Shown: positions 1-64,000 of the stretch, in pieces | How the letters are laid out: each line of letters opens with the position of its first letter | Position numbering within the stretch: the stretch's first letter is position 1 | Origin: a virus | Taxonomy: Duplodnaviria; Caudoviricetes | Length of the DNA: 64,000 nt | IMG/VR virus record: IMGVR_UViG_3300028833_000124 | Span: 19,650-83,649 of that record | Reading direction: 5' to 3' (one strand) | Notes under the pieces: model-generated | What the model was told of the DNA's origin: nothing | Database searches by the model: none | Seen by the model: only the letters and a program-made list of their open reading frames with translations | Position numbers and translations under genes: made by a program

Positions 1-919
1 CTTCAAAAGCATCTCTGATAAGTTGGTCTACATTTCTTCTTGAATGTAACAAACAATCGTTTGGTCTGTTATCAGGATTTTTTGCAAAAGCAGTTGAAAC
101 TGCAAGACAGATTTTTGGATGAACACTTTTTCCAGGTTTTTCATCCCTGTTGAAAATGATACCATTATTTTGGATTTCATCTTCTTCATCATCAGTTCTT
201 TCAGTGAAAGTTCCTGCAGGAATAGAACGGTATTCTTCATATCCTGGTTCTTCGCTGAAGTGAGTTGTGAATATTCTTGCACAAGTAATACCGAATTCAT
301 CAAATGGTCCAACTAATCCTACTCTTGGGTCTTGAACATAATTGGTTTGTTCGGCATCGTTTAATGCTGCTAATTCAGTCATGGTCATTCCATCAACAGA
401 ATAATAAAGAATTCTTGGGTTTCCTTTTTTAGCATCTTCTTTAATTTTAGCAAGACCAGATTCAATGATTGGAATGATTTTTGCAGCAGTATCAGTTTTT
501 GTGAAACCAACTAATACTTCAGCTTGTGCATCTCTTTTGATTTTTGCAGTTGCGAATGCAGCAGTCCATGCAGCATTATTTAATTCCGGTGTTTGGCCGG
601 AAGTTTTTCCAGTACCTAAGTCAATAACATACACATAAGGTACGGTAAGATCATCAGATTCTTTTTTAATATTTTCTTCAAAGAATCCTTTTAAAAATTT
701 AAGAACTGGATTTGTAGCAGGGTCAGTACCAATACCACCATTAGCAACACTTTTTGCAGCTGCAGTATAATTTTTAAATTTTAAAATACCAGTTGCTGGA
801 GTGGTGTTTCCAGTAATACCTATGATAACTGGGATTTCCGCACCATCTCCATTTGGTGTTGGATTGGACTCAGTTTCAAAGTATTTGATTTTTGGAGTTT
901 CACTTAAATCAATTGACAT
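1..919 (-). CDS. Tail sheath protein (contractile tail), N-terminal ~306 aa, runs off the left edge; missing from the ORF track
   Basis: Manual translation from ATG at 919: MSIDLSETPKIKYFETESNPTPNGDGAEIPVIIGITG...IIFNRDEK...KICLAVSTAF...LLHSRRNVDQLIRDAFE, open to the edge. Position after neck genes and the C-terminal pattern resemble sheath proteins. Confidence 0.65.
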   Translation of the reverse strand, partial: MSIDLSETPKIKYFETESNPTPNGDGAEIPVIIGITGNTTPATGILKFKNYTAAAKSVANGGIGTDPATNPVLKFLKGFFEENIKKESDDLTVPYVYVIDLGTGKTSGQTPELNNAAWTAAFATAKIKRDAQAEVLVGFTKTDTAAKIIPIIESGLAKIKEDAKKGNPRILYYSVDGMTMTELAALNDAEQTNYVQDPRVGLVGPFDEFGITCARIFTTHFSEEPGYEEYRSIPAGTFTERTDDEEDEIQNNGIIFNRDEKPGKSVHPKICLAVSTAFAKNPDNRPNDCLLHSRRNVDQLIRDAFE

Positions 920-924
920 ATTTT

Positions 925-1176
925 CTATTCTCCTAAAAAGTTTTTAACATGTTTGTTAAGTTCATCCATGGTTATGGATGGAGTAATATCTTCAATACCA
1001 TATTCAGACTCTTCTTGTCTGTATTGGGCCAATAAACCTGCTGCACTTAAAGCACCAATGATAATGTAATTTTTTTCAGGGTGTTTTTGAACTGCTTCGT
1101 AAAGAATTAACTTTTCCGCAGTTTTTTTAGCAGGAGTATTGTTTTCAGATTTTTTATCAGATTTTTTAGTTGTCAT
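925..1176 (-). CDS. Hypothetical virion/neck-region protein
   Basis: 83-aa ORF tightly packed between the tail-completion and sheath genes. Confidence 0.6.
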   Translation of the reverse strand: MTTKKSDKKSENNTPAKKTAEKLILYEAVQKHPEKNYIIIGALSAAGLLAQYRQEESEYGIEDITPSITMDELNKHVKNFLGE

Positions 1177-1787
1177 AATAAATCCTCATTAAAATTAATT
1201 TCATTGAATAATCTTCCACCAATCCGGTTAAATTGGTAATATTCAAGTTCTATTTTGAAAATTGTCCGGAGTATGGATTCAGATTCATCTAATTCATCTA
1301 AATCAGTCATACTATTGACATGGAATGTTCTTTGTGGAATGTTATTAGTTTCAAAAAAAGAAGTGTAATTTGAAATGTTTGGACATTGGCCTTTGTTTGC
1401 CCGTCCGTTTTGTGAGTCTAACGCTTCACATGCATCATCGAGTTTACTACAATGATTATCCTCAAAACTGAAATTAGAACAAGTAGTATAATGGTTTGCT
1501 TCTAATTGATTAAAACGAGTAATTATAGCATTTATAAGACTTGTTCTTTCTTCTTCTGTATTGCACCAAATGTTAATCCAAACTTCAGCAGAATATAATC
1601 TGCGCATATATTGAACATTATCAATTTCAACAGATTGTCTTCTGATGAAAGATTCATCGGCTAATTGCACATTAACACATGGTGTTTGGTCAGATGGAAT
1701 GTACCTACTGCCGGTAAAAATAAATCGGTTATGTATTGGTAAATGATTGTATAATAAATCGATAAATGCTTTTTCAAGCACATGCAT
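1173..1787 (-). CDS. Putative tail completion/terminator protein
   Basis: Syntenic position after the gp10-like gene; 'PCVNVQ...VWINIWCNTEEERTSLINAI' pattern typical of tail terminators. Confidence 0.5.
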   Translation of the reverse strand: MHVLEKAFIDLLYNHLPIHNRFIFTGSRYIPSDQTPCVNVQLADESFIRRQSVEIDNVQYMRRLYSAEVWINIWCNTEEERTSLINAIITRFNQLEANHYTTCSNFSFEDNHCSKLDDACEALDSQNGRANKGQCPNISNYTSFFETNNIPQRTFHVNSMTDLDELDESESILRTIFKIELEYYQFNRIGGRLFNEINFNEDLL

Positions 1788-1789
1788 AA

Positions 1790-2212
1790 TTATTCAAAAA
1801 CTCCCAAAGAGCTTAATTCTTCATGAACATACTCTTTTAGTTTTGGAGCAATTTTTCTTGCAGTACGAGTAACAAAAGGATTAGCAGGCATCTTTGAAGT
1901 TCCATATTGTACAAATTGCCAGTATAATGTCCCATTACTTCTTGCATTACTCCTTAATTCACCAGAACATTTATTCTTCTTATATTTATGAATACTTCTT
2001 TGCAAATTTCCAGTTGGCTTGTAAGGTGGAACCGACCTTGACATACTATGCCCTGGTCTTGGAACTTCACGTTTGATAATGTTCTCCGCTTCAGATAATG
2101 TATGATCTATTCCACGGTCAATTGCATCTTCAAACTTCGCACCACTTTTCAAACCTAACTTTTTATAATAAGAATCAGAGAAATCTACGTTCACAGTAAA
2201 AAGATTACCCAT
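1790..2212 (-). CDS. HK97 gp10-like tail component
   Basis: Motifs 'TGNLQRSI' and 'YWQFVQYGTSKMPANPFV' characteristic of the HK97-gp10 family. Confidence 0.8.
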   Translation of the reverse strand: MGNLFTVNVDFSDSYYKKLGLKSGAKFEDAIDRGIDHTLSEAENIIKREVPRPGHSMSRSVPPYKPTGNLQRSIHKYKKNKCSGELRSNARSNGTLYWQFVQYGTSKMPANPFVTRTARKIAPKLKEYVHEELSSLGVFE

Positions 2213-2214
2213 AC

Positions 2215-2559
2215 TTAGATTCCCCCTCTTGAATTATTTCTTAATTTTTGCAACAGTATTGTTTTATGAGGTAACAAACCATGATTCCAATTTTCCGGAG
2301 TTCCTATTACTTCATAAGATTCCCCATTAACTTTAACTAAATCAGTATCATGGATTTCTGTGTTTTCATCAACAATTAACTTATAAGTGTCAGTTAAAAT
2401 TTTCCCAAATTCTTTTAAACTTGATGAATCGGATTGACGTTGAAAATTCCCTTTCACAGTTTCACGAAGTTCATAACCGGTTTTAGTACCATGGTAATCG
2501 TAATCATCTTCAGTATAAGAATATAATTCGATTTCTTCATTTGGAAAAAACACAGGCAT
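2215..2559 (-). CDS. Head-closure (SPP1 gp16-like) protein
   Basis: 114 aa, beta-rich, 'IHDTDLVKVNGESYEVIG' pattern; lies between adaptor and gp10-like genes. Confidence 0.6.
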   Translation of the reverse strand: MPVFFPNEEIELYSYTEDDYDYHGTKTGYELRETVKGNFQRQSDSSSLKEFGKILTDTYKLIVDENTEIHDTDLVKVNGESYEVIGTPENWNHGLLPHKTILLQKLRNNSRGGI

Positions 2560-2562
2560 AAT

Positions 2563-3138
2563 TTACACCAACCATCGAACACGTGGGGAATTATAAGATG
2601 CTTTTAAACCTTCAATTCGAGTGTAGATACGATTTCCAAGACTGTTGCTTGTATCGTAACTAACTGATTGGTCTGCTTCATGAATACTTGATATCTCACC
2701 AGCATTTTGATTTAAACTAGTGAAACCATACAAGACCATATCAGAAATTAATGGATTGAGTTTAGTTTTAATATCCTCATCAGATAATGCGTGAATATAT
2801 TCAATAACCAACATACCATTATGGAAGTTATTAAGATAAAAGATACCAGCAGTTTCATCAAGGACATAATCCACATCTTCTGTTAATTCAACACCATCAA
2901 TTTTAAAAGAAGTAACTTCTTGTATAGGGTACCAATCTGATTCAAATAAATCACCATGGAAATCTTTTTTGATTTGCTTACGATTTACAGGGTTAACTGG
3001 TAATCCAGTCAGGGCAGTAATTTCAGCAACTTTCAAATCAATCAAAGATTTTAAAACACTTTCATCTTCTAAATCAGAATCAGATACCCCTTGTAATTTT
3101 AAAGTGTTTTTTAGTTCTTCAGGAGTAATTAAACTCAA
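2563..3138 (-). CDS. Head-tail adaptor (gp6/gp15-like); start probably TTG ~3138 rather than 3219
   Basis: 'ITPEELKNTL...LIDLKVAEITALTG' start typical of adaptors; the track's upstream extension is a poly-A/T intergenic stretch; GGGAGGG SD-like sequence upstream. Confidence 0.6.
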   Translation of the reverse strand: MSLITPEELKNTLKLQGVSDSDLEDESVLKSLIDLKVAEITALTGLPVNPVNRKQIKKDFHGDLFESDWYPIQEVTSFKIDGVELTEDVDYVLDETAGIFYLNNFHNGMLVIEYIHALSDEDIKTKLNPLISDMVLYGFTSLNQNAGEISSIHEADQSVSYDTSNSLGNRIYTRIEGLKASYNSPRVRWLV

Positions 3139-3224
3139 TTCATTGATGATAATCCCTCCCTTTAAAAAAAATATAAAATTTATAAAAAAAAATAATAAAA
3201 AGGATTTAAAATATTTCATAAACC

Positions 3225-3362
3225 CTAGTCTTTTCCATCATTAGATGAAGCAGGAGTAGTAGATGTACTGTCTCCTTTGATTTGGTCCATGAGATAATTA
3301 AATCTATCTTTTTTACTATGTTTGCATTTTTCAGGCAAGTCTGCCCAGTAATCTTTTGCCAT
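3225..3362 (-). CDS. Small hypothetical protein (45 aa) after the capsid gene; not in the ORF track
   Basis: MAKDYWADLPEKCKHSKKDRFNYLMDQIKGDSTSTTPASSNDGKD*, preceded by GAGG SD. Confidence 0.55.
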   Translation of the reverse strand: MAKDYWADLPEKCKHSKKDRFNYLMDQIKGDSTSTTPASSNDGKD

Positions 3363-3386
3363 AAATATCAACTTCCTCAGTTATAT

Positions 3387-4469
3387 TTAAGCATTGGATT
3401 TTGCATTTTTAGTGTATGGTACAACAATAGTATCCATATCTCTGTGGATTTTAGCATCAGCGTTAGCAACAACCGCAATTTTGTAACCAAGGATGTTAAT
3501 ATCAAATTGGGATAAAATTTCTGCATCGTGTAACATACCGAAGCATAAGTTGGATGGATCACCAATAAATGCATATCTTAAATCAGTTACGTTGGAACCA
3601 TTACCTGCTGGTAAACCAGTAGTAGTGTTAATTTTCATGGTATCCCAACCGTGTCTGGTTTCTCTGAGAATATTGTCTTGTTTAACTTCCATTCCCATAA
3701 TCATTGGGATTTTACCATCCTTAAGGATAGCGTCACCGAAGTCAGATTCACGGGTTGCAATGTCTCTTACAACTTTGGTGTACATTTGAGGAGGTACAAC
3801 AATGTTAGCGTTTTTCATGTTACCATCTTGGTCAACATATAATTCAGCTGCATCGAGTAATCCTTCTAATGCATTATTACTGTATACTAATGGTGCCATA
3901 CCATTTGCATCAGTAGTGTTGTCAGCTTGAATAGCTTTAGCTTGAGCAAGAATACCATTGTTAGTTGCAAAACCAGTTGCTTCACCGGTTTGAGTATTTA
4001 CACTAGAATCAGAGTAAATACCAAATCTTTCAAGAGCAGGACCAGATTGTTCACCAACGTAACTGGTGAAGATAGTTAAGAACTCTTCTTTAGCAATGTT
4101 TTCTAATAAGAAGTTTCTTGAAATACTGGTCATTGCTTGTAAAGGTTTAGCAATTAATTGTTTCCTACCGAATTTAGGTGCAGTTTCATTTTGAGTTAAT
4201 GGAGTTGAAGCACCGGTGGAAGGGTCTCTTTGTGCATCGAAGTCTAAGTCTACATCTAAATCATCAATGTCTCTGATTAAAGCAGACATGGTTAATACAC
4301 GAGATTGTTTTAATAATTCTGGTTCGTGTTGTACTGGGGTGAAGAAGTCTTCTTCAAATTCTGGTTCAGCCCATGCAGGGTTTAATTTACCTTCTGCATC
4401 GAATGCTCCATCAGCAAATTTCACATTAAAGTTTTGTTGTCCTAAGATTTTTTCTTCTATAGATATCAT
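3387..4469 (-). CDS. Major capsid protein (HK97 fold)
   Basis: 360 aa directly after the prohead protease; 'ISRNFLLENI', 'IVVPPQMY', 'YAFIGDPSNL' fit HK97-fold MCP patterns. Confidence 0.8.
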   Translation of the reverse strand: MISIEEKILGQQNFNVKFADGAFDAEGKLNPAWAEPEFEEDFFTPVQHEPELLKQSRVLTMSALIRDIDDLDVDLDFDAQRDPSTGASTPLTQNETAPKFGRKQLIAKPLQAMTSISRNFLLENIAKEEFLTIFTSYVGEQSGPALERFGIYSDSSVNTQTGEATGFATNNGILAQAKAIQADNTTDANGMAPLVYSNNALEGLLDAAELYVDQDGNMKNANIVVPPQMYTKVVRDIATRESDFGDAILKDGKIPMIMGMEVKQDNILRETRHGWDTMKINTTTGLPAGNGSNVTDLRYAFIGDPSNLCFGMLHDAEILSQFDINILGYKIAVVANADAKIHRDMDTIVVPYTKNAKSNA

Positions 4470-4513
4470 AAAAATTATCTCCTAAGAGTTTTAGTTTAAA
4501 AGTCGAAAAGTGT

Positions 4514-4529
4514 GTTACAAATTTGTAAC
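4514..4529. promoter_or_regulatory. Perfect 16-bp palindrome GTTACAAATTTGTAAC between the protease and capsid genes
   Basis: Self-complementary sequence; its half-site TTGTAAC recurs in other intergenic regions. Confidence 0.4.
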
Positions 4530-4560
4530 GGGTTAAAAAAAAAATATTTAAATTATAATT

Positions 4561-5775
4561 TTATACGTAATCAAGGTTTCTACCGAATTCATCACGTCTA
4601 ATTTTATTTTTAGACATGGATTTTTCTTCTAATTTACGTGAAGTTTTCCTAGATTCTTTTTTGAATTTGTCAAATTTGGATTTGATTGATTTTTCATTCA
4701 TTTGTTTGACAATCTCATCGTGAACCATTTGTGGGATTGATTTTTCTTCAATACAATCTTCATCGGATTTTTCATCTTCTGGTGATTCAGTTTCATCTTC
4801 TTTTTCTAAATCTCCAGTTTCTGGTTCACTTATTCCTGCTTCAGATTTAACTTCTTCTGTTTCTTCTTCAGGTTCAATAACTTCAGGTTCTTCAGTAGAA
4901 GCATCTTCTTCTTTTGGTTCGTCTTCAGGAATTTCTTTTTCATCAACAGTATCTTGAATAGTATTACTTGCTTTTAATTCTGCAATTACACGGTCTGCAA
5001 CTTCTTGTGCAGCTTTACTTGCAGAAGCATCAGAAATACTTTCAAGCTCTGGACGAAGATTGTCAATGATACGAGGTTCTAATTCAGCAACAACCTCATT
5101 CATTAAATCTTTCACTGCATTTGTTTGAGCCTCAGATAAACCAGCACCAACATCATCATTATTATTAGCTTTTTCTTCTACTGGTTCTTCTGGAATTTCT
5201 TCTTCAATTTTTTCATTGTCTTTCTTTTCCATAGTTTCACCATCATCGTTTGTTATCGCGTGATAACATGCACCAGTCAAACAGTTGCTGGCTATCAAAT
5301 TTTGGCTTTTATATTCAACAGTACCGTAGGTATCCCAGTTCATTGGGATGTAGGTTAAGGTAATGTCTTTCAAGTCATAATCAACAATTAACAAGCCTTC
5401 TGGTGTTCTTTGTTTTTTAGGGAATCCGGAAATACTGAAACCGAAGTTCATTCCGATGTCAAGTCTTTCTTTGATTCCTTTTGCATATTCGGATAAGATA
5501 GTTCCTTTAATCCAAAGTTGATTATCTTTTATCCATGCATCAATGACTGCACCAATTCCACCTTCGTAATGTCTATTGTGGTCACGGTATATGTTGATCC
5601 CAATAGCTTGTTTTGCTAATGAGTTTAATACTTCAGGTGATACGATTTCATTAGCATAGTCTTTGTTGGTGGTGGAAGCGACTCCGATAATTGTTAATGT
5701 TCCATCATCGTTTAAGTCATAGGATTTACTTTCAATGGGTAAACCGTAGACACGATATTCCATAGCTTCAGTCAT
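4561..5775 (-). CDS. Prohead maturation protease with acidic scaffold-like C-terminus
   Basis: 'DHNRHYEGGIGAV', 'FGFSISGF', 'DITLTYIPMN' match the caudoviral prohead protease H/S/D-E layout; long E/D/P-rich tail. Confidence 0.8.
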   Translation of the reverse strand: MTEAMEYRVYGLPIESKSYDLNDDGTLTIIGVASTTNKDYANEIVSPEVLNSLAKQAIGINIYRDHNRHYEGGIGAVIDAWIKDNQLWIKGTILSEYAKGIKERLDIGMNFGFSISGFPKKQRTPEGLLIVDYDLKDITLTYIPMNWDTYGTVEYKSQNLIASNCLTGACYHAITNDDGETMEKKDNEKIEEEIPEEPVEEKANNNDDVGAGLSEAQTNAVKDLMNEVVAELEPRIIDNLRPELESISDASASKAAQEVADRVIAELKASNTIQDTVDEKEIPEDEPKEEDASTEEPEVIEPEEETEEVKSEAGISEPETGDLEKEDETESPEDEKSDEDCIEEKSIPQMVHDEIVKQMNEKSIKSKFDKFKKESRKTSRKLEEKSMSKNKIRRDEFGRNLDYV

Positions 5776-5789
5776 TTTGTATCACAATT

Positions 5790-6900
5790 CTAAAATTTTT
5801 ATAGGTTTTTGTTCTTTTCACTGATTGAAAGTGATTTTTATCTTTTAACCTTTATTCTTAATTTTTTTTAGATAGCAAGAGCTAACACGAACCTATTTTG
5901 CTAAAAAAATAATATAAAGAATGAAAAGGTTTAAGATTTGTTAAAGAACATATGATAAATTTTAAATAGTTTTTTTTATAGGTGGAAATAATCCTATTTG
6001 ATTTTAGGATGTGTTTTTGTTTCGATTATTAAAATAGTGAAAAAAGTGAAAAGAGAGTGAAAAAATGAAAAAAACTTTTTTTAATATTTTAATAAGCATT
6101 TTAGAGGATTATTTCAAATTTAGAGTTACCTATAAAAAAAACTACGCAGATGTATATAGAGGAGGTAAAAAAATTACTTTTTCTACCCGAGGCACATATT
6201 TTGTTTGACGCAAAAAGTAAAAGGCTTTGTGCAGAAGCAGAGTTTTTTGTGTTTAGTGAGGGTAGGATAGTTTAGTGACATAACTACCCAGGATTGGTCA
6301 AAGTCGAATAAACCAAAAAAAATATTGGTGATTTTTTTTATGAAGATTCGTAGATATCAGATAAAGCAAACGAAGTTCATTTTTTTTTACTAAACAGCCT
6401 TTTTTTTAGGTGAATAGTTTAGCCACGTGTTCAGGTGGAGTCCTATTAAAGTAGCGAAATGACTTTGATAAAATTTGAAAAAGACCAAATAATATATGGA
6501 CTTGGTCTTTTTCAAGTTGAGGTTTTAAAATAGAAAGTTGTTATATTCGATGAATTTTAAAGGTTTGGAGGATTAAAAGATACATGGATAAAAATCTTTT
6601 TATCCTCCAATGTTTGTTTTTTTAATATACCTTTATTTTGGAGACTTGTATATTAAAATAGTTGTTTTTGACTATTATTTTCAGTTTTTTAAATGACAGA
6701 ATTTAATTTTTTTTTTACACCATTTTTTTTGGGTGATGTGAAGGTTTAAACTTCAGTATTTATCACCATATGATTTTATGTTGGGGGTTTGGTTGTATTG
6801 TAACACTTAAATGTAATAAATATTTTACAATGTATTTGGTCTATTAAAAAAGGCCACAACCTTCACTCAAAAAGCCATGACCTATAATACACTAATGCAA
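5790..6900. other. ~1.1 kb non-coding region rich in long inverted repeats (candidate structured RNA or cis-element)
   Basis: No ORF of 60 aa or more; e.g. ttgaaaaagaccaa/ttggtctttttcaa 14-bp hairpin (~6475-6515), ttggaggat...atcctccaa (~6565-6610), long-range pair gttttttttataggt/acctataaaaaaaac. Confidence 0.45.
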
Positions 6901-6919
6901 TAAACATAAAAAAACAGAA

Positions 6920-7225
6920 TTAAGTAACACTAACCAGAACACCATCCTTATCATAACCCCCACCTTTACCAGGTAAACCTGGAGCAGGAGAAACAGTATA
7001 CCACACAGCCTCATCAGCAGTTTCAGATATCAACAATTCATGAAGATCATCTTCAAAACGATAAAAAGTATCATCCTCAAACCGTTCAGTAGAATAAGAT
7101 TTAAAATCCCCATCAACCTCAATATTCAAAACCGCATCAGATAACTTGAGGAACAAATCAAATTTATTAAGTAAATCTTTGATAAGCATGATATTCACCA
7201 GTTTAGTTAATAATAGATTATGCAT
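6920..7225 (-). CDS. Hypothetical acidic protein; candidate immunity partner of the MuF toxin domain
   Basis: Lies immediately downstream of the MuF-domain gene; start may be the later Met (MLIKDLL). Confidence 0.45.
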   Translation of the reverse strand: MHNLLLTKLVNIMLIKDLLNKFDLFLKLSDAVLNIEVDGDFKSYSTERFEDDTFYRFEDDLHELLISETADEAVWYTVSPAPGLPGKGGGYDKDGVLVSVT

Positions 7226-7243
7226 ATCTTCCTATAAATATTT

Positions 7244-10051
7244 TTAGATATAAGTGAAATCAGTTGGTTTAAGACTTCTCCATTTCGCAACGGCCCAATC
7301 ATAAGTGATTTTATGAAGCTTAATCCACTCATCCCAAGGAACCATCTCATAAACATAAAGACCAACATTTCTTTGCATAGTAGCTTGAGATTTATCAGCT
7401 AAATCATCCATAGCAGCCATGGAACCAGTCTCAGCCCAATTCTCAGAGATATCAATTTTTCTCCAACCATCACCATACCAAGAACAATGCTCAACACGAT
7501 AACCATTATCACTTAACCATTTCTCTTCTTCTTTAACAATATCCTTCCATTCTTTAGTGGAACAAATACCATATTCACGTTTATTTATGGCTTCACGAGC
7601 ATCCCAATATTCACTGCGAGAATACTTTGAAGGGTTCTTAAGAACATCAACATATTTCTTTTTAGTTAAACTAAAATCAAGACAATGACTCATTTCATGA
7701 TACATAGTCTGCCGAACATTACCCCTTTCGGTTTGATTCCTGTTAAATGAATTAGGTAACACTCTAACAACTTTATCATTCCAAGTAGTATAACCTAAAG
7801 TTCTTCTTTTATTTTCATTAACAAAATCAATACCATTAGTTGCGAATTTAAAAATATCCGGAGACTCTTTATACATCTTTATAATCTCTTTCAAATCATA
7901 AGTACATTTGCCAGAGTTAGTATTATCAATGTATTTTTTAGCCCCAGTATTTTTAGTGAAGTAAACATCAAGATTAATCACTACATCATGGTTAATTGTT
8001 TTACCAGTTTTTGAATCAGTGAAAGTTAAGTGATCTGTGAACTTCTGAGTAGGTCGACCTTTACTATCAGTACCACGCTCATAATCCAAATTATAAAATG
8101 CTGCAACATCTTCAGGAGTTTTCAAATTATCATAAGTCAACTCAGATGTTGGTCTTGACTGTTCGGATTTAGGTTGATTATTTGAAGTTTTTCTTTTACG
8201 TGGTTCTTTATAATCTTCACGAATTCCTCTGCGAATTGTAAATCCACGGTCTAACCATTCTTGAGTATTAAATCCTTTAAGAAGAGAATCACCAAAAGTT
8301 TTATTATATAAATCTTTTAATTGTTTCTCATCCATTATACCTTTAGCTTTGGCATCTTGAACTTTCTGTAATGCATCGACTTGTGCGCTTTTGTACACTA
8401 CTTCCATTTCATATTGACCATGCCTTACTGTGTGCAAATCAAGTTTTTCGGTACTGTGAATGTACCATAATTCCTTGTTAGATACAATGATATGTTCTGA
8501 ACCGGACAAGCTTCTGACATGCTTTAAATCAGTTAAGCTAGGGAATGTTTGGTCTTCACTATTTGAGATTGTTCTGATTGTGTTGCATTGTTTATCAACA
8601 TAATAATCTCTGAAGTTAATAACTCCACGTTGGCCTCTGATTTCTTTACCAATTAATTCACCAGTTTCTGGGTTGAACTCATAACCGTATCTGTTTTGGT
8701 TTTTAACCTTTTTAGTTGACCATTTAAGAATCTCTTCAAGTGTAGTTTCATTTAATGGTAAGTCTTTTTTCAAGTCAGATACTTTTTCATCATATTTTGG
8801 TTCCGGTAAAGGTTCAGGTTTTGGCTCCGGTTTAGGTTCTGGTTTTGGAGTTGGTTCTTCTTTCTTAGGTTTAGGTTTTTCCTTTTTAGGTTTAACCGGT
8901 TTAGTTTCACCACCTAAAGCTTTTTTCTTCAACTCTAAAAACTTCTTCTCCAAGAAAGCTAAACGTTTCTGATGCTTTGCAATCTCTTCAGCAGGAGCAT
9001 CAGGATTATCTTTCAACCATTGTCTTTGCCTTGGAATGTTGCGTTTGCAACTATCATATTTCTCCCGTTCAGCAGGACGCAAGTTTTTCATTAACTGTTC
9101 CTTTGTAGGTTCAGGTAAATCTTCTTCCTGTTTGCGAACAGTTACAGATAAAGGAGTTAAATTAATAACTGGAGGATTACTTGGAGGGTCAGTTTTAGTT
9201 TCCCAAACAGTTAAGTAAGTGCATCTGCAATGAGGATGAAACGGAGGGAAACGCCCACCTTTAATTAAACTAACAATACTATGAACCTTTTCCCTTTCAA
9301 GTAATTCCGGAGAAAATACTCTTGGTTCATCTTTATTGAATTTATAAGCATATTCAAGACAGGTAGTGCAAACATGACTATCCTCAGCAGTTAACAGTTT
9401 AACATCAACAAATCCTTCATTTAAATATGATTGCACCATACCAGTATTCTGCATACGGGAGGTTTCTGTTTTCGCAATCATTGTTGCTCTTTGACGAGCA
9501 GTTAATGGTGAACCATCTAATGGAGTAACACCGGCTTTCTGCAATGTCCTTGCAAGATTATAAGGGTTTTCACCAGATATGATTCCTTGCAATATTTTAT
9601 TTTTAACTGTAGCTTGCAGGTCTCCAGTTAAACTTTGTATTAAATGATAATTGTAATCTTTAGCTAAGCGGATAGCTTGAATGTCCGCATCTGTGTAACG
9701 GATAGTTTCACGGATATTCTCATAACCTTTTTGTTTACCATGGTCATATATAGCGTCAAGTAAATCATCAACATCTTCATAACTGTTATCGAATATATCA
9801 TCCCATGCATCTTCTAAAGCATCAAAGATTTCTTTTTCTATTTCTGCATGTTCAAAGAAATAATCTATTGCTTCATCAGATTCTAACCATGCGATTGATT
9901 CTCCAATTTGACTGTCAAGCAGATCATCAATTAACTGATAGTATTTACTGGTATCTTCATCATTGATACTTTTACTATCAAACAATCCCCATAAATCTAA
10001 TTCATCAATTAATAATTGATTTGTGAGAACCCTTTCGTTTACAGTTATCAT
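7244..10051 (-). CDS. Minor head protein (SPP1 gp7/Mu gpF family) with C-terminal zincin-like metallopeptidase domain
   Basis: MuF motifs 'RATMIAKTETSRM', 'CTTC', 'PPFHPHCRC'; PKPE linker; C-terminal 'MYHEMSH...ENWAE' (HExxH plus downstream Glu). Confidence 0.8.
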   Translation of the reverse strand: MITVNERVLTNQLLIDELDLWGLFDSKSINDEDTSKYYQLIDDLLDSQIGESIAWLESDEAIDYFFEHAEIEKEIFDALEDAWDDIFDNSYEDVDDLLDAIYDHGKQKGYENIRETIRYTDADIQAIRLAKDYNYHLIQSLTGDLQATVKNKILQGIISGENPYNLARTLQKAGVTPLDGSPLTARQRATMIAKTETSRMQNTGMVQSYLNEGFVDVKLLTAEDSHVCTTCLEYAYKFNKDEPRVFSPELLEREKVHSIVSLIKGGRFPPFHPHCRCTYLTVWETKTDPPSNPPVINLTPLSVTVRKQEEDLPEPTKEQLMKNLRPAEREKYDSCKRNIPRQRQWLKDNPDAPAEEIAKHQKRLAFLEKKFLELKKKALGGETKPVKPKKEKPKPKKEEPTPKPEPKPEPKPEPLPEPKYDEKVSDLKKDLPLNETTLEEILKWSTKKVKNQNRYGYEFNPETGELIGKEIRGQRGVINFRDYYVDKQCNTIRTISNSEDQTFPSLTDLKHVRSLSGSEHIIVSNKELWYIHSTEKLDLHTVRHGQYEMEVVYKSAQVDALQKVQDAKAKGIMDEKQLKDLYNKTFGDSLLKGFNTQEWLDRGFTIRRGIREDYKEPRKRKTSNNQPKSEQSRPTSELTYDNLKTPEDVAAFYNLDYERGTDSKGRPTQKFTDHLTFTDSKTGKTINHDVVINLDVYFTKNTGAKKYIDNTNSGKCTYDLKEIIKMYKESPDIFKFATNGIDFVNENKRRTLGYTTWNDKVVRVLPNSFNRNQTERGNVRQTMYHEMSHCLDFSLTKKKYVDVLKNPSKYSRSEYWDAREAINKREYGICSTKEWKDIVKEEEKWLSDNGYRVEHCSWYGDGWRKIDISENWAETGSMAAMDDLADKSQATMQRNVGLYVYEMVPWDEWIKLHKITYDWAVAKWRSLKPTDFTYI

Positions 10052-11382
10052 TAGTATTCTTTCCTTAATCTTTCCATGAGTAATGCTTTTTGCAAGTTTT
10101 TATTTTCTAAAGCAAGACTTTTAGAATCAGAAGTTAATAATTGATTTACACCAGCTTGACCATATCCTAATGGTTCGTCACCCCAATCCACAGGGTCCCA
10201 ACCATAATTTTTACGGACCTCATTAACAGTACGTATTCCATCACGTATCTGTGTTGATTCAATGTTGGCTCTTTTCAGTTCATCTTCAATATCCATTTCA
10301 TTGAATTGGAATACTTCATCAAAGCCATTACGGCCTAATGCTTTGTTGAATGCTGCTTCATAAAATTTTGCTTTAGCATTCATCACATTTTTGAACTGTT
10401 CTTTTTGAGCTTCACCATTACCGCTTCCAAGGTTTGCGGTTTCGATAACTCCAATCATTGCTGGGGGTACACGGAATAAACTTATAATCATATCTCTGCA
10501 CATGTTCATCATGTTAACATAATCCATGTCTTTATTGGTGACTTTTGCAGATTGATATGATGCTCCTTTAACTGCTAACATTCCACCTTTCTCCCTGACT
10601 TGTGATTGTATCATAGCTTGCAATCGGAGCAATTCTTTATTGAATAGGTTATCTTCCATATCCTTATCAAAACTTAATATTGCAGTTGGATCAATACCTG
10701 CATTTTCCATTAGTTTTTGATTGTAGTCTAATCCAAGCCACATCATCAGTAATGGTTTTTGGATTGTTTCCAATTTGGATACGCCGAATTTTGATTCTTT
10801 AAATTCAATGGATGGTTCGTAGATATGGATTAATTCATCCGGTTCATATCTTATATTTGGTTTATTCCTGAAACCATATTGGTCGGTATCATCAAACCAT
10901 CTTAACAAGCTTGCAGGCACATATTGTAACCCATTAATGATATGGTAATTGTTATGGTCATAGTCAAATTCTTCATAGTTTACTTCGATAAATGTATCTC
11001 CTATGAGTTCTTGACTGTTAACTAATTGTCTGATAAATACGGGGAATGTTAATGCTGATTCATTCCCTTCAGGTTGATTGAATAAATTAGTAAGGTAACG
11101 TGTGTTGTTCACGTTGACTGTGAATTCATCTGGATTGTTTATCTTAAACCCATTAATCAGGAAAGTGTCTGATATTGCATTTACACAACTAAAGACATAT
11201 GGGTTCTGTTGTGCTTTTTTAAAGAATGAGAATTCACCAGCTGTTTTATTAGCTATACTAAATAAGAAACCATATTGGCGCACATACTCTTGGAAGAGAC
11301 TATCTTCATATGGTTTTCGGATTACTGGCATTACAGCATTCCTAAATTTTGATTTTATATTCATACGAAAGTTATCTAACAT
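10051..11382 (-). CDS. Portal protein (HK97-family)
   Basis: 443 aa after terminase; 'NPYVFSCVNAI', 'LIHI', 'GVSKLE', 'FRVPPAMIG', 'TVNEVRK' portal motifs. Confidence 0.9.
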   Translation of the reverse strand: MLDNFRMNIKSKFRNAVMPVIRKPYEDSLFQEYVRQYGFLFSIANKTAGEFSFFKKAQQNPYVFSCVNAISDTFLINGFKINNPDEFTVNVNNTRYLTNLFNQPEGNESALTFPVFIRQLVNSQELIGDTFIEVNYEEFDYDHNNYHIINGLQYVPASLLRWFDDTDQYGFRNKPNIRYEPDELIHIYEPSIEFKESKFGVSKLETIQKPLLMMWLGLDYNQKLMENAGIDPTAILSFDKDMEDNLFNKELLRLQAMIQSQVREKGGMLAVKGASYQSAKVTNKDMDYVNMMNMCRDMIISLFRVPPAMIGVIETANLGSGNGEAQKEQFKNVMNAKAKFYEAAFNKALGRNGFDEVFQFNEMDIEDELKRANIESTQIRDGIRTVNEVRKNYGWDPVDWGDEPLGYGQAGVNQLLTSDSKSLALENKNLQKALLMERLRKEY

Positions 11383-11396
11383 TATAATTATCTCCC

Positions 11397-12710
11397 TTAA
11401 AAGTAGATTACACCTAATGGTGTGGCATCTGTTGTTATTTCAGCTGGACCGAATAATCCACCTCTCCACATGTCGGGGCAGTGGTCATTTATTTTTAATG
11501 GTTTATCTTCTCCTCTTTGTTGAGCTTTCTTATCCCAACTGTAGGTTTGTGCTTGACTTACACTATTAACACAGTCCTGGTGGATTAAGAATTTTTGATT
11601 ATTGAATAAGTTTTGTATTTTCTTGATGTCTTCATATGTATCTGGTGCATATGTCTGGACATTCATTTTTAATCTGCTGTCTTTTTGACAAGCAGTTTTC
11701 AATGATGCTGCATCATGGGGTAAGTATACTGTGTTGTTTTCATTTAAGTTATATTTGTCTTGTAAGTGTACTATATCATCAACACGTTCACTATCTGATT
11801 GTGCCACTCCGATTTCTTCTTTATCGTAGTAGGTTTCTTCCAATAGGTAGTAGGTGTTACCTTGATGGGTGTCATAGTGTATTCCCATAACACCAAAAGT
11901 TGTAACAGTTGATACTCCGTAATCGCAGCATATGTTAATATTATGAATTTTTTGATCTTCCGGAAATTCATTATTTAAGTAATTCCATGTGAACACATTT
12001 TTATTAGTGTCAAACATGTCATAGATTGCTCCTTCAGCAATAACCCATTCACCAAGAATATTCCTTTTATAGAACACTTCAGATTTCTGATTAACACGTT
12101 TTAATTCTTCAACATATTCTGTTGGTAAATTAGGATTGTCATCTAATAAGAACTTCCATGTCTTAACAGTTCCAGCTTCCAGTAAATCATGATTGTTAAT
12201 ATAATTAACAAAAATATAATGATAAGGACTGTCAGGGTTAGTGTTCCAGAACATTTTAGCTCCAACATCCGAACACCGTGATATTGCCATTTCTACCGCA
12301 GACTGCGGACACCTTGCAATCTCATCAGCATACCAACCACCGACAGACATACCTGCGATGACATCAACAGCTTTCTCATCATTGAAACCCATCACATAAC
12401 AGGTTTTACCATCAATGATTAATTCACCATCATAAGCATGAAACTCATAAGGGATATCCTCAGTATTCATCATCGCAATTAAAGGATTAATAACATTCCT
12501 TTTCAAAGATGATGAAGTCTTACCACTTATTAAAAATTCATTTGAATCTGATTCAGCAAGAAATGTCAACCATCTTGCATTACAAGTAATAGTCTTACCA
12601 GACCTTACTGATCCATAAGCAATATTAATCCAAGCATCACTATTCTCAAAAAAGTTAACAGCAGTACGGCCAAACTCACCATATTCAAAATAATTCTTAC
12701 TTGGCCTCAT
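11397..12710 (-). CDS. terL: Terminase large subunit (PBSX-like)
   Basis: Walker A 'GSVRSGKT', Walker B 'WYADE', 'NTNPDSPYHY', nuclease 'CCDYG...' and 'NDHCPD'. Confidence 0.92.
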   Translation of the reverse strand: MRPSKNYFEYGEFGRTAVNFFENSDAWINIAYGSVRSGKTITCNARWLTFLAESDSNEFLISGKTSSSLKRNVINPLIAMMNTEDIPYEFHAYDGELIIDGKTCYVMGFNDEKAVDVIAGMSVGGWYADEIARCPQSAVEMAISRCSDVGAKMFWNTNPDSPYHYIFVNYINNHDLLEAGTVKTWKFLLDDNPNLPTEYVEELKRVNQKSEVFYKRNILGEWVIAEGAIYDMFDTNKNVFTWNYLNNEFPEDQKIHNINICCDYGVSTVTTFGVMGIHYDTHQGNTYYLLEETYYDKEEIGVAQSDSERVDDIVHLQDKYNLNENNTVYLPHDAASLKTACQKDSRLKMNVQTYAPDTYEDIKKIQNLFNNQKFLIHQDCVNSVSQAQTYSWDKKAQQRGEDKPLKINDHCPDMWRGGLFGPAEITTDATPLGVIYF

Positions 12711-13104
12711 CTTCCCGCCTATGCTTATCTTTACTATTTCTTATAGCATCAGCAAGACCATTCAAACCTTTATGATTAACATCAGCTTCAATCTTCTCCC
12801 GCTTACCATACAAGTTCGGATGCCTACGTTCCAACATCCAAGCTGCAGCTTGCCAATGTTCCATACTAGCATTTGTAATAACCTGTTCAAAATTATGCAA
12901 AGCTTTCGATTTAGCTTTATCAACACATTCTTTGAACTTAACAAACTTAGTCCTACCTTTCGCATTCTCCGCTCTATCCATCCAATTATAATATGTTCTT
13001 TCAGTAATGCCAACATATCCACAGGCACCTAAAATACTATCTCCATTCTCAATAGCTTGACAGAACTTTTCTTGCAATTCTGGAGTTAATTTAGTCTTAG
13101 CCAT
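12697..13104 (-). CDS. terS: Terminase small subunit
   Basis: N-terminal HTH 'ILGACGYVGITERTYYNW', 'WQAAAWMLERR'; overlaps the terL start. Confidence 0.75.
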   Translation of the reverse strand: MAKTKLTPELQEKFCQAIENGDSILGACGYVGITERTYYNWMDRAENAKGRTKFVKFKECVDKAKSKALHNFEQVITNASMEHWQAAAWMLERRHPNLYGKREKIEADVNHKGLNGLADAIRNSKDKHRREDEAK

Positions 13105-13163
13105 AGGATTAATCCCCTCCTTTTTTTTAATACTGAAATAACTGAAAATAAATAAAAAAAAAT

Positions 13164-14153
13164 TTATGATATTTTCTCCAATACATTCACACGAATATGC
13201 TCAGCAACTGCTCTCATTAAGTTTGGTGGTACACTATTACCAATTCTTTCTTTAACTTGATTATCTGACCCTATCCATTTGAAATCATTATCCTCATAAG
13301 TAAATGATTGTAATATACTTAGTTCACTTACATCCAACTCCCTATCTTCCTGATAATGAACGAGTTGTGGTTTTCTTGTAATTGTTGGACATGGTTTATT
13401 AGGTAGTAATCTGTAAATATCCCTGGTCTTTGTTGGGAAGTTAGGCACATCACCTGACTTCTGTCCAGGTTTTAAATATTTACTGTATCGTGTGATACTG
13501 GAGTTATTAGGTTTAATTTTACCTTCTAAATGTCCAATACTCTTTTTACATGGTATTGGTTGGGTTTTTGGTTTTGGGTGACTTGCAGGTATTCCAAGGT
13601 CTTTTCTTACACCTATGAATATCATCCTTTGCCGACTTGTTGGACAGTTGTAGTATTGTGCGTTCATTAGTTTTGCACGAACATCATATCCACTTGCTTT
13701 TAGTTCACGTAGGATGTCTTTGAAGATGATCTTCATGTTACCTTTCACCATACCTGATACATTTTCCATTACGAATGTCTTGGGATATAATCCTCTTAGT
13801 AATCGGATGTATTCATGGTATAATTGATTTTTGAAGTCACAAAAGTCTCTTGCACCTGCGGTACTGAATCCTTGACATGGTGGTGACCCGTCGAAGAGGT
13901 CTAGTTCTCCTGGTATGAGTCCGGTTATGTCGAAGATTTTTTCAACACTTAATTTGTGGATGTCACCGTAATATATTGGTGTATCTGGGAAGTTTTTTTG
14001 ATATGTTGCTACTGCATGTGTGTCCATTTCGACTGCGAGTAGGACTTCATATCCTGCTAGTTTGTAACCGTAGCTGCTTCCACCGCATCCGCTAAAGGTT
14101 GAAATTACTTTGGGTTTATGGTGAATATTCCTCTTTTGGGAGTTCATATCCAC
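13164..14153 (-). CDS. DNA cytosine-5 methyltransferase (orphan)
   Basis: Motif I 'FSGCGG', catalytic 'GSPPCQGFS', 'ENV', 'RQR', motif X 'GNSVPP'. Confidence 0.93.
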   Translation of the reverse strand: MDMNSQKRNIHHKPKVISTFSGCGGSSYGYKLAGYEVLLAVEMDTHAVATYQKNFPDTPIYYGDIHKLSVEKIFDITGLIPGELDLFDGSPPCQGFSTAGARDFCDFKNQLYHEYIRLLRGLYPKTFVMENVSGMVKGNMKIIFKDILRELKASGYDVRAKLMNAQYYNCPTSRQRMIFIGVRKDLGIPASHPKPKTQPIPCKKSIGHLEGKIKPNNSSITRYSKYLKPGQKSGDVPNFPTKTRDIYRLLPNKPCPTITRKPQLVHYQEDRELDVSELSILQSFTYEDNDFKWIGSDNQVKERIGNSVPPNLMRAVAEHIRVNVLEKIS

Positions 14154-14748
14154 ACCTTGGGCAAGTGATTGTTGGAATATTATCTGCTATGGATTCATCG
14201 TATTCTGGTTCATCTTCAGGGATTATCAGTGATGTGTCTAGATTTATGTCTTCTTCAACAATAGTTGAAGATTCATCATTTAGTTGATTTTCTTGTAATC
14301 CTGTGAAGCCTGATATTTCATTTTCATCGAATCCAGTTAAACCTATGTTGTTGAATCCTGAGTCTTTTAATTCTGTGAAGATGGTTTGTAATTTGTTTTC
14401 ATCCCATTCTCCACTTACACGATTCAGTACTAGGTTTAATGCTTTTTTCATATCTTCAGAATCTAAACTTTTATCATTGTCTGGGAATACCCATCCGAAG
14501 CTTTCATTTAATCGGAGTAGGTTTAGTTCTGTGAAGATATTATTATCTAATAAGTATTGGTCGAATAAGACGTCGAATCTTTGATGTCCTCCAATTATTT
14601 CATTATCAGATAAGCTGATTAATATTGGTTCCACTATTCCAAAGTTATCAATACTGTTTTTTAGTTTCTGTTTTTCTTCTGTACTGATTTTTCTAGGATT
14701 ATATTCGGCTGGTACAAGGTCGGTTATTTTTATTTTTTCGATTTCCAT
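14116..14748 (-). CDS. ParB/Srx-like N-terminal domain protein
   Basis: 'YNPRKIS...LKNSIDNFGIVEPILI...IIGGHQR'; C-terminal CPRCG. Confidence 0.8.
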   Translation of the reverse strand: MEIEKIKITDLVPAEYNPRKISTEEKQKLKNSIDNFGIVEPILISLSDNEIIGGHQRFDVLFDQYLLDNNIFTELNLLRLNESFGWVFPDNDKSLDSEDMKKALNLVLNRVSGEWDENKLQTIFTELKDSGFNNIGLTGFDENEISGFTGLQENQLNDESSTIVEEDINLDTSLIIPEDEPEYDESIADNIPTITCPRCGYELPKEEYSP

Positions 14749-14851
14749 TTTTGATGTCCTCCAAAAAAATTTTATACCAAACCCTTATTTTTTTGTCATT
14801 AAATCATTTAATGAGCGTGAAATTTATTTTAAAAATAAAATATTTAGAATT

Positions 14852-15229
14852 TTATATGAAATGAGTAATTGCATTTAGTAATATTCCGATACCGGATATG
14901 AGTAATGCTATTATTGCGATTTGTTGTGTGTTACGAGTATTATTATCATTTTTTGTTTCTTTCATGAATTTATCATATAAATCTAATCTTGTCTCAATTG
15001 ACTCTAATCGATTTTCTAATTGTGCATCATTCGTTTCTGAATGTAATATTAACTTATTAACATTTTTATCTATATTATCAATTTTTTTATCCATATCTTT
15101 CAGGTCATCTTTGATTTCCTTTATTTGTTCTTTTTTATATTCGGCTTGCGCTTCTAATTCAGCGAGTTTTTGAGATTGACCCATGATTTGGTCTTCATGT
15201 AGGCATTCTGGACTAGGCATCATCATCAC
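14852..15229 (-). CDS. Coiled-coil protein with C-terminal transmembrane helix (lysis accessory?)
   Basis: Heptad-rich centre, hydrophobic C-terminus, next to the holin-like gene. Confidence 0.55.
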   Translation of the reverse strand: MMMMPSPECLHEDQIMGQSQKLAELEAQAEYKKEQIKEIKDDLKDMDKKIDNIDKNVNKLILHSETNDAQLENRLESIETRLDLYDKFMKETKNDNNTRNTQQIAIIALLISGIGILLNAITHFI

Positions 15230-15294
15230 CTACATATATTTCTTCATATTCATTTGCAGGGTCAATATCTATGATTTCATCTTCATATTGATAT

Positions 15295-15621
15295 TTAGCA
15301 ACCATCTTCGTCACCAACTACCACATCATCACTGATTTCATCTTCTTCTGAGATAGTTGGATCAACAATAATATCATCAGTTTCTTCTGGAACTGTTTCA
15401 GAATATTGTTCATGAACCATTTGTTCAGCTCTATTTACTCTTATATTTTCAGTCCCTTGTGTGACAATATATGCAGCTATACCTACAATTGGTGGTATTA
15501 ACCATGCATAATCTGGAGGTATAATTTGAGCTAATCCGTCTTTACCAAGATATGCTATAAACATTGCAATGAATGATATAGCAGTTGCAAATTTTGATTT
15601 GTATTTGTAAGTTTCAACCAT
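15295..15621 (-). CDS. Putative holin (2 TM segments, acidic tail); start at 15621, not 15726
   Basis: MVETYKYKSKFATAISFIAMFIAYLG...AWLIPPIVGIAAYIV; GGGG SD upstream; the track's extension overlaps a structured RNA. Confidence 0.6.
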   Translation of the reverse strand: MVETYKYKSKFATAISFIAMFIAYLGKDGLAQIIPPDYAWLIPPIVGIAAYIVTQGTENIRVNRAEQMVHEQYSETVPEETDDIIVDPTISEEDEISDDVVVGDEDGC

Positions 15622-15666
15622 AATATTACCCCTAAATAAATAGATTATAAAAAATAAAATTTTAAA

Positions 15667-15795
15667 GCTGTGAGGAGGATTTGCACCTCCATTTAAGGCT
15701 CCATGGACATTATTGTCAAAATACAATAGAATGTGACATTTAATTGAAATTATAAGAGACTTTTAATTTTTTTATTTTGCCATGTTCTCCACAGC
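15667..15795 (-). ncRNA. tRNA-like RNA 1 (~129 nt)
   Basis: 5' GCTGTGG pairs with 3' TCACAGC (7 bp, one G-U); T-arm GGAGG-TGCAAAT-CCTCC directly precedes it; internal pairs CATGG/CCATG and CAAAATA/TATTTTG; T-rich tract downstream. Confidence 0.55.
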
Positions 15796-15801
15796 ATACA
15801 C

Positions 15802-16005
15802 TTATATGATGAGAAGACCGTAAGGTAAATCTATTTTGAATCCTGCAACATAGTCAGAACTAGCACGGGTGATTAAACCACATATGGTACAGTATTCATA
15901 ACTGCGGTTTTCACTACGAACAATTGTTAATGTCTTACAGTCAGGACATTTATCAGTATTCTCTACTTCCTCAATTTCATCGTCTTCTAGTTCTTCATTG
16001 CACAT
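15802..16005 (-). CDS. TFIIB-type zinc-ribbon protein
   Basis: 'CPDCKT...YEYCTICGL'. Confidence 0.65.
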   Translation of the reverse strand: MCNEELEDDEIEEVENTDKCPDCKTLTIVRSENRSYEYCTICGLITRASSDYVAGFKIDLPYGLLII

Positions 16006-16227
16006 AGATTCCCAATTATTTGATTTTTGAATAAAAAAAAGTTTTTTATAATATCTTCTCTATTAGTAAGTTAATACCTAGCGGAAACATTAATATTTGA
16101 GGGAATATCTTTTTCTAGTTGGAACTAGTTTAAAATAATAAACTATTATATACTAGTAACTATATATAACATATCAGTATAAAATTTTTTTGTTTCTTTT
16201 TTTAAAAAAGAAAAGGCAACCATCTAA

Positions 16228-16527
16228 TCATTTATCCAACACTGCAACATAAGTAAAACCATCCTTAACCTCAATAACCAACCTAAAATGAATATAAAAC
16301 CATCCAGTAATATTAATAAACACTTCACTAGTCCTCGGAGGATTATCTGTATAAAACTCAATACTTGGCCTTGCACCACCAACCTCAATAACACCATCAT
16401 CCCTTAACAAAACACCATCCTCACCAAGACCAGGTAAATTAATAGTAACCGGACCTAAATTAGTTTCACACTTCAACAAACCATCAACATCACAATCATC
16501 AACATCACAAACATTAATCTTAACCAT
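16228..16527 (-). CDS. Hypothetical protein
   Basis: ORF; start likely MVKINV at 16527. Confidence 0.5.
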   Translation of the reverse strand: MVKINVCDVDDCDVDGLLKCETNLGPVTINLPGLGEDGVLLRDDGVIEVGGARPSIEFYTDNPPRTSEVFINITGWFYIHFRLVIEVKDGFTYVAVLDK

Positions 16528-16879
16528 AATAATCACCTTCCCATTCAAAAAAATACATAAAATCCTTACCCACAGGAACAACAACTCTCACATTATTAAA
16601 TAACTTAAAACAAATCTTATCAGAACAAAAAACAACACAATCTAAATGCCGTAAATTAAAACAATAATCCTTACGCTTACGATAACTACCAGAATCCGTA
16701 TAAACAGTCTCATACTCACAATTAGTTAAAACCAATTCAGCATCATAAATAACATTCACTTGAGAATAATACTCAGTAATGCTTTTCAATAAATTAACAA
16801 CTTCCGGATTGTCCAATAAGTCTTTTGAATCAAATTGAACTGTAGGTTTGTTTAAACGAAGATTCGCACCACTAAACAT
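16520..16879 (-). CDS. Hypothetical protein
   Basis: ORF; start likely MFSGANL at 16879, coupled to the upstream stop. Confidence 0.5.
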   Translation of the reverse strand: MFSGANLRLNKPTVQFDSKDLLDNPEVVNLLKSITEYYSQVNVIYDAELVLTNCEYETVYTDSGSYRKRKDYCFNLRHLDCVVFCSDKICFKLFNNVRVVVPVGKDFMYFFEWEGDYYG

Positions 16880-16880
16880 A

Positions 16881-17396
16881 TTATCTTTTACCTTCCCTAA
16901 CAAGAATGTCATGCTCATCAATAGTATGGTTACGTGGAACAATCGGAATGCGCTGCATAAAATTTTCCAATAATCTGCAAACTATAATTTCAAAAACTTG
17001 ATCTGTTAAACCATACTTTTTTGATACCCTGTAACTTTGTAATTTTATTTTGCTGTTTTCAATCTTTTTAACATAAAACATGAATGCTAAGATTATGCAT
17101 TTTTCTGAAGCTGTATGATGTAGTTTTTTAAAGTTGCTGCTGAATTCATCTATTAGGTATCTGACAAGTTTTTTCTGATTTGGGGATAGGACTAATGTTT
17201 TTGCTTCAAGGCATAATTCATCAAAGTCATTGAATAATTCTAAGCATAATTCATCAAATATTAAATGTCTGTTTTTTCTTTTTTGTTCATATCTTACTTT
17301 TCTGTTTGTTTCTTTGCTTCTTATTTCTCCTCTGACATAGGGCTTTTCATATAATCCTAATAAATATTCTAAGCTTCTTTCTTTCATAAAAATCAC
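16881..17396 (-). CDS. Hypothetical protein, possible cyclin-fold (TFB core-like) repeat
   Basis: 'LSPNQKKLVRYLI...CIILAFMFYVKK...YRVSKKYGLT' loosely parallels a TFIIB repeat. Confidence 0.35.
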   Translation of the reverse strand: MIFMKERSLEYLLGLYEKPYVRGEIRSKETNRKVRYEQKRKNRHLIFDELCLELFNDFDELCLEAKTLVLSPNQKKLVRYLIDEFSSNFKKLHHTASEKCIILAFMFYVKKIENSKIKLQSYRVSKKYGLTDQVFEIIVCRLLENFMQRIPIVPRNHTIDEHDILVREGKR

Positions 17397-17587
17397 ATGA
17401 TTGAATTTTTTTTTGGTTTTAATTTTATAATTCTCCTATGCATCTTCTTTTAGCTATTACTCCTAATCGAACCCAATCTGTTTCATCAGGATTAGCTTCA
17501 ATTACTTCGTTGATTATTCTTTTTACTTCATCTTTATCAGCACATCTGTATGCATCCCAGCAGGTGCGAACATACATGTGAACTTTA

Positions 17588-17914
17588 TCATGCATTTTTA
17601 TCAACTACTTTGAATTGAATATAATAAATTCTTGTAAGATTATCTAAAGTCGGATAAATGTTTAATAATTCATTTTTTAATTCTTGCGCAGTTTTATATC
17701 CTTCTAAATTTGCATCTTCCTTGTTTAAATATTTGAATTGTTTATATCCAGTATCTGTAATTTGTATGAAACATTCTTTTTCAGTTCCAGGAAATATTGC
17801 TTTAACTATTTCATCTTTTTTGAATTTTTTATTGTGTTTTCTGATTGTTTGTCTTTTAATTCCGGAAATAATATCCTGATAATATTTTTTATTGAATTTT
17901 AATAATTCATACAT
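17588..17914 (-). CDS. ASCH domain protein
   Basis: 'KYYQDIISGIKRQTIRK' ASCH signature; 'EDANLEGY'. Confidence 0.8.
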   Translation of the reverse strand: MYELLKFNKKYYQDIISGIKRQTIRKHNKKFKKDEIVKAIFPGTEKECFIQITDTGYKQFKYLNKEDANLEGYKTAQELKNELLNIYPTLDNLTRIYYIQFKVVDKNA

Positions 17915-17920
17915 AATTTT

Positions 17921-18124
17921 TTATCTCCTGTTTTTTTCATAATGTTGGCATGCTGTGTCATTGAATTTTATTTTTAAAGTTGGTGTTTCAGATGGTTCTG
18001 CTCCATCCGGTTGTGGTTCTGGTGGGAATAGTTCATCTACCTTGCTGCAGTAATGGTAGAAGTATCCATCGGTTGTTGTTTCGGTTCGTGTGTAATGTTT
18101 GCATTTTCCACAAATGTTAACCAT
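17921..18124 (-). CDS. Small Cys-containing hypothetical protein
   Basis: CxxC and further Cys/His residues. Confidence 0.45.
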   Translation of the reverse strand: MVNICGKCKHYTRTETTTDGYFYHYCSKVDELFPPEPQPDGAEPSETPTLKIKFNDTACQHYEKNRR

Positions 18125-18127
18125 ATT

Positions 18128-18781
18128 TTAATCCCCTTTAACATCAACATCTTGGATTTTATCTAATCCTTCAATTGCTTCCTTCATTATTCTTTTAGAT
18201 TCTTGAACAACTGGATTGTCATTGTTGGCCATCATTTCATCTTCATATAATCTTTTCAAATGAGTTAAGTAATCAATAGCTTTCACAATATCTTCTGAAG
18301 CATTGTGTTTATGTCCTGCACGGACAGTATATTTAATCACATTTCCTTTAATGAAACCTATAAGTTCTTCACGTGATAATAAACCTTTTTTAAATGCTTC
18401 CAATGGACTTAATCCATTGCCTGCATAATAGTCCGGTTCAGCTAATCTTTCAGTTGGTTCATTTTTATGTTTTTCTTCAAGTTCTCTAATACTTATTGGA
18501 ACATCAGTCATATTATCATCTTCTTCTTTATCAAGCACATCCCCTAAAACAACCATATCTTCGTTTAGAGGTGAATGCATATTTTTTATTAGATTTTGTT
18601 TAAAAATTTCTAATTCTTCACCACTCATCGAATCATCATTCTTATTTTCTTTTACCCATTTTTCAAACAGTTTTTCAGTATCCACACCGGTATTTGCACC
18701 ATTCTGATTTAATATTTCCGCAAATAATATTCGACCTAATTCTTCATCACGTAATGCATCATTTAACATAAAACTAAACAA
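18128..18781 (-). CDS. DUF3310-like domain protein
   Basis: 'PDYY...GFIKGNVIKYTVRAGHK...EDIVKAIDYL'. Confidence 0.75.
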   Translation of the reverse strand: MFSFMLNDALRDEELGRILFAEILNQNGANTGVDTEKLFEKWVKENKNDDSMSGEELEIFKQNLIKNMHSPLNEDMVVLGDVLDKEEDDNMTDVPISIRELEEKHKNEPTERLAEPDYYAGNGLSPLEAFKKGLLSREELIGFIKGNVIKYTVRAGHKHNASEDIVKAIDYLTHLKRLYEDEMMANNDNPVVQESKRIMKEAIEGLDKIQDVDVKGD

Positions 18782-19067
18782 CTCCTAAATCAATTACCTC
18801 ATCTGCATTAATAATACAATACTCTAAAATTGAATCATAATTAAAAAAAGCAACAGTACCATTGCTTTGACTTATTTTAATCCAATATTCATCAAAATAA
18901 ATCTCCTCCACTTTACGTAAATAAAAAACAGTACTGGCTTCATGATAATTTAATTGGAAAGATAAAGCAAAATCATTAATCTTTTCCTTAACCTTATCCA
19001 ATACTTCTTTAACATTATTTATAATCAAAGGAGCTCTTTCATTTATCCCAATTTCCATTATAATCAT
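18774..19067 (-). CDS. Hypothetical protein
   Basis: ORF with coupled overlaps on both sides. Confidence 0.5.
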   Translation of the reverse strand: MIIMEIGINERAPLIINNVKEVLDKVKEKINDFALSFQLNYHEASTVFYLRKVEEIYFDEYWIKISQSNGTVAFFNYDSILEYCIINADEVIDLGVV

Positions 19068-19744
19068 ATCCTTTTTCGATTTATTGCACGCATAACAATA
19101 CCTGCAGTTTTACTACCAATTCCTTTAATTTCTTGTAAAGTATTATTATCTAACTTTAACAAGTCATCTAAATCATATAATCCTAGATTATCAACTATTA
19201 ATTCAGCAGTATCATCACCAATATGTTTAGTTAATGCCAGATAATTGAATGCAGGATTATCAGTTTTCTGTTTTAATCTTTTCACAACATGTTTATTATC
19301 AAGACATTTTCGGGATTGTTGTCTCATGAATTTTATAGCTCTTTCTTCTGTACTGCATTCTTTAACAGTGGTGAAAGTGTTTAATCTTGCTATTGCTCCA
19401 TCATAATTATCCCATCCAAAGACATATGCTTCTCCATCAAAACCATCAAACATTTCATGTTTCTCCAGGTCACTTGCAACTACTATTACAAAATGGTATG
19501 GGAAATTTGTTGTTTGGTCGATTGCTTGGTTAAATATGCGTTTGCTTTCAACACTATCAATGAAATCAGTTAATGTTTTGTATTCAAAGCATACTTGATT
19601 ATTGAATATATAATCGCCTACTAGTAATTCTTTTACAGTTACATTGTCTTGTTTGGATTTGTAGTAACATGCTGCTTTTCTGATTCTGTCATCGTGTTCA
19701 CGATGATCTATCTGTATATTGAAATTTTTTATTTTTCGTGACAT
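19064..19744 (-). CDS. ERCC4/XPF-family nuclease with C-terminal HhH
   Basis: 'IDHRE', 'LLVGDYIF...CFEYKT..DF..S', C-terminal 'EIKGIGSKTA'. Confidence 0.85.
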   Translation of the reverse strand: MSRKIKNFNIQIDHREHDDRIRKAACYYKSKQDNVTVKELLVGDYIFNNQVCFEYKTLTDFIDSVESKRIFNQAIDQTTNFPYHFVIVVASDLEKHEMFDGFDGEAYVFGWDNYDGAIARLNTFTTVKECSTEERAIKFMRQQSRKCLDNKHVVKRLKQKTDNPAFNYLALTKHIGDDTAELIVDNLGLYDLDDLLKLDNNTLQEIKGIGSKTAGIVMRAINRKRI

Positions 19745-19746
19745 GG

Positions 19747-20493
19747 TTAATCAGTTTCTTCAAGTCTTGGTGCTAATAGGAATTTTAATGCTCCATCTCC
19801 AGTTATTAATTCAAATGTTAATTCTAATGGGATATCATCACCCAGGCTTAATATGCAGGTTTCGCTTAATCCGCTTGCTTTCATCATGTCTTTTAGTTTT
19901 TCAAAACTGAATAATGATGTGTAAATGTCGGTTACGTGTTCGCCGTGGAGGTATTTTATTTCTCCGTCTCCGAATGTTCCGTCTGCTTTTATGATGAGAT
20001 AATCTTGATTTACTATGAATTTTATTTTGTCGCTGAATATGCTCATGTCAGTTAAGGCATCTTTCAAAACATTGGAAGGTATCTTTAAATTAACTGGATG
20101 GTCAATCTTTGGAGGAGTTGCCGGTTCATAATTCATATCTATTAATCGAAGATTAAATTTCCTTGTTGCATCACCTTCAAAGATTAATATTACATTACCC
20201 TCATCTACAGTAAGTCGTAAAATATCTGATGTTTTGCATTTTTTCAAAACTTTAATAAACTCAGAAGTATCAATATTCAACTTCTCAGGAACACTACAAA
20301 CATACTCATCAAACAAATCTTTAGTTAATTCCATATTAACAAAAGTAATATGACTACGGTCCAATGCTTTTAAACGAATACCCTCTGAATCACATTCTAA
20401 AACCACTTCATCAATAATATTACTAATACTTTCAAAAATATCTTTAAAAATTTTATTATTACTTAATTCTAATTTAAAAGTCAATAAACTCAA
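19747..20493 (-). CDS. pcn: Archaeal-type PCNA sliding clamp
   Basis: 'GIRLKALDRSHITFV', 'LRLIDM', 'LKFLLAPRLE' are PCNA hallmarks; 248 aa. Confidence 0.93.
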   Translation of the reverse strand: MSLLTFKLELSNNKIFKDIFESISNIIDEVVLECDSEGIRLKALDRSHITFVNMELTKDLFDEYVCSVPEKLNIDTSEFIKVLKKCKTSDILRLTVDEGNVILIFEGDATRKFNLRLIDMNYEPATPPKIDHPVNLKIPSNVLKDALTDMSIFSDKIKFIVNQDYLIIKADGTFGDGEIKYLHGEHVTDIYTSLFSFEKLKDMMKASGLSETCILSLGDDIPLELTFELITGDGALKFLLAPRLEETD

Positions 20494-20792
20494 CTCCTTG
20501 CTCTTCTTCCTTTTGGATTGGATTTATATGGATTTTTACTCCACTTAATTGGATTATTAGGTCGTTCATGCTTATTCGGAATAATAACTGCTCCCACAAT
20601 AAAATTCAAATCAATTAAACATCTATCACCTTTCAAAACATTACCCTGCTTAAATGAAACATCATGTTCAGGTTCAATAATAAACTTCCAATAACTCTTT
20701 TCAGAGGACCTTTCTTTATCTGTGAGTAATCTAACTGCTTTATTTTCAGATTTAGCTTCTTGAATTAATTCATATAATGCAGTTGAATTCAT
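20490..20792 (-). CDS. Hypothetical protein
   Basis: ORF in the operon. Confidence 0.5.
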   Translation of the reverse strand: MNSTALYELIQEAKSENKAVRLLTDKERSSEKSYWKFIIEPEHDVSFKQGNVLKGDRCLIDLNFIVGAVIIPNKHERPNNPIKWSKNPYKSNPKGRRARS

Positions 20793-20798
20793 AATCCC

Positions 20799-21158
20799 TT
20801 AATCCTCATTTGATTCTTCTTCTAATTTACCTACACTAAACAGGTATTTAGTTCTGATTTCAGTTGTGTCCTGCAAATGATTTTCAACTATTACACGATT
20901 ATTAATAATCAATGATAAATTAAACACATCACAGAAATCACCTATTTGTTCCAGGTTAAATAAGTCACCATTACATGTTAATGTTACTGTGCCTTGATCT
21001 TCAAATTCAATATGGAAATTTGATGTTTCACCTACAGTTTGCAAATAATTTTTCATTGCATCTGTGATTTTAAGGTTTATTTCAATCATTTGAATTCGCA
21101 CTTTCCTGTGTTGTTCGATTATTCTATGCCAGAATTTAGCATCATTATTTTCAGTCAT
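20799..21158 (-). CDS. Hypothetical protein
   Basis: ORF in the operon. Confidence 0.5.
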   Translation of the reverse strand: MTENNDAKFWHRIIEQHRKVRIQMIEINLKITDAMKNYLQTVGETSNFHIEFEDQGTVTLTCNGDLFNLEQIGDFCDVFNLSLIINNRVIVENHLQDTTEIRTKYLFSVGKLEEESNED

Positions 21159-21358
21159 TCATCATCATCTCCCTTCTGATAGATATCTTTAATGGGAACA
21201 TCATCAAATTGCTCTAACCATTGACGTTCCTCTTCATCCAAAACAGCCATATCTCGCTTATAACATTCATTAATATAAGCAATGGCCTCATCTTTTTTTT
21301 TAGTTAATAATGCTTTCTTATTTTTGATAGCATTTAACATTTGATTAGCAGAATTCAT
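21155..21358 (-). CDS. Small coiled-coil hypothetical protein
   Basis: ORF; first gene of a leftward unit divergent from recombinase 1. Confidence 0.5.
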   Translation of the reverse strand: MNSANQMLNAIKNKKALLTKKKDEAIAYINECYKRDMAVLDEEERQWLEQFDDVPIKDIYQKGDDDE

Positions 21359-21382
21359 AATAATATATATTGAAAAAACTTT

Positions 21383-21397
21383 GAACTATTGTAACAC
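21383..21397 (+). repeat. 15-bp direct repeat GAACTATTGTAACAC, copy 1 (upstream of recombinase 1)
   Basis: Identical copy at 50047-50061 next to recombinase 2. Confidence 0.6.
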
Positions 21398-21412
21398 CAA
21401 TAAAATAATATT

Positions 21413-22450
21413 ATGTTAAACAATAAGCTATTCAAAAGATTTTGTAGAGAAAGAAACATAAAAGAAAGCACCGCAAGTGGTTATGAGTCAGCATTGAAAC
21501 ATTACATTAAATTTCATAAGAAAAGTTTGGATTTTTTAATGCAGGAAGCAGTAACTGATGAAAATGAAATGGTTCCTTTAAAGGATAGGAAAGTTAAAAA
21601 AAGATTGTTGAATTACAGAAGTTATCTGTTAAAAGGTAATAATTCTCCGAATACTGTGAGAACATATTTCACTAAGGTTAAAACTTTTTATATTCATTTT
21701 GATATTGAGATTCCTCATTTGCCTGATGCTAAGTATGAAAGATTATATGAAACTAATTATTTGGATTTGCCTACTCATGAGCATATTCGTCAGGCATGTG
21801 ATATTTGTGGTTTGGATTTGAAAAGTGTTATTCTTTTTATGAGTTCTTCGGGTACTGCTAAGGCCGAAACTTTAAGCATTACTGTGGAACAATTTGTTAA
21901 TGGAACAAGACAATTTCATAATGGTGGATCATTAGAACTAATACTGGAAACATTAGCTCATAAAAAAAATGTTATTCCAACTTTTTATTTGAAACGAATT
22001 AAAACTGATAAATATTATTATACTTTTTGCAGTCCTGAAGCTACACGATATATTGTGAAATATTTGCAGACTAGGAAAGATTTAAAGTTGTCAGATAAGT
22101 TGTTTGATTTTACAGCTGCTAAATTGTTGAATAAGTTTCAAGAAATTAATGATCGTATGGGTTGGGGGTTTAAAGGCAAATACCGTTTCTTTCGTGCTCA
22201 TACTTTGCGGAAGTTTCATGCTTCCAATATTGGTTTAGCTGCCGAATATATTGATGAATTACAGGGCAGGTCTAAAAATTATGTTCATAGCACATATATT
22301 AAAACTAATCCTGAGAAGTTGAAAAGGATTTATAAGTCTGCTATGCATAATGTTTTGATTTATAATAAGGATGATGTTGATGTGGTTAATCAGGAGTTTA
22401 CTATTGTGATTAATGTTTTTTTATCTGGTAAGGAATATAATATTTTATAG
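21413..22450 (+). CDS. int: Tyrosine recombinase/integrase 1
   Basis: N-terminal SAM-like domain; 'SSGTAKAE', 'RAHTLRKFHAS' (HxxR), 'LQGR...STY' (catalytic Tyr). Confidence 0.85.
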   Translation: MLNNKLFKRFCRERNIKESTASGYESALKHYIKFHKKSLDFLMQEAVTDENEMVPLKDRKVKKRLLNYRSYLLKGNNSPNTVRTYFTKVKTFYIHFDIEIPHLPDAKYERLYETNYLDLPTHEHIRQACDICGLDLKSVILFMSSSGTAKAETLSITVEQFVNGTRQFHNGGSLELILETLAHKKNVIPTFYLKRIKTDKYYYTFCSPEATRYIVKYLQTRKDLKLSDKLFDFTAAKLLNKFQEINDRMGWGFKGKYRFFRAHTLRKFHASNIGLAAEYIDELQGRSKNYVHSTYIKTNPEKLKRIYKSAMHNVLIYNKDDVDVVNQEFTIVINVFLSGKEYNIL

Positions 22451-22459
22451 AAAAAATAG

Positions 22460-22621
22460 GGAGGAGGGAAGAATTGCACTTCCACTTAATCCCCGTACAA
22501 TATCCAGCCACAGTTCCAACGTCTTTCCTTGATTATTATTTATTACTTATTAACCCACAGTAACCATAATCAAAGTGGGATATTCCCATAGGAAGTCGTG
22601 CCTAATTACACCAACTCCTCC
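22460..22621 (-). ncRNA. tRNA-like RNA 2 (~162 nt)
   Basis: 5' GGAGGAG pairs perfectly with 3' CTCCTCC; T-arm GGAAG-TGCAATT-CTTCC; D-like hairpin GTG-TAATTAGG-CAC; internal helix AATATCC/GGATATT; followed by a T-run. Confidence 0.6.
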
Positions 22622-22638
22622 TTTAAAAGTAAAAAAAA

Positions 22639-23046
22639 TTAATCTTCTTTTATGGTGTTAATTTCAATAATATTATCCAAATTAATAGCTTTATCGATTG
22701 GCGGGATTATTGTTGGGTCTTCACTACTTTCTGGCCAGAATAATAAATTTTCATGAATGCCAACAGGTTCATCTTTATTGATGATATATTTGTTACCATT
22801 TAATGCTATGAGTTCAGTATTATGTTTACCATAATTTTGCTGTAATACTTCCATGAATCCTTCATCAGTTGTGAATTCATAAATATGACCTAATTTATTT
22901 TGGATATAGTCTAATATTTGGATTTGATTTAGAAACTTGTTTGTAGCTGTTTCATCTTCTTTTTCTTTAGCTTCATTTAGTTTGTCCATCAATTCCATTC
23001 TTTCAGTATTAATAATGTTGATTATTGTTTTTGCTTCTGATTTCAT
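22639..23046 (-). CDS. Hypothetical protein
   Basis: ORF. Confidence 0.5.
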   Translation of the reverse strand: MKSEAKTIINIINTERMELMDKLNEAKEKEDETATNKFLNQIQILDYIQNKLGHIYEFTTDEGFMEVLQQNYGKHNTELIALNGNKYIINKDEPVGIHENLLFWPESSEDPTIIPPIDKAINLDNIIEINTIKED

Positions 23047-23610
23047 TTAAAACCACCATCCACCGATTGCAGTATTAGTTCCACTATATTTATTAAAATT
23101 GTTATTAGTTGCATTAGATTCATCAATCACTTCTTCCACACTTAAAATATTTGGGAATGTGCTGTAGAATGGTTCTCTCCAACCATAATATTTGATTTTA
23201 TAAGTTCCACCAGTTTTTAATTGATTGAATAAATCTCTTGTATTCCATTTACCAAACCAAAAATTTTCCTCATTTAGGAATGATTCACCATCCGTTGTTA
23301 CCATAAGCAGATCATCTGCACTATCAACAACTATCATTCCATGGTCATTTTTTTGGATATTAGGTTTGATTTGATAATCAGATACAGTTATTATTTTTTC
23401 CTGGACTGATGGTACTTCGTAGTTATTATGCCAGGTCATGCTTGCTAATCCAAAACCTGCAACGACAATAATACTTCCCAATATTATTAGGATTATTTTA
23501 TCTTTAGTGAATCCATATAATGCGATTATTATACCTATTATTAAGGGAATTAAAAGGTATCCTATTTTAGTTAATCCTATCATCCACCATGATGGAGGTA
23601 CAAAAGTCAT
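23047..23610 (-). CDS. Membrane-anchored DUF1523-like protein
   Basis: Two TM helices, then 'FLNEENFWFGKWNT..L...LKTG.TY...YYGWREPFYSTFPNILSV'. Confidence 0.6.
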   Translation of the reverse strand: MTFVPPSWWMIGLTKIGYLLIPLIIGIIIALYGFTKDKIILIILGSIIVVAGFGLASMTWHNNYEVPSVQEKIITVSDYQIKPNIQKNDHGMIVVDSADDLLMVTTDGESFLNEENFWFGKWNTRDLFNQLKTGGTYKIKYYGWREPFYSTFPNILSVEEVIDESNATNNNFNKYSGTNTAIGGWWF

Positions 23611-23616
23611 AAGGTT

Positions 23617-24123
23617 TCATTCCTCCTTGTTTAAGTCTTCTGCATTGCTTACTTCAACAATATCATCTAACATTTTCACAGTATTATAATAAGCTCTGAT
23701 TAAAATAGATGGGTCGCTTAAATTCAGATATTCTGGTGTTACTCTTCCAAATCTTCCTTTACCTGCCATTACACAATCAGATATCATTTCAAAAACATCA
23801 ATTAATGTCACATCTAATGGACAGTCTGCATTTAAGTGATGTCTTTCTGCATAAATGTGTCTTTGATACCATGGTCTTTTTTTGAATTCATCATCAGTAT
23901 GTTCTGATAATACATCTTCGGCATATTCATCGAAGTAAGATATTTTTGTGAAGTCATGTTTTAATCCGGCTTCGTGGAGTTTTCCTGCGAAGAAATCCAT
24001 TCCTTTTTGAACATCTTTGATGTGTTCTTCGGTGGCATCGTATAGTTTTTCTTTTGTTATATCTTCAGGTGCTGTCCGACTGTCGGCATATTCAGTATTT
24101 TTGATAATTATCTTTGATGTCAT
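23617..24123 (-). CDS. DUF5662/HD-like protein; start likely 24123
   Basis: 'HDFTK', 'HIYAERHH', 'LIDVFEMISD' metal-binding residues. Confidence 0.65.
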   Translation of the reverse strand: MTSKIIIKNTEYADSRTAPEDITKEKLYDATEEHIKDVQKGMDFFAGKLHEAGLKHDFTKISYFDEYAEDVLSEHTDDEFKKRPWYQRHIYAERHHLNADCPLDVTLIDVFEMISDCVMAGKGRFGRVTPEYLNLSDPSILIRAYYNTVKMLDDIVEVSNAEDLNKEE

Positions 24124-27100
24124 AGATATTATTTTAGTGATGGTTTGGAAGTATTGTAACAAAAAAAGGTGGAGAAGAATGTTCAAAAAAGGTCATAATA
24201 TTTTTTTAATTTACATTCATTCTTATTACAAATTACAAGCCACATTCCAAATTCAGTAGATAATGGATTAAGTGGATGTAAACAATAACTTTGAACCCCT
24301 AATCCTTCTTCATATCTCCTCATTCGATGTTCACAATTAATCCATTCTGGCATATCATAATCTTCAGGTAATTCAAATTTAGGTTTGATTACTTCAGATG
24401 ATTCATTAAAACAATTTAGAACAGATTTCATCACTTGCAAATCTAATAATTGAATGTCAATTTCACATTCTTTTTCTAATATTTTTTTATGTTTGAAAAC
24501 GGGACTTTCAAGAATACTCATAAATATTTTTACTCCCTATTTAAGATGCTATTTCTATATTCTTTCATTGATTCATATTTTTCTTTTAATTTAACCTCAA
24601 TGATTTTATCTGAATAATGATGATTAAATGGTTCTAATAATCGATTATCACTATCATAGTTCATAAAACTCATAATTTCATATCCGCAGATTATATGGTC
24701 ATTAACTACTAAATCAGTTAACATATCTACAACATGATAATTTTTAACATTATCAAATACATTCTTAAGTGATAAGTCATTATAACCATAATAGTCTTCT
24801 CCCCATCCTTTACTCATTGCAAGGTCCCAATATTTTTCATATAATTCTGAAATTGACCATGTTTCCCATTTATGGAATGGTTCTGCATTCACAGGAACAT
24901 TAAGATAAACGGGTGAATGTAACTGAATTAATTGTTCTTGACATTGCGCTGCTATTACTTCAGCATGCATATCTGCTTTTTCACCTATTAGATTTGCTAA
25001 TTCATTAAATGTTTTAATTATGAAATGACTTTTTGAATGATCTAAAATTTGTTGTTTTCTTAACTCCATTAATTTTTCCGGTGCATTTTTAACTAATTTT
25101 TCAAAGATGTTGTCTAATTCTTCAGCGTTATTTATTTCAGGTTCGTTATAGGTTACTCTTGGAAAATCTTTCATTGCATCTATCCCCATAATTTAAATTC
25201 TGTTGCAATTTCTTTTAATAATCTTTTTCGTGCTGCTGTTTCACTATCATAAATATCTGTTCCAGATAAAGGTTTGCATTTTTTATATTCTTTATTTATG
25301 AATCGTCGCAAATTTTTTCTGAAAGGATTATTATTAGATATTCGCATTTTATTTGTGTTTAATAAATTTAGAACATAATCTAAATCTTCTTCGTTTAAAA
25401 AGGATAATTCAGGGTATTGTCCTTGATTGTCATGTATTTCTAATTGTGCTGCATTGTGGAATTTTTTGAGTTTTTTGAATCTTTCAGTCATATCCATTAC
25501 TGTCATATTCAGCTCCCCCCATATTCTTTTTAATTCCATCATGAATATTAATAAGTTCATTTGTTAATAATTCTAATGTGTTGATTCTTACTCTTTGCCT
25601 ATCTATTGTGGCATGTGAATAATTTCGTTTTTCATAATATTCTAATAAGCTTTCTTCATCTCTTATTTTAGCTTTATAACGATTTATTATTGTTTGATAT
25701 ATTAGGCATTGTAATTCTTTTTGATCTGTTATGATTTCAGAGTTTTTTAAGAATTGATTTTCATCGTTCAACTCATTCAATCTATCAACAACATCTTCAC
25801 AAGTCAAATAGCAATCTGCTAAATCACAATGATTATCCCAAAACTGTGGGTGCCCCCTCTCCCAATTAAAAGAATATCGTTTATTTTCAGTCATTGATAC
25901 ACTTCCTCTTTGAATTCTTCTAATGCTGTTTTTTTAATCCAGTTATGTTTGCTTCCGCAACCACAAGCACTTAATTCATATTCTTCTGATTTGGTTTCAT
26001 ATTCACATATTTTACCATTTAGTTTTGCTTTGATGTCTATGTAATTGTCGATTTGTTCTTGTTGTTTTTCCAACAGTTCGGCTTGTCTGTTGATGCGTTC
26101 TTCTAGTTCTTTGATTTTATCTTCTTTATTGTTTAGTGTTTCAATGATTATTTCTGCTTGTCTTGCTGAATGGGCGTATGCTAAGTGTTTTCCATTGTCT
26201 AGTATTTCCCAGTCATCTTCTTTTTGAGTATATCTTTTAGTCATTTTATCAAATCCTTTACTGGACTTTTATCTGAAATATGGTCATTAAATGATTCAAC
26301 AAGTCTTGTTAATGCTTGTTTTAATATTGCATTATCTTCTTTTAAATCTTCATTTTCTTCATCTAAACTCTTAATATCTTGACTCATTTGTTTTATATGA
26401 CTATTCAAATAGTTTATTTTTTTAATAGCGTCATCTCTTCTTTTTTTAAGTTGATGTGTTTGTCTTCGATAATATTCCAATTTTTCTTCAAGAGTCATTT
26501 CATCCATATTCATTTAAATAACCCCTCTGGATGATTTTTAATTACATGATCCATTCCTTTATCAAAAGCTGATTTGTAATCTACTTCTTTATTTTTTAAA
26601 TCAATTTCTAATTCATCTGCAATGTCTCTAATTGTAGCTCTTAACATGTCATATGCTTGATGAACCATTACATTATCTAAATTTTTTTGTCTTTGACTAT
26701 TCGCATAATTATAATGTTTTTGTAAAGTTTCTTCGACTTGTGATTCAAATTTATTTAATTCATTTGCGAAAGATATTTTATCTCTGGTTAATTCATTGAG
26801 TTTATCAACAACTTCATATGCTGGTAAACTTTTACCATTAAGGGTTACGCATCGTGATAATCCTTTTTCATTAATTCCATATTTGTCCATGTTAATTACT
26901 CCATTTCCTTTGTAATTCATTATCATCGTAGATTACTTTTTCTGCACAAGTATCATACTGACTAACTTCACTGACTCCTAATTCAAAGTACAATAAACAC
27001 ATGTCATTTTTGGGAACATAGTTCTGACAATTTAAATGCACATTTGATTTGCAGTTGTCACATGGTCCTTTGTCTGCTTTATTCTTACAGTATAATTTGT

Positions 27101-29782
27101 TTTTTTCTTCAAAACGATATCCACAATCCTTAAACACAATCATTTACTCACCTCAAAATGGTTTAAGATTTCTTGGCCTCTCATAACTATAAATAAGGTT
27201 TTTCCACTTGTTTTAGTGATGATAACATCTGCATTGTCCAATTCATCAAATCGTTCAAGCATTTCGTAGATGTAATCAAACTTCTCTTTAAACTCAGTTA
27301 CTTTCATTCTTATCACATCAATTTAGTTTGTTTAGTGGGTTCGCAAGGAGCTTCTGTACCCAATAAATATAAAAATTTCTTTTGAAGTAAATCACAGTAA
27401 CCCCATTGTCCATCAGCACTTCCTACATAATTTCCATCATCATCAAATATGCCATGGCTATGGAAACAACTTCTTTTCCAATGAGGACAGTTTGTTTCTC
27501 CTTGTACCCATTGGTTTTGGCTGCATTCTTTTATGGGTTTGATGCTCATTCTAAATTACCTTCCTTAATAATCTAATTGCCTTAATACAGCTTTAATCCT
27601 TACTAATGCACTTGTTTTTTCATCTACTTCAAATTTTAAATCTCTTAACATTTCATTAAGGTCATAGCATAATTTCTTCATATCATCTTCATTTTTAGGA
27701 TTGTAAACTGTATGAGTTGTTTCATTTACTATTTTCTTTTGTTCAAATCTAAAAGTCATTCTTTTAACTCCTTAAAACATTCTTTATTCAAATTTTCCAG
27801 TGATTCCGCATAATGGTCATCATACATGCAAAGGTAAGGTTGGGAGTTATCCAAATCCACAGACAAACCCTCACAATCAACACAATTCATTAAATCACCA
27901 TTTAAAATAACTGACAACATTGTAATCGCCTTTTAATGCTACGATAATGTTTTCACCAGTGGATTTAGTGTAACCTATTTTCACATCTTCAAAGTCAATG
28001 TTTTTGTCTTCCAGTTCTGTTTTCATCTGTTCAACCTTAGTGTAGAATTGTTTGAAGTTCATTGTTTAGCCTCCAAATTCAAACTTATCACATGGACATT
28101 TACTGCATTTAACAAGTTTTCCTGCTGTACGGTCTTCATTCAGATATAACGCACAGTACCCAACAAAACCTGATGACTCGCTGGTGTTATGTTTGCAATC
28201 CTTGTAAGTTACTGGTCTATGGTTCATTCATTCCACCTCATCTGTTATTCTTGTTTCTGTTTCGTATCTCATGGTTATTGATTCCTTAATTTTTCAAGAT
28301 ATTCTTCATTATCATATGCAATATATTCTTCCAGGACTTCAGGCAGATCATTAAAAGGTATCCTGTATTTTATGCATATGGTTCTTAATTTCAAAATTGT
28401 CAAGATAAAATTTCTAATCTTCATTGGGTTCACTTTTTCTCATTAAATTCCTTTTTAAGTATCATAGCATCAGATGCCATTTGAGCTTTGAATCCTGATG
28501 TGTCTGTTAAGTATTTTAATGCTACTTCTAATTCCATTAATTTTTTATACAATTCAAATCTGACTTTTTCTAAGTCATAAGTTGTGAAGTGATGTGCTTC
28601 ATCCAGAATATAATTTAAATGCAGTATTTCTTCGCATAAGTCTGTTATTTCTTCAAAATTCATTTTTATAATCCCTCATTGTAATTCTTCACTTATTTTA
28701 TCTAAATCCAAACCAGTTTCAGCTTTTAATAATTGTTTATCTTTTGCTGTTGGTTTTCTTTTGATTTTTAATCGGATTTCAACATCAAAAAACTTATTAT
28801 ACATATCTACTGAAATCCAATTGCCAATAGTTGCACCTTGATTTATTCTTGCCATTAATAGTATCCAAAAAAAATGAAACATAGATACATTCCGTGTTAA
28901 TAATCCGAAATAATTCTTTTCAGTCATTCACAGTTCCCCTTTTTATATTCTTGATAACAATAATCTAAAATCTCCTCATATTTATCCAAAGTCAGATTGC
29001 CCTCATCGTGTAACCAACCACTTATAATAGCAGTTCTTTTTTGTGAATGTTTGATTTGTTGTTTTAACTCATTATTCTCTCTTTCCAATTCTCTGCGACT
29101 ATATAATTTCCTTTCTTTACATTCTTTTAATTCAAAATCTAACTCTTCAATTTTATGCTCTAACTTCTTAATTATATGCCAAAACTGTTCAGGGAAAATA
29201 CGAACATTATTTTCATAGTAATATTTCCCAGTATCAGTAACTTCATAAGTATACTTATTATTCATTCTTGCAACTCCTTTTGCAGTTTTCCTTTTGTGTC
29301 ATCTAATTCATCGCATTTACTTTTTAAACAAAAATTATTATATTTTCTACAGTAAACTACACCGGTGGAGGAGTTCCTATGTTTACATCTCCACCAGTAT
29401 CTTCGTTTAGTCATTCTAATCCCTTATTCTCCATCTTTTAAGTTTTTAAATTCACTTTGCAAGTCAAGATATTCTCTCCAAATTTTATTATTTTCTTTGA
29501 TAAGTTTGGAAACATATTTATTCTGCCACAAAGTCCTTACATCATTTGCATAAACCCAAGCAGACCTACACAAAAAAATAATTACGGGAGGAACAATTAT
29601 TAAGACTAATAAACTCATTAAATCAAACTGGACAATAAAAGTCATTAGACATCACCCACTATAATAAATACTAAATTCAAAACTGTTACAATCTGCAACA
29701 ACTTCATCTGCATCTCTATCAGACATATCTTTTTGACAACACATTCCATCAAAATATCCGCATTTACCACATTCAAATTCAT

Positions 29783-30112
29783 TCATTCCAATCCCTCTTT
29801 AAGCTCATCTAAATAAACAACTTCTTTATGATATGCTTTTGCGATTTCATGTTCCAATTTACAACCTCTCGCATCTTCCCAACCATAACCCATAGCAAGA
29901 ACATCAGCCATACTCATGAAAAATATTGATTCACTTAAACATTCTAACGGAGATTTCTGTTCATGATCTTCAACTATAGAAGAGATTATTTCACAATTAT
30001 CATCACCATAATAATCAAATAGCAGGTTTGCCATTTCATTTCTTTCAGCATCAATTTCTTGTTTTGTTTTACCATTCATTGGACTGCTTAACATGATTTT
30101 AATTTTACTCAT
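29783..30112 (-). CDS. DUF4406/nucleoside deoxyribosyltransferase-like protein
   Basis: 'IMLSSPMNG', 'ADVLAMGYGWEDARGCKLEHEIA'. Confidence 0.7.
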   Translation of the reverse strand: MSKIKIMLSSPMNGKTKQEIDAERNEMANLLFDYYGDDNCEIISSIVEDHEQKSPLECLSESIFFMSMADVLAMGYGWEDARGCKLEHEIAKAYHKEVVYLDELKEGLE

Positions 30113-30649
30113 TTTTCTTCCTCCATTTTATATTTTCACTATATCCACCTAATTCATCGATTTTATCACATAAAGCATATAAGAAATAAATTAAACTATA
30201 TGCATCTTCTTTATTTACTAATGGAACATCTTCAAATTCATGAAGAAAATCTTTTAAGACATATGAATAAGAGAATTCATTATTCTCTTTGTCATAATGT
30301 CTTTTTTTAAATAATACAAATCTTTGATAATAATGGTTACCATCTTGTTTGAAATAATAATCATCTGCTTTTTTACATCTCATACGATTATCACAACAAT
30401 ATCGATGATCTGCTTCACAGTATTCGCTACCGTATTCCATCATATCATCACATTCCAAACTCATTGTTAAATCCTCCAATTTACTAAATGACCTAATTTC
30501 TTATTGATATACTCATCGGAATATCCTAATTGTCTTAATTCTTCTATTTTCTTATTAATCCACCAACCATCTATGCCCACATCTGTTTGAGATGTTATAG
30601 TTGACTTTTTAAGATGTCCAGTATGTTCAATCATCTCCTAAACTCCCAT

Positions 30650-30976
30650 TTATATTATTTCAATAACTTTACAGAACATTGTTCTACTATCAGGTATTTC
30701 TAATGTAACTGTTTGACCAACTTGAATGTTCACATAATCTTCCATGCTAACAGGATATTCTTGGATGATATAATGAGCGTAGGTTCCTTTTTCTCTTTCA
30801 CTTATCACATACATTGGATTAGCATAATTATTATCATCAAGAGGGGCGTTTCCAGTTCCCATGCCTACAATGTGTTTACTGTCCACTCTCATTGTTACTT
30901 CTGTTGCACATACTGTTCCGATACAGAATAATGCAACAATTATTAAACAGAATAGTAATACTATTTTTTTATTCAT
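30650..30976 (-). CDS. Secreted/membrane-anchored small protein
   Basis: N-terminal KK plus hydrophobic signal peptide. Confidence 0.55.
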   Translation of the reverse strand: MNKKIVLLFCLIIVALFCIGTVCATEVTMRVDSKHIVGMGTGNAPLDDNNYANPMYVISEREKGTYAHYIIQEYPVSMEDYVNIQVGQTVTLEIPDSRTMFCKVIEII

Positions 30977-31574
30977 TTTACTTGCAACTCCCTTTTCAAA
31001 TCTTGTTCTGTTTCTTCTGTTGACAATCTTTTAATTGTTCTTTTAATTCTTTGTTCTCTTCCATTAATTCCACATTGAATTCTGCTAATTCATCTCTTTG
31101 ACGTGTTCGCCTGTTTAACCGGCATTGTAAACGTGATTTTTCATTAGATAACTCATTCAATTTATCACAAACTTGTAATTGTGATAATTCAACATCATTA
31201 TCAAGTATTACGATGAGATTCTCATTATCAGTTGTTATACCAAATCGTTCAGTTTCAGCCATTATTTTCCCTCTTTGAATTATAACATTTCATCGCTTCT
31301 TCAGATAAACAGAATGTTCTTACATTCTCCCGTTTTCTAAGACAATACTTACATTCATTCAATAATACATGTTTACCTACACATACACCGCTACTACTCC
31401 CTTTGAAATGTGTTCTACCCCAAAAATCATCATTAGCATCACAATTCTTGTTATGTTCATACATATCACACTCACTATCCAAGATTACTGCTTTTTTCTT
31501 AAAACAAAACACATAATCCTTATCCTTATCTAAAACAACAGTATTATTTCGTTTTCTACTGAAAAACATAATCT

Positions 31575-32021
31575 TTACCCCTCTTTAATCATTTTATTAA
31601 AATCATTCACAATCCTCCAGAAACTTGCTTTAGGACTGTCATCAAAATAACCATCATGACAATTAAGCAATTTCCGACGTTCATTTTCAATAGCTTTCCT
31701 AAGAATCATATCTACAGTTTTACCGCAACGTCCTGGAGTATAATACGTATAACCTTTATCCCTTATTTTTTCAAATATTTCTTTACGAAGATCATCTAAT
31801 TGAATTATTTCAAATTCATCTTTGTTTGGGATTATTCCTAAACTGCTGGGATAATTCCACCACCTACAATGGATAGTACCCACATCATCAACGGAGGTTA
31901 CTGTTCCAATGGTTCCTGGTGGAACTGGTGTGGAGTCATTCATTTTAATTAATTTGATGATTGTGCCTTGAGGATATTTTTCACGAAGTTCGGCAATTTC
32001 TTTTTTACTTGGCCAATTCAT
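31575..32021 (-). CDS. DUF4314 domain protein
   Basis: 'LREKYPQGTIIKLIKMND...PPGTIGTVTSVDDVGTIHCRW'. Confidence 0.75.
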   Translation of the reverse strand: MNWPSKKEIAELREKYPQGTIIKLIKMNDSTPVPPGTIGTVTSVDDVGTIHCRWWNYPSSLGIIPNKDEFEIIQLDDLRKEIFEKIRDKGYTYYTPGRCGKTVDMILRKAIENERRKLLNCHDGYFDDSPKASFWRIVNDFNKMIKEG

Positions 32022-33515
32022 AATAAATCACCAGTATACTCTCCTTGTTTTCGTAATTTCTGTTTTAGTTCAAAATTTTCTTTTTCAAACTTGTGAATAT
32101 AATCACTTGCTTCATCAGGATTTAAGCATAATTCACCAATTTCTTTTTCAATTTCATGTACATCTAACATTCCTCTAAATGCTAATTGTTGTAATTTAAT
32201 TGTTAAGAAACGATTTTCCATTCTTAAATGTCTATTAACCGCTTTTAATTCAAGACAACGTTGTAAATCATTACTTGTTTGGTATGCTTCCCTTTGCAGT
32301 ACAGATAATTTAAAACAGATTTCTTCTAAAGAGTATTCTTTATCTGTGAATCTGTTTTTGATTTTACCATCCTGAACATAATATTCATCTCTCATTTAGA
32401 TGCCTCCTCTGCCATTCTTTCATAAAAATCTACAATTAAATCATCTTCACCGGTTTCATGTAATAACTCTTCCAAGACATTGATTCTTTCATTGAACATG
32501 TCTCCTAAGATTAATGTGTCTTGCTGATGTTTTAACTTGAAATATTTTTCTAATAATTCTATGATTGCATTTTTGAATAGGTCTTCAACATCTTGAGATT
32601 GTTGCCATAATCCATTCATGAAATCAGCTAATTCTTCTGCATCTTCCAATCTTTCAATATACCAATCCGGAAACTGTTCCAATTCATCAACAAATAATAC
32701 TTTAACATCATTACCATCTTCCCATTTAGCTTTGAATCTTTTATTTTCATATTTTTTAGCCAAATGGTTAAACTCATAATCTTCACATATATCGGGGTCT
32801 TCAGTACAAGATATTACTGTGTTATAATAACAATATCTGCATTTTTCATCAGTTTTCATAAAACCCACCTTTCTAACTTTGTTTGAACTTCCCTACGATG
32901 TAAAACTCTTTTAGAAATGATAATAGCATCACAATAAGGTAATGCTAATAATTGAGTATCATTTACACTTATGCAATCTTTTTTAAACTCTTTTAGTTCA
33001 TCATCTTTTGTGAAACTTGCATCTGTACTGATTGTCCCATCCTCGTCAATAGTTACCAGAGAAACTCTTTCATCATCTTGGATTTGTAATTGTAATTTTT
33101 TTAATTCTTCAACTGTCCTCATATTTGTCCCTCTATTATCCGCATTGCTGCTTTTGCAATTAACCTGTTAATCTGCTTATTATTAGTATGAATTTCAATT
33201 ACAACTTTGTGGAGTAGATTATCATAGATATCTACTCCGGAATTGTATTTTGAATCAAGTATTGTGAATCGTTTAAATGTCATACTTCCTCATCGGTTTC
33301 TGGGATTTCATCACTGTATTCTATTCTGTTTAATATTCTGACTTTTTTATCCGGTTCAACTAATTCAAAACCAAAAGGAACAGCAATAAAATCTGAAAAT
33401 TCTTTATTGATTGCTTCTCCTAATCTCTTGGATATTTCATCAATATTTTTATAAAGTGCTACACCATCCCCTCCCTCTATTCTTAATACTAGACCATATA
33501 ATATATCATAATCAC

Positions 33516-34223
33516 TCATAATCCCACAACCTTTTTAGCAGCATCTAAATCATTATCATAAATGTGCAAACTGCTGCAATTATAATACAAACCATTATAC
33601 TGGAGCAAGGGATATTTTTCTTTCAATGATTCAACTAATTTGAATCCAATATAATGAATGAACATCATATTACTTGTCCATGCTCCGTAACAGTCATTAC
33701 TTCTGAAGATAATTGTTAATGTTAACTTATTATTTCTTATTAATGCTTGAATCCAATTAAGGCATGGGATGTGTTCTTCAACTCCATCTAATCCACAATT
33801 ATATAAAGTTGCAACTGCACGATTACTTCCAGGGTTTTCAGTTAATCTGTATTGCATGATTTCAAGTTGATCCACTTGTACAACTTCACCAAATCTGTCA
33901 ACAGTAGTATGATTTAATAATCTCTCAGGATAGGTGTAGACGAAATCTCCTCCATCAATAATGAATGAGTCATCTAAGCTTGCTACATAATCATGTAATG
34001 CTTCACCGTGCATTACTGCACCTTGGATATCAAAGTATCCTTTTTTGATTAAATTCAAATATTGTTCTGTTGATAAATCATTAGACAAACCATAAGCTAC
34101 AGGAGCTGGTAGGAATTCATGCACTCCAATTATTTCATGAATTAAAGTATCATCTTTAGTATGTGAATGACCTTCTTCAATGATTTGCAATAATAGTTTT
34201 TTCCATGTTTTTTCCATATTCAT
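33516..34223 (-). CDS. thyA: Thymidylate synthase (archaeal ThyA type)
   Basis: 'YTYPERL', catalytic 'IPCL', 'FRSNDCYGAWTSN'; Asn at the specificity position is consistent with dUMP. Confidence 0.85.
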   Translation of the reverse strand: MNMEKTWKKLLLQIIEEGHSHTKDDTLIHEIIGVHEFLPAPVAYGLSNDLSTEQYLNLIKKGYFDIQGAVMHGEALHDYVASLDDSFIIDGGDFVYTYPERLLNHTTVDRFGEVVQVDQLEIMQYRLTENPGSNRAVATLYNCGLDGVEEHIPCLNWIQALIRNNKLTLTIIFRSNDCYGAWTSNMMFIHYIGFKLVESLKEKYPLLQYNGLYYNCSSLHIYDNDLDAAKKVVGL

Positions 34224-34406
34224 TCTTCCATCTCTTTAATTGTTAATACTCTTCCAACATGCATTCCAACAATAGCGTAACATAAAAATAAAGATAAGAT
34301 TGTGAAGATATTATATGTGGTTGTCCAATTGATTAAATAGGATAACACGAAACATAATATCATCACAACCGCTAATGCTAATGCAATTTTATAAAAGTTC
34401 ATAAAA

Positions 34407-34769
34407 TTAATCCTCATAATATCGTTGTTCGTTTTTACTAGGAACACGTTTAACATTCACTTCTTCACAAATACGATTAACTTGCTTTTGTTTCCAACCA
34501 GTTAATATTAATTTATCTCTTACTTTTTTAGCATCCTCCAAAGAAGAATATATCCCAAAAAAATAAGTTTGGGATTTGATTTTCTTTTTAATATGATAAT
34601 TTTGACCTCTTTTTTCAATGTAACTAAAATCAGGGTCTCTGCTTTTAATATCATCTGCATTGAATAAGATTTTGAGATTAGTGTTATGTTTTTTCAAACA
34701 TTCATCTAATCCCATTCCATTTTGCAAATCACGAGTTATTGCTTCAGGAATCATAAGTCTTGCTCCCAT
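34407..34769 (-). CDS. AP2-like DNA-binding protein
   Basis: 'YIEKRG..YHIKKKI....YFFGIYSSLEDAKKVRD'. Confidence 0.55.
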   Translation of the reverse strand: MGARLMIPEAITRDLQNGMGLDECLKKHNTNLKILFNADDIKSRDPDFSYIEKRGQNYHIKKKIKSQTYFFGIYSSLEDAKKVRDKLILTGWKQKQVNRICEEVNVKRVPSKNEQRYYED

Positions 34770-35522
34770 TCTTCACAGTATTCTGTTTCATCCACAAAAT
34801 TCTCATGTTCTTTGCAGTACATTCCTTTGGCTCCGTTGAGTTGGAATCTTGTTTCTGTTTTTTCACAGCTTCCACAACAAGGAACACGGTTCCTTAAACC
34901 TTCTAATTCATTTGCATATCTTGTAATGGGAATTGGATGATAGTAACAATCGGAATGTTTGTCGCAGAATTCTAGTGCTAAATTTTCATCGGTTACGAAT
35001 GCAACGTGTTCATCAAATCGATCTGGGAAAGTTCTTTTGATTTCATAGGTTATTTTGTTACCCGCTTGGATTAGTCTGTTTAACATTCCGCAGATTGAGT
35101 TTGCATCATCTTGTGCTGGAGTGTAATATGATCTTCCAGTTTGTTGATTGATTAGTATGTAATGATGATTGTTTTCAAGTTCTACATAGAATGGTCCCAT
35201 CATTTATTCCACCTCTTCTTTATCTGCTGTTTTGCCGGATGTGTTTTCAAATAAGAGTAATTTATCTGGTGTTTTCATTCCTGCAAAACCATGTTCGTCT
35301 AAGTGTTCTTTGGCCATTTCATCTGCTTTACTCCAATCCATTTTTCCTTTTTTAACAAGATCATAGTTATGTACATAGCATAAGTGTGCTATGAATTGTA
35401 ATGGTCTGAGTATTAAATCGTTGCAATGATTTTCCATACATTTAACTGTTTTCCGATGTTTTAAACAGGTCATGTCACAAAATTTTTTATCATTGACTTC
35501 GCTGAAAACGCAATCAACACAC

Positions 35523-35864
35523 CTATAAGTCATTTAACTCACCTACAGTTTTTCCTTTCAAACTTGGTAGGATAGTATAAACTTTTTCACCAAGTTCAGT
35601 TAACTTGTATAATCTGCCTTTATGAGCCTCCTCATTAATGCAAACCACTATATTATGGTCTTTTAATTCACGTAAAGTTTTACTGATATGATTGCTTCTT
35701 ACATTGCAATTTTCTGCAATGTATTTAGGAGTCATAAAGTTATATTCATGAAGAACAGTTACTGCTCTTTCACGATAACTTGACATTAGCACATATGCTG
35801 CTAAAGATAATATTTCGTTTTCACTCTTCATTTTCTTCCCACCATACTTAACATTCGATTTCAA
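35523..35864 (-). CDS. Winged-helix (MarR-like) transcription regulator
   Basis: 'MTPKYIAE...SNHISKTLRELKDHNIV...KGRLYKLTELG'. Confidence 0.8.
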   Translation of the reverse strand: MKSNVKYGGKKMKSENEILSLAAYVLMSSYRERAVTVLHEYNFMTPKYIAENCNVRSNHISKTLRELKDHNIVVCINEEAHKGRLYKLTELGEKVYTILPSLKGKTVGELNDL

Positions 35865-36267
35865 TTGGTTGTCCTAACCATGTGTAATCTGAATCATCAA
35901 ATTCAACTATTCTGTTAAAATCCCAATCACAGGCTATGCAGATATCTCTTTCATGTTTGGCATCTTCATAGTTATCGAAAGAACCGAAATAGTTCTTTTT
36001 ACCGTTTAGTATTTTGATAACATGGTAATGTCCATTTTCAAAGATGATGTATCTGTTTGCTTTGAAGCAAGGGTTAACCATCCATTTTTTTCCAATATAG
36101 TATGCTCTGTATAATTTTGCTTCTTCAAGGGTGGGGAAACTTCCCCAGTATAATAATACTCCTCCAATTCTTTTTCTGATTTCAAACCATCCGTTACGGC
36201 GTTGGTAAATATATTTTGGGATTTTTTCAAATGTTTTACTGGTATCTTGATAGATATATTTCACCAT
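35848..36267 (-). CDS. Tandem AP2-like DNA-binding protein
   Basis: Two repeats: 'YWGSFPTLEEAKLYR' and 'YFGSFDNYEDAKHERD'. Confidence 0.6.
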   Translation of the reverse strand: MVKYIYQDTSKTFEKIPKYIYQRRNGWFEIRKRIGGVLLYWGSFPTLEEAKLYRAYYIGKKWMVNPCFKANRYIIFENGHYHVIKILNGKKNYFGSFDNYEDAKHERDICIACDWDFNRIVEFDDSDYTWLGQPIEIEC

Positions 36268-36405
36268 TCTGCTCCCTCACAAGTTATTGAAATTATTGGT
36301 ATTATTTCACCGTCAGAATCTCTGATTCTTTTTTGACTTGGTTTTGGTAATAATTCAGGCATTGCATCTGCGACATTACGATAAAATCTTTTATCCATAA
36401 ACTAT

Positions 36406-38664
36406 TCACCTTTCTTTGAAATGGAATTTCCAAACTTCCTTACATCCCTCATCATCAGGGATGATTATTTCTGTGTGATGAATGCGGACATTTTTTAAAC
36501 TGAATTCATCTTCAAATTCATTAATGTATTGTTTGAATTTTCCATCTGTAGTTATGGTAATATGATCCATTGTTAAACTTTCCTCAACATCAATTGGCAT
36601 TAACATTAAATCGTGTTCTTCAAACCAATCACGTACTTTGCTCTTAAAAGCTAAATCTTTACTGAGTAGTTCAGATTTTGCTTCTAAATATTCTGAATAT
36701 AAACTCATAATTTCACCTTTTCCATTTTTTAAATCTAATTCTATCTCCAATACTTACGAATTGGATGAAACCAGTTTCACGGTCATTGCGAACTGCTTCT
36801 GTTAATTTTTTATAAACTTCTTCTGTGACTGTTAAACTAGTATTATTAGGACTGTTTTCTTTTAAAGCATCGTAAAAACTTGAACTAACACATATGCTGT
36901 CTGTGAAATCATTGTTTATTGTTAAATTTAAACGAACAGTTTCCAAACTGCATTCTCTTTTAAATTCAACTACTGCCATATCATCATAATCTAAATCAAA
37001 GAAATCAGACCATGTTGATGGTTTATAAGTGTAAATCCATTTTTCCTGGAATCCATCACCATAATTATTCATAGTTTTAAGAGATTCTTTTTTAATGGAA
37101 CATAATTTACATTCAAAGGTTTTACAGAATAAATCATGCCATTTTTTAGTCCAAGTGTTTTCACCCATAACTTCAACGTCTAAATAGAAATTGTAGCCAT
37201 GGTATGCAGCTAATGCTGTTACGAAAATGTTAATCATTTCAGGTTCACCGTTTTCTTCTCTCCAAAATTTCATTTCAAAGTTTTGGAGATCATCATGCAA
37301 TAATCTGATTGCATCATTTAATTGTATAAAATTATTATTCATGATAATTCACCTTTTATTATGCATGAAACAGCATCCATTAGTGGTAATTAATTCGTCA
37401 AATAATGTGCAGAGATTTTTATAACGATGAAGACAATTCACACAAGATTTATGCTCTTTATTTTTTTTAGAGCTCATTCTTTCACCTTGAATTGTAAAAC
37501 ATATTTTTCAAGACTAATACGATTATCCAATAATTCTAAATCTTTACGAATAAGACTAGTGTTCTGTTTAGCTAATTCATAAGTATCAGTTAACTCAGGA
37601 TATTCTTCATCAATATAAGCTTGAATCTGTTTCTCTGTTGGACTTTTACTTAATTCATATTTCTCTTTTACCATGTCCGGATTTAATCTAACTTTATTAG
37701 CTTTGTGAGCTAATTCTAATTTTAAACTAACTTCACTATTCACAGCATCTTTTAATTCTTTAATCTTTTCTTCTTTATCTTGCAGTAATTTATCAAAATC
37801 CCACACTGCATTTATATCCGTATGTCTTAATGGAATATGTTCCAAATCAGTCATTATATCACTCCTAAACCTTTTAAACTATTAACTGCAACAAGAATGA
37901 ATAATAAAACATTTATACAAATTAAACCAGTAAGGACATAATCGCCATATTTATAATGGAATGAATCCTCAATTTTCATCTGCAGGATTTCCTGACAGAT
38001 TTCAACTTTTTCATATAATGTTTTTTCCTGGTCTTTTGTAATGACTTCACGATATTCCTCTGGTGCATCTTCACCCAACTGAACAACTAACTCTCTTGGA
38101 GCGCCTTCCAAATATTTTTGCGCATCTCTGGCAAAAACAAGGAAACTTTTACAACCTAACCCTCCAAAAATATTAACTTCATAACTATCATCATCTTTTT
38201 CAGGAGACAGTAATGTCACAACTTCCTCCATAGTAGATGGATTAAAGGTTATGACTCCGTAAAATCCAGTATTGAATTTCACAAGTTTGAAACCTAATTC
38301 TTTATCCATTTCTTGTGTTTCTAAAATTTTATAATCAGCTGCATCATATTCAATCATAGTCATAAGGATCAACTCCTTTAACATGATAAACTGGGAAATC
38401 AGTTAATTTCCGGAAACCATGTTTTTTGATTAAAACATTAAGTAAATCTTCTAACATGTCCTCATCTATGGCATATTCCCAGATACTTTTAACACCCTCT
38501 TTTGTGTCCATGATTTCATGGTTTTTACTGGTGTTCTCAATTAATTCCTCACGTATACTGTCACATAATGTTGTAAATTCTTCATCTGTGCATAATGTTT
38601 GATGAGCCAATAAGATTCTCTTGTTTTCGTATCTATCACCAGACCACAAACAATAAACAAACAT
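36406..38664 (-). other. Five hypothetical ORFs (36406-36750, 36713-37342, 37474-37854, 37854-38384, 38350-38664)
   Basis: ORF track; coupled spacing; no recognisable motifs (37474-37854 is helical, weakly UvsY-like). Confidence 0.5.
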
Positions 38665-40410
38665 TTAAACCACTCCATTTGCTAATCCATAATCCACACC
38701 TTCCAAGAAGTATTCTTCAAATAAATGCAAATTATATTTTAAAAGATTCTCAAAAGCTTCATCAACAACATAAGTAACACAAACATCAGAACTACTTCTA
38801 ATACCACGACCATAACTCTGCATTAATGGGATGGTGGTGTGGAAAGTATACCAATCTTTATCCAAATCACATCTGGTCTTAACCTCATTTTTATAAACCG
38901 GACGAGGAACTTTAAAAATAATCTGAGCAGTACATAAAGGACCTTTAAAATCAACACCCTCTTTAATGGATGGACTAATCAGAATATTATAGACATCAGA
39001 AGATTTAAACAATGAAATATACTCATCCCTTTCATCTCCATAAGCAGATAACACATCATAACCCTTATGTTCTAATTCTTCATATAACCAATTGGTTTGA
39101 TCTATAGAACTAGTATGAATCAAAATATTTTCACCTTTATGATAATTCAAAAGTCCATAAATACCAGTTAAAACTGTTTCATTTTTCCACGCAGGAACAA
39201 CTTTCCCATTGATATAAGAATTATATTTTGCATTGAAATTACCAAGATAATTTTTAATTACCGGTCGATTCTCAACAGGAAACGGAGATTTCTCATAAAT
39301 AAAACAAGTATCATTACTATTAATCCCAATCCAATTACAATATGTTTCAGGATTTGGTAAAGTTCCTGTGAAGAATAATCTAACTTCACCTAAACCCAAT
39401 AATCTTTGAGTATACTCTTTACCAAACAATGGTTTAAATAAGATATTATTCCTTTTATTATCAAACCAATCTTCATGCTTTGGTATTTTCACAAACCATT
39501 CACCAGAACTTAAATTATTAATCTTGTGTTGGATTTGCAATATTTTCTGGTCATACTCCAATTCAATGGCCTTGATAATGTTATCATCTGCACGTCCTTG
39601 CAAATCACCAACCTCTATGGATTTCTTTTCCTCAAGCTTAGCAATTATATCCTCATGAATTTTAATCCAATACTTATTAGATTGTAATTCTTCACTTTCA
39701 GCATCAAAAACATAGATATTATACTGTTCATAAATCTTATCAGGATTAACAGAAAATCCTATAATATCCATCATAATATTTTCAAAGTTATGGCATTCAT
39801 CAAATATGATTAAATCTCTTTTTTCAAAACGTTTGATAACATGACTATTGAAATAAATACTATGATAATTTGCATTAACATAATTGTTTTTTTGCGCTGC
39901 CAATATAGCTAAACGATAAGGACAGTCTGTGCATTTCCAAATCATCATGTTATTAATGATTTCATCATATTCTTCTTCAGAGATATAATCATGAAATGTG
40001 AATGATCTTCCATGTTCACCATTGAGTAATTCTTTTTTATCTGCAATGCTCCCATTTTCATTAACTTGTTCAACATAACAATTATCACAGGAAGAGTTGA
40101 AGAAACATGGGTAATGTTTTTTTCCTTTTAATTCCACGAGCATTTCTTCAAAATCTTGCATGTATTGTTTTTGAAGATTAATTGTTTTAGTGCAAATATA
40201 TGCTGAACTGAAACAATTTGCTAATGTTGTTGCTATTGCAGATTTCCCAATTCCAGTACCGGCATTAACAATTATATTCCTGTAACCATTTTTTAATGCA
40301 GCATCTATTTTTCGGAAGATTCGTATTTGTGCTCCAGATGGAGTATGCTTTGGTAATGTCCAATATTGTTGATATTCAGAATTTTGAAACCATAATTCTA
40401 AATCATCCAT
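38665..40410 (-). CDS. DinG/Rad3-like SF2 helicase
   Basis: 'AGTGIGKS', 'DECHN', 'FTGT', 'EGVDF', 'QSYGRGIR'; Cys cluster 'CFFNSSCDNC'. Confidence 0.85.
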   Translation of the reverse strand: MDDLELWFQNSEYQQYWTLPKHTPSGAQIRIFRKIDAALKNGYRNIIVNAGTGIGKSAIATTLANCFSSAYICTKTINLQKQYMQDFEEMLVELKGKKHYPCFFNSSCDNCYVEQVNENGSIADKKELLNGEHGRSFTFHDYISEEEYDEIINNMMIWKCTDCPYRLAILAAQKNNYVNANYHSIYFNSHVIKRFEKRDLIIFDECHNFENIMMDIIGFSVNPDKIYEQYNIYVFDAESEELQSNKYWIKIHEDIIAKLEEKKSIEVGDLQGRADDNIIKAIELEYDQKILQIQHKINNLSSGEWFVKIPKHEDWFDNKRNNILFKPLFGKEYTQRLLGLGEVRLFFTGTLPNPETYCNWIGINSNDTCFIYEKSPFPVENRPVIKNYLGNFNAKYNSYINGKVVPAWKNETVLTGIYGLLNYHKGENILIHTSSIDQTNWLYEELEHKGYDVLSAYGDERDEYISLFKSSDVYNILISPSIKEGVDFKGPLCTAQIIFKVPRPVYKNEVKTRCDLDKDWYTFHTTIPLMQSYGRGIRSSSDVCVTYVVDEAFENLLKYNLHLFEEYFLEGVDYGLANGVV

Positions 40411-40413
40411 TAT

Positions 40414-40815
40414 TTATAACCCTCCTCTTTTTGTTTGTAACTCCCGTAACTCATTATAACAATCACGGATACATCTTTTTAAAACTCTTCTACGAATACG
40501 ATTCTGTTTCGGATTAAAACCCACAAAAAAACTTTCATAATCCTTTTCAGGAAACTCTCTTTTCAAATTCAAAGCTTCTTCATAAATCTCTTCCAAAACT
40601 TTTAACTCATTTTTATAATCAGATAACTTCGCATGTATCTGAATAAACTCATTACTGAGTATGCAATGATTCTGATGAGAACATAAACTATGATGATTAT
40701 ATGGATCATACTTACAGGAGAATTCATTAACACGTTTATTGTGAATCCTATCCCATTTCTGTTGGGAAATTTCCTGGTTAATTTTCTTATAATCAATCAT
40801 GTTTTTTGACCTCAA
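40414..40815 (-). CDS. Hypothetical protein
   Basis: ORF; Cys/His cluster followed by coiled coil. Confidence 0.5.
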   Translation of the reverse strand: MRSKNMIDYKKINQEISQQKWDRIHNKRVNEFSCKYDPYNHHSLCSHQNHCILSNEFIQIHAKLSDYKNELKVLEEIYEEALNLKREFPEKDYESFFVGFNPKQNRIRRRVLKRCIRDCYNELRELQTKRGGL

Positions 40816-40823
40816 TATTTTTT

Positions 40824-41231
40824 AGCGACAAGTTAGCGACAAAAAAATATTGTCGCTTTAATTCTTTCTTAAAATTGTTAATTTAACAAAATAAAGCAGT
40901 ACAAGTCTTATTAACAGATAGTCAAATTATAGCGACAAAACAAAAGTTTTAGCGACAACTATCTAAACAAGACCATATAACACTTTACAAGTCCATCCAA
41001 CAATTTTAAACCAATATCCAAAATTTGAGCGACAAAAAATTATAACCATATGCGAGACATAAACAACAATGTAAAATTTTGTCGTTGCCAAAATTTTTGT
41101 CGCTATAAAAAAATTCAAAAATTGAATATTCCTTTAAACTTCTTCTTTTACCAAACAAAGCAATAATATTCATTTTTCACATGATGATTTTAGCGACAAA
41201 CCCATTTGTCGCTTTATGTCGCTTTGTCGCT
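40824..41231. repeat. Iteron-like array (AGCGACAA/TTGTCGCT), putative replication origin
   Basis: Direct copies at 40824, 40835, 40931, 40951, 41028, 41192; inverted copies at 40850, 41097, 41206, 41224; variants at 41079 and 41216; non-coding, AT-rich spacers. Confidence 0.75.
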
Positions 41232-41300
41232 AAACATAAACTACAGCAAAATACTGCTTTAATTTAACAACAAAAACATCTAATCTGCGAAAAACTATAT

Positions 41301-43043
41301 TTAACTATCAAAATCAACCCAAAATGGTTTAATAATATCATCACTTTGATTTAAAATACTAACCTCCTCATTTTCTAAACTATCAATAGAAATAATGCTC
41401 TCTGCAACTTCTTCAGGATATTCATAACGTAAATGTTTAATAGCAAAATCAGATAAAGAAAATAAGTTACTCCAATCAGCATTAGTATCAGAATTACTCA
41501 TCAAAGCATACATATTACTACGGGAAGATTTTCCAACAACTTTAAGATAACCCTCACTATTCAACTCACTGAAATATCTTTGTAATGATCTCTTATTCAA
41601 ATGAACATTACCATTCTCATAATAATCATTCACAGTAAAACCAAAATCAAGAGCCTCTTCAAATCGAGTATCTGGTTGATAATCCCACTCCCCATCATGT
41701 TCAACAATATCTTTATAAATTTCAGTAGCTTTTTTAGATAAATTATGAGTAATACTTGCTTTATAAGTATTAAATAATGTAACAAAATACATTAAATCAA
41801 CCGGTGTAGTGAAAATAACCTTTTGATTATTTATTTCAAATATTGGTCGATTAATACTATTGAATGCAGTAATCACTTTCAAAATACCATTGTATTTATC
41901 ATAATCTCTTTTATAAAATTCTGATTCTCCAATAAACTTAAGAATAGATTCACTATAAGGATTTACAATAGTAATATCCGCAAATTTATATCGTAAACCT
42001 AAAACCATTTTCTGAACATTACTTTTTAAATCACACATAGACTGATAAATCTGCTCTGTTTTACTCCCTTTCAATTCCAAACAAGATTTTTGAGCATTAA
42101 AAATTTTCCTATTATCTGTTCTAGGAGTGAAAATAAAACTACGAGATAACTCCTGACTATCAAAATCATAATTAGGAACAGTAGTGTAAGTTAAGCACGG
42201 AAACCCTTTTAAAATAAGGTCAACAACTTCAAATTCCCCATCAACTTTAATAGTAATAGGTCTAACAAGATGACCATCGGTCTGCAACTCTTTTAGTAAA
42301 TTTTTAGTTTCTTCAACCTCATCTTGGTCACTACTTCCACCTAAATCCCCATAAACTACAATTTTACCATCATAATAATAAGGATTTGTTTCAGCACGAC
42401 GAAACATAGCAGGAAGCGTAGGTTTCTTCTCATATATAACAAATTCTTCCGGAATCATAGATAATGCAGTATTTTCTACAAATGTTTTCCCAGATGATCC
42501 TTCTCCTAAACCAATAACTGATATAGGATTTTTAAGAATCACTTGACTACAATAACACAAGAATGTAATCATAGTGTTAATCCTTTCACCAGCAGTATAC
42601 CAATCAGTTAATGAAGCAATATATAATAAAGGGTCCATTTGTTCTTCAAAAATGTTTAATCCATCTTCATAAGATTGTTTATTCTGAGCTAACTCATCTT
42701 CTTCATTTTGTTTTTGAACTGCAGTTTCTACTTCCACATATTCATCAACAAAACTTTCTAATGCAATTTTTAAATTACTGAAAATTTCAGTAATTTTAGA
42801 TTTGTTATATGCATTTGTTGGATCAATGTGTTTTTTGATTTCTTTACCTATGGCTGAATTTTCGGTAAGTTCTAATGGAGTTTTCCCTTCTAATTTACTG
42901 ACTAATTTCTTTGTGTCATCATAAAAGAAATATTTACAGCCTTTTTTATATGGAATTGCTTTAATAGTATAGTTATCTTCTAATTTGATTCCATAATCAA
43001 GGTTCCATAATTCTTCTTGTTCAGGTGCTGCTTCTAATCCCAT
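41301..43043 (-). CDS. AAA+/P-loop replication protein (initiator or helicase) with C-terminal wHTH
   Basis: Walker A 'GEGSSGKT', Walker B-like 'IVVYGD', Arg-finger-like 'ELSRS', wHTH 'KRSLQRYFSELNSEGYL'; adjacent to the iteron array. Confidence 0.7.
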   Translation of the reverse strand: MGLEAAPEQEELWNLDYGIKLEDNYTIKAIPYKKGCKYFFYDDTKKLVSKLEGKTPLELTENSAIGKEIKKHIDPTNAYNKSKITEIFSNLKIALESFVDEYVEVETAVQKQNEEDELAQNKQSYEDGLNIFEEQMDPLLYIASLTDWYTAGERINTMITFLCYCSQVILKNPISVIGLGEGSSGKTFVENTALSMIPEEFVIYEKKPTLPAMFRRAETNPYYYDGKIVVYGDLGGSSDQDEVEETKNLLKELQTDGHLVRPITIKVDGEFEVVDLILKGFPCLTYTTVPNYDFDSQELSRSFIFTPRTDNRKIFNAQKSCLELKGSKTEQIYQSMCDLKSNVQKMVLGLRYKFADITIVNPYSESILKFIGESEFYKRDYDKYNGILKVITAFNSINRPIFEINNQKVIFTTPVDLMYFVTLFNTYKASITHNLSKKATEIYKDIVEHDGEWDYQPDTRFEEALDFGFTVNDYYENGNVHLNKRSLQRYFSELNSEGYLKVVGKSSRSNMYALMSNSDTNADWSNLFSLSDFAIKHLRYEYPEEVAESIISIDSLENEEVSILNQSDDIIKPFWVDFDS

Positions 43044-43101
43044 AGTACTTTTTCACCTCCCGGTCCAGTTGATTTAAAAAAAATTTTAACCACCAGCCCA
43101 T

Positions 43102-43647
43102 TTATTGGATGCTGGTGATTTTGAAAGTTGGATAATTACTGTCAGGAACTTCAACCTGTTCGACAGTAACTCTTTTACCTTCAACAAATTTTGCAACATT
43201 TTTCAAATTAATTTTTTTGAAAATGTTAATCTCATCTCCAGTTTTAGGGTCTATGAGACTTTTTGGGTCAACAATACTCATAATTCCAGTTAAGAAGTTC
43301 CAAAGGTTACGATGGAAATCAAATCTTTCTGTTGGTTTTTGAATACGTGTTGCAATACCATTGTCCTTAAATTTAGGACAGTTAAGGTAGATGTCTAAGT
43401 ATTCACCAACTTCAACGTCATCATCAACCATTTTAGGTTCTGGGTGTTCATCAACTAATCTGACTCTCATTTGACTGTATTTTTTAATTTCATCATCTCT
43501 TTCAACAATTGGGAACAATTCAATAACAGCTTCACCGCTGAATGATTGACCTTTAACCATATCTGAGAGGTAGTATCTTGCGTAGTCTTCTAAATCGTTT
43601 TCTTCAGTTCCGGTTTCCATTCCAAATAATTTATTTAAATCGGCCAT
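43102..43647 (-). CDS. Hypothetical beta-rich protein (SSB candidate)
   Basis: Lies between the annealing protein and the AAA+ protein; function inferred from synteny only. Confidence 0.35.
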   Translation of the reverse strand: MADLNKLFGMETGTEENDLEDYARYYLSDMVKGQSFSGEAVIELFPIVERDDEIKKYSQMRVRLVDEHPEPKMVDDDVEVGEYLDIYLNCPKFKDNGIATRIQKPTERFDFHRNLWNFLTGIMSIVDPKSLIDPKTGDEINIFKKINLKNVAKFVEGKRVTVEQVEVPDSNYPTFKITSIQ

Positions 43648-43680
43648 AATAAATCACCATTAAATTCATATTTCATTTTT

Positions 43681-44424
43681 TTAGTTTGTCATTGATTCAG
43701 GCATTTCTTCATAAGGTGTTGAAGAATACCCTGCTAATTCCATAATCCATGCAAGAGACAATCTGAAAGCTTTTCCGGTAGCTCTGGTAATTGCCATACT
43801 GTATACTGCATGTTCCTCTTTTTGTCTGCCTGATGAAGTTGCAATAGCATCTCCTTCACCAACTTTAACTCCACGTCCATCAATCAAATTGACTTTTGCC
43901 CTATAACCAAAACGAGCTTTGGTTGGGAAAGGTTCCACAGATTCAATTTCAACACGTATACCAATCATTGTACCAAGAGTACTCCAACCGGATACAGTTA
44001 CATAATTGTTTCCACTTATGGTTTGAATCAAATTCTGTGATTCAAGAACACTTTTCAATGCATCTGCTACACGAGTAGCAATTACTACACGATTAGCAAC
44101 ACTAATCATAGGATTTAATACATCTGCATCAATCAATTGACGATTATCCGGATTAACAGAAATTAATTCACCATCATCATTGACAGAATCTTTAATATGT
44201 GATTCAATGCTCTCATCGAGAACTGCATCAAAGATTTCCTCATCAGATGGATCATGTTCAGTGATGACTTCAACTTTTGCACCACCAGTTTTCTCAAAGT
44301 CAATTGTGTCTTTGTATTTTTTATTTTCTTTTTTGATTTCACCCATTTCTTCAAGGGTTTCTTGAATAGTAGGTTCTGGTTTTTGCATACCCATAATATT
44401 ATTCCTCCATTGCAATTTTTTCAC
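43681..44424 (-). CDS. Rad52/Red-beta superfamily single-strand annealing protein (putative)
   Basis: 'YVTVSGW', 'SMAITRATGKAFR...LAGYSSTPYEEMP' resemble phage SSAP motifs. Confidence 0.55.
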   Translation of the reverse strand: MKKLQWRNNIMGMQKPEPTIQETLEEMGEIKKENKKYKDTIDFEKTGGAKVEVITEHDPSDEEIFDAVLDESIESHIKDSVNDDGELISVNPDNRQLIDADVLNPMISVANRVVIATRVADALKSVLESQNLIQTISGNNYVTVSGWSTLGTMIGIRVEIESVEPFPTKARFGYRAKVNLIDGRGVKVGEGDAIATSSGRQKEEHAVYSMAITRATGKAFRLSLAWIMELAGYSSTPYEEMPESMTN

Positions 44425-44743
44425 GAATCAAAGGAGCACTAGACTCCATAATTTGATAACAATAAAATTCTAAAAAAACATGTTCTGGTAACTCTTTAGC
44501 ATTATCCGGTAATCTTCCACCTTTGATGTGAGCTACAAGTAAAGTGTCTCCTGGTCTAAGTGAGATGTGCTCAACATTGTAATTAACATTTAAAATGTTT
44601 GCTAAAGCTTCATTGTTGATGCATGAGATTGCATCATAACTGAGAAACTTGAATTCTTCTTCAGTTAGTTCATGACATCTCATGTCCCATTCGCTTCCGA
44701 ATGAGATCATGTTTGGTGACCAGGAAGTTCCAATAAATTTCAT
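44399..44743 (-). CDS. DUF1874 (STIV B116/AcrIII-1-like) protein
   Basis: 'WSPNMI...LTEEEF...ISCINNEALANIL...ISLRPGDTLLVAHIKGGRLP' follows the DUF1874 pattern; the usual GH is NN here. Confidence 0.6.
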   Translation of the reverse strand: MKFIGTSWSPNMISFGSEWDMRCHELTEEEFKFLSYDAISCINNEALANILNVNYNVEHISLRPGDTLLVAHIKGGRLPDNAKELPEHVFLEFYCYQIMESSAPLIREKIAMEE

Positions 44744-44745
44744 AA

Positions 44746-44919
44746 TTATTTTCCTCCTAAAATTTGACTCATGACAATTTTGTCAGTGCCTTGTAGGTCT
44801 GCAGTTTTTGCTGCTAACCTTTCATCAAAAGTTAATCCATCGTTGGGATTGTTTTCATCCCAACAGGATTCAATTAATTCAGTCATGTTATCACAGGACT
44901 TTTTAAAATCTTTATTCAT
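44746..44919 (-). CDS. Small hypothetical protein (57 aa); the track's + strand ORF 44771-44980 is likely its shadow
   Basis: Manual translation MNKDFKKSCDNMTELIESCWDENNPNDG...LGGK*, GGTG SD upstream. Confidence 0.5.
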   Translation of the reverse strand: MNKDFKKSCDNMTELIESCWDENNPNDGLTFDERLAAKTADLQGTDKIVMSQILGGK

Positions 44920-44923
44920 TAAT

Positions 44924-46707
44924 TCACACTCCTATAAGATATCCTTCAATAAGGTCAGGTGCTTGTTCATTATTGATTAGGTAGTTACGTTCGATGATTA
45001 CTTGGGTTATTGGTAGTTGATGGTCGTCAACTGCTTCTTCAATTGCATCGTGTACATTTCCTAATGTTATTGTGTCCAATGGTATTCCTTTTCTTTCTAA
45101 GTATTTGCATGTGAGATATGCGTCATGAATTGCTTCTGGGCATTGAATATCTTCGATGTTCATTACTTTCATTAAAATCATCCCATCAGTTTTATACTCC
45201 TGTTGCGAGGAAGTTTCTTAATGCTCCTGATTCAACAGCACATATCCCACAAAGCTGAGAGATTAATAATCCAAAGAGTATTAATGCAACTATAATACAT
45301 AATGGGAATAATATGTATGCATATTTGATTGCGAATGATTCTAAAGTGTCTTGGAAAGTTTTTTCTTCTATTTTTCCTAATCTCACTGGTTCCATATTTT
45401 ACCACCATACCTCTGGGTTTGCTCTTATGATTTCGAGTTTTTCATCGAAATCTGAGAAGTCATCTAATAATGTTGGGTCGATTAAACATGCTTCTGTTAA
45501 AGAAACTGTGGTTAACCGATGTGTTTTTAAAAAATTAGTTGCTTGTTCCTCAGTTAATTTTCCTAAGAACTTATAGGCTTTGCGTTGTGCTTCGTATCTT
45601 GGAAGTTCTCCTTTTTCGATTGCTTCCAATCTTGCTACTTCCCAGGTTAAATCAGTTATTTTTGATTCAACTTCAAAGAATTTATCTTTGATATCTTCTA
45701 ATCGTGGGTCGTTGAAGTTGACTTGATCCATTACCCATCTTGGGTATGTTGGGATTGTGTCTTTTACACGGTAGCCTATTTCCATTGCGAGTTTATCCCT
45801 TTTCAGGTTTAATGCTCTTAGTGTGGATTTTTTATCCATTAGTTCTGAGGAGGGTTTTATTGAAGTTGCTTCAAATTCAAAAATGTTTTTTATGGAAGTG
45901 GAGTTCATTCTATCAACTCCATACCATAGCCCAGGAAGTGGATGTTGTCATTATAATAGGTTGTGACTTTCATTCCTGCAATTTCAGCAAGTGCTGCTAT
46001 GAATGTATGCACATCTTCAATGGTGCCTTCAGGTTTTTCAGATACAACATATCTGTGATTGCCGGCATGGTCATCTTCGATGTCAATAGGGGAATCAGTG
46101 ATTTTTCTCACTTGTTTAATTGCATCTGGGATTTCATATGCTGCACCGAATGATTGGTCATTTTCATCAATGATATGAAATTTACCATCATTTTTGAAGT
46201 CTAAATAAAGTTTATCGAATACTCTGTTGACAATTAGGTCTGGTTCAGAATCTGAGAAGATAGTTGCATCAGATACTATTCTTGCAGATGCAATGGCTTC
46301 TTCACGTGTTTCACCATCTCCAAATGCAAACTGTTCATTATCAACTACTTTCCAACGGTTATCGATATCGTTGAATGTTAAAAATAGTGCGGTTGGAGCA
46401 GGCATGTTTATTTGCCTCCTAATAAAGATTTGGCTAATGCGTGGCCTGCTTCTTCTTGTGCTTTAGGTGATAAATCCCAAAGTGTTACGTTTTGTAGCCT
46501 TTTTGTTAAAGCTGCATTTTCTTTTTTTAGTTCTTCAAAAATAGGTTTACATTCATCGTATTTGATTGCTTTATCAAATAGTTGAAGTAATCTTTCTTCG
46601 TTTCCGATGGCTTGGCCATCGATATATAATTTCTGATCTCTGATTTCTAATGTCACGCTTTCACGTCCATGATTTTTTTGTGAAGTATGTTTTCTCAGGT
46701 CCGCCAA
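44924..46707 (-). other. Five early hypothetical ORFs (44924-45181, 45192-45395 with a TM segment, 45399-45908, 45905-46405, 46408-46707)
   Basis: ORF track; first genes of the leftward early unit. Confidence 0.5.
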
Positions 46708-46832
46708 AACCTTGGAAATTTACTTCTTGATTTAATATTATACTTTGTCTTATTTAAAGTTTACTATATTATAATAAAATCTTAAAATCTTATTTAAATA
46801 AATATACTTAACTTTAAATAAGATTATTGACA

Positions 46833-46846
46833 AATATAACACATGT
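46833..46846 (+). promoter_or_regulatory. 14-bp element AATATAACACATGT upstream of the RHH gene
   Basis: Exact inverted copy at 51551-51564, upstream of recombinase 2. Confidence 0.5.
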
Positions 46847-46876
46847 AAGTTACTAAAATAAGAGGAGGAGTAAAAT

Positions 46877-47023
46877 ATGACAACTGTTAGAATGGTATTC
46901 GACATTGATGAAGATTTAAGAACAGAAATCAACATCATAGCTAAACGAAAAAAAACCACCGTTAAAGCTATCATGAATCAACTTGTTGAAGATTATGTGC
47001 GTGAAAATAAGGAGCAAATTTAA
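46877..47023 (+). CDS. Ribbon-helix-helix DNA-binding protein (48 aa), candidate repressor; not in the ORF track
   Basis: MTTVRMVFDIDEDLRTEINIIAKRKKTTVKAIMNQLVEDYVRENKEQI*; alternating beta-strand plus two helices; GAGGAGG SD; divergent from the early genes. Confidence 0.8.
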   Translation: MTTVRMVFDIDEDLRTEINIIAKRKKTTVKAIMNQLVEDYVRENKEQI

Positions 47024-47653
47024 TTTATACAATTATTATATTTTTTAGAATAAGAAGCTTAAAATTATAGAAAGCTAACGCTAATATATTAAAACTTCGC
47101 ATTCTGTCTGCGACTAATTTAAATTTACTGATATTTGATTTTACAAATAAACATAAATTTAAATAGTATTTTAACCAAATATAATAAATGGTTACAAAGA
47201 TACTTTCACGTCCATGTGTTCTTATTTTTAGTAACCTGCAGTATAAGATGTGTGAGGTGCGCCAACACCGTCGACCACATCTTTATATTGCGAATGTTAC
47301 AATTATAATATCTATTTTTTCAATTATTTATAATCTTGTTTTACAATATATTCTGGTAAAATATATTGTATATTTTCCCATCTTTTTCCAGGTGATCTAA
47401 AAAATAACTTTTTAATTGAGACGGTTTTTTTGATGGTTAATAATACTTATATTTATTGAATATATAAACTTTATTATTTAATAAAATTAAACAATGTTCA
47501 ATTATTTTAAAGAAAAATTTGAAATCGACCCATATGTTTTTCTGATTTTCTGTAAACAATAAAACAAAAAAATAGCATGAAAAATAGTGAACTGTACAAA
47601 AAAAATTTAACAAAAAAATAAGAAAAAAATAAGAAAAAATAAAAAAAGAGAAA

Positions 47654-48751
47654 CTAATCATTCATACTTGTATATTCATTAATAACATTCAAAATACGTT
47701 CTTTATGATTATACAAATCAGAAACTTGCTTAATATCTACTTTCTCACCAATCTTACCACCATTTTTAGTAAGAGTGATTTCATCGTAGAATTCAACACG
47801 AAGATGATTCTTATTATTAAAGTACAATCTCACAATAGGGAACCTTTGATTGTCATCAAACAAAATATTACAATAATGCTTACGGTCACGCATTGCAACA
47901 CGGTCAGCTTCAATAATCTCTGAAGCAATTGATTTAACAATAAAATAAGCATCCCTTTCTAATTCCGTAGTGATTACACCATCTTCATTGTTTTCTTCTT
48001 CAGCTTCAACAGCATTATTATCTTCCTGTTCTTCTTCATTGGAAGCTACTGCATCAGATAGAGTCTTGTTAATTTTTTCATTGATTATTTCAGAAATAGC
48101 AACAGCAATAATGTTCCCAAATTTCTCTTTCACATTCTGTGTTAATATTCCATCATAAACTTGTTTACCTATAGCTTTGATGAAGTCTTCTGATGGGTTT
48201 TCAAATTCAGATAATAAAGTCTTTTTTATTAGGTTGCGGTATTTTAGATTATCTGCACGTGACACAACTTCATCAATATCAAAATTAACTTTCTTGAATT
48301 TCTCTAATTCTTTAATATCTTTTTTAGTTAAGTTTAATATGTCAATGTCAAGGAATGGTTTTTCATCCATTCTGCTATTGTCTTCCCCTGTTGTGAAGAA
48401 TTTGTATTCTATTCCGTTGGTTAGGATTCCTATTTGGATGTCTGTTATGCTGAAGTATCGGAATAATTGGGAGATATTGTCTGTGTTTAGTTCATTGGTT
48501 GCGGATTTACATTCAATAAATATGATTGGTTCTCCATCTTCTAGTATTGCGAAGTCTACTTTTTCTCCTTGTTTTGTTCCAACGTCTGCGGTGTATTCTG
48601 CTTTTACTTCTGCGGGATTTGTGGTGTCATATCCCATTAAACGTAGGAATGGTGTGATTAATGCTATTTTGCTTGTTTCTTCACTATCAATGTGTTCTAG
48701 TTTTGCAGGGATGGTTTTTGTGAATTCTTTTATGTCATCTTCAAATGTCAT
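47654..48751 (-). CDS. HsdR_N-type (type I restriction N-terminal) PD-(D/E)xK nuclease domain protein
   Basis: 'EETSKIALITPFL..MGYD...EY...GEKVDFAI...IFIECK'; stand-alone, no HsdM/S nearby. Confidence 0.8.
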   Translation of the reverse strand: MTFEDDIKEFTKTIPAKLEHIDSEETSKIALITPFLRLMGYDTTNPAEVKAEYTADVGTKQGEKVDFAILEDGEPIIFIECKSATNELNTDNISQLFRYFSITDIQIGILTNGIEYKFFTTGEDNSRMDEKPFLDIDILNLTKKDIKELEKFKKVNFDIDEVVSRADNLKYRNLIKKTLLSEFENPSEDFIKAIGKQVYDGILTQNVKEKFGNIIAVAISEIINEKINKTLSDAVASNEEEQEDNNAVEAEEENNEDGVITTELERDAYFIVKSIASEIIEADRVAMRDRKHYCNILFDDNQRFPIVRLYFNNKNHLRVEFYDEITLTKNGGKIGEKVDIKQVSDLYNHKERILNVINEYTSMND

Positions 48752-48912
48752 TCGTAGTCACTCCAAATTAAAGTATTATAAATCTATGGTAATATGTATG
48801 TTGTTTGTGAGTATAAATACTTAATAGAAAATTCTATGATGATTTTGTGATGATCTTCCAGGTAATAGAAAAAAAATAAAAAAAAAGATAAAAGCAGATT
48901 TGGTTTCGATCT

Positions 48913-49332
48913 CTAGTTTTTATAGTTTAATGTAATTCCGCAGTTTGGGCATTTAGGTTGTTGGCCTTTGAAAGATGCTCCGCATTTACTGCAGGTGTAA
49001 GTTTTTGTTGGATTTGGAAGTTGTCTTGAAGTTGTAATTGCTTTGTTCCGGACATTTTTATTCATATGTCTTCTTGTTAATAAAAGAATTACGATGAATA
49101 TTATTAATCCAGGAATGTTTAAAAATATAAATAATATTGGTAAAAGTATAACAAATTCAAGTATGTAAATTAATAGTTTTCCAGCTCCTACTGATACTCC
49201 TCCTCCATGTCGGCCATGCCTGTGTACTTTCATTTGAGTTCCACATTTTGGACATGTATATGCTCCTCTTTTTTCTTGACTTGTGAATCCGCAAGTTTCA
49301 CAGATGTAATCTTCATAGCTCATAATATTCAC
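48913..49332 (-). CDS. Double zinc-ribbon membrane protein (superinfection-exclusion candidate)
   Basis: Four CxxC pairs flanking a two-TM hydrophobic core. Confidence 0.65.
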   Translation of the reverse strand: MNIMSYEDYICETCGFTSQEKRGAYTCPKCGTQMKVHRHGRHGGGVSVGAGKLLIYILEFVILLPILFIFLNIPGLIIFIVILLLTRRHMNKNVRNKAITTSRQLPNPTKTYTCSKCGASFKGQQPKCPNCGITLNYKN

Positions 49333-50046
49333 CTATTATAAGTTTTGGGTGGAACTATTATTTATATTACCAAGGTAGCCACAATATAAAAAAATGTTAA
49401 TAAAAAAAGTTCATATGTTGCATTTAAAGTCATGAAAACAGAATCTATTTTTTGATTTGAAGGAATAATTATGCAACATATGAAACTTTCAAGATGTTTA
49501 AACCAAAGGAACTATGTAGGTTCAAACCTAAAAAAGAATAGTTTAATCATTTTTCTTTTGAAATTCATTATAAAATTTTAATGGAGTGACTCTTAAATGA
49601 TAACATAATTTTAAGAGTAAATTAACAGCGTTCTAATGAAACTATTCTTAATTAGGTTAATTAATACTTTATAGTTTATATGGAATTATTGTAACATTTT
49701 AAAAATAAGGATTATTTAAAAAAAATAAAATTACGGCCACATAAACAGATTATGCAGCTATAATTTTAGATTTTCCCAAATTTATATAATTTAACAAGAG
49801 GTGGTTAAATTAAATTTGTAGTAGTAAAAATTTAACAGTCCTTTTTTTGTTTTGCTCAAACAAAATACTTTCACAAACCTCAAAAAAAATAATAATTTTG
49901 AAAATAATTTTAGCTGCGGTTAAACTTGGTTACAATTAAAATACTTTCTAAATTATGGATTTAAAAAGAAAAAAACAACAAAAAAATTATTTCTGTTAAT
50001 TATTATTTTTCTCTTGAGGTCTATATAGTATATTGTATTTCATACG

Positions 50047-50061
50047 GAACTATTGTAACAC
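50047..50061 (+). repeat. 15-bp direct repeat GAACTATTGTAACAC, copy 2 (abuts the stop codon of recombinase 2)
   Basis: Identical to 21383-21397. Confidence 0.6.
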
Positions 50062-51246
50062 TTAATGCTCACTAATTTGTTCAAGAATACTACTACGTGA
50101 TGTAGGTCGATTATCTATATCAGATAACCTCTCTTCAATACTTAATATCCTATCATTCATTTCTTTAACTTCAGCTTCTTTTTGCTTATACTTCCATTCT
50201 AACTCTTGATATTCTGGACTCTTTAAATCAATATTATTAATCTTTGATTCAATGAGTAAACATTGGAAATGTTCAACATATTTCTTCAAAAGAATAGTTG
50301 GATCATCAAGAAAATAAGCTGCTCTTGTTGAAGACTTGGTCCTACCTTGCAATGCATCAATATCAGATTCACTCATGCCTGATTTTTTTAGATGGTTGGA
50401 ATGGAATTTTCTCATCATGTGAGAACGGAATCTATTGAAACCATCTCCTGCTTGACCAAAATTGAATTGCTCATTATACCTGTAAAATGTAACGGGTAGA
50501 TAGTTTTCTTCAATGTCAAACAGTTTATCCTCATCAGATAATTTAATTAACTTCAAAGAACCATCAGGTAGTTTTTCAATTCTTTCGGTTAAGAGGTATT
50601 CAACGATTTTTGAAACTGCTTCTGGGCTGCAGAATGTGTAGTAATACTTGTTTGTTTTTTCTCTTTTTAATTTGAATGTTGGGATTACGTTTTCCATATC
50701 TTTTAAGACATTTAAAGCTTCTACAATGTCTGTTTTTTTATGGAAAGGAAATGTTGCTTTTTTGAATTGACCTATGGTCATTTCTATTGTTTCTTTCCTT
50801 GCGCATCCGCTTGATGTCATGAAAACAAGTACTGCCTGGAACCATAGTTTTGCTACGTGCATTACTTTGGATATTTCTTCGTGGGTTGGTAGTTCGTCGA
50901 AAGTTACTTCTCCAGGTATGTTGAAACTTCTTTGGTTGGGTTTTGTTAGATCACCAATTTCAATTTCAAAATATCTGTATACTGCAACGACTTGGGTGAA
51001 GTAGGTTGATACGGTGTTTTTTTTATAGTTTTCAATCAGATGATGTCGGAATGTTAAGAGTCTTCTTTTTAGTTTTCTTTTTTTCCAAGGTTTGTCTTCT
51101 TCTGATTCTGCTTCATCTATTAGTTCTTCCATGGTCATATGGTGGAATTCGGAGTATTTGTTTATTGCTCTGGTGTATAATTCCCTTGTTTTTGGACCAT
51201 GATTTTTAACTAAAAACAATTCTTCTAGTAATTCATGGTTATTCAT
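50062..51246 (-). CDS. int: Tyrosine recombinase/integrase 2
   Basis: 'SSGCARKE', 'RSHMMRKFHSN' (HxxR), 'LQGR...AAY'; C-terminal coiled coil; clearly homologous to recombinase 1. Confidence 0.88.
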   Translation of the reverse strand: MNNHELLEELFLVKNHGPKTRELYTRAINKYSEFHHMTMEELIDEAESEEDKPWKKRKLKRRLLTFRHHLIENYKKNTVSTYFTQVVAVYRYFEIEIGDLTKPNQRSFNIPGEVTFDELPTHEEISKVMHVAKLWFQAVLVFMTSSGCARKETIEMTIGQFKKATFPFHKKTDIVEALNVLKDMENVIPTFKLKREKTNKYYYTFCSPEAVSKIVEYLLTERIEKLPDGSLKLIKLSDEDKLFDIEENYLPVTFYRYNEQFNFGQAGDGFNRFRSHMMRKFHSNHLKKSGMSESDIDALQGRTKSSTRAAYFLDDPTILLKKYVEHFQCLLIESKINNIDLKSPEYQELEWKYKQKEAEVKEMNDRILSIEERLSDIDNRPTSRSSILEQISEH

Positions 51247-51295
51247 AATTTCTATCTCTATTTCTTATTTCTTTATAATGTTTAGAGAGAGAGCA

Positions 51296-51337
51296 TTTGC
51301 AAAGTAATATTTTTGGGTGTAATTATTACTTTGCAAA
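51296..51337. promoter_or_regulatory. 14-bp perfect inverted repeat TTTGCAAAGTAATA-N14-TATTACTTTGCAAA upstream of recombinase 2, followed by TATCATATT-type repeats
   Basis: Seen directly; about 50 bp upstream of the start codon. Confidence 0.55.
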
Positions 51338-51550
51338 TAAGTTTATCATATTTCTAACCATATGGTATATATAGTCTATGAAATATGATAATTAGTGTAT
51401 TGTTTATCATATTCCATGTATTATAGTATAAATATTATGTGGAATATGATTAACTTTTCTTCTCTCTCTGGTTAGTTATTTTTCTTTTTTGGGAGATAAA
51501 TAACTAATTATACCATGTTGTACTTTTTTGTACATTAATGTTTTTAGTTA

Positions 51551-51564
51551 ACATGTGTTATATT
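51551..51564 (-). promoter_or_regulatory. Inverted copy of the 46833-46846 element
   Basis: ACATGTGTTATATT is the reverse complement of AATATAACACATGT. Confidence 0.5.
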
Positions 51565-51604
51565 ACACCCATTACAATAATATTTAAAAAATAATATAAA
51601 AAGG

Positions 51605-51760
51605 TTATGATTTCAAAATCAATTTACCTGCAGAAATATCAACACCAACATTATCACTAAGATGATAAGTAACACCATCTACAGTAACAAATTCTACAAC
51701 ATAACCTTCAGGTACCCTATTACAAATCTCCTTAAGAACATCAACAGTTAAATTAGACAT
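51605..51760 (-). CDS. Small hypothetical protein (51 aa); not in the ORF track
   Basis: MSNLTVDVLKEICNRVPEGYVVEFVTVDGVTYHLSDNVGVDISAGKLILKS*. Confidence 0.55.
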   Translation of the reverse strand: MSNLTVDVLKEICNRVPEGYVVEFVTVDGVTYHLSDNVGVDISAGKLILKS

Positions 51761-51807
51761 AATACTATGTATATACTTTGTAGTATAAAAAAATTTAAAA
51801 AAAAATA

Positions 51808-51851
51808 AGGAGGCTCAACCATTCAGAAAACTCTGAATAGCCAAACCTCCT
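51808..51851 (-). terminator. 20-bp hairpin followed by a T-tract (terminator-like or small RNA)
   Basis: AGGAGG TTTGGCT ATTCAGA-GTTT-TCTGAAT GGTTGAG CCTCCT; the middle segment pairs only via G-U on the minus strand; TATTTTTT follows. Confidence 0.6.
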
Positions 51852-52180
51852 ATTTTCACATTTCCTATATAACTTCCAATGTAAAAATGAAAACAGAATT
51901 ATTCACCTTAAAATATTTAATTTAATGGAAGAAATTATAGTACTTGAGAAAAACACTCTCAAAAAAATATTATAATATTCTACAAGCTTTTAAATAATAT
52001 TTTAAATTTCATTAGATAATAACTCATTATAAAAACATAGGTTTATTTTTAAAAATGATTTAGTTTTACATCCAGGAGTTTCACATTCTCTGCTACTTTT
52101 CCCAGATGATCTTCCAAGAAAATTAAAATTTCAAAGGCAAAATTCTAATTTTTCATTTCTACAATAACATTATATATCAT

Positions 52181-52369
52181 TCATTTGATACTATTGTAAC
52201 TATCTAACTGAAATCTTAAACGTGCAATCTCTTCTTCAATTTCCTGACGCTCATCATCCAAACAAGTTAACAAACGAAAATTCAAAGCTTTAATCTTAGC
52301 ACGAATAACATTACGCTGATTAGTCTCCTTTAACACTTTATTCTCTTTAATAGACAACATCGCAATCAC
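52181..52369 (-). CDS. Small coiled-coil hypothetical protein
   Basis: ORF downstream of the endolysin. Confidence 0.5.
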   Translation of the reverse strand: MIAMLSIKENKVLKETNQRNVIRAKIKALNFRLLTCLDDERQEIEEEIARLRFQLDSYNSIK

Positions 52370-52372
52370 TTT

Positions 52373-52561
52373 TTATTGTACAAATTCCTCAAACAAGAAT
52401 TCAGATTCATCGGGAATATCATGCTTATTCCTTGCTTCATTAATTGCAACTTGCTTTTCCAAAACTTCATCAGTAAAACCAAATTTATTTTGCAAAGCAA
52501 TAACATCCGCCTGCTTACGATTTAAATTCCAAGCTCTAATTTTTTTAATAGGATTGAACAT
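52373..52561 (-). CDS. Small hypothetical protein
   Basis: ORF downstream of the endolysin. Confidence 0.5.
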   Translation of the reverse strand: MFNPIKKIRAWNLNRKQADVIALQNKFGFTDEVLEKQVAINEARNKHDIPDESEFLFEEFVQ

Positions 52562-52568
52562 TTTATCA

Positions 52569-54317
52569 TCACCCTTTTGTAATAACCATCACAGATTTTT
52601 GACTTATACCATTAATATAATTCTTAAATTCAGATTTTGTACGATATTCAATATAACCACAATAACAACCATTGCAAGTTTGATTACCTAAACTGTTCTG
52701 AACGTTAATATTAGCATCATTAACTGCATTAACAACTTCATAATGGCCCCATTGGTTCCTATATAAATTATGTATTACACAGTCTTGATTTTTGGAAGCA
52801 AGGATTTTTTTAATTCCATCCCATCCCAGTTCACTGAAGTTATACCATTTTACAGATAATTTCACATTTAATTCTTTAGCTGCTTTTGCAACTGCAGTTT
52901 CTAATCCTGCATGAGAACTTCCTGCACTACCAGTTCCGGCCCAACCTGCTAATGTTGCTTGTGGAATTACTTTCCCAGTTAAGTTTCGGATACATTCCTG
53001 TAAACTATGAGGTCCACAGTAAACCCCATTGTTTTGACCCATATTATTACAGCCTGATTTAGTTGCATGGCCATATTTAGATTTAGTGGCATTTGATGAA
53101 GTTTTACTAGATGAAGATGATGTAGTTGTGAAGTTACTTGATTTAAAATTACAAGTTTCAGGAAAAGTATTCTTATGAGCATAATACCAAACAACAACCC
53201 TTGCCAATGCATCAATACTCACACGTGGCCTAACCTTTTTCTTAGACTTCACACTAGTCACATAATTTGGAGCTTGACCATTCTGTTTGATATACTGAAT
53301 GATTCTTTTGCATTGATCTTTAAAATCAGATTCAGAAATCTTTTCACTAATATTATCTCCAATTGCTTTTGTGCAAGCTTTAACAGATGGTACACTTGCT
53401 AAATTTTTATTTGGATTTCTAACGGCCCATGCTAAAATATACCATATTTGAGGCCAAGTATACTTCTTACCTGCTATTGTTATTGTTGATGGTATTTTCT
53501 TATTTTTTGCAACATATTCTTTAACAGTAGTAGCTATTGTTTTAATATTAGCAACTGTAAGCGCAACAGTAGTGGTTTTTTTATCTTGAAGTGATTTGAA
53601 ATTAACTGTTGGAGAAATACCATATCTGAATAAAATTACTCCTTTTGCACCATTACTTATACATGTTTTAGCATCAGTTAGTAATTCGCTTGCAGTTAAT
53701 TTAGTTGGATTATCATCTGATTTGTAGGTTTGTAATCCGCTCCAAATTTTTGCTTTTCCGCTGAAGAATTTGGTAGTTGATTTTAACCATGAGGTTCCGC
53801 CATTGTAGTTTCCTTTGTACTGCATAGGAATTACTGCATCTACAATTTTACCTAACGCTTCAACATCTTGTCCGTAATATTTTTTACATTCTGTTTCTGG
53901 CATTACTGCACAAGACAAGAACACTTTTGGATTTTGACTGCGAACTTTTTTAACAAAATTAGTTATTGCAGTTGATCCACCAGAAGTTTTGTATGCATTA
54001 CCAGGATAACGAAGATAATCTAAATGTATTCCGTTCACACCAGAAATTTTAGCATACTTTTTAATTTCATTTAATTTACTTGTTAAGTTAGCAGTTTTTG
54101 GATTAATCCATTTTCCATTATAGAAACATTGCACCCAAATATGCACATTAATATTTTGTGCTTTTGCTTTTTTAATCCATGCAGCAACTTTAGATTCTCC
54201 ATGAGTTTCAAAAGCATAATAGTTTAAGAATAAATCTGTTACTCCATTCTTTTTTAATGTTTCAAGATTTACTTTAAGCATGTCTGCTCCGAAGACCCAA
54301 TAACCAAAATTTTTCAT
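52569..54317 (-). CDS. Modular pseudomurein endolysin: glycoside hydrolase-like TIM barrel + pseudomurein-binding repeats + C39-like (PeiR-type) cysteine peptidase
   Basis: N-term 'GIHLDYLRYPG' and 'PMQY'; PMB-like 'VKEYVAKNKKIPSTITI', 'IIQYIKQNGQAPNYV'; C-term 'Q..GVYCGPHSLQ', 'WGHYEV', 'VQNSLG'. Confidence 0.8.
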   Translation of the reverse strand: MKNFGYWVFGADMLKVNLETLKKNGVTDLFLNYYAFETHGESKVAAWIKKAKAQNINVHIWVQCFYNGKWINPKTANLTSKLNEIKKYAKISGVNGIHLDYLRYPGNAYKTSGGSTAITNFVKKVRSQNPKVFLSCAVMPETECKKYYGQDVEALGKIVDAVIPMQYKGNYNGGTSWLKSTTKFFSGKAKIWSGLQTYKSDDNPTKLTASELLTDAKTCISNGAKGVILFRYGISPTVNFKSLQDKKTTTVALTVANIKTIATTVKEYVAKNKKIPSTITIAGKKYTWPQIWYILAWAVRNPNKNLASVPSVKACTKAIGDNISEKISESDFKDQCKRIIQYIKQNGQAPNYVTSVKSKKKVRPRVSIDALARVVVWYYAHKNTFPETCNFKSSNFTTTSSSSSKTSSNATKSKYGHATKSGCNNMGQNNGVYCGPHSLQECIRNLTGKVIPQATLAGWAGTGSAGSSHAGLETAVAKAAKELNVKLSVKWYNFSELGWDGIKKILASKNQDCVIHNLYRNQWGHYEVVNAVNDANINVQNSLGNQTCNGCYCGYIEYRTKSEFKNYINGISQKSVMVITKG

Positions 54318-54355
54318 TGTATTACATCTCCATCGAATTTATTTTTAGAATTATT

Positions 54356-54490
54356 TCATATAAAGTCAGATTTGCCGTCCTCTACGATACAACGATTTCG
54401 CACAAGATAACAGCATTTTTCAAGGTCATGGTCGCATGTTCTTCTGTAACAGCAACCATTGCAGAAGTCAGTTTTTTTAGTTGTCATCAT
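54356..54490 (-). CDS. 44-aa Cys-rich peptide; not in the ORF track
   Basis: MMTTKKTDFCNGCCYRRTCDHDLEKCCYLVRNRCIVEDGKSDFI* (7 Cys). Confidence 0.45.
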   Translation of the reverse strand: MMTTKKTDFCNGCCYRRTCDHDLEKCCYLVRNRCIVEDGKSDFI

Positions 54491-54521
54491 TAAAAAAAAA
54501 GATAAAATAAAAGTTTAAAAA

Positions 54522-56642
54522 TTAATAGGTTTTCACCCTTAAATTACGAATACAGGTACTACCATACTGAGATATAGTTAAACTATTAGCCATATTAGTA
54601 CGTCCACCAATAGTGACTTTAGAAGCTAATTCTAAATCTTCCCACATGTAAGTCACTCTGTTTTCATAGTCATCGTTTTTCCAAACGACCAAACAAGTGG
54701 ATGATTCTTTACGCACATGAACAGTATGCCAATCAACACTAGGATTACTACCATTTGCAACAATCTGCCCAGGCAATAAACTTGTTAAATGACCATTTTT
54801 AACATAATTAGTAACAGAACCACCATTTCGTGGAGTTCCTGTGATAGGTCCTTCCCAACCACTAATACCCCATCGGATATCGCCACCATCAAATGGATTA
54901 TCAGGATTAGTAATTAAAATTAAACCAGTATATCTTGTACCCCCATGATTGTAAGCTAAATCAAAAGTACATTCCCATAATCCAGTATTATCCCAACCTT
55001 CTGATAAGACTGCACCTTTAAAATAACCAATATTACTTTCCGAATCATACTGATAAGCATTACCATTACTACCCTGTTTAATAACAGCAGTATTGGCATT
55101 ATATTCTGGTTTATAAGTACAATCTTCTAAATGATATGAGATTGTTGGTAAATCTTCAAAACGACCTAAGAAATATACATCTCCTTTATTCTGAGAAGTA
55201 TGTTCAAGAGTAACTTCACCATTACTATCAGTTATAAAAGAATCATATAATGCGAAAGAATGTACTTCCATATTTTTAATGAGAATCTCATCATACAAGT
55301 AGAATAAATAGTATGGGAACCTGCCCTCATTTTTAATAGATTTAATTAATGTATTATCCACAAATATCTCTGTATAATAACCGTCATGAGTAATAGTAAG
55401 ATGGGAATTATTAGGAACATAATCCGATAATACTTCATTTTGAGCATACGTATAAACTTTAAGTTGACCTGTGATTTTAACAATATCCACATCTAATCGT
55501 GAAATTTCATTAGATAATGACCCTCCCAGTATAAATGATGAACCAGAAGATATAGAACGAATCCGTGTCCCTATATAACTCTTATATGCTTCAAGGTTGT
55601 ATGAATTAGTAATACGATCCACATTTAACTGAGATGAAGATAATTTCCTCTCAACTCTGAAGTTATCCACAGTAATATTCCCTCCACCTATGTTGAAACG
55701 GAATTTATAATATGGATCATCAGATTCGTAAACATCATATGTTTCACCATCAACATATAATGTAAACTTATGGATAGTATTGAATTTAACTTGAACATTG
55801 GAATTATTAAACGAGGATAAATTAATTTTATCATAATAAGAATTATCATCATTGAATACTTCAAGAAAAACCTTCTCCTGAACACTAATATCAGTTATGT
55901 CAAAATTAATAATCATATCTGAGTCTAATATAGTGTTACAAGTGTATGATGCTTGTTGTTCTCCACTGGCAGTAAAACCGTTTAATGTACGTGTTACAGT
56001 TAATGCTCCATATTCTGTGAAGAAATCAAAAGCATTAGATAATCCTTTTTTTATAATATTGTTTGATTTATAGATAGTGACCTCACTATCTCTGATTAAA
56101 TGATTATGCTTATGGAACGCACCAGTTACTGATGCAGTTTCATGGTTATCGTTTTCATCTAAACGATTATAACCTATGAATTCTGGTGTGCTGTTAAACC
56201 ATACACCATTACACCAGATAGTTGTACCATCTGCATCTAACTTGATAATTCGTTTATTTTCCACCATGAAATTATCAACAATTTTATTATCTAAAATAAG
56301 GTCAGCTTTAATGTTAAAAATAGCTGATACTGAGGAAGTGTACTCAGTTCCTCCAGTAGTGCCATAACCAATATTCACAGTAATAGCTGCATCTTTACTA
56401 CTAATTTCTGGGAGGTATACTTCACCACTTAAAGAACCATTAGCTCTGTAATTAATGCTTACAGGAGTGGGTTCTTCAACTAATAATGCTTCTATTTCAT
56501 TGATAATAACAGAATTAATCCAAAATCTCATATTATTACCAATAGTATTACGGATATTTACTGTGAATGGAACAGTACCTCCTTCAACAACATTACTGGA
56601 AGTTATACTCAATGTTGCCTGCAATTGTGTTACATCAGCCAT
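54522..56642 (-). CDS. Adhesin-like/tail-associated multidomain beta protein
   Basis: Ig-like segments ('ITDSNGEVTLEHTS'), internal repeated beta units, C-terminal lectin-like region; sits in the fibre/lysis module. Confidence 0.55.
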   Translation of the reverse strand: MADVTQLQATLSITSSNVVEGGTVPFTVNIRNTIGNNMRFWINSVIINEIEALLVEEPTPVSINYRANGSLSGEVYLPEISSKDAAITVNIGYGTTGGTEYTSSVSAIFNIKADLILDNKIVDNFMVENKRIIKLDADGTTIWCNGVWFNSTPEFIGYNRLDENDNHETASVTGAFHKHNHLIRDSEVTIYKSNNIIKKGLSNAFDFFTEYGALTVTRTLNGFTASGEQQASYTCNTILDSDMIINFDITDISVQEKVFLEVFNDDNSYYDKINLSSFNNSNVQVKFNTIHKFTLYVDGETYDVYESDDPYYKFRFNIGGGNITVDNFRVERKLSSSQLNVDRITNSYNLEAYKSYIGTRIRSISSGSSFILGGSLSNEISRLDVDIVKITGQLKVYTYAQNEVLSDYVPNNSHLTITHDGYYTEIFVDNTLIKSIKNEGRFPYYLFYLYDEILIKNMEVHSFALYDSFITDSNGEVTLEHTSQNKGDVYFLGRFEDLPTISYHLEDCTYKPEYNANTAVIKQGSNGNAYQYDSESNIGYFKGAVLSEGWDNTGLWECTFDLAYNHGGTRYTGLILITNPDNPFDGGDIRWGISGWEGPITGTPRNGGSVTNYVKNGHLTSLLPGQIVANGSNPSVDWHTVHVRKESSTCLVVWKNDDYENRVTYMWEDLELASKVTIGGRTNMANSLTISQYGSTCIRNLRVKTY

Positions 56643-56647
56643 ATTAT

Positions 56648-57589
56648 CTAACTTCCTGGTAATAATCTATAAGTTGATGTAGAATCATCACTAAAAGTGG
56701 CGGTTAATTCAACAAGAGAATCTTCAGTAGTTGTTAATTTACCATTACTACCTGTGACAACTGCTTTATTACTATCGGAACCTATTGCACCATTAAAATC
56801 AAGGTTTCCAATTTTTGAAGCAGTAACTATTTTACCATTATTCCCAGTAACAACAAACAAATTAGGATTACTACCAATAGCCCCTCCATTTGTGATGTTC
56901 CCATGGTCATGAATTGTTTCAGCTTTAATTTCATATAATTCTTCTAAAAAATTGTTTAAAGTATCATTTTTAGTTCCATTACTTCCTGAAATTTGATTAC
57001 CATTAAGAATGCTACTTATGTTTTCAGATGAATAAAATACAATCCAATTACTCCATCCAATAACATTTGTACTGTAATAACTACGATAAAAAATACTTCT
57101 AGTTGTACCATAAGTAAAAAATAGTTGCCCTATCCCGTTAGGTAATTCAAATACTCTTAACAATCCCCCATAAGTGGTTGGCTTATTTGTATTTCCAGAT
57201 TGATTACCATACCAGATAAAATAATCTCCAGGAGTAGTATAATCATTAAAATCTATATTAGATTGAACATTATGGTAACCATCAGTTTGAGTCCATTCAG
57301 CATCCCATTTATTAGAATCTAAATTATAATTACGGAAATAAGTATCTCTCGCATCATATCTCATCAAATACTGTCTAACAGAATGACTACGAATAACTAC
57401 TAATGAAAAAGCTTTAACAGTAGGACAATTAGTACATGCAGATGCAATAGCATTTGACTCACATCTATAAAATCCTTCAGTCTTATAATCATTTAGATCA
57501 ACAGCACTAGTAATCATAACAGATTTTGATATTTTATTATTTGCAGTTGATAATTCTTTTAAATCATAATCTGGCATTTTATAACTCAC
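56648..57589 (-). CDS. Tail fibre-type protein with two pyocin-knob-like repeats
   Basis: 'DLNDYKTEGFY...VRQY...TYFRNY...W' and 'DFNDYTTPGDY...GQLF...IFYRSY...WSNW'; C-terminal 'HDHGNITNGGAIG' and GxIV repeats. Confidence 0.65.
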   Translation of the reverse strand: MSYKMPDYDLKELSTANNKISKSVMITSAVDLNDYKTEGFYRCESNAIASACTNCPTVKAFSLVVIRSHSVRQYLMRYDARDTYFRNYNLDSNKWDAEWTQTDGYHNVQSNIDFNDYTTPGDYFIWYGNQSGNTNKPTTYGGLLRVFELPNGIGQLFFTYGTTRSIFYRSYYSTNVIGWSNWIVFYSSENISSILNGNQISGSNGTKNDTLNNFLEELYEIKAETIHDHGNITNGGAIGSNPNLFVVTGNNGKIVTASKIGNLDFNGAIGSDSNKAVVTGSNGKLTTTEDSLVELTATFSDDSTSTYRLLPGS

Positions 57590-57599
57590 CTTATTTTTT

Positions 57600-57866
57600 T
57601 TATTTGTTTATATGGTATTCAACAGATTCAGTTTCACCCGCACATTCAACACTAAAAGTGTAGGTTTTATCTTCTTCAAAACTTGTTCCTGCAATTGCAA
57701 CACCTTTATCATCAGTCATTGTGGTTGCAAAATGATTATCGTTAATGTAGAAGATTATTTGTTCATGTGGTGAACTTGTTTCCGCACGGATTTCTAAATA
57801 TTCAGTTTCAAATTCAGGTTCTAATTTTTTTGATATTTTTATTTTAATCGACATAGGTTTTTTCAC
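57600..57866 (-). CDS. Small Ig-like domain protein
   Basis: 'IIFYIN...TTMTDDKGVA...YTFSVECAG'. Confidence 0.55.
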   Translation of the reverse strand: MKKPMSIKIKISKKLEPEFETEYLEIRAETSSPHEQIIFYINDNHFATTMTDDKGVAIAGTSFEEDKTYTFSVECAGETESVEYHINK

Positions 57867-57920
57867 CTCGAATTATGGGTATAAGTCAACAGAAAAAATT
57901 GACTATAAACATGAAATTAT

Positions 57921-58337
57921 GTAAAAGATAAGAACAACTTATTAAGTCATAATGTATGGTCAGGTACGGATTATTCAAAATCAATAACAGGTTTTAAAGT
58001 TTCCAATAATGCAATTCTCTCAACCAGTAATGAATGGAGGATTAATGGCGAAAGAAGTTTAAAATGTGAATGCTCCCAGAATAATACTTTTGACGGAGTA
58101 AAAATTTTTTTAAAATTAGATAATATTGCTGTGACAGTGAAGTTAACAGTTTATAATCCTCAAGATAATGTAACTGTTAGATTACATAACCCCAATAACT
58201 ATGTTCAAACTATTCTGCCTCTGTCAGACACTCCGTTTGAAGTTGAATTATCTAATAATGATTGTACTTATTTGGAAATATTTAGTAGAGTTATACAAAC
58301 ATTCTATATAGATAATGTGCAAGTAAATATTCAGTAA
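57921..58337 (+). CDS. Cassette 1 (138 aa, no start codon), CBM-like domain
   Basis: VKDKNNLLSHNVWSGTDY...SNEWRINGERSLKC...FYIDNVQVNIQ*. Confidence 0.8.
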   Translation, partial: VKDKNNLLSHNVWSGTDYSKSITGFKVSNNAILSTSNEWRINGERSLKCECSQNNTFDGVKIFLKLDNIAVTVKLTVYNPQDNVTVRLHNPNNYVQTILPLSDTPFEVELSNNDCTYLEIFSRVIQTFYIDNVQVNIQ

Positions 58338-58816
58338 AAGAGAAACGAAATTTAATAGGATTCAATCTTTGGAGTGGAACAGATTATTTAAATGATATCT
58401 CAAAAGAACAAACAGAGAAAACAGATTTTTCATGCACACAAGGATTAAATGCTCTTGAATCATCAAAAGAATGGTCTTCAAATTATGAGAAAAGTATAAA
58501 ATCCAACTTATCTTCATCTAATTACATAGTATTTTTCCTATATGATTTTGATGCAAATTATTCATACACGGCAAGTGTTGACATCAAAGCAGAATGTAAC
58601 GGAGCACTATATTTCATAGCAAGAAATAATAATGCTGGAACAAATACAGTAGTGAAATCAGTAACATTTGCAGCATCTGAAAACACACAAACAATACAAT
58701 CAAAAATAGATTCCAATGAATTCAAAGGAAACGAAACACAATTACAAATAAGGATAGCACATAACTCCTCAGGAATAATTTACTCCGATAATTGGTGTTT
58801 ACTCACTAACGGTTAA
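58334..58816 (+). CDS. Cassette 2 (160 aa), ends at the tail-to-tail junction
   Basis: VKEKRNLIGFNLWSGTDY...SKEWSSNYEKSIK...IYSDNWCLLTNG*; absent from the track. Confidence 0.8.
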   Translation, partial: VKEKRNLIGFNLWSGTDYLNDISKEQTEKTDFSCTQGLNALESSKEWSSNYEKSIKSNLSSSNYIVFFLYDFDANYSYTASVDIKAECNGALYFIARNNNAGTNTVVKSVTFAASENTQTIQSKIDSNEFKGNETQLQIRIAHNSSGIIYSDNWCLLTNG

Positions 58817-59260
58817 AATCCAATTATCCGTATACACAACTGCATCTTCATGAGCATAATCTTTAGGTTCAACACGATACAATACATGAATAACATTTTC
58901 AGGTATGGATAAATTAATAGAATAAGTCCCCCATGTATTTATAGGCACATCTACATACCTCGGGATATACTGCGTAGTATAATAATAAATATAAAGTCGA
59001 CAGGCATAATTAGAGTAAATATCTGCCGAGAAGGTGATGTTTTTACCTACTTCATTAAAATCATTGGAACTACGATATTCCACATAATATACTTCTCCTA
59101 ACTTGCTTAGACTCATTTTTAAAGAAGTATCTCCAATGGTATGATACGAGGAGGACAATTCCCTATTTGCAGTGGCAGTTATTGTGAACTCATTAAAGTT
59201 TTGATTATAATCCCCACATGTCCAAATATTATGAGGGAATAGGTTAGTCTTATCTTTTAC
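58799..59260 (-). CDS. Cassette 3 (153 aa), ends at the tail-to-tail junction
   Basis: VKDKTNLFPHNIWTCGDY...IGDTSLK...VYTDNWILTVSE*. Confidence 0.8.
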   Translation of the reverse strand, partial: VKDKTNLFPHNIWTCGDYNQNFNEFTITATANRELSSSYHTIGDTSLKMSLSKLGEVYYVEYRSSNDFNEVGKNITFSADIYSNYACRLYIYYYTTQYIPRYVDVPINTWGTYSINLSIPENVIHVLYRVEPKDYAHEDAVVYTDNWILTVSE

Positions 59261-59697
59261 TGAACAATTATCTTAATGTTATCAATGTAACAATAAGCTC
59301 CAATTTCATTACTTGTTAAAAATATTGAATATCTTCCATTAGTTACTGTAATATCATTGGAAACAGAGTAATTATAGAAATTATCATTAATAGGGATTTC
59401 AGTAGTCTTATAACCTTTATTATATATTTGTATTGAAGTATTGTTATGAGGAGTGTAAATATCACATGAAAAAATAATTCGTTTACCTATATCTTGATCT
59501 GTTAATATTATTGGAGTAACACGGAAAATACAATTTCCGGCTAATGAAGTTTTAATTAATTTAAAAGAATATTCACCATTTGAATGATATGTTGATAATT
59601 CAATTTCACCATTCTCTACAGCAATATTATTTATATTCTTTAAATAGTCTCCTCCGCTCCAGAAGTTATAATCAGTTAGATTGTTCTTATCTTTTAC
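59257..59697 (-). CDS. Cassette 4 (146 aa)
   Basis: VKDKNNLTDYNFWSGGDY...NGEYSFKL...YIDNIKIIVQ*; absent from the track. Confidence 0.8.
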   Translation of the reverse strand, partial: VKDKNNLTDYNFWSGGDYLKNINNIAVENGEIELSTYHSNGEYSFKLIKTSLAGNCIFRVTPIILTDQDIGKRIIFSCDIYTPHNNTSIQIYNKGYKTTEIPINDNFYNYSVSNDITVTNGRYSIFLTSNEIGAYCYIDNIKIIVQ

Positions 59698-60131
59698 TGA
59701 CGAACTAATTTAAAATCATCAACATAAATATACTGTCCTATTTCAGTAGGGTTTATCCGTACACGAGTTTCTAAAAATGAAATTTCAGAAATAGTTAATG
59801 TAACAACAGATTTTTTTGGAGTATTAGATTTAGGAATCGTTATACTGGAAGCATTTCCATTAGTTCTATTATATAAAAGTAATTGAGCATTAGTTAATGG
59901 ATTAAAAATTGTAACTGATGATTCATATGTTCCAATTTCAGCATTATCGAATATTTCACCTATAAATTGATTATATACATTTACTTCAGTACTTATTCCT
60001 TTTAAACTATATTCTCCAATGCTTGCCCATTCATTTGAACGAACAATATCTGCTTTGGTTTCTGTATTATATTTAATTGCATAATCACAGCTCCATCTGT
60101 CAAAACTATAAAGATTGTCTTTATCTTTTAC
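59694..60131 (-). CDS. Cassette 5 (145 aa)
   Basis: VKDKDNLYSFDRWSCDY...SNEWASIGEYSLK...YVDDFKLVRQ*; absent from the track. Confidence 0.8.
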   Translation of the reverse strand, partial: VKDKDNLYSFDRWSCDYAIKYNTETKADIVRSNEWASIGEYSLKGISTEVNVYNQFIGEIFDNAEIGTYESSVTIFNPLTNAQLLLYNRTNGNASSITIPKSNTPKKSVVTLTISEISFLETRVRINPTEIGQYIYVDDFKLVRQ

Positions 60132-60583
60132 TGTTGCAATAATTGGAGATTATCTATGAAAACTGTACCATTTACACAAGGGAACATTAAAAGTAATCTA
60201 TTATAATCTTTTGGTATTGTTCCTGTAATTACTATTGACATTGTTTCCCCAGTTGTGCATGAAACACTACCTACTAATTGTTGATTTAATGTTGAACTTC
60301 CTTGCCGAGCAAATAACCTTACTGTTGATGTTTCACCATTATTTTTCAAGTTTACTGTGAATTTATATGTTGTTTCAGATAGTACATTAACTAGGGTATA
60401 GAAATATCGTGAGTCAACATTATTTTGAGTTAATGTGGTTGCTTTAAATGATTTATCACCATTGCTACACCATTCATTGCTAACTTCAACGGATACGCTT
60501 GAAGCATAGTTTAAGTAACTTGAATTCAGGTAATCTCCACCAGACCATATGTTGTAGTTTAATATGTTTGCGTTATCTTTTAC
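60128..60583 (-). CDS. Cassette 6 (151 aa)
   Basis: VKDNANILNYNIWSGGDY...SNEWCSNGDKSFK...FIDNLQLLQQ*. Confidence 0.8.
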   Translation of the reverse strand, partial: VKDNANILNYNIWSGGDYLNSSYLNYASSVSVEVSNEWCSNGDKSFKATTLTQNNVDSRYFYTLVNVLSETTYKFTVNLKNNGETSTVRLFARQGSSTLNQQLVGSVSCTTGETMSIVITGTIPKDYNRLLLMFPCVNGTVFIDNLQLLQQ

Positions 60584-61014
60584 GAAATTAGTTTTAAATT
60601 TATATCATCCATAAATACTATCCCTTCACTTAATAACACTATGTGAATGTCTACTCTTTGAATTTCATTGGTAAGTGGGATGTTAATTAATGGGTTGCTT
60701 TCACCTGCTGAATTTGATACGGAATATGATGTTGTTTCATTATTTGAATCAATTAATTGTATTCTAAACTGGTTAGTTGTATTGGAGTATATATTTGAGG
60801 ATATTTGAATGGTTTGGGATGATGATATTTTTTGTATGATTTGAAATCCTGCCCAATCCCATGTGTTCCCATTTAATTTTAAACTATACTCCCCATTGTA
60901 TGCCCATTCATTTGATATTTCAGCAGCACAATCGTTTCTCTTTGAAATGGGGATTGTGCCAAAATCTCCACAACTCCAAATATTATAATTTAGTAAATTA
61001 TTCTTATCTTTTAC
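60580..61014 (-). CDS. Cassette 7 (144 aa)
   Basis: VKDKNNLLNYNIWSCGDF...SNEWAYNGEYSLKL...FMDDINLKLIS*. Confidence 0.8.
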   Translation of the reverse strand, partial: VKDKNNLLNYNIWSCGDFGTIPISKRNDCAAEISNEWAYNGEYSLKLNGNTWDWAGFQIIQKISSSQTIQISSNIYSNTTNQFRIQLIDSNNETTSYSVSNSAGESNPLINIPLTNEIQRVDIHIVLLSEGIVFMDDINLKLIS

Positions 61015-61463
61015 TGAAATGTTAATCTCCAATTATCTATGTAAATGAAATCAGATGAATTAGCATTATTTTTAGTAATTCTATACCATTCTTGAGTAGC
61101 ATTTTCTGATATTTGTTTAGTAACTTGATATGTTCCTGGAGTATTTGCAGGGACCGTAATACTATTTGAATTGTAATTATTAGTTAAATCATAAATAATT
61201 AATCTGCAATTAGTATTAGAATAAATATCAACTGTTAGTGTAACAGTTTTACCAACTTCATTAAACCTATTATTTCCAACAATCTCAACGTACCATTCTG
61301 TACTAATATCCATAGGAGTCATTTTAATTGAAGAATTTCCTATAGTAGAATAATCCTTTGTACTAGATAAAGTTGCATTTATCATATGAAATTGAGATAA
61401 GGAGTTATTTATTTCACCAGCGCTCCAAACCTCATGAGAAAAAAGATTTTCTTTATCTTTTAC
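61011..61463 (-). CDS. Cassette 8 (150 aa)
   Basis: VKDKENLFSHEVWSAGE...IGNSSIK...YIDNWRLTFQ*. Confidence 0.8.
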   Translation of the reverse strand, partial: VKDKENLFSHEVWSAGEINNSLSQFHMINATLSSTKDYSTIGNSSIKMTPMDISTEWYVEIVGNNRFNEVGKTVTLTVDIYSNTNCRLIIYDLTNNYNSNSITVPANTPGTYQVTKQISENATQEWYRITKNNANSSDFIYIDNWRLTFQ

Positions 61464-61885
61464 GAAATTATAATATTATCCACATAACAAGAAACGCAAT
61501 CTCTAATAATTAATATTAATTGGAAATTTGATGTAGTTGAAATAATTTTAGAAATACTAATTTTCTGACTACCTTCTTTATTTGGAATAGTCACGTCATT
61601 ATATTGATTATTATCTACTTCTATTAATCTTAAATAAACATTACTTGTTGAATTATTCAACACATCTAATGTAGCAGAAATTTGTTGGTTACTTTGAAGA
61701 TCATCAAACCTATTTAATACACATGCACAATAACCATTAATGAGACCAGTTAATTTAAGACTTTGTTCTCCATTAGTAAACCAATCTTTAGATAATTCAT
61801 AATCCATATTATTAACTGTAAATAATGGATTATATTCCCCTCCGCTCCAAGCGGAAAATGATGCAAGATTATTTTTATCTTTTAC
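61460..61885 (-). CDS. Cassette 9 (141 aa)
   Basis: VKDKNNLASFSAWSGGEY...SKDWFTNGEQSLKL...YVDNIIIS*. Confidence 0.8.
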   Translation of the reverse strand, partial: VKDKNNLASFSAWSGGEYNPLFTVNNMDYELSKDWFTNGEQSLKLTGLINGYCACVLNRFDDLQSNQQISATLDVLNNSTSNVYLRLIEVDNNQYNDVTIPNKEGSQKISISKIISTTSNFQLILIIRDCVSCYVDNIIIS

Positions 61886-62310
61886 AGTATAGTTAAATTA
61901 AGATCATCAATATAACATGTTGTTGGATAGTTGGTTAATACGATTCTACAGATAACATAATCATAATCTGATGTTAAATTAGCTGTTAAATTAATTATTT
62001 GAGGATTGTTTGAAGGAGAAATTAATATGTTATTTAAAAGAACAGAGGAACTATTACTCATTCTAGCACCATTATATAATCTAACAGTATTATCTGTTAA
62101 AATTGTTATTTTAGTGTTAAATGAATTATTATTTGAATAAGGCACTTCAAATGTTAAATACTCCCATTCAGAAACATTATTTTTAATTAATTTTATACAG
62201 TAATCTCCATTACTGGACCATTCATTACTAATTTCCCCATAGGGTATGTTTAAGTTTAAATCACCACAAGACCATTGATTAAATGAAACTATCTTATTCT
62301 TATCTTTTAC
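61882..62310 (-). CDS. Cassette 10 (142 aa)
   Basis: VKDKNKIVSFNQWSCGD...SNEWSSNGDYCIKL...YIDDLNLTIL*. Confidence 0.8.
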   Translation of the reverse strand, partial: VKDKNKIVSFNQWSCGDLNLNIPYGEISNEWSSNGDYCIKLIKNNVSEWEYLTFEVPYSNNNSFNTKITILTDNTVRLYNGARMSNSSSVLLNNILISPSNNPQIINLTANLTSDYDYVICRIVLTNYPTTCYIDDLNLTIL

Positions 62311-62744
62311 TGAATGTTTAGGGTAATGGATTCTATGAAAAATTCATGTATTAAATCTTCTTGTCCTGTAACAGCCCAGTTTATGTTTAGGCTTTGACTG
62401 TTCTCAGGTATTTGTTTACTTAATATTACTTTATGAAAATCATTTGAGATATTAATAGTTGCTCCAGCGACCCATTTCCCATCAATACTGAATTGTTGAG
62501 TAATATGTGTGTTAACTGCCTGTATATTTGCAGTTACTGTCACCGTTTTACCCCAATCTTCTGCAGTTAAATCATAATTAAAATATAACTGCGTGTAGGC
62601 ATTGCTTTGCTTATTCCGTACGATTAAATAATCTGCAGTTAAAGTCGCTATTGTTGTACCGTAGAAACTTAAACCCTCCGTATTATTTAAGTATCTACCA
62701 CAACTCCAAACATTATGAGATAAGAGATTATCCTTATCTTTTAC
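62307..62744 (-). CDS. Cassette 11 (145 aa)
   Basis: VKDKDNLLSHNVWSCGRY...FFIESITLNIQ*. Confidence 0.8.
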   Translation of the reverse strand, partial: VKDKDNLLSHNVWSCGRYLNNTEGLSFYGTTIATLTADYLIVRNKQSNAYTQLYFNYDLTAEDWGKTVTVTANIQAVNTHITQQFSIDGKWVAGATINISNDFHKVILSKQIPENSQSLNINWAVTGQEDLIHEFFIESITLNIQ

Positions 62745-63202
62745 TGAATAAATATCCTAATATTTTTAATAAACATTTTATCATTAATTAATGCTGTATT
62801 ATTCAAATAAAATCTCACTTCTAATTGGCTGGATTCAGAGGGTATTTGTAAGCTCAGTGTTGATTCTATAAAATCATTTGAGGAAGATATTTGTACACTA
62901 CCCAAATTATTATTTCCCCAAAATTGTATCGCCCCATAAGAAGAACTAACTACTTTGAAATCTGTAATTACAGTTAACTTGTTTCCTTTAAGTTGTGTGA
63001 GAAAATCATTTAAATTAATGCTTACAATACTGTAAGAATTATAAGAACTTACTTTAGTTAAACAAACTGTATAAAAATCATCAACTTTGCTTAATGTAGT
63101 GGAGTAATTTGACCCACTCTGCCATGTGAAATCAGATAAATCTTTTGAATATTCACCAGCACTCCATTGGTTAAAAGTAGCAATGTTTAATTTATCTTTT
63201 AC
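62741..63202 (-). CDS. Cassette 12 (153 aa)
   Basis: VKDKLNIATFNQWSAGEY...MFIKNIRIFIQ*; absent from the track. Confidence 0.8.
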   Translation of the reverse strand, partial: VKDKLNIATFNQWSAGEYSKDLSDFTWQSGSNYSTTLSKVDDFYTVCLTKVSSYNSYSIVSINLNDFLTQLKGNKLTVITDFKVVSSSYGAIQFWGNNNLGSVQISSSNDFIESTLSLQIPSESSQLEVRFYLNNTALINDKMFIKNIRIFIQ

Positions 63203-63645
63203 TGAATGGTTATGCAGATATTATCTAAATTATATGTTCCAATATTCGCACCAGAAACTGTGAAAATACAAGCTAATGGTTCAAGATTAGGAATATTGGT
63301 AGTTAATTTAAAATTACCATTAGAATTAATAGGAATACTACTACTATTTAATAAAACTGAATTTTTAATCATTTGACTAATTTGTACTGTATTATCAAGT
63401 ATATCTCCTGAAAAAGTTATTTTTTTATTTAAATCATCTGTTGAAGGAGTATAAATATATCCTATTTCAGACCAACTTGTTACTGTTTCATTTTTTGTGA
63501 ATTTTATTGATGTTGATCCAATTGATGATTTTGTTTTATCTATTTCAAAAAATTTTGGGTTTGTTCTGTGAATTTCATTTAAACTATTTGTGAATTCTCC
63601 GGCACTCCATAATGTATATGATAAAATATTAGTTTTATCTTTTAC
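63199..63645 (-). CDS. Cassette 13 (148 aa)
   Basis: VKDKTNILSYTLWSAGEF...IGSTSIK...YNLDNICITIQ*; absent from the track. Confidence 0.8.
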   Translation of the reverse strand, partial: VKDKTNILSYTLWSAGEFTNSLNEIHRTNPKFFEIDKTKSSIGSTSIKFTKNETVTSWSEIGYIYTPSTDDLNKKITFSGDILDNTVQISQMIKNSVLLNSSSIPINSNGNFKLTTNIPNLEPLACIFTVSGANIGTYNLDNICITIQ

Positions 63646-64000
63646 TGAGCGGTTAAAAATAGATTATCAACAAAAACAATATCTCCTAAGCTTATTAAAT
63701 TAACACGAATTCCAATATACTCTGGATTTTCAAATTCAAGATTACGAGTTAATTCAATTGTCCTAACAGTATTTCCAGAAGGCACCCTTACTGATGATCT
63801 TTTTACTTCATTATTTTTTACTTCAACTAACCACATATCACATGAGCCATTAGGACAATAAACTTTTAATGAACAGGAAATAGTAGTCCCATTGAAGTTA
63901 TAAATTGGGAATAATGTCCATACATAATTTTCTGATTCACGAGTTAATTTGAAACTTCTTTCACCTGTAAAACTCCATTCAGTTGAAGAAACTGTTTTTT
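63642..64000 (-). CDS. Cassette 14 (partial, 5' end beyond the window)
   Basis: ...STEWSFTGERSFKL...FVDNLFLTAQ*; frame open to the window edge. Confidence 0.75.
   Translation of the reverse strand, partial: KTVSSTEWSFTGERSFKLTRESENYVWTLFPIYNFNGTTISCSLKVYCPNGSCDMWLVEVKNNEVKRSSVRVPSGNTVRTIELTRNLEFENPEYIGIRVNLISLGDIVFVDNLFLTAQ

Follow-up and report, generated by a model that had tools for sequence, protein, structure and literature searches.

Does the end of this viral contig hold a set of exchangeable receptor-binding domains, and by which mechanism could one of them be expressed at a time? We analysed a stretch of 64,000 nt (hereafter the window), positions 19,650 to 83,649 of the IMG/VR record IMGVR_UViG_3300028833_000124 (Duplodnaviria; Caudoviricetes). 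A reading made from the sequence alone had proposed a shufflon-type array of at least 14 silent cassettes, carried by a methanogen virus.

At the window end we detected 14 homologous cassettes of 138–160 aa each, every one headed by GTAAAAGA(T/G)A(A/C) (Table 1). The number given by the sequence-only reading therefore held, but not the claim that all of them are silent: the cassette cut by the window end is expressed, and 13 are silent. Similarly, the array is a one-way series for 12 cassettes, but not for cassettes 12 and 13, which lie on the other strand and converge with the rest at a single tail-to-tail junction, where cassettes 13 and 11 overlap by 18 nt. The site search, the ORF listing and the translations confirmed a seamless array of cassettes that generally lack start codons of their own, with the exception of cassette 7, where a TTG lies in frame 18 nt before the site. 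Cassettes 11 and 13 have stops of their own. For most cassettes only 5'-truncated ORFs were listed, in line with the earlier remark that the ORF track misses or truncates almost all of them. The reported N-terminal signature, shared skeleton and high divergence were also recovered by translation and alignment: the N-termini of all 13 visible cassettes were VKDK, VKDN or VKEK, the common skeleton comprised N6, W13-S14-x-G, S.EW...G..S.K and a terminal Y.DN..L strand, and pairwise protein identity was only 18–34%. A repeat search of the array found no duplicated cassette.

Table 1. Cassettes, recombinase genes and associated region in the window (window coordinates).
Feature	Position	Strand	Remarks
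Short tyrosine recombinase paralogue, 345 aa	21413..22450	+	Candidate invertase
Long tyrosine recombinase paralogue, 394 aa	50062..51246	-	Extra C-terminal tail; coiled coil predicted from sequence
attP-like region upstream of long recombinase	51247..51500	-	Homologous to region joining host DNA in relatives
Inverted silent cassette 12, 138 aa	57921..58337	+	Outermost site 57921-57931; adjoins non-cassette flank
Inverted silent cassette 13, 160 aa	58334..58816	+	N-terminus VKEK; variant site GTAAAAGAGAA at 58334-58344; other half of pivot
Silent cassette 11, 153 aa	58799..59260	-	Site 59250-59260; own stop 58799-58801; half of fixed tail-to-tail pivot
Silent cassette 10, 146 aa	59260..59697	-	Site 59687-59697
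Silent cassette 9, 145 aa	59697..60131	-	Site 60121-60131
Silent cassette 8, 151 aa	60131..60583	-	N-terminus VKDN; site 60573-60583
Silent cassette 7, 144 aa	60583..61014	-	Site 61004-61014; directly after cassette 1 in X4
Silent cassette 6, 150 aa	61014..61463	-	Site 61453-61463
Silent cassette 5, 141 aa	61463..61885	-	Site 61875-61885
Silent cassette 4, 142 aa	61885..62310	-	Site 62300-62310
Silent cassette 3, 145 aa	62310..62744	-	Site 62734-62744; in X4 inverted and joined to flank at 57920
Silent cassette 2, 153 aa	62744..63202	-	Site 63192-63202
Silent cassette 1, 148 aa	63202..63645	-	Site 63635-63645; fused to constant part in goat-gut run X4
Cassette 0, 3' part of expressed tail/receptor-binding gene	63642..64000	-	Rest of gene past window end

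The contig is circular (146-bp end overlap with 1 mismatch), and reading on past 64000 leads into its own first bases. The constant tail or adhesin gene that had been predicted beyond the window was found there: an ATG-started minus-strand ORF (contig 1-1119, start at base 1119) reads in frame through its own site, GTAAAAGATAC (contig 230-240), into cassette 0, with a total of 443 aa. Its constant N-terminal part comprises about 293 aa, ends in ...KCSDDLTMF and has a weak match to the Ig-like Big_1 domain. The same fusion gene is called as a 443-aa gene, directly after a 289-aa gene, in an ENA contig of 83,629 bp that contains an identical 309-aa neighbour protein and may derive from the same sample as our source. 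The layout is that of one expressed gene with a constant 5' part, and of alternative 3' segments without starts of their own.

Between 59250 and 63645 the - strand has 11 exact copies of GTAAAAGATAA; the + strand has a single exact copy, at 57921, and a one-mismatch copy, GTAAAAGAGAA, at 58334. In the whole window, 22 matches with at most one mismatch were recovered against 5.9 expected, a number reached in none of 100 shuffles. Successive sites are 422–458 nt apart, always 2 mod 3, so that the TAA inside the next site (cAG TAA / GTA AAA GAT AA) is the stop codon of most cassettes. The short conserved site stands at every constant/variable boundary and in both orientations (12 forward and 2 inverted). 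The positions of GTAAAAGA were invariant in 30 out of 30 sites from two viruses, codon third positions included, with varying flanks, and the cassettes behind this core share only about 25% protein identity. No perfect repeat longer than the core was found in the repeat search of the array, which makes general homologous recombination unlikely.

Arrangements were compared between samples, using assembled Logan contigs. Run X4 (goat gut, a different study) yielded a 38-kb contig at depth 34, whose pieces were mostly 98–99% identical to the window, with about 94% identity for the copy of cassette 0. Its cassettes are those of the window but differ in order and orientation, and its breakpoints, opposite-strand joints included, coincide exactly with the sites. 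In particular, the flank at 57920 is joined to 62744 across opposite strands (12 nt shared), cassette 3 is followed by cassette 0, and 61003 is joined to 63192 (15 nt shared); the shared stretches of only 12–15 nt argue against mis-assembly at k=31. Behind 63645 the contig has a loose end that reads, in reverse complement, ...NKCSDDLTMF and so corresponds to the terminus of the constant gene; in X4 this gene is fused to cassette 1, while cassette 0 has been relocated and inverted, neither lost nor duplicated. In run X8, positions 63191, 61004 and 57937 were joined to other partners, and cassettes 5 and 6 were separated by one more cassette, about 443 nt long; run X3 had three junctions in common with the source sample. 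Every breakpoint seen among these independent runs sits exactly at the 11-bp site. No minority junction was seen in the assembled contigs of the source sample (run X1), which gave one collinear 46-kb contig; what we observed is rearrangement between samples, not switching within one population.

The site and the convergent layout recur in three related records, which differ in the number of cassettes on either side. One of them (G001) carries 9 forward and 7 inverted cassettes; in the provirus G002 the constant part is fused, via the variant site, to the pivot cassette, the homologue of our cassette 13, and at least 11 cassettes are inverted. Yet another cassette is expressed in a Methanobrevibacter MAG contig. 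Cassette order and orientation are thus not invariant among samples and relatives, and together the fusion gene and the isoforms with breakpoints at the sites support the earlier proposal of shufflon-type, interchangeable C-terminal cassettes. The convergent form was present in all genomes examined, and inversions between opposed 5' sites can generate no other.

We consider it highly probable that the locus is a multiple-inversion cassette system (shufflon) in a tailed virus of rumen Methanobrevibacter, from which any of 14 domains can be expressed. At GTAAAAGA(T/G)A(A/C), which translates to Val-Lys-Asp/Glu, the constant part continues into a single C-terminal domain (about 150 aa), and downstream follow 13 further domains of this family, each headed by the same site and lacking a start codon or promoter. 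The array always consists of forward cassettes, one fixed tail-to-tail pivot and inverted cassettes. Strand exchange by a site-specific recombinase would pair a forward with an inverted site and most likely take place within the invariant 8 bp GTAAAAGA, and the resulting inversion would flip all the DNA between both sites and bring a formerly inverted cassette behind the constant part. By repeated inversions any of the 14 domains could be expressed, and the virion would then bind a different host surface glycan. We infer that the reaction is programmed and frequent. Since 12 out of 14 sites point the same way, cassettes would be deleted by a recombinase that has no bias; recombination between direct sites is presumably suppressed.

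The single arrangement in the source sample, the three junctions that X3 shares with it and the lack of a recombinase gene adjoining the array would also fit a static family of paralogous domains, in which sample differences reflect rare evolutionary events of illegitimate or homologous recombination without a programmed switch. We regard this as unlikely: the breakpoints seen all fall exactly at 11-bp sites, synonymous positions of the 8-bp core do not vary in any of the 30 sites while the cassettes are otherwise about 25% identical, the silent cassettes keep open frames despite their absent starts, and the inversion-type convergent form recurs in every genome examined. Moreover, a homology of 8–11 bp is too short for RadA-type homologous recombination. 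Flanking homology of only 11 bp argues as well against gene conversion, that is, the copying of silent cassettes into the expression site without reciprocal inversion, as in Neisseria pilS/pilE. The many promoterless partial genes and the one expression site resemble such a system, but no cassette is duplicated within the array, and the fate of cassette 0 in X4 is the one predicted by reciprocal exchange; we judge gene conversion very improbable.

A still less credible explanation is recoding, by a -1 shift at CAG-UAA (the next frame starting from GUA, one base back) that leads to read-through, or else independent translation of the cassettes. Each cassette does follow the stop before it in the -1 frame, and the TTG of cassette 7 is in frame just upstream of the site. 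However, two cassettes are on the opposite strand, some cassettes stop on their own codon a few bases before the site, the site has no X XXY YYZ slippery heptamer, and the DNA rearrangements were seen directly; twelve consecutive frameshifts would also be expected to leave almost no product. Diversity-generating retroelements (DGRs) are reportedly enriched in viruses of gut methanogens, but here the variation lies between whole domains and not at adenine positions, and neither a reverse transcriptase nor a template/variable repeat pair (TR/VR-like long repeat) was found in the genome. A DGR, already dismissed in the sequence-only reading, is refuted.

Regarding the enzyme behind the favoured inversion system, no recombinase gene was found in or adjoining the array, the candidates being separated from it by 6.7 kb and 35 kb. 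The genome had no PF00239 match, in a search whose control was positive in 12 out of 14 control genomes, which rules out a serine invertase system of the Gin/Min type. Catalysis would be carried out by one of the two virus-encoded tyrosine recombinases, and by elimination the 345-aa paralogue is the favoured candidate for the shufflon invertase. The 394-aa paralogue is probably the integrase, because its close relatives sit at provirus/host junctions; it gave only weak PF00589 matches and no sequence match against PDB. In the ARKET/AKAET motif, the short paralogue has a Lys where the long one has an Arg, a position that may be the first catalytic Arg.

The structural model of cassette 1 (pLDDT 85) is a beta-jelly-roll, with best matches to CBM16, CBM4 and CBM22 modules (2zey, Foldseek E 5e-6, TM 0.69) and further matches to phage minor tail and receptor-binding proteins. 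A PF02018 (CBM_4_9) sequence match was obtained for 1 out of 15 cassettes (E 2.4e-4). The predicted fold is a CBM4/16/22-type galactose-binding-like jelly-roll, as in phage tail-protein tips, and from this fold we infer that the cassette binds the receptor and would decide its specificity. The virus lysin contains a pseudomurein-binding repeat; together with the source names of the recombinase relatives and the binned Methanobrevibacter contig, it supports a pseudomurein-walled methanogen (Methanobrevibacter) as the likely host, in agreement with the host first suggested.

A comparable layout is found in the vsa/HvsR system of Mycoplasma pulmonis, where numerous silent genes, truncated at the 5' end and each preceded by a recombination site, are activated at a single expression site by tyrosine-recombinase inversions; unlike the array described here, it is cellular and not viral, encodes bacterial surface lipoproteins and recombines at a 34-bp vrs site. 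Among known systems, the one closest to ours is the Rin shufflon of Bifidobacterium breve/longum prophages (Mavrich et al. 2018, PMC6109161). Both are phage- or virus-encoded, with a constant N-terminal receptor-binding-protein gene followed by a tandem series of small C-terminal segments without promoters, a short, asymmetric site of 11 bp ahead of each segment, a predicted tyrosine and not serine recombinase, and isoforms that differ between related prophages. Rin, however, belongs to a bacterial host and has few cassettes, with the rin gene directly flanking the array, whereas the present array has 14–16 cassettes of CBM type and one fixed tail-to-tail pivot, and no recombinase gene lies beside it. 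The Rin site rix (TTCCCTAACCC) and TP901-1-like cassette fold are unrelated to those described here, and so, presumably, is the recombinase. The R64 (IncI1) pilV shufflon (Rci/sfx) is similar in its tyrosine recombinase (for our locus a predicted one), inversion, swapped adhesin C-terminus and asymmetric site, of which the core and the right arm are conserved but not the left arm; it differs in concerning a plasmid pilus adhesin, with convergent ORF pairs per segment, a 19-bp sfx and four segments giving seven C-termini. Compared with those four segments and the few cassettes of Rin, the present system is indeed unusually large, as had been supposed. In a review (PMC8371274), Rci and the archaeal tyrosine recombinases were not found to be directly related.

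Min (p15B), Gin (Mu) and Cin (P1) likewise rely on site-specific inversion to switch the C-termini of phage tail fibres and with them the host range, Min with multiple crossover sites, but they depend on serine invertases, dyad-symmetric sites and an enhancer. Among archaeal tailed viruses, inversion by Int1 of the haloarchaeal myovirus phiCh1 exchanges tail-fibre 3' ends, and the C-termini have galactose-binding domains (Rossler 2004, Klein 2012, summarised in PMC4284463). In that case two convergent full genes flank the recombinase gene, which is itself inverted, and exchange occurs within repeat clusters, with no library of silent cassettes (PMC4284463). The locus studied here does not have that layout: its array contains no recombinase gene, and a single gene is full-length. 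In the literature searched we found no report of a shufflon for methanogen viruses.

The strategy of the bacterial and phage R64/Min/Rin-type systems would thereby extend to methanogen viruses, at an unusually large scale. Only a handful of methanogen viruses have been isolated and very little is known about their host recognition, while interest in them is growing in relation to rumen methane mitigation and the human gut archaeome. A library of 14–16 exchangeable glycan-binding tips would explain how they keep pace with variable Methanobrevibacter surfaces. Because gene callers miss or truncate most of the array, standard annotation under-reports the receptor-binding repertoire. The cassettes could provide a natural set of binding modules for typing methanogen surface glycans, and the 8-bp core site with the two tyrosine recombinase paralogues would make a compact archaeal inversion system, a possible genetic tool.

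Convergent-array shufflons may be a general, archaeal-virus-specific switch of receptor-binding domains in Methanobrevibacter viruses, operated at high frequency and in trans by the 345-aa integrase paralogue (with Lys at the possible first catalytic Arg) and existing in two or more versions whose sites are unrelated (GTAAAAGA..., with 12–16 CBM or ConA-like cassettes; TTCAGCAAATA..., with 4–5 cassettes). This broader proposal is tentative, and we lean slightly against it. If true, the virions released by one lysogen would show up to 16 different receptor specificities, and this programmed host-range switch would rank among the largest known in any virus. In G004-like viruses, the same recombinase pair adjoins a second, smaller cassette system, a point in favour of the inversion system described above; no GTAAAAGATAA array was found in G004, a point against it. 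Finally, a 97-aa cassette of these viruses, 100% identical, was found on opposite strands in two samples.

We found the 11-bp sequence GTAAAAGATAA in exactly 11 minus-strand copies at 59250-63645 and in one plus-strand copy at 57921 in a scan of the window, together with a one-mismatch copy, GTAAAAGAGAA, at 58334 on the plus strand. With up to one mismatch allowed, the whole window contained 22 matches to GTAAAAGATAA, where 5.9 were expected; all of 100 shuffles gave fewer. Neighbouring minus-strand sites were 422-458 nt apart and their spacing was always 2 mod 3; most cassettes closed with ...cAG TAA, a stop contained in the following site, and the cassette after it began one base back, as GTA AAA GAT AA. 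Site-to-site translation gave 13 complete domains of 138-160 aa with the N-termini VKDK, VKDN or VKEK, which had in common N6, W13-S14-x-G, S.EW...G..S.K and a terminal Y.DN..L strand, while pairwise identity among cassettes was only 18-34%. For most of them the ORF finder returned mere 5'-truncated pieces. The cassette array claimed by the sequence-only reading was thus confirmed in its sites, spacing, translated domains and truncated ORF calls. As first described, however, it needed amendment: the common site held, but the cassettes at 57921-58337 and 58334-58816 read on the plus strand, convergent with the other twelve, and a few have their own stop instead of the TAA in the next site. A 12th exact minus-strand copy of GTAAAAGATAA was located at 16881-16891, 41 kb outside the array, in the 3' end of an ORF (16881-17396) but in a different frame; this copy is probably due to chance, though if used it would permit a 41-kb rearrangement. 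Immediately beyond the outermost site there is also an 84-aa ORF with a good Shine-Dalgarno (57600-57854, minus strand), and small ORFs of 88-89 aa occupy the equivalent position in L104, a related record.

Just beyond the window end, an ATG-started minus-strand ORF was identified at contig 1-1119. Its first residues are MANNIQQYNLRKMINNHFF..., it continues to ...KINKCSDDLTMF and crosses the site GTAAAAGATAC at contig 230-240, and its reading frame runs on into the cassette at window 64000-63645, for a whole gene of 443 aa. The in-frame constant gene predicted beyond 64000 therefore exists, and the window-end cassette (cassette 0), previously counted as silent, is the expressed one. The window takes up positions 19650-83649 of a virus record of 83,649 bp. 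The first 146 bases of the contig equal the last 146 (contig 1-146 = window 63855-64000) with one A/G mismatch, so the record, classed as linear by its source, is circular or circularly permuted, and complete. The constant gene is located in the tail and baseplate cluster and has a weak Big_1 (Ig-like) match; downstream of the array there are a tail-fibre-like protein (phrog_11373) and a lysin with a pseudomurein-binding repeat. An 83,629-bp ENA contig, perhaps from the same sample as the window, encodes an identical 309-aa neighbour protein; there, the 443-aa gene is called directly after a 289-aa tail gene and the array is called as 84-124-aa fragments only. Back-translated patterns of the constant N-terminus recovered no relative in viral_contigs, and the exact constant-end junction DNA had no match in metagenome_contigs or viral_contigs, sets that possibly do not include the window's nearest records. 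The host is a rumen Methanobrevibacter. Relatives of the recombinase carry source names as Methanobrevibacter integrases, a binned contig of a goat omasum Methanobrevibacter MAG contains an array fragment, and the public runs with this stretch come from gut metagenomes (sheep, goat and bovine).

Contigs of four sequencing runs were compared with window 56500-64000. In X4, a goat-gut sample from a study other than the source's, a 38-kb contig (depth 34) matched the window piece by piece, mostly at 98-99% identity (about 94% for cassette 0), in a different arrangement. The flank ended at 57920 and continued on the opposite strand at 62744, where cassette 3 starts, with 12 letters shared; cassette 3 was followed by exactly 84 letters, the expected beyond-window part of cassette 0, and then by cassette 0, with cassettes 5 and 6, likewise oriented, farther along. 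The opposite end had cassette 7 joined to cassette 1 (61003|63192) with 15 letters shared, and beyond 63645 the contig read, in reverse complement, ...NKCSDDLTMF, with which the constant gene ends. In X4 the constant part is therefore fused to cassette 1, and cassette 0 is silent in an inverted block. Since shared stretches of 12-15 nt cannot mis-join a k=31 assembly, these arrangements are real DNA, and the alternative junctions breaking exactly at the sites that the earlier proposal called for are present in this contig. In X8 the sequences joined at 63191, 61004 and 57937 were different ones, and cassettes 5 and 6 had an additional cassette of about 443 nt between them; X3 had three junctions common with the window, and X1, the sheep-gut source sample, gave a single collinear 46-kb contig. 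No minority junctions at sites were seen in the X1 assembled contigs, which drop rare variants, and this result does not count against switching.

Across 30 aligned sites, taken from two viruses, GTAAAAGA was invariant, all codon third positions included, position 9 was T or G, position 11 was A or C, and the T at -3 was nearly invariant. The left arm was variable apart from this T, and the right arm was partly conserved through VKDKxNL coding. The window's constant site has C at position 11 (VKDT, cassette 0), and in the related provirus G002 the constant part is joined to a variant ...GAGAA site. The bases that differ at positions 9 and 11 appear to move together with the cassette, which would put strand exchange inside the invariant 8 bp or immediately to their left. 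Tyrosine recombinases have an 8-bp overlap region, and the invariant stretch would have the size expected of it.

Coordinates and layout of the arrays and associated features. L-handles are stretches of related records; G001 and G002 are related viral records with arrays.
Feature	Location or record	Strand	Size or layout	Expressed cassette
Array, window genome (G000)	83.6 kb, ends overlap 146 bp		12 forward, 2 inverted	cassette 0
Array, G001	80.7 kb, terminal repeats		9 forward, 7 inverted	own cassette, within 280-aa gene
Array, G002	provirus		1 forward (pivot cassette 13 homologue), at least 11 inverted	pivot cassette, via variant GAGAA site
Array, Methanobrevibacter MAG contig	2.9 kb		1 forward seen, at least 5 inverted	a further cassette
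Array, L104	part of 82.6-kb contig		no forward or expressed cassette seen, 5 inverted, in the part examined	
Pivot overlap, cassettes 11/13	window 58799-58816		18 nt, tail-to-tail	
Pivot overlap	L017:5287-5301		15 nt, tail-to-tail	
Pivot overlap	L013:11066-11069		4 nt, tail-to-tail	
Long tyrosine recombinase	window 50062-51246	-	394 aa	
Short tyrosine recombinase	window 21413-22450	+	345 aa	
attP-like region, upstream of long recombinase	window 51247-51500; L112:6900-7000; L116:9850-10000			
G004-like cassette systems	L023:4501-6542; L108:1097-2720; L111:1337-2579			

All arrays have cassettes headed by this 11-bp site and run from forward cassettes through one tail-to-tail pivot to inverted cassettes. 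With sites at the 5' ends, inversion between a forward and an inverted cassette only interconverts convergent forms and leaves the pivot pair intact, so these layouts match the prediction for inversion only. Cassette order and orientation, whose comparison in related contigs had been proposed, do vary, both in the forward/inverted split and in the expressed cassette; cassette sets also vary from lineage to lineage, except close to the sites. G000, G001 and G002 all retain the VKEK pivot cassette and its variant site, GTAAAAGAGAA. In the window's pivot overlap, ...DNW... is encoded by both cassettes, resulting in a 9-bp inverted repeat (GATAATTGG/CCAATTATC). Comparison of L016:7869-8711 and L013:7249-7880 with window-genome contig 1-1119 placed the module after a 914-aa baseplate gene in G001 and L104, and after a 289-aa gene in G000 and G002, with constant parts of about 122 aa (G001/L104) versus 293 aa (G000/G002); the whole module, constant gene and array, seems to be mobile inside the tail cluster. 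The spaced two-site search pattern also gave many chance matches in AT-rich bacterial genomes. L099 and L101 were dropped as arrays, being repeats of a 2658-aa bacterial surface protein, and L011 (G003), with two sites only, was left out of the array count.

A site-specific inversion cassette system is very likely, and active switching within populations is reasonably probable. A static array of paralogues with rare evolutionary shuffling does not fit, given that every breakpoint seen falls at a site, the core is conserved even at synonymous positions and the silent frames are still intact. The inverted cassettes and the DNA rearrangements seen rule out recoding (a -1 shift at CAG-UAA) as the main mechanism, and gene conversion is unlikely, as cassette 0 in X4 had moved elsewhere without a copy. 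A diversity-generating retroelement, already rejected by the sequence-only reading, is excluded: no reverse transcriptase was found in the genome, and the repeat search of the array detected no perfect repeat longer than the site.

The closest described system to this inversion array is the Rin shufflon of Bifidobacterium prophages, in which a constant receptor-binding gene is likewise accompanied by tandem C-terminal segments without promoters, the sites are asymmetric and 11 bp long, and a tyrosine invertase is predicted; it differs in its few cassettes, adjacent recombinase gene and unrelated site and fold (PMC6109161). In the archaeal virus phiCh1 the segment that inverts lies between two full tail-fibre genes and, unlike the window array, is no cassette library (PMC4284463). 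R64/Rci and Min/Gin/Cin follow the same principle with other enzymes or architectures. A full-text literature search, with a 2023 methanogen-virus compendium outside its scope, retrieved no account of such a system in methanogen or Methanobrevibacter viruses, and we class the window system as an unusually large new variant of a known principle.

Modelled from an alignment of 23 cassettes, cassette 1 (pLDDT 85) was a beta-jelly-roll, with the carbohydrate-binding modules CBM16, CBM4 and CBM22 and a phage tailspike domain as best solved matches and minor tail and receptor-binding proteins as best viral matches; one cassette reached Pfam CBM_4_9 (E 2.4e-4). This predicted fold, together with the position of the cassettes, suggests that they form a receptor-binding tip. 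Some cassettes of related arrays (L017:216-3486; L066:1480-2892) are without N..WS.G and end in ...F(K/R)NF.(I/V)Y..., and one of those had a weak match to a ConA-like lectin (Laminin_G_3, E 0.0014). Some G002 and MAG cassettes look like a different lectin fold, with a weak Laminin_G_3 match, and one recombination site may be common to cassettes of two different folds.

No serine recombinase was found in the genome. Two tyrosine recombinase paralogues, 40% identical to each other, both matched the phrog_1 integrase (~1e-11) with weak Pfam integrase matches, and both were conserved in G001 and in G004, a relative; the 394-aa protein had no PDB sequence match. Relatives of the long paralogue (76-79% identical) are at the extreme provirus edge, about 100-170 nt from host DNA, and in four assemblies their host neighbours are the same genes (EPSP synthase, HhH-GPD, PALP); the window region upstream of the long paralogue is homologous to their provirus/host junction region, so the long paralogue is most likely the integrase. 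It had been considered as the invertase, being nearer the array, and was dropped in view of these junctions. The short paralogue is, by elimination only, the candidate invertase, though the integrase could serve as both. The short paralogue has a Lys (AKAET) in place of the long one's Arg (ARKET) in 3 out of 3 aligned orthologues, and is without the long one's 50-aa C-terminal tail, a predicted coiled coil. ARAGORN and Rfam detected no tRNA or tRNA-like attP beside the short recombinase. The attP-like region contains two direct repeats, imperfect and about 55 nt long, and its repeated motif GAATATGATAAAC bears a loose likeness to the shufflon core GTAAAAGATAAA; integrated relatives are just downstream of a host PALP-family gene, beside EPSP synthase and HhH-GPD genes.

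The candidacy of the short paralogue is tempered by its Lys and by G004, which has both recombinases but had no GTAAAAGATAA array. In G004-like viruses 3-5 cassettes, each of about 100 aa and headed by TTCAGCAAATA..., come after a tail gene of about 290 aa, and the C-terminal ~100 aa of the tail protein begin at the same TTCAGCAAATA... Across samples that encode an identical integrase the small ORFs are on either strand. One 97-aa cassette, 100% identical, was on opposite strands in two samples with identical integrase proteins. This smaller system of the same design indicates that inversion systems are recurrent in this virus group.

Follow-up and report, generated by a model that had tools for sequence, protein, structure and literature searches.

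How can a virus carry fourteen versions of the tip of one tail fibre, with a single one of them placed for expression, and why do they all open with the same few letters of DNA? The locus that raises these questions lies at the end of the window (the whole stretch of 64,000 nucleotides that was analysed, from a tailed virus of rumen Methanobrevibacter) and continues beyond it: the contig is 83.6 kb long, and its 146-bp terminal overlap gives a circular junction and a genome of 83.5 kb. A sequence scan of the window found 12 exact copies of the core GTAAAAGATAA within 57921-63645, the outermost at 57921(+) and the others on the minus strand, at 59250, 59687, 60121, 60573, 61004, 61453, 61875, 62300, 62734, 63192 and 63635. 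The sole non-exact core among the window's 13 sites is the variant GTAAAAGAGAA at 58334(+). Across the circular junction, outside the window, lies the 14th, the expression site GTAAAAGATAC (G000:C1:233-243(-)); of the 14 sites, 2 are on the plus and 12 on the minus strand, and the spacing from site to site is 422-458 bp. The preliminary description had counted twelve exact cores and one variant among 13 sites, as does the scan; the span that it gave, 58332-63647, begins slightly too late, the site at 57921 falling just before it. From base composition, 0.33 exact cores would be expected per 83.5-kb genome, and 1000 shuffles of the 6.1-kb array gave a mean of 0.018 and a maximum of 1. A further exact core at 16881(-) is remote from the array and compatible with chance. 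The features of the locus are collected in Table 1.

Table 1. Coordinates of the cassette array, its flanking elements and the candidate recombinase genes; positions are those of the window unless a different prefix is given.
Feature	Position	Strand	Remarks
Paralogous tyrosine recombinase, 345 aa	21413..22450	+	37% identical to the 394-aa protein
Tyrosine recombinase, 394 aa	50062..51246	-	Arg intact (GCARKET), HxxR motif, Tyr region
Small gene, 85 aa	57600..57857	-	adjoins boundary site; small gene at same position in G001
TTTATAGTCAA	57899-57909	-	resembles archaeal TATA box
Outer boundary site	57921..57931	+	exact core, no cassette upstream; intergenic left flank conserved in relatives
Silent cassette A	57921..58337	+	138 aa; opens VKDKNNL; stop is the TAA within the next core
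Silent cassette B	58334..58816	+	160 aa; opens VKEKRNL; core variant GTAAAAGAGAA; own stop
Silent cassette C1	58799..59260	-	153 aa; own stop; tail to tail with B
Silent cassette C2	59257..59697	-	146 aa; core 59687-59697; stop is the TAA of core 59250-59260
Silent cassette C3	59694..60131	-	145 aa
Silent cassette C4	60128..60583	-	151 aa
Silent cassette C5	60580..61014	-	144 aa; joined directly to C11 in goat-gut contig
Silent cassette C6	61011..61463	-	150 aa; flipped in goat-gut contig
Silent cassette C7	61460..61885	-	141 aa; flipped in goat-gut contig
Silent cassette C8	61882..62310	-	142 aa
Silent cassette C9	62307..62744	-	145 aa; in goat-gut contig flipped, directly after boundary site
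Silent cassette C10	62741..63202	-	153 aa
Silent cassette C11	63199..63645	-	148 aa; modelled as CBM-like jelly roll; joined to constant region in goat-gut contig
Expressed cassette C0, C-terminal 118 aa	63642..64000	-	first 33 codons across circular junction, outside window
Constant fibre region, 292 aa	L002:244-1119	-	outside window, across circular junction

What these sites delimit is a library of one expressed and 13 silent tips, the silent ones without a start codon. The constant N-terminal part of the fibre, 292 aa that include an Ig-like domain and end in ..M-F, reads in frame, as ..M-F|V-K-D.., into the expressed tip. Identity among the tips is only 21-31%, and the core is nonetheless common to all of them. 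The frame opened by each core stays open for 138-160 codons. A random frame of 145 codons would be open with P = 2e-6, and all 13 silent frames are open; that so many start-less tips should keep their frames calls for periodic expression. Between B and C1, which lie tail to tail and are kept together in relatives, there is no site, so this pair would move as a unit.

The site is also coding sequence and stop codon. Its TAA sits one base out of the tip frame, and therefore the site of the next tip ends the preceding one, with each next cassette in the -1 frame relative to that before it. The codon ahead of this TAA is CAG in 9 cases, TCG in 2 and CTG in 1, the three codons that had been noted at the outset. 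It had further been proposed that the design keeps any cassette in frame and terminates it whichever one follows. This holds for the abutting cassettes of the window, 11/11 of which stop at the TAA inside the next site, but less strictly for the relatives, where a rough frame test suggests that up to 8 of ~37 cassettes already end at a stop of their own, a few bases before the site. The overlap is thus used, yet it is not the reason for which the core is conserved.

What, then, is conserved in the core? Across 42 aligned sites from three viruses, positions 1-8 and 10 are invariant in 42/42, and further sites in two more records, read by eye, have the same invariance; the core is kept at the DNA level in ~50 sites, including the cassettes of a second, unrelated sequence family. 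Its Val, Lys and Asp codons show no synonymous variation, either in the window or in the 42 sites, while the wobble positions after it vary (AAT 19 / AAC 13; AAA 26 / AAG 9; Ser in 5 codons). This virus uses GTA for 25% of its Val, AAA for 86% of its Lys and GAT for 79% of its Asp, and codons so invariant across 42 sites have P ~6e-33 under independence. A search for AAG and GAC variants of the core found no further array. The information profile of the aligned sites is asymmetric: positions 1-11 are conserved, the right side only as far as coding needs, and on the left only T(-3). The site has no conserved left arm, and the best dyad tested forms 5.1/10 pairs against a background of 3.3. Three earlier suggestions thus stand in this alignment: that V-K-D is free of synonymous variation and the following codons are not, that the site is asymmetric and without palindromic arms, like sfx, and that selection acts on the DNA, the fixed bases persisting despite the low identity of the tips and the minor share of GTA among Val codons.

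Does DNA change places at these sites? Natural variants of the inversion type, with resolved breakpoints at the sites, are found in a comparison that rests on assembled contigs and on viruses from different samples. In a goat-gut contig (X6 record 24) these tips recur, but their order and orientation differ: C9, C0 and C7+C6 are flipped. C9 there follows the boundary site, a joint at which 12 letters fit both sides; C5 meets C11, with 15 letters fitting both sides; and C11 directly follows the end of the constant region, which makes it the expressed tip there, in place of the one at the expression site of this virus. Breakpoints lie at cores in 3/3 precisely resolved joints of this contig. In X4, one contig spans 59253-59697 (C2) from core to core and several cassette-sized contigs end at or within ~15 bp of cores, so that the k=31 assembly graph appears to branch there; the assembled contigs of the probable source sample show a single arrangement. 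In this virus the VKEKRN cassette lies inverted and silent, as it does in G001, a relative with 16 cassettes and with 7 sites on the plus and 9 on the minus strand, and it is expressed in a Methanobrevibacter MAG and in provirus G002, whose expressed tip is the orthologue of cassette B (59% identity). Behind one and the same end of the constant part, the goat contig, G002 and G005 carry different cassettes. Orthologous cassettes expressed in one virus and silent in another, together with breakpoints at cores, support the earlier idea of a recombination site. ATGTT(T/C), the left flank, remains attached to the constant region no matter which tip comes next, the bases that vary at positions 9 and 11 travel with the tip, and together these flanks and variant bases place the exchange inside GTAAAAGA.

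As for the tips themselves, a structure model of C11 (pLDDT 87.5, pTM 0.81) is matched by Foldseek to CBM16, CBM4, CBM22, CBM61 and TSP4, a tailspike of phage CBA120, with TM 0.6-0.73 and E down to 8e-7. By this model the tip is a carbohydrate-binding jelly-roll fold, from which sugar binding is predicted.

The locus is very probably a multiple-inversion switch (shufflon) for the receptor-binding tip of the tail fibre. The fixed 292-aa part runs in frame through GTAAAAGA-T-A-N (V-K-D) into one tip of ~145 aa, and behind the expressed tip 13 further start-less ones are packed head to tail, each opening with the same site. A site-specific recombinase would exchange DNA inside the invariant 8 bp GTAAAAGA between two oppositely oriented sites; the intervening DNA would flip, and the fixed part would then read into a different tip, each time in frame and with a stop at its end. 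From a state in which all silent tips face the gene, one inversion would yield the layout of the window (2 tips one way, 12 the other). Between the 12 directly oriented sites an ordinary tyrosine recombinase would cause deletions; a bias towards inversion, as in Rci, is therefore assumed for the enzyme. Tip switching would probably change which cells the virus attaches to, and hence its host range, and TTTATAGTCAA would restart transcription after the silent array. One short sequence would in this way serve simultaneously as a recombination target, as linker codons and as a stop codon.

Could the same features arise otherwise? Coding needs alone might be invoked, the core being a V-K-D linker required by the protein, with an overlapping stop, and not necessarily a target on the DNA: where a cassette terminates inside the core, its overlapping TAA leaves Val no codon but GTA, and AAA and GAT are the commonest codons anyway. 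This is very improbable, as GTA persists even where the core has nothing to terminate (at expression and boundary sites, and behind cassettes that have already stopped), Lys and Asp alone have P ~2e-7 over the 42 sites, and the rearrangement breakpoints coincide with the core. Even less credit goes to a translational signal, by which a -1 frameshift or read-through at ..CAG-TAA-AAG.. would string several tips into one protein; the -1 step from each cassette to the next would suit it, but the two inverted cassettes, the boundary site and the rearranged relatives would be left unexplained, and the site contains no standard X-XXY-YYZ slippery heptamer. Somewhat less far-fetched, though still improbable, is a library of tandemly duplicated domains without any programmed switch, rearranged rarely in evolution by microhomology or by homologous exchange between co-infecting viruses. 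That the data are contigs, that the probable source sample has one arrangement and that the viruses compared come from different samples would all agree with it, yet the resolved breakpoints coincide with cores without exception, several X4 contigs break off at a core or near it, the 13 start-less tips keep their frames open, and ~50 sites retain the core as DNA even in a second, unrelated cassette family. Homologous recombination, moreover, needs more than eleven bases, and the shortness of the shared core thus counts against such a library.

If the locus is a shufflon, another question is which enzyme flips it. No recombinase gene adjoins the array. The nearest encodes the 394-aa protein, 6.7 kb from the boundary site and separated from it by lysis and tail genes, with a C-terminal coiled-coil extension of roughly 50 aa; this virus-encoded tyrosine recombinase may well be the invertase, although we hold the assignment tentatively. 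Its 345-aa paralogue is an alternative candidate invertase, or an integrase. The recombinases here have only generic, sub-threshold profile matches (PF00589, 19 bits; XerA model, 26 bits against a cut-off of 220). G003 has orthologues of both enzymes and no cassette array in its 82-kb record (79% complete), so neither is tied to the array by co-occurrence. Somewhat less probable than the 394-aa protein, and still to be taken seriously, is that the same shufflon is worked by another enzyme, either the 345-aa paralogue, presumably the integrase, working on secondary sites, or a recombinase of the host, for example XerA, acting in trans. An array without a flanking recombinase would fit this, as would the 394-aa orthologue that G003 retains, the presence of a 345-like recombinase only in the 38-kb record of G004 (60% complete; expression site and one cassette), and the trans-acting invertase proposed for a second bifidophage locus (PMC6109161). 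Against it, Lys replaces the first catalytic Arg in 5/5 345-like orthologues, the site is without dyad symmetry, and the exact cores of the host MAG outside array contigs lie in ordinary coding or intergenic sequence, none paired as a dif-like dyad. The conserved 8-11 bp are short for a full tyrosine-recombinase site, which speaks against the proposed switch as such.

Other diversifying systems were considered as well. A profile search of the whole 83.6-kb genome, with positive controls, gave no PF00239 match, and the lack of a Resolvase domain and of a dyad in the site speaks against a serine invertase system (Gin/Cin/Min/Hin). A diversity-generating retroelement does not fit either: a profile search of the genome gave no PF00078 match for a reverse transcriptase, and the cassettes are whole diverged domains, not point-variable repeats.

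What would such a switch mean? Among the methane producers of the rumen and of the human gut, Methanobrevibacter ranks first, and to our knowledge very few of its viruses are understood. Fourteen interchangeable tips, if they bind sugars as predicted, would imply strong variation of the host surface and viral bet-hedging of host range, a point of relevance to any attempt to control rumen methanogens with such viruses or with proteins taken from them. The tips would also amount to a ready natural collection of domains that bind glycans on the methanogen cell surface. Few shufflon invertases are in use for shuffling and barcoding DNA, and this recombinase, with its very short asymmetric site, would give them an archaeal member if it is inversion-only. 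A further-reaching proposal, which we consider unlikely, is that 14- to 16-way tip switches work on a minimal in-frame site of 8-11 bp with no adjacent dedicated invertase, flipped in trans by an integrase-family paralogue or a host Xer-type enzyme, and escape deletion between a dozen direct repeats by a mechanism that evolved independently of Rci. If true, the trans-acting reading would supply a new archaeal inversion-only recombinase/site pair, and no cassette layout yet described would be as compact as this head-to-tail array, whose sites contain the stop codon.

How does the locus compare with known systems? No paper on such a system in methanogen viruses was found in the literature. In the vsa locus of Mycoplasma pulmonis, numerous silent genes truncated at the 5' end share a single expression site, and the recombinase HvsR is encoded in the locus. 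Inversion at a short site within the coding sequence, the 34-bp vrs, connects them to it, much as proposed here, but the products of vsa are bacterial surface lipoproteins. The serine invertases Min (p15B), Gin (Mu) and Cin (P1) act on 26-bp dyad sites with an enhancer. They, too, exchange the C-terminal portion of a phage tail fibre by DNA inversion, with a crossover inside the gene (PMC6109161), whereas the present genome is without a serine recombinase and its site without a dyad.

In phiCh1, a virus of Natrialba magadii, two convergent fibre genes have a recombinase gene between them, with no silent library and no single expression site (PMC4284463). It resembles the present virus as an archaeal tailed virus in which inversion, with a tyrosine-type recombinase involved, alters the C-terminus of a tail-fibre protein with a sugar-binding domain; the silent cassettes and the single expression site set ours apart. 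The shufflon of R64 and other IncI plasmids, with the Rci tyrosine recombinase and sfx sites in pilV, comprises 4 segments and 7 sites, with rci adjacent, and its asymmetric sfx site has an invariant 7-bp core/spacer, one partly conserved side and one variable arm (PMC11852207). Here as there, an asymmetric site (with an 8-bp invariant core in our case) lies inside coding sequence at the junction of constant and variable parts, and many sites in both orientations persist undeleted; the C-terminus bears an additional domain in Rci and an extension in the 394-aa protein. The R64 system, however, serves a plasmid pilus adhesin and not a virus fibre, and the proteins of this virus match generic tyrosine-recombinase profiles, weakly. 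Finally, the Rin/rix shufflon of Bifidobacterium prophages integrated at dnaJ2 has 5 cassettes of 6-30% identity, 11-bp crossover sites and a recombinase gene flanking the array (Mavrich et al. 2018; PMC6109161). Both cases involve a tailed virus, a constant N-terminal receptor-binding part followed by tandem start-less C-terminal cassettes, inversions at the sites and a predicted tyrosine recombinase; the present array differs in its 14 cassettes (16 in G001), its archaeal virus, the lack of an adjacent recombinase, the sequence of its site and the stop that this site supplies. The system is, in short, a variation on the known tip-inversion switches, Rin/rix, R64 Rci/sfx, Min and phiCh1.

The exact 11-mer GTAAAAGATAA occurs at 57921 (+) and in eleven further minus-strand copies between 59250 and 63635, with a site-to-site spacing in the array of 422-458 bp, and a variant core, GTAAAAGAGAA, is located at 58334 (+). 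Base composition predicts 0.33 exact copies per whole genome, and shuffling the array 1000 times gave a mean of 0.018. An open frame of 138-160 codons starts at each core, with a V-K-D opening (V-K-E at 58334), and core bases 2-4 provide the TAA that stops the preceding frame at 11 head-to-tail junctions on the minus strand and at one on the plus strand; this TAA is preceded by CAG in nine cases, by TCG in two and by CTG in one. The preliminary description of a recombination site doubling as a stop codon is therefore correct as to the site itself, because the 12 exact copies and the variant one, the frames, the stop overlaps and the preceding codons were all found as it had stated. A lone exact copy at 16881-16891 (-), 41 kb off the array, lies apparently within a coding region; chance would account for ∼0.3 copies.

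The window makes up the final 64 kb of the virus contig (G000, 83,649 bp), whose ends overlap by 146 bp (window 63855-64000 against G000:C1:1-146), with one G/A mismatch at contig position 127. The overlap shows a circular or terminally redundant genome, against the classification of the record as linear. The overlap falls within the expressed cassette, and the array is divided by the contig cut. Upstream of the fourteenth site is the constant part of the fibre, an open frame and not a cassette end. It closes with ..D-D-L-T-M-F and is continuous in frame with V-K-D-T-D-N.. of cassette C0, whose stop is the TAA of the core at 63635-63645. Since the constant frame runs into the V-K-D frame, the expressed protein is predicted to be the constant part plus C0. 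Exact peptide patterns of the constant region retrieved no relatives from IMG/VR.

Coordinates of the expression site and of the genes discussed with it
Feature	Coordinates	Strand	Remarks
Fourteenth site, the expression site GTAAAAGATAC	G000:C1:233-243	-	reading across the contig junction
Constant part of the fibre, 292-aa ORF	L002:244-1119	-	own ATG; weak Ig-like Big_1 match
Tyrosine recombinase, 394 aa	50062-51246	-	6.7 kb from the boundary site; first catalytic Arg, HxxR and Tyr region
Tyrosine recombinase, 345 aa	21413-22450	+	Lys for the first catalytic Arg
Putative lysis protein, 582 aa	52569-54317	-	pseudomurein-binding-repeat-like and C-terminal Cys-peptidase-like motifs, by eye; 76% identical in G001

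As for the cassettes themselves, the 14 tips have a pairwise identity of 21-31%, and the mean column identity is 31% for 29 cassettes from two viruses. The AlphaFold model of the silent cassette C11, built from the 29-cassette alignment, is a confident beta jelly roll (pLDDT 87.5, pTM 0.81), which Foldseek places with the carbohydrate-binding modules CBM16, CBM4, CBM22 and CBM61 (TM 0.6-0.73) and also beside a module from tailspike TSP4 of phage CBA120. As a query for related loci, the cassette alignment was too divergent. None of the 13 silent cassettes has a start codon and all 13 have an intact frame, while the chance that a random 145-codon frame on the array strand stays open is P = 2e-6. 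The intact frames argue that the silent cassettes are selected as protein, which would entail their expression from time to time. The second domain of the constant part (residues 126-190; L002:244-740, -) has a weak match to a cassette region of provirus G002 (IMGVR_UViG_2799112916_000001; 25% identity, E = 5e-4) and a cassette-like ending; it may be a former cassette that is now fixed.

A second cassette family of ∼150 aa, opening VKDKD[IL]NYxFYD[IV]G, was observed at loci L003:63-3377, L006, L074 (1934 and 2885) and L130. It shares the core with the jelly-roll cassettes but no similarity to them could be detected, and both families are mixed within arrays; in G002 and in a Methanobrevibacter MAG, the second-family cassettes (V-K-D-K-D-[IL]-N-Y-x-F-Y-D) bear that core.

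What is conserved at these sites, the codons or the DNA? The preliminary description had argued for selection on the DNA, and aligning the sites against codon position bears this out. The alignment comprised 42 sites from three viruses, namely G000, its relative G001 (IMGVR_UViG_2061766007_002855, 16 sites) and G002 (12 sites). Core positions 1-8 and 10 show no variation. T occupies position 9 in 39 sites, with G in the other 3; at position 11 the counts are 39 for A, 2 for C and 1 for G. Third codon positions show their usual variation from position 12 onwards. In G000, GTA makes up 25% of the Val codons, AAA 86% of those for Lys and GAT 79% of those for Asp. GTA would be imposed by the overlapping stop at every core in which a cassette terminates. 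The design that had been proposed, with every cassette in frame and correctly terminated, holds for all abutting cassettes in the window; over the three viruses it appears incomplete, as up to 8 of ∼37 cassettes apparently have their own stop a few bases upstream (a rough frame test). GTA is retained after these cassettes too, as well as at three expression sites and at the boundary sites, the outermost cores of the arrays. Because GTA is kept where no stop overlap is needed, and because the core is common to an unrelated family, the evidence supports a conservation at the DNA level, with the stop overlap as a used feature, universal in the window.

Synonymous variation of the V-K-D codons in homologous arrays was sought with a pair pattern permitting AAG and GAC variants, which gave single matches only and no further array; lacking cassette homology, these matches are probably due to chance. 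In GTDB genomes, the pair pattern found one real array, that of the Methanobrevibacter MAG, and 68 single matches, apparently fortuitous, in AT-rich genomes of no relation. The expression-junction pattern had no match in JGI metagenome contigs and, in IMG/VR, gave G002 only.

Another question is whether the sites recombine, and the comparison of layouts supports this. G001 has the same boundary flank, followed by 7 plus-strand sites, a tail-to-tail junction, 8 minus-strand sites and the expression site, where the window has 2 sites and then 12. In both, the plus-strand series ends, at the tail-to-tail junction, with a VKEKRN cassette that bears the GAG variant of the core. In G002 and the MAG, its counterpart lies directly behind the constant region, which makes it the expressed tip, and all the silent cassettes face it. 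The window and G002 copies of this cassette are 59% identical, and for its tail-to-tail partner (58799-59260) the identity between window and MAG is 58%. One inversion, with the expression site and silent site number k as its ends, is enough to convert the G002/MAG layout into that of the window (k = 2) or of G001 (k = 7), and the tail-to-tail pair, with no intervening site, remains together in all layouts.

A 38-kb goat-gut contig from another study (run X6, record 24) has the same cassettes at ∼93-98% identity in a different arrangement: a flipped C9 follows the boundary flank (57920 joined to 62744 on opposite strands, 12 letters fitting both sides), C0 and C7+C6 likewise have the opposite orientation, C5 and C11 are directly joined (15 letters fitting both sides), and beyond 63645 comes the reverse complement of the constant-region end. 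Joined in this way to the constant region, C11 would be the expressed tip there. In X4, a sheep run of another study, a single long contig covers the conserved flank, and several cassettes appear as separate pieces with ends at or within ∼15 bp of cores (59253-59697, 60576-61014, 61453-61885 and 61870-62315). An 11-bp repeat alone cannot break a k=31 assembly, and we infer more than one neighbour for each of these cassettes there. The contigs of X1, the probable source run, and of X3 contain no alternative joints at cores; X3 is of low depth, and contigs drop rare variants.

On a larger scale, the fibre gene, the array and a small Ig-like gene form a unit that occupies different places in the tail modules of G001 (L023:7258-15211) and G000 (window 57600-64000 and L002:1-1119), and the constant part measures 292 aa in G000 versus ∼124 aa in G001. 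The whole switch thus appears to behave as a movable module. In another relative, G004 (IMGVR_UViG_3300019375_000174; L010:466-927), the constant part is followed by a core, one cassette, an orphan core and then non-cassette sequence; this minimal array may be a deletion remnant or a starting state.

The position of the exchange can be narrowed down. The left flank ATGTT(T/C) remains attached to the constant region whatever the cassette, in G000, the goat contig, G001, G002, G004 and the MAG, and in every context a variant G at core position 9 or C at position 11 travels with its own cassette, which places the exchange within the invariant GTAAAAGA. The overlap region of tyrosine recombinases is eight base pairs in size. 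Dyad symmetry is absent from the site, the best of 96 arrangements giving 5.1/10 complementary pairs versus a mean of 3.3, and on the left side T at -3 alone is well conserved; the asymmetry that had been likened to sfx sites is thus supported. As 12 sites in direct orientation persist, some Rci-like bias to inversion would be needed.

Which enzyme, then, acts on these sites? Neither a serine recombinase nor a reverse transcriptase was found in the G000 genome, and two tyrosine recombinase paralogues, 37% identical, are present. The 394-aa protein, with a C-terminal coiled-coil extension of ∼50 aa and no solved structure found to match it by sequence, is the candidate invertase that we favour, if tentatively. 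The 345-aa paralogue and a host enzyme are the alternative candidates. In the former, the Lys replacing the first catalytic Arg (GTAKAET vs GCARKET) is found in 5/5 orthologues (window, L017, L024, L121 and L122). Its role as the integrase is an assumption, given that no tRNA was detected in the window by ARAGORN and that the stretch adjoining its gene matches the MAG over 28 bases only. Against a host enzyme, a dif-like partner was sought in the MAG, where those exact cores that lie beyond the array contigs resemble ordinary sequence. Both recombinase subfamilies also occur in G001 and in the MAG provirus. Co-occurrence with the array does not name the invertase, since the record G003 (L024, IMGVR_UViG_3300032007_000060; 82 kb, 79% complete) has the paralogues side by side and divergent at 8235-11185, with no cassette array anywhere in its 82 kb, and since the G002 record ends inside the array.

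The surroundings of the switch give indications on the host. The fibre gene closes a row of baseplate and fibre genes, and downstream, beyond the array, are further tail genes and a pseudomurein-endoisopeptidase-like lysis gene, which points to a probable host in the Methanobacteriales, with a pseudomurein wall. The Methanobrevibacter MAG, with an array of the same kind, is from goat omasum, and the runs containing G000 DNA are gut metagenomes of sheep, goat and bovine. Between the small gene at 57600-57857 and the boundary site is TTTATAGTCAA (57899-57909, -), near-identical in G001; it resembles the TATA box of archaea and, as such, would let transcription start anew beyond the silent array.

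Collectively, the data confirm the initial observation and support its interpretation. Among known systems, Min, Gin and Cin use serine invertases, whereas G000 has no serine recombinase. Our literature search found no such system reported for methanogen viruses, with a mention in Medvedeva et al. 2023 being possible. The archaeal precedent, phiCh1, has only two convergent genes (PMC4284463), in contrast to the 14-tip array described here. With Rci/sfx of R64, the likeness is an asymmetric in-frame site: sfx sites have a conserved 7-bp core with one conserved and one variable arm, and their asymmetry is thought to limit Rci to inversion (PMC11852207). Of the systems described, the Rin/rix shufflon of bifidobacterial prophages comes closest; in it, tandem start-less RBP C-termini (6-30% identity) are separated by 11-bp crossover sites, with a predicted tyrosine invertase (PMC6109161); it has five cassettes and an adjacent recombinase, compared with 14 tips and a recombinase 6.7 kb away in G000. 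The new points are modest: a site that serves at once as exchange region, as V-K-D codons and as stop codon, together with a very tight head-to-tail packing.
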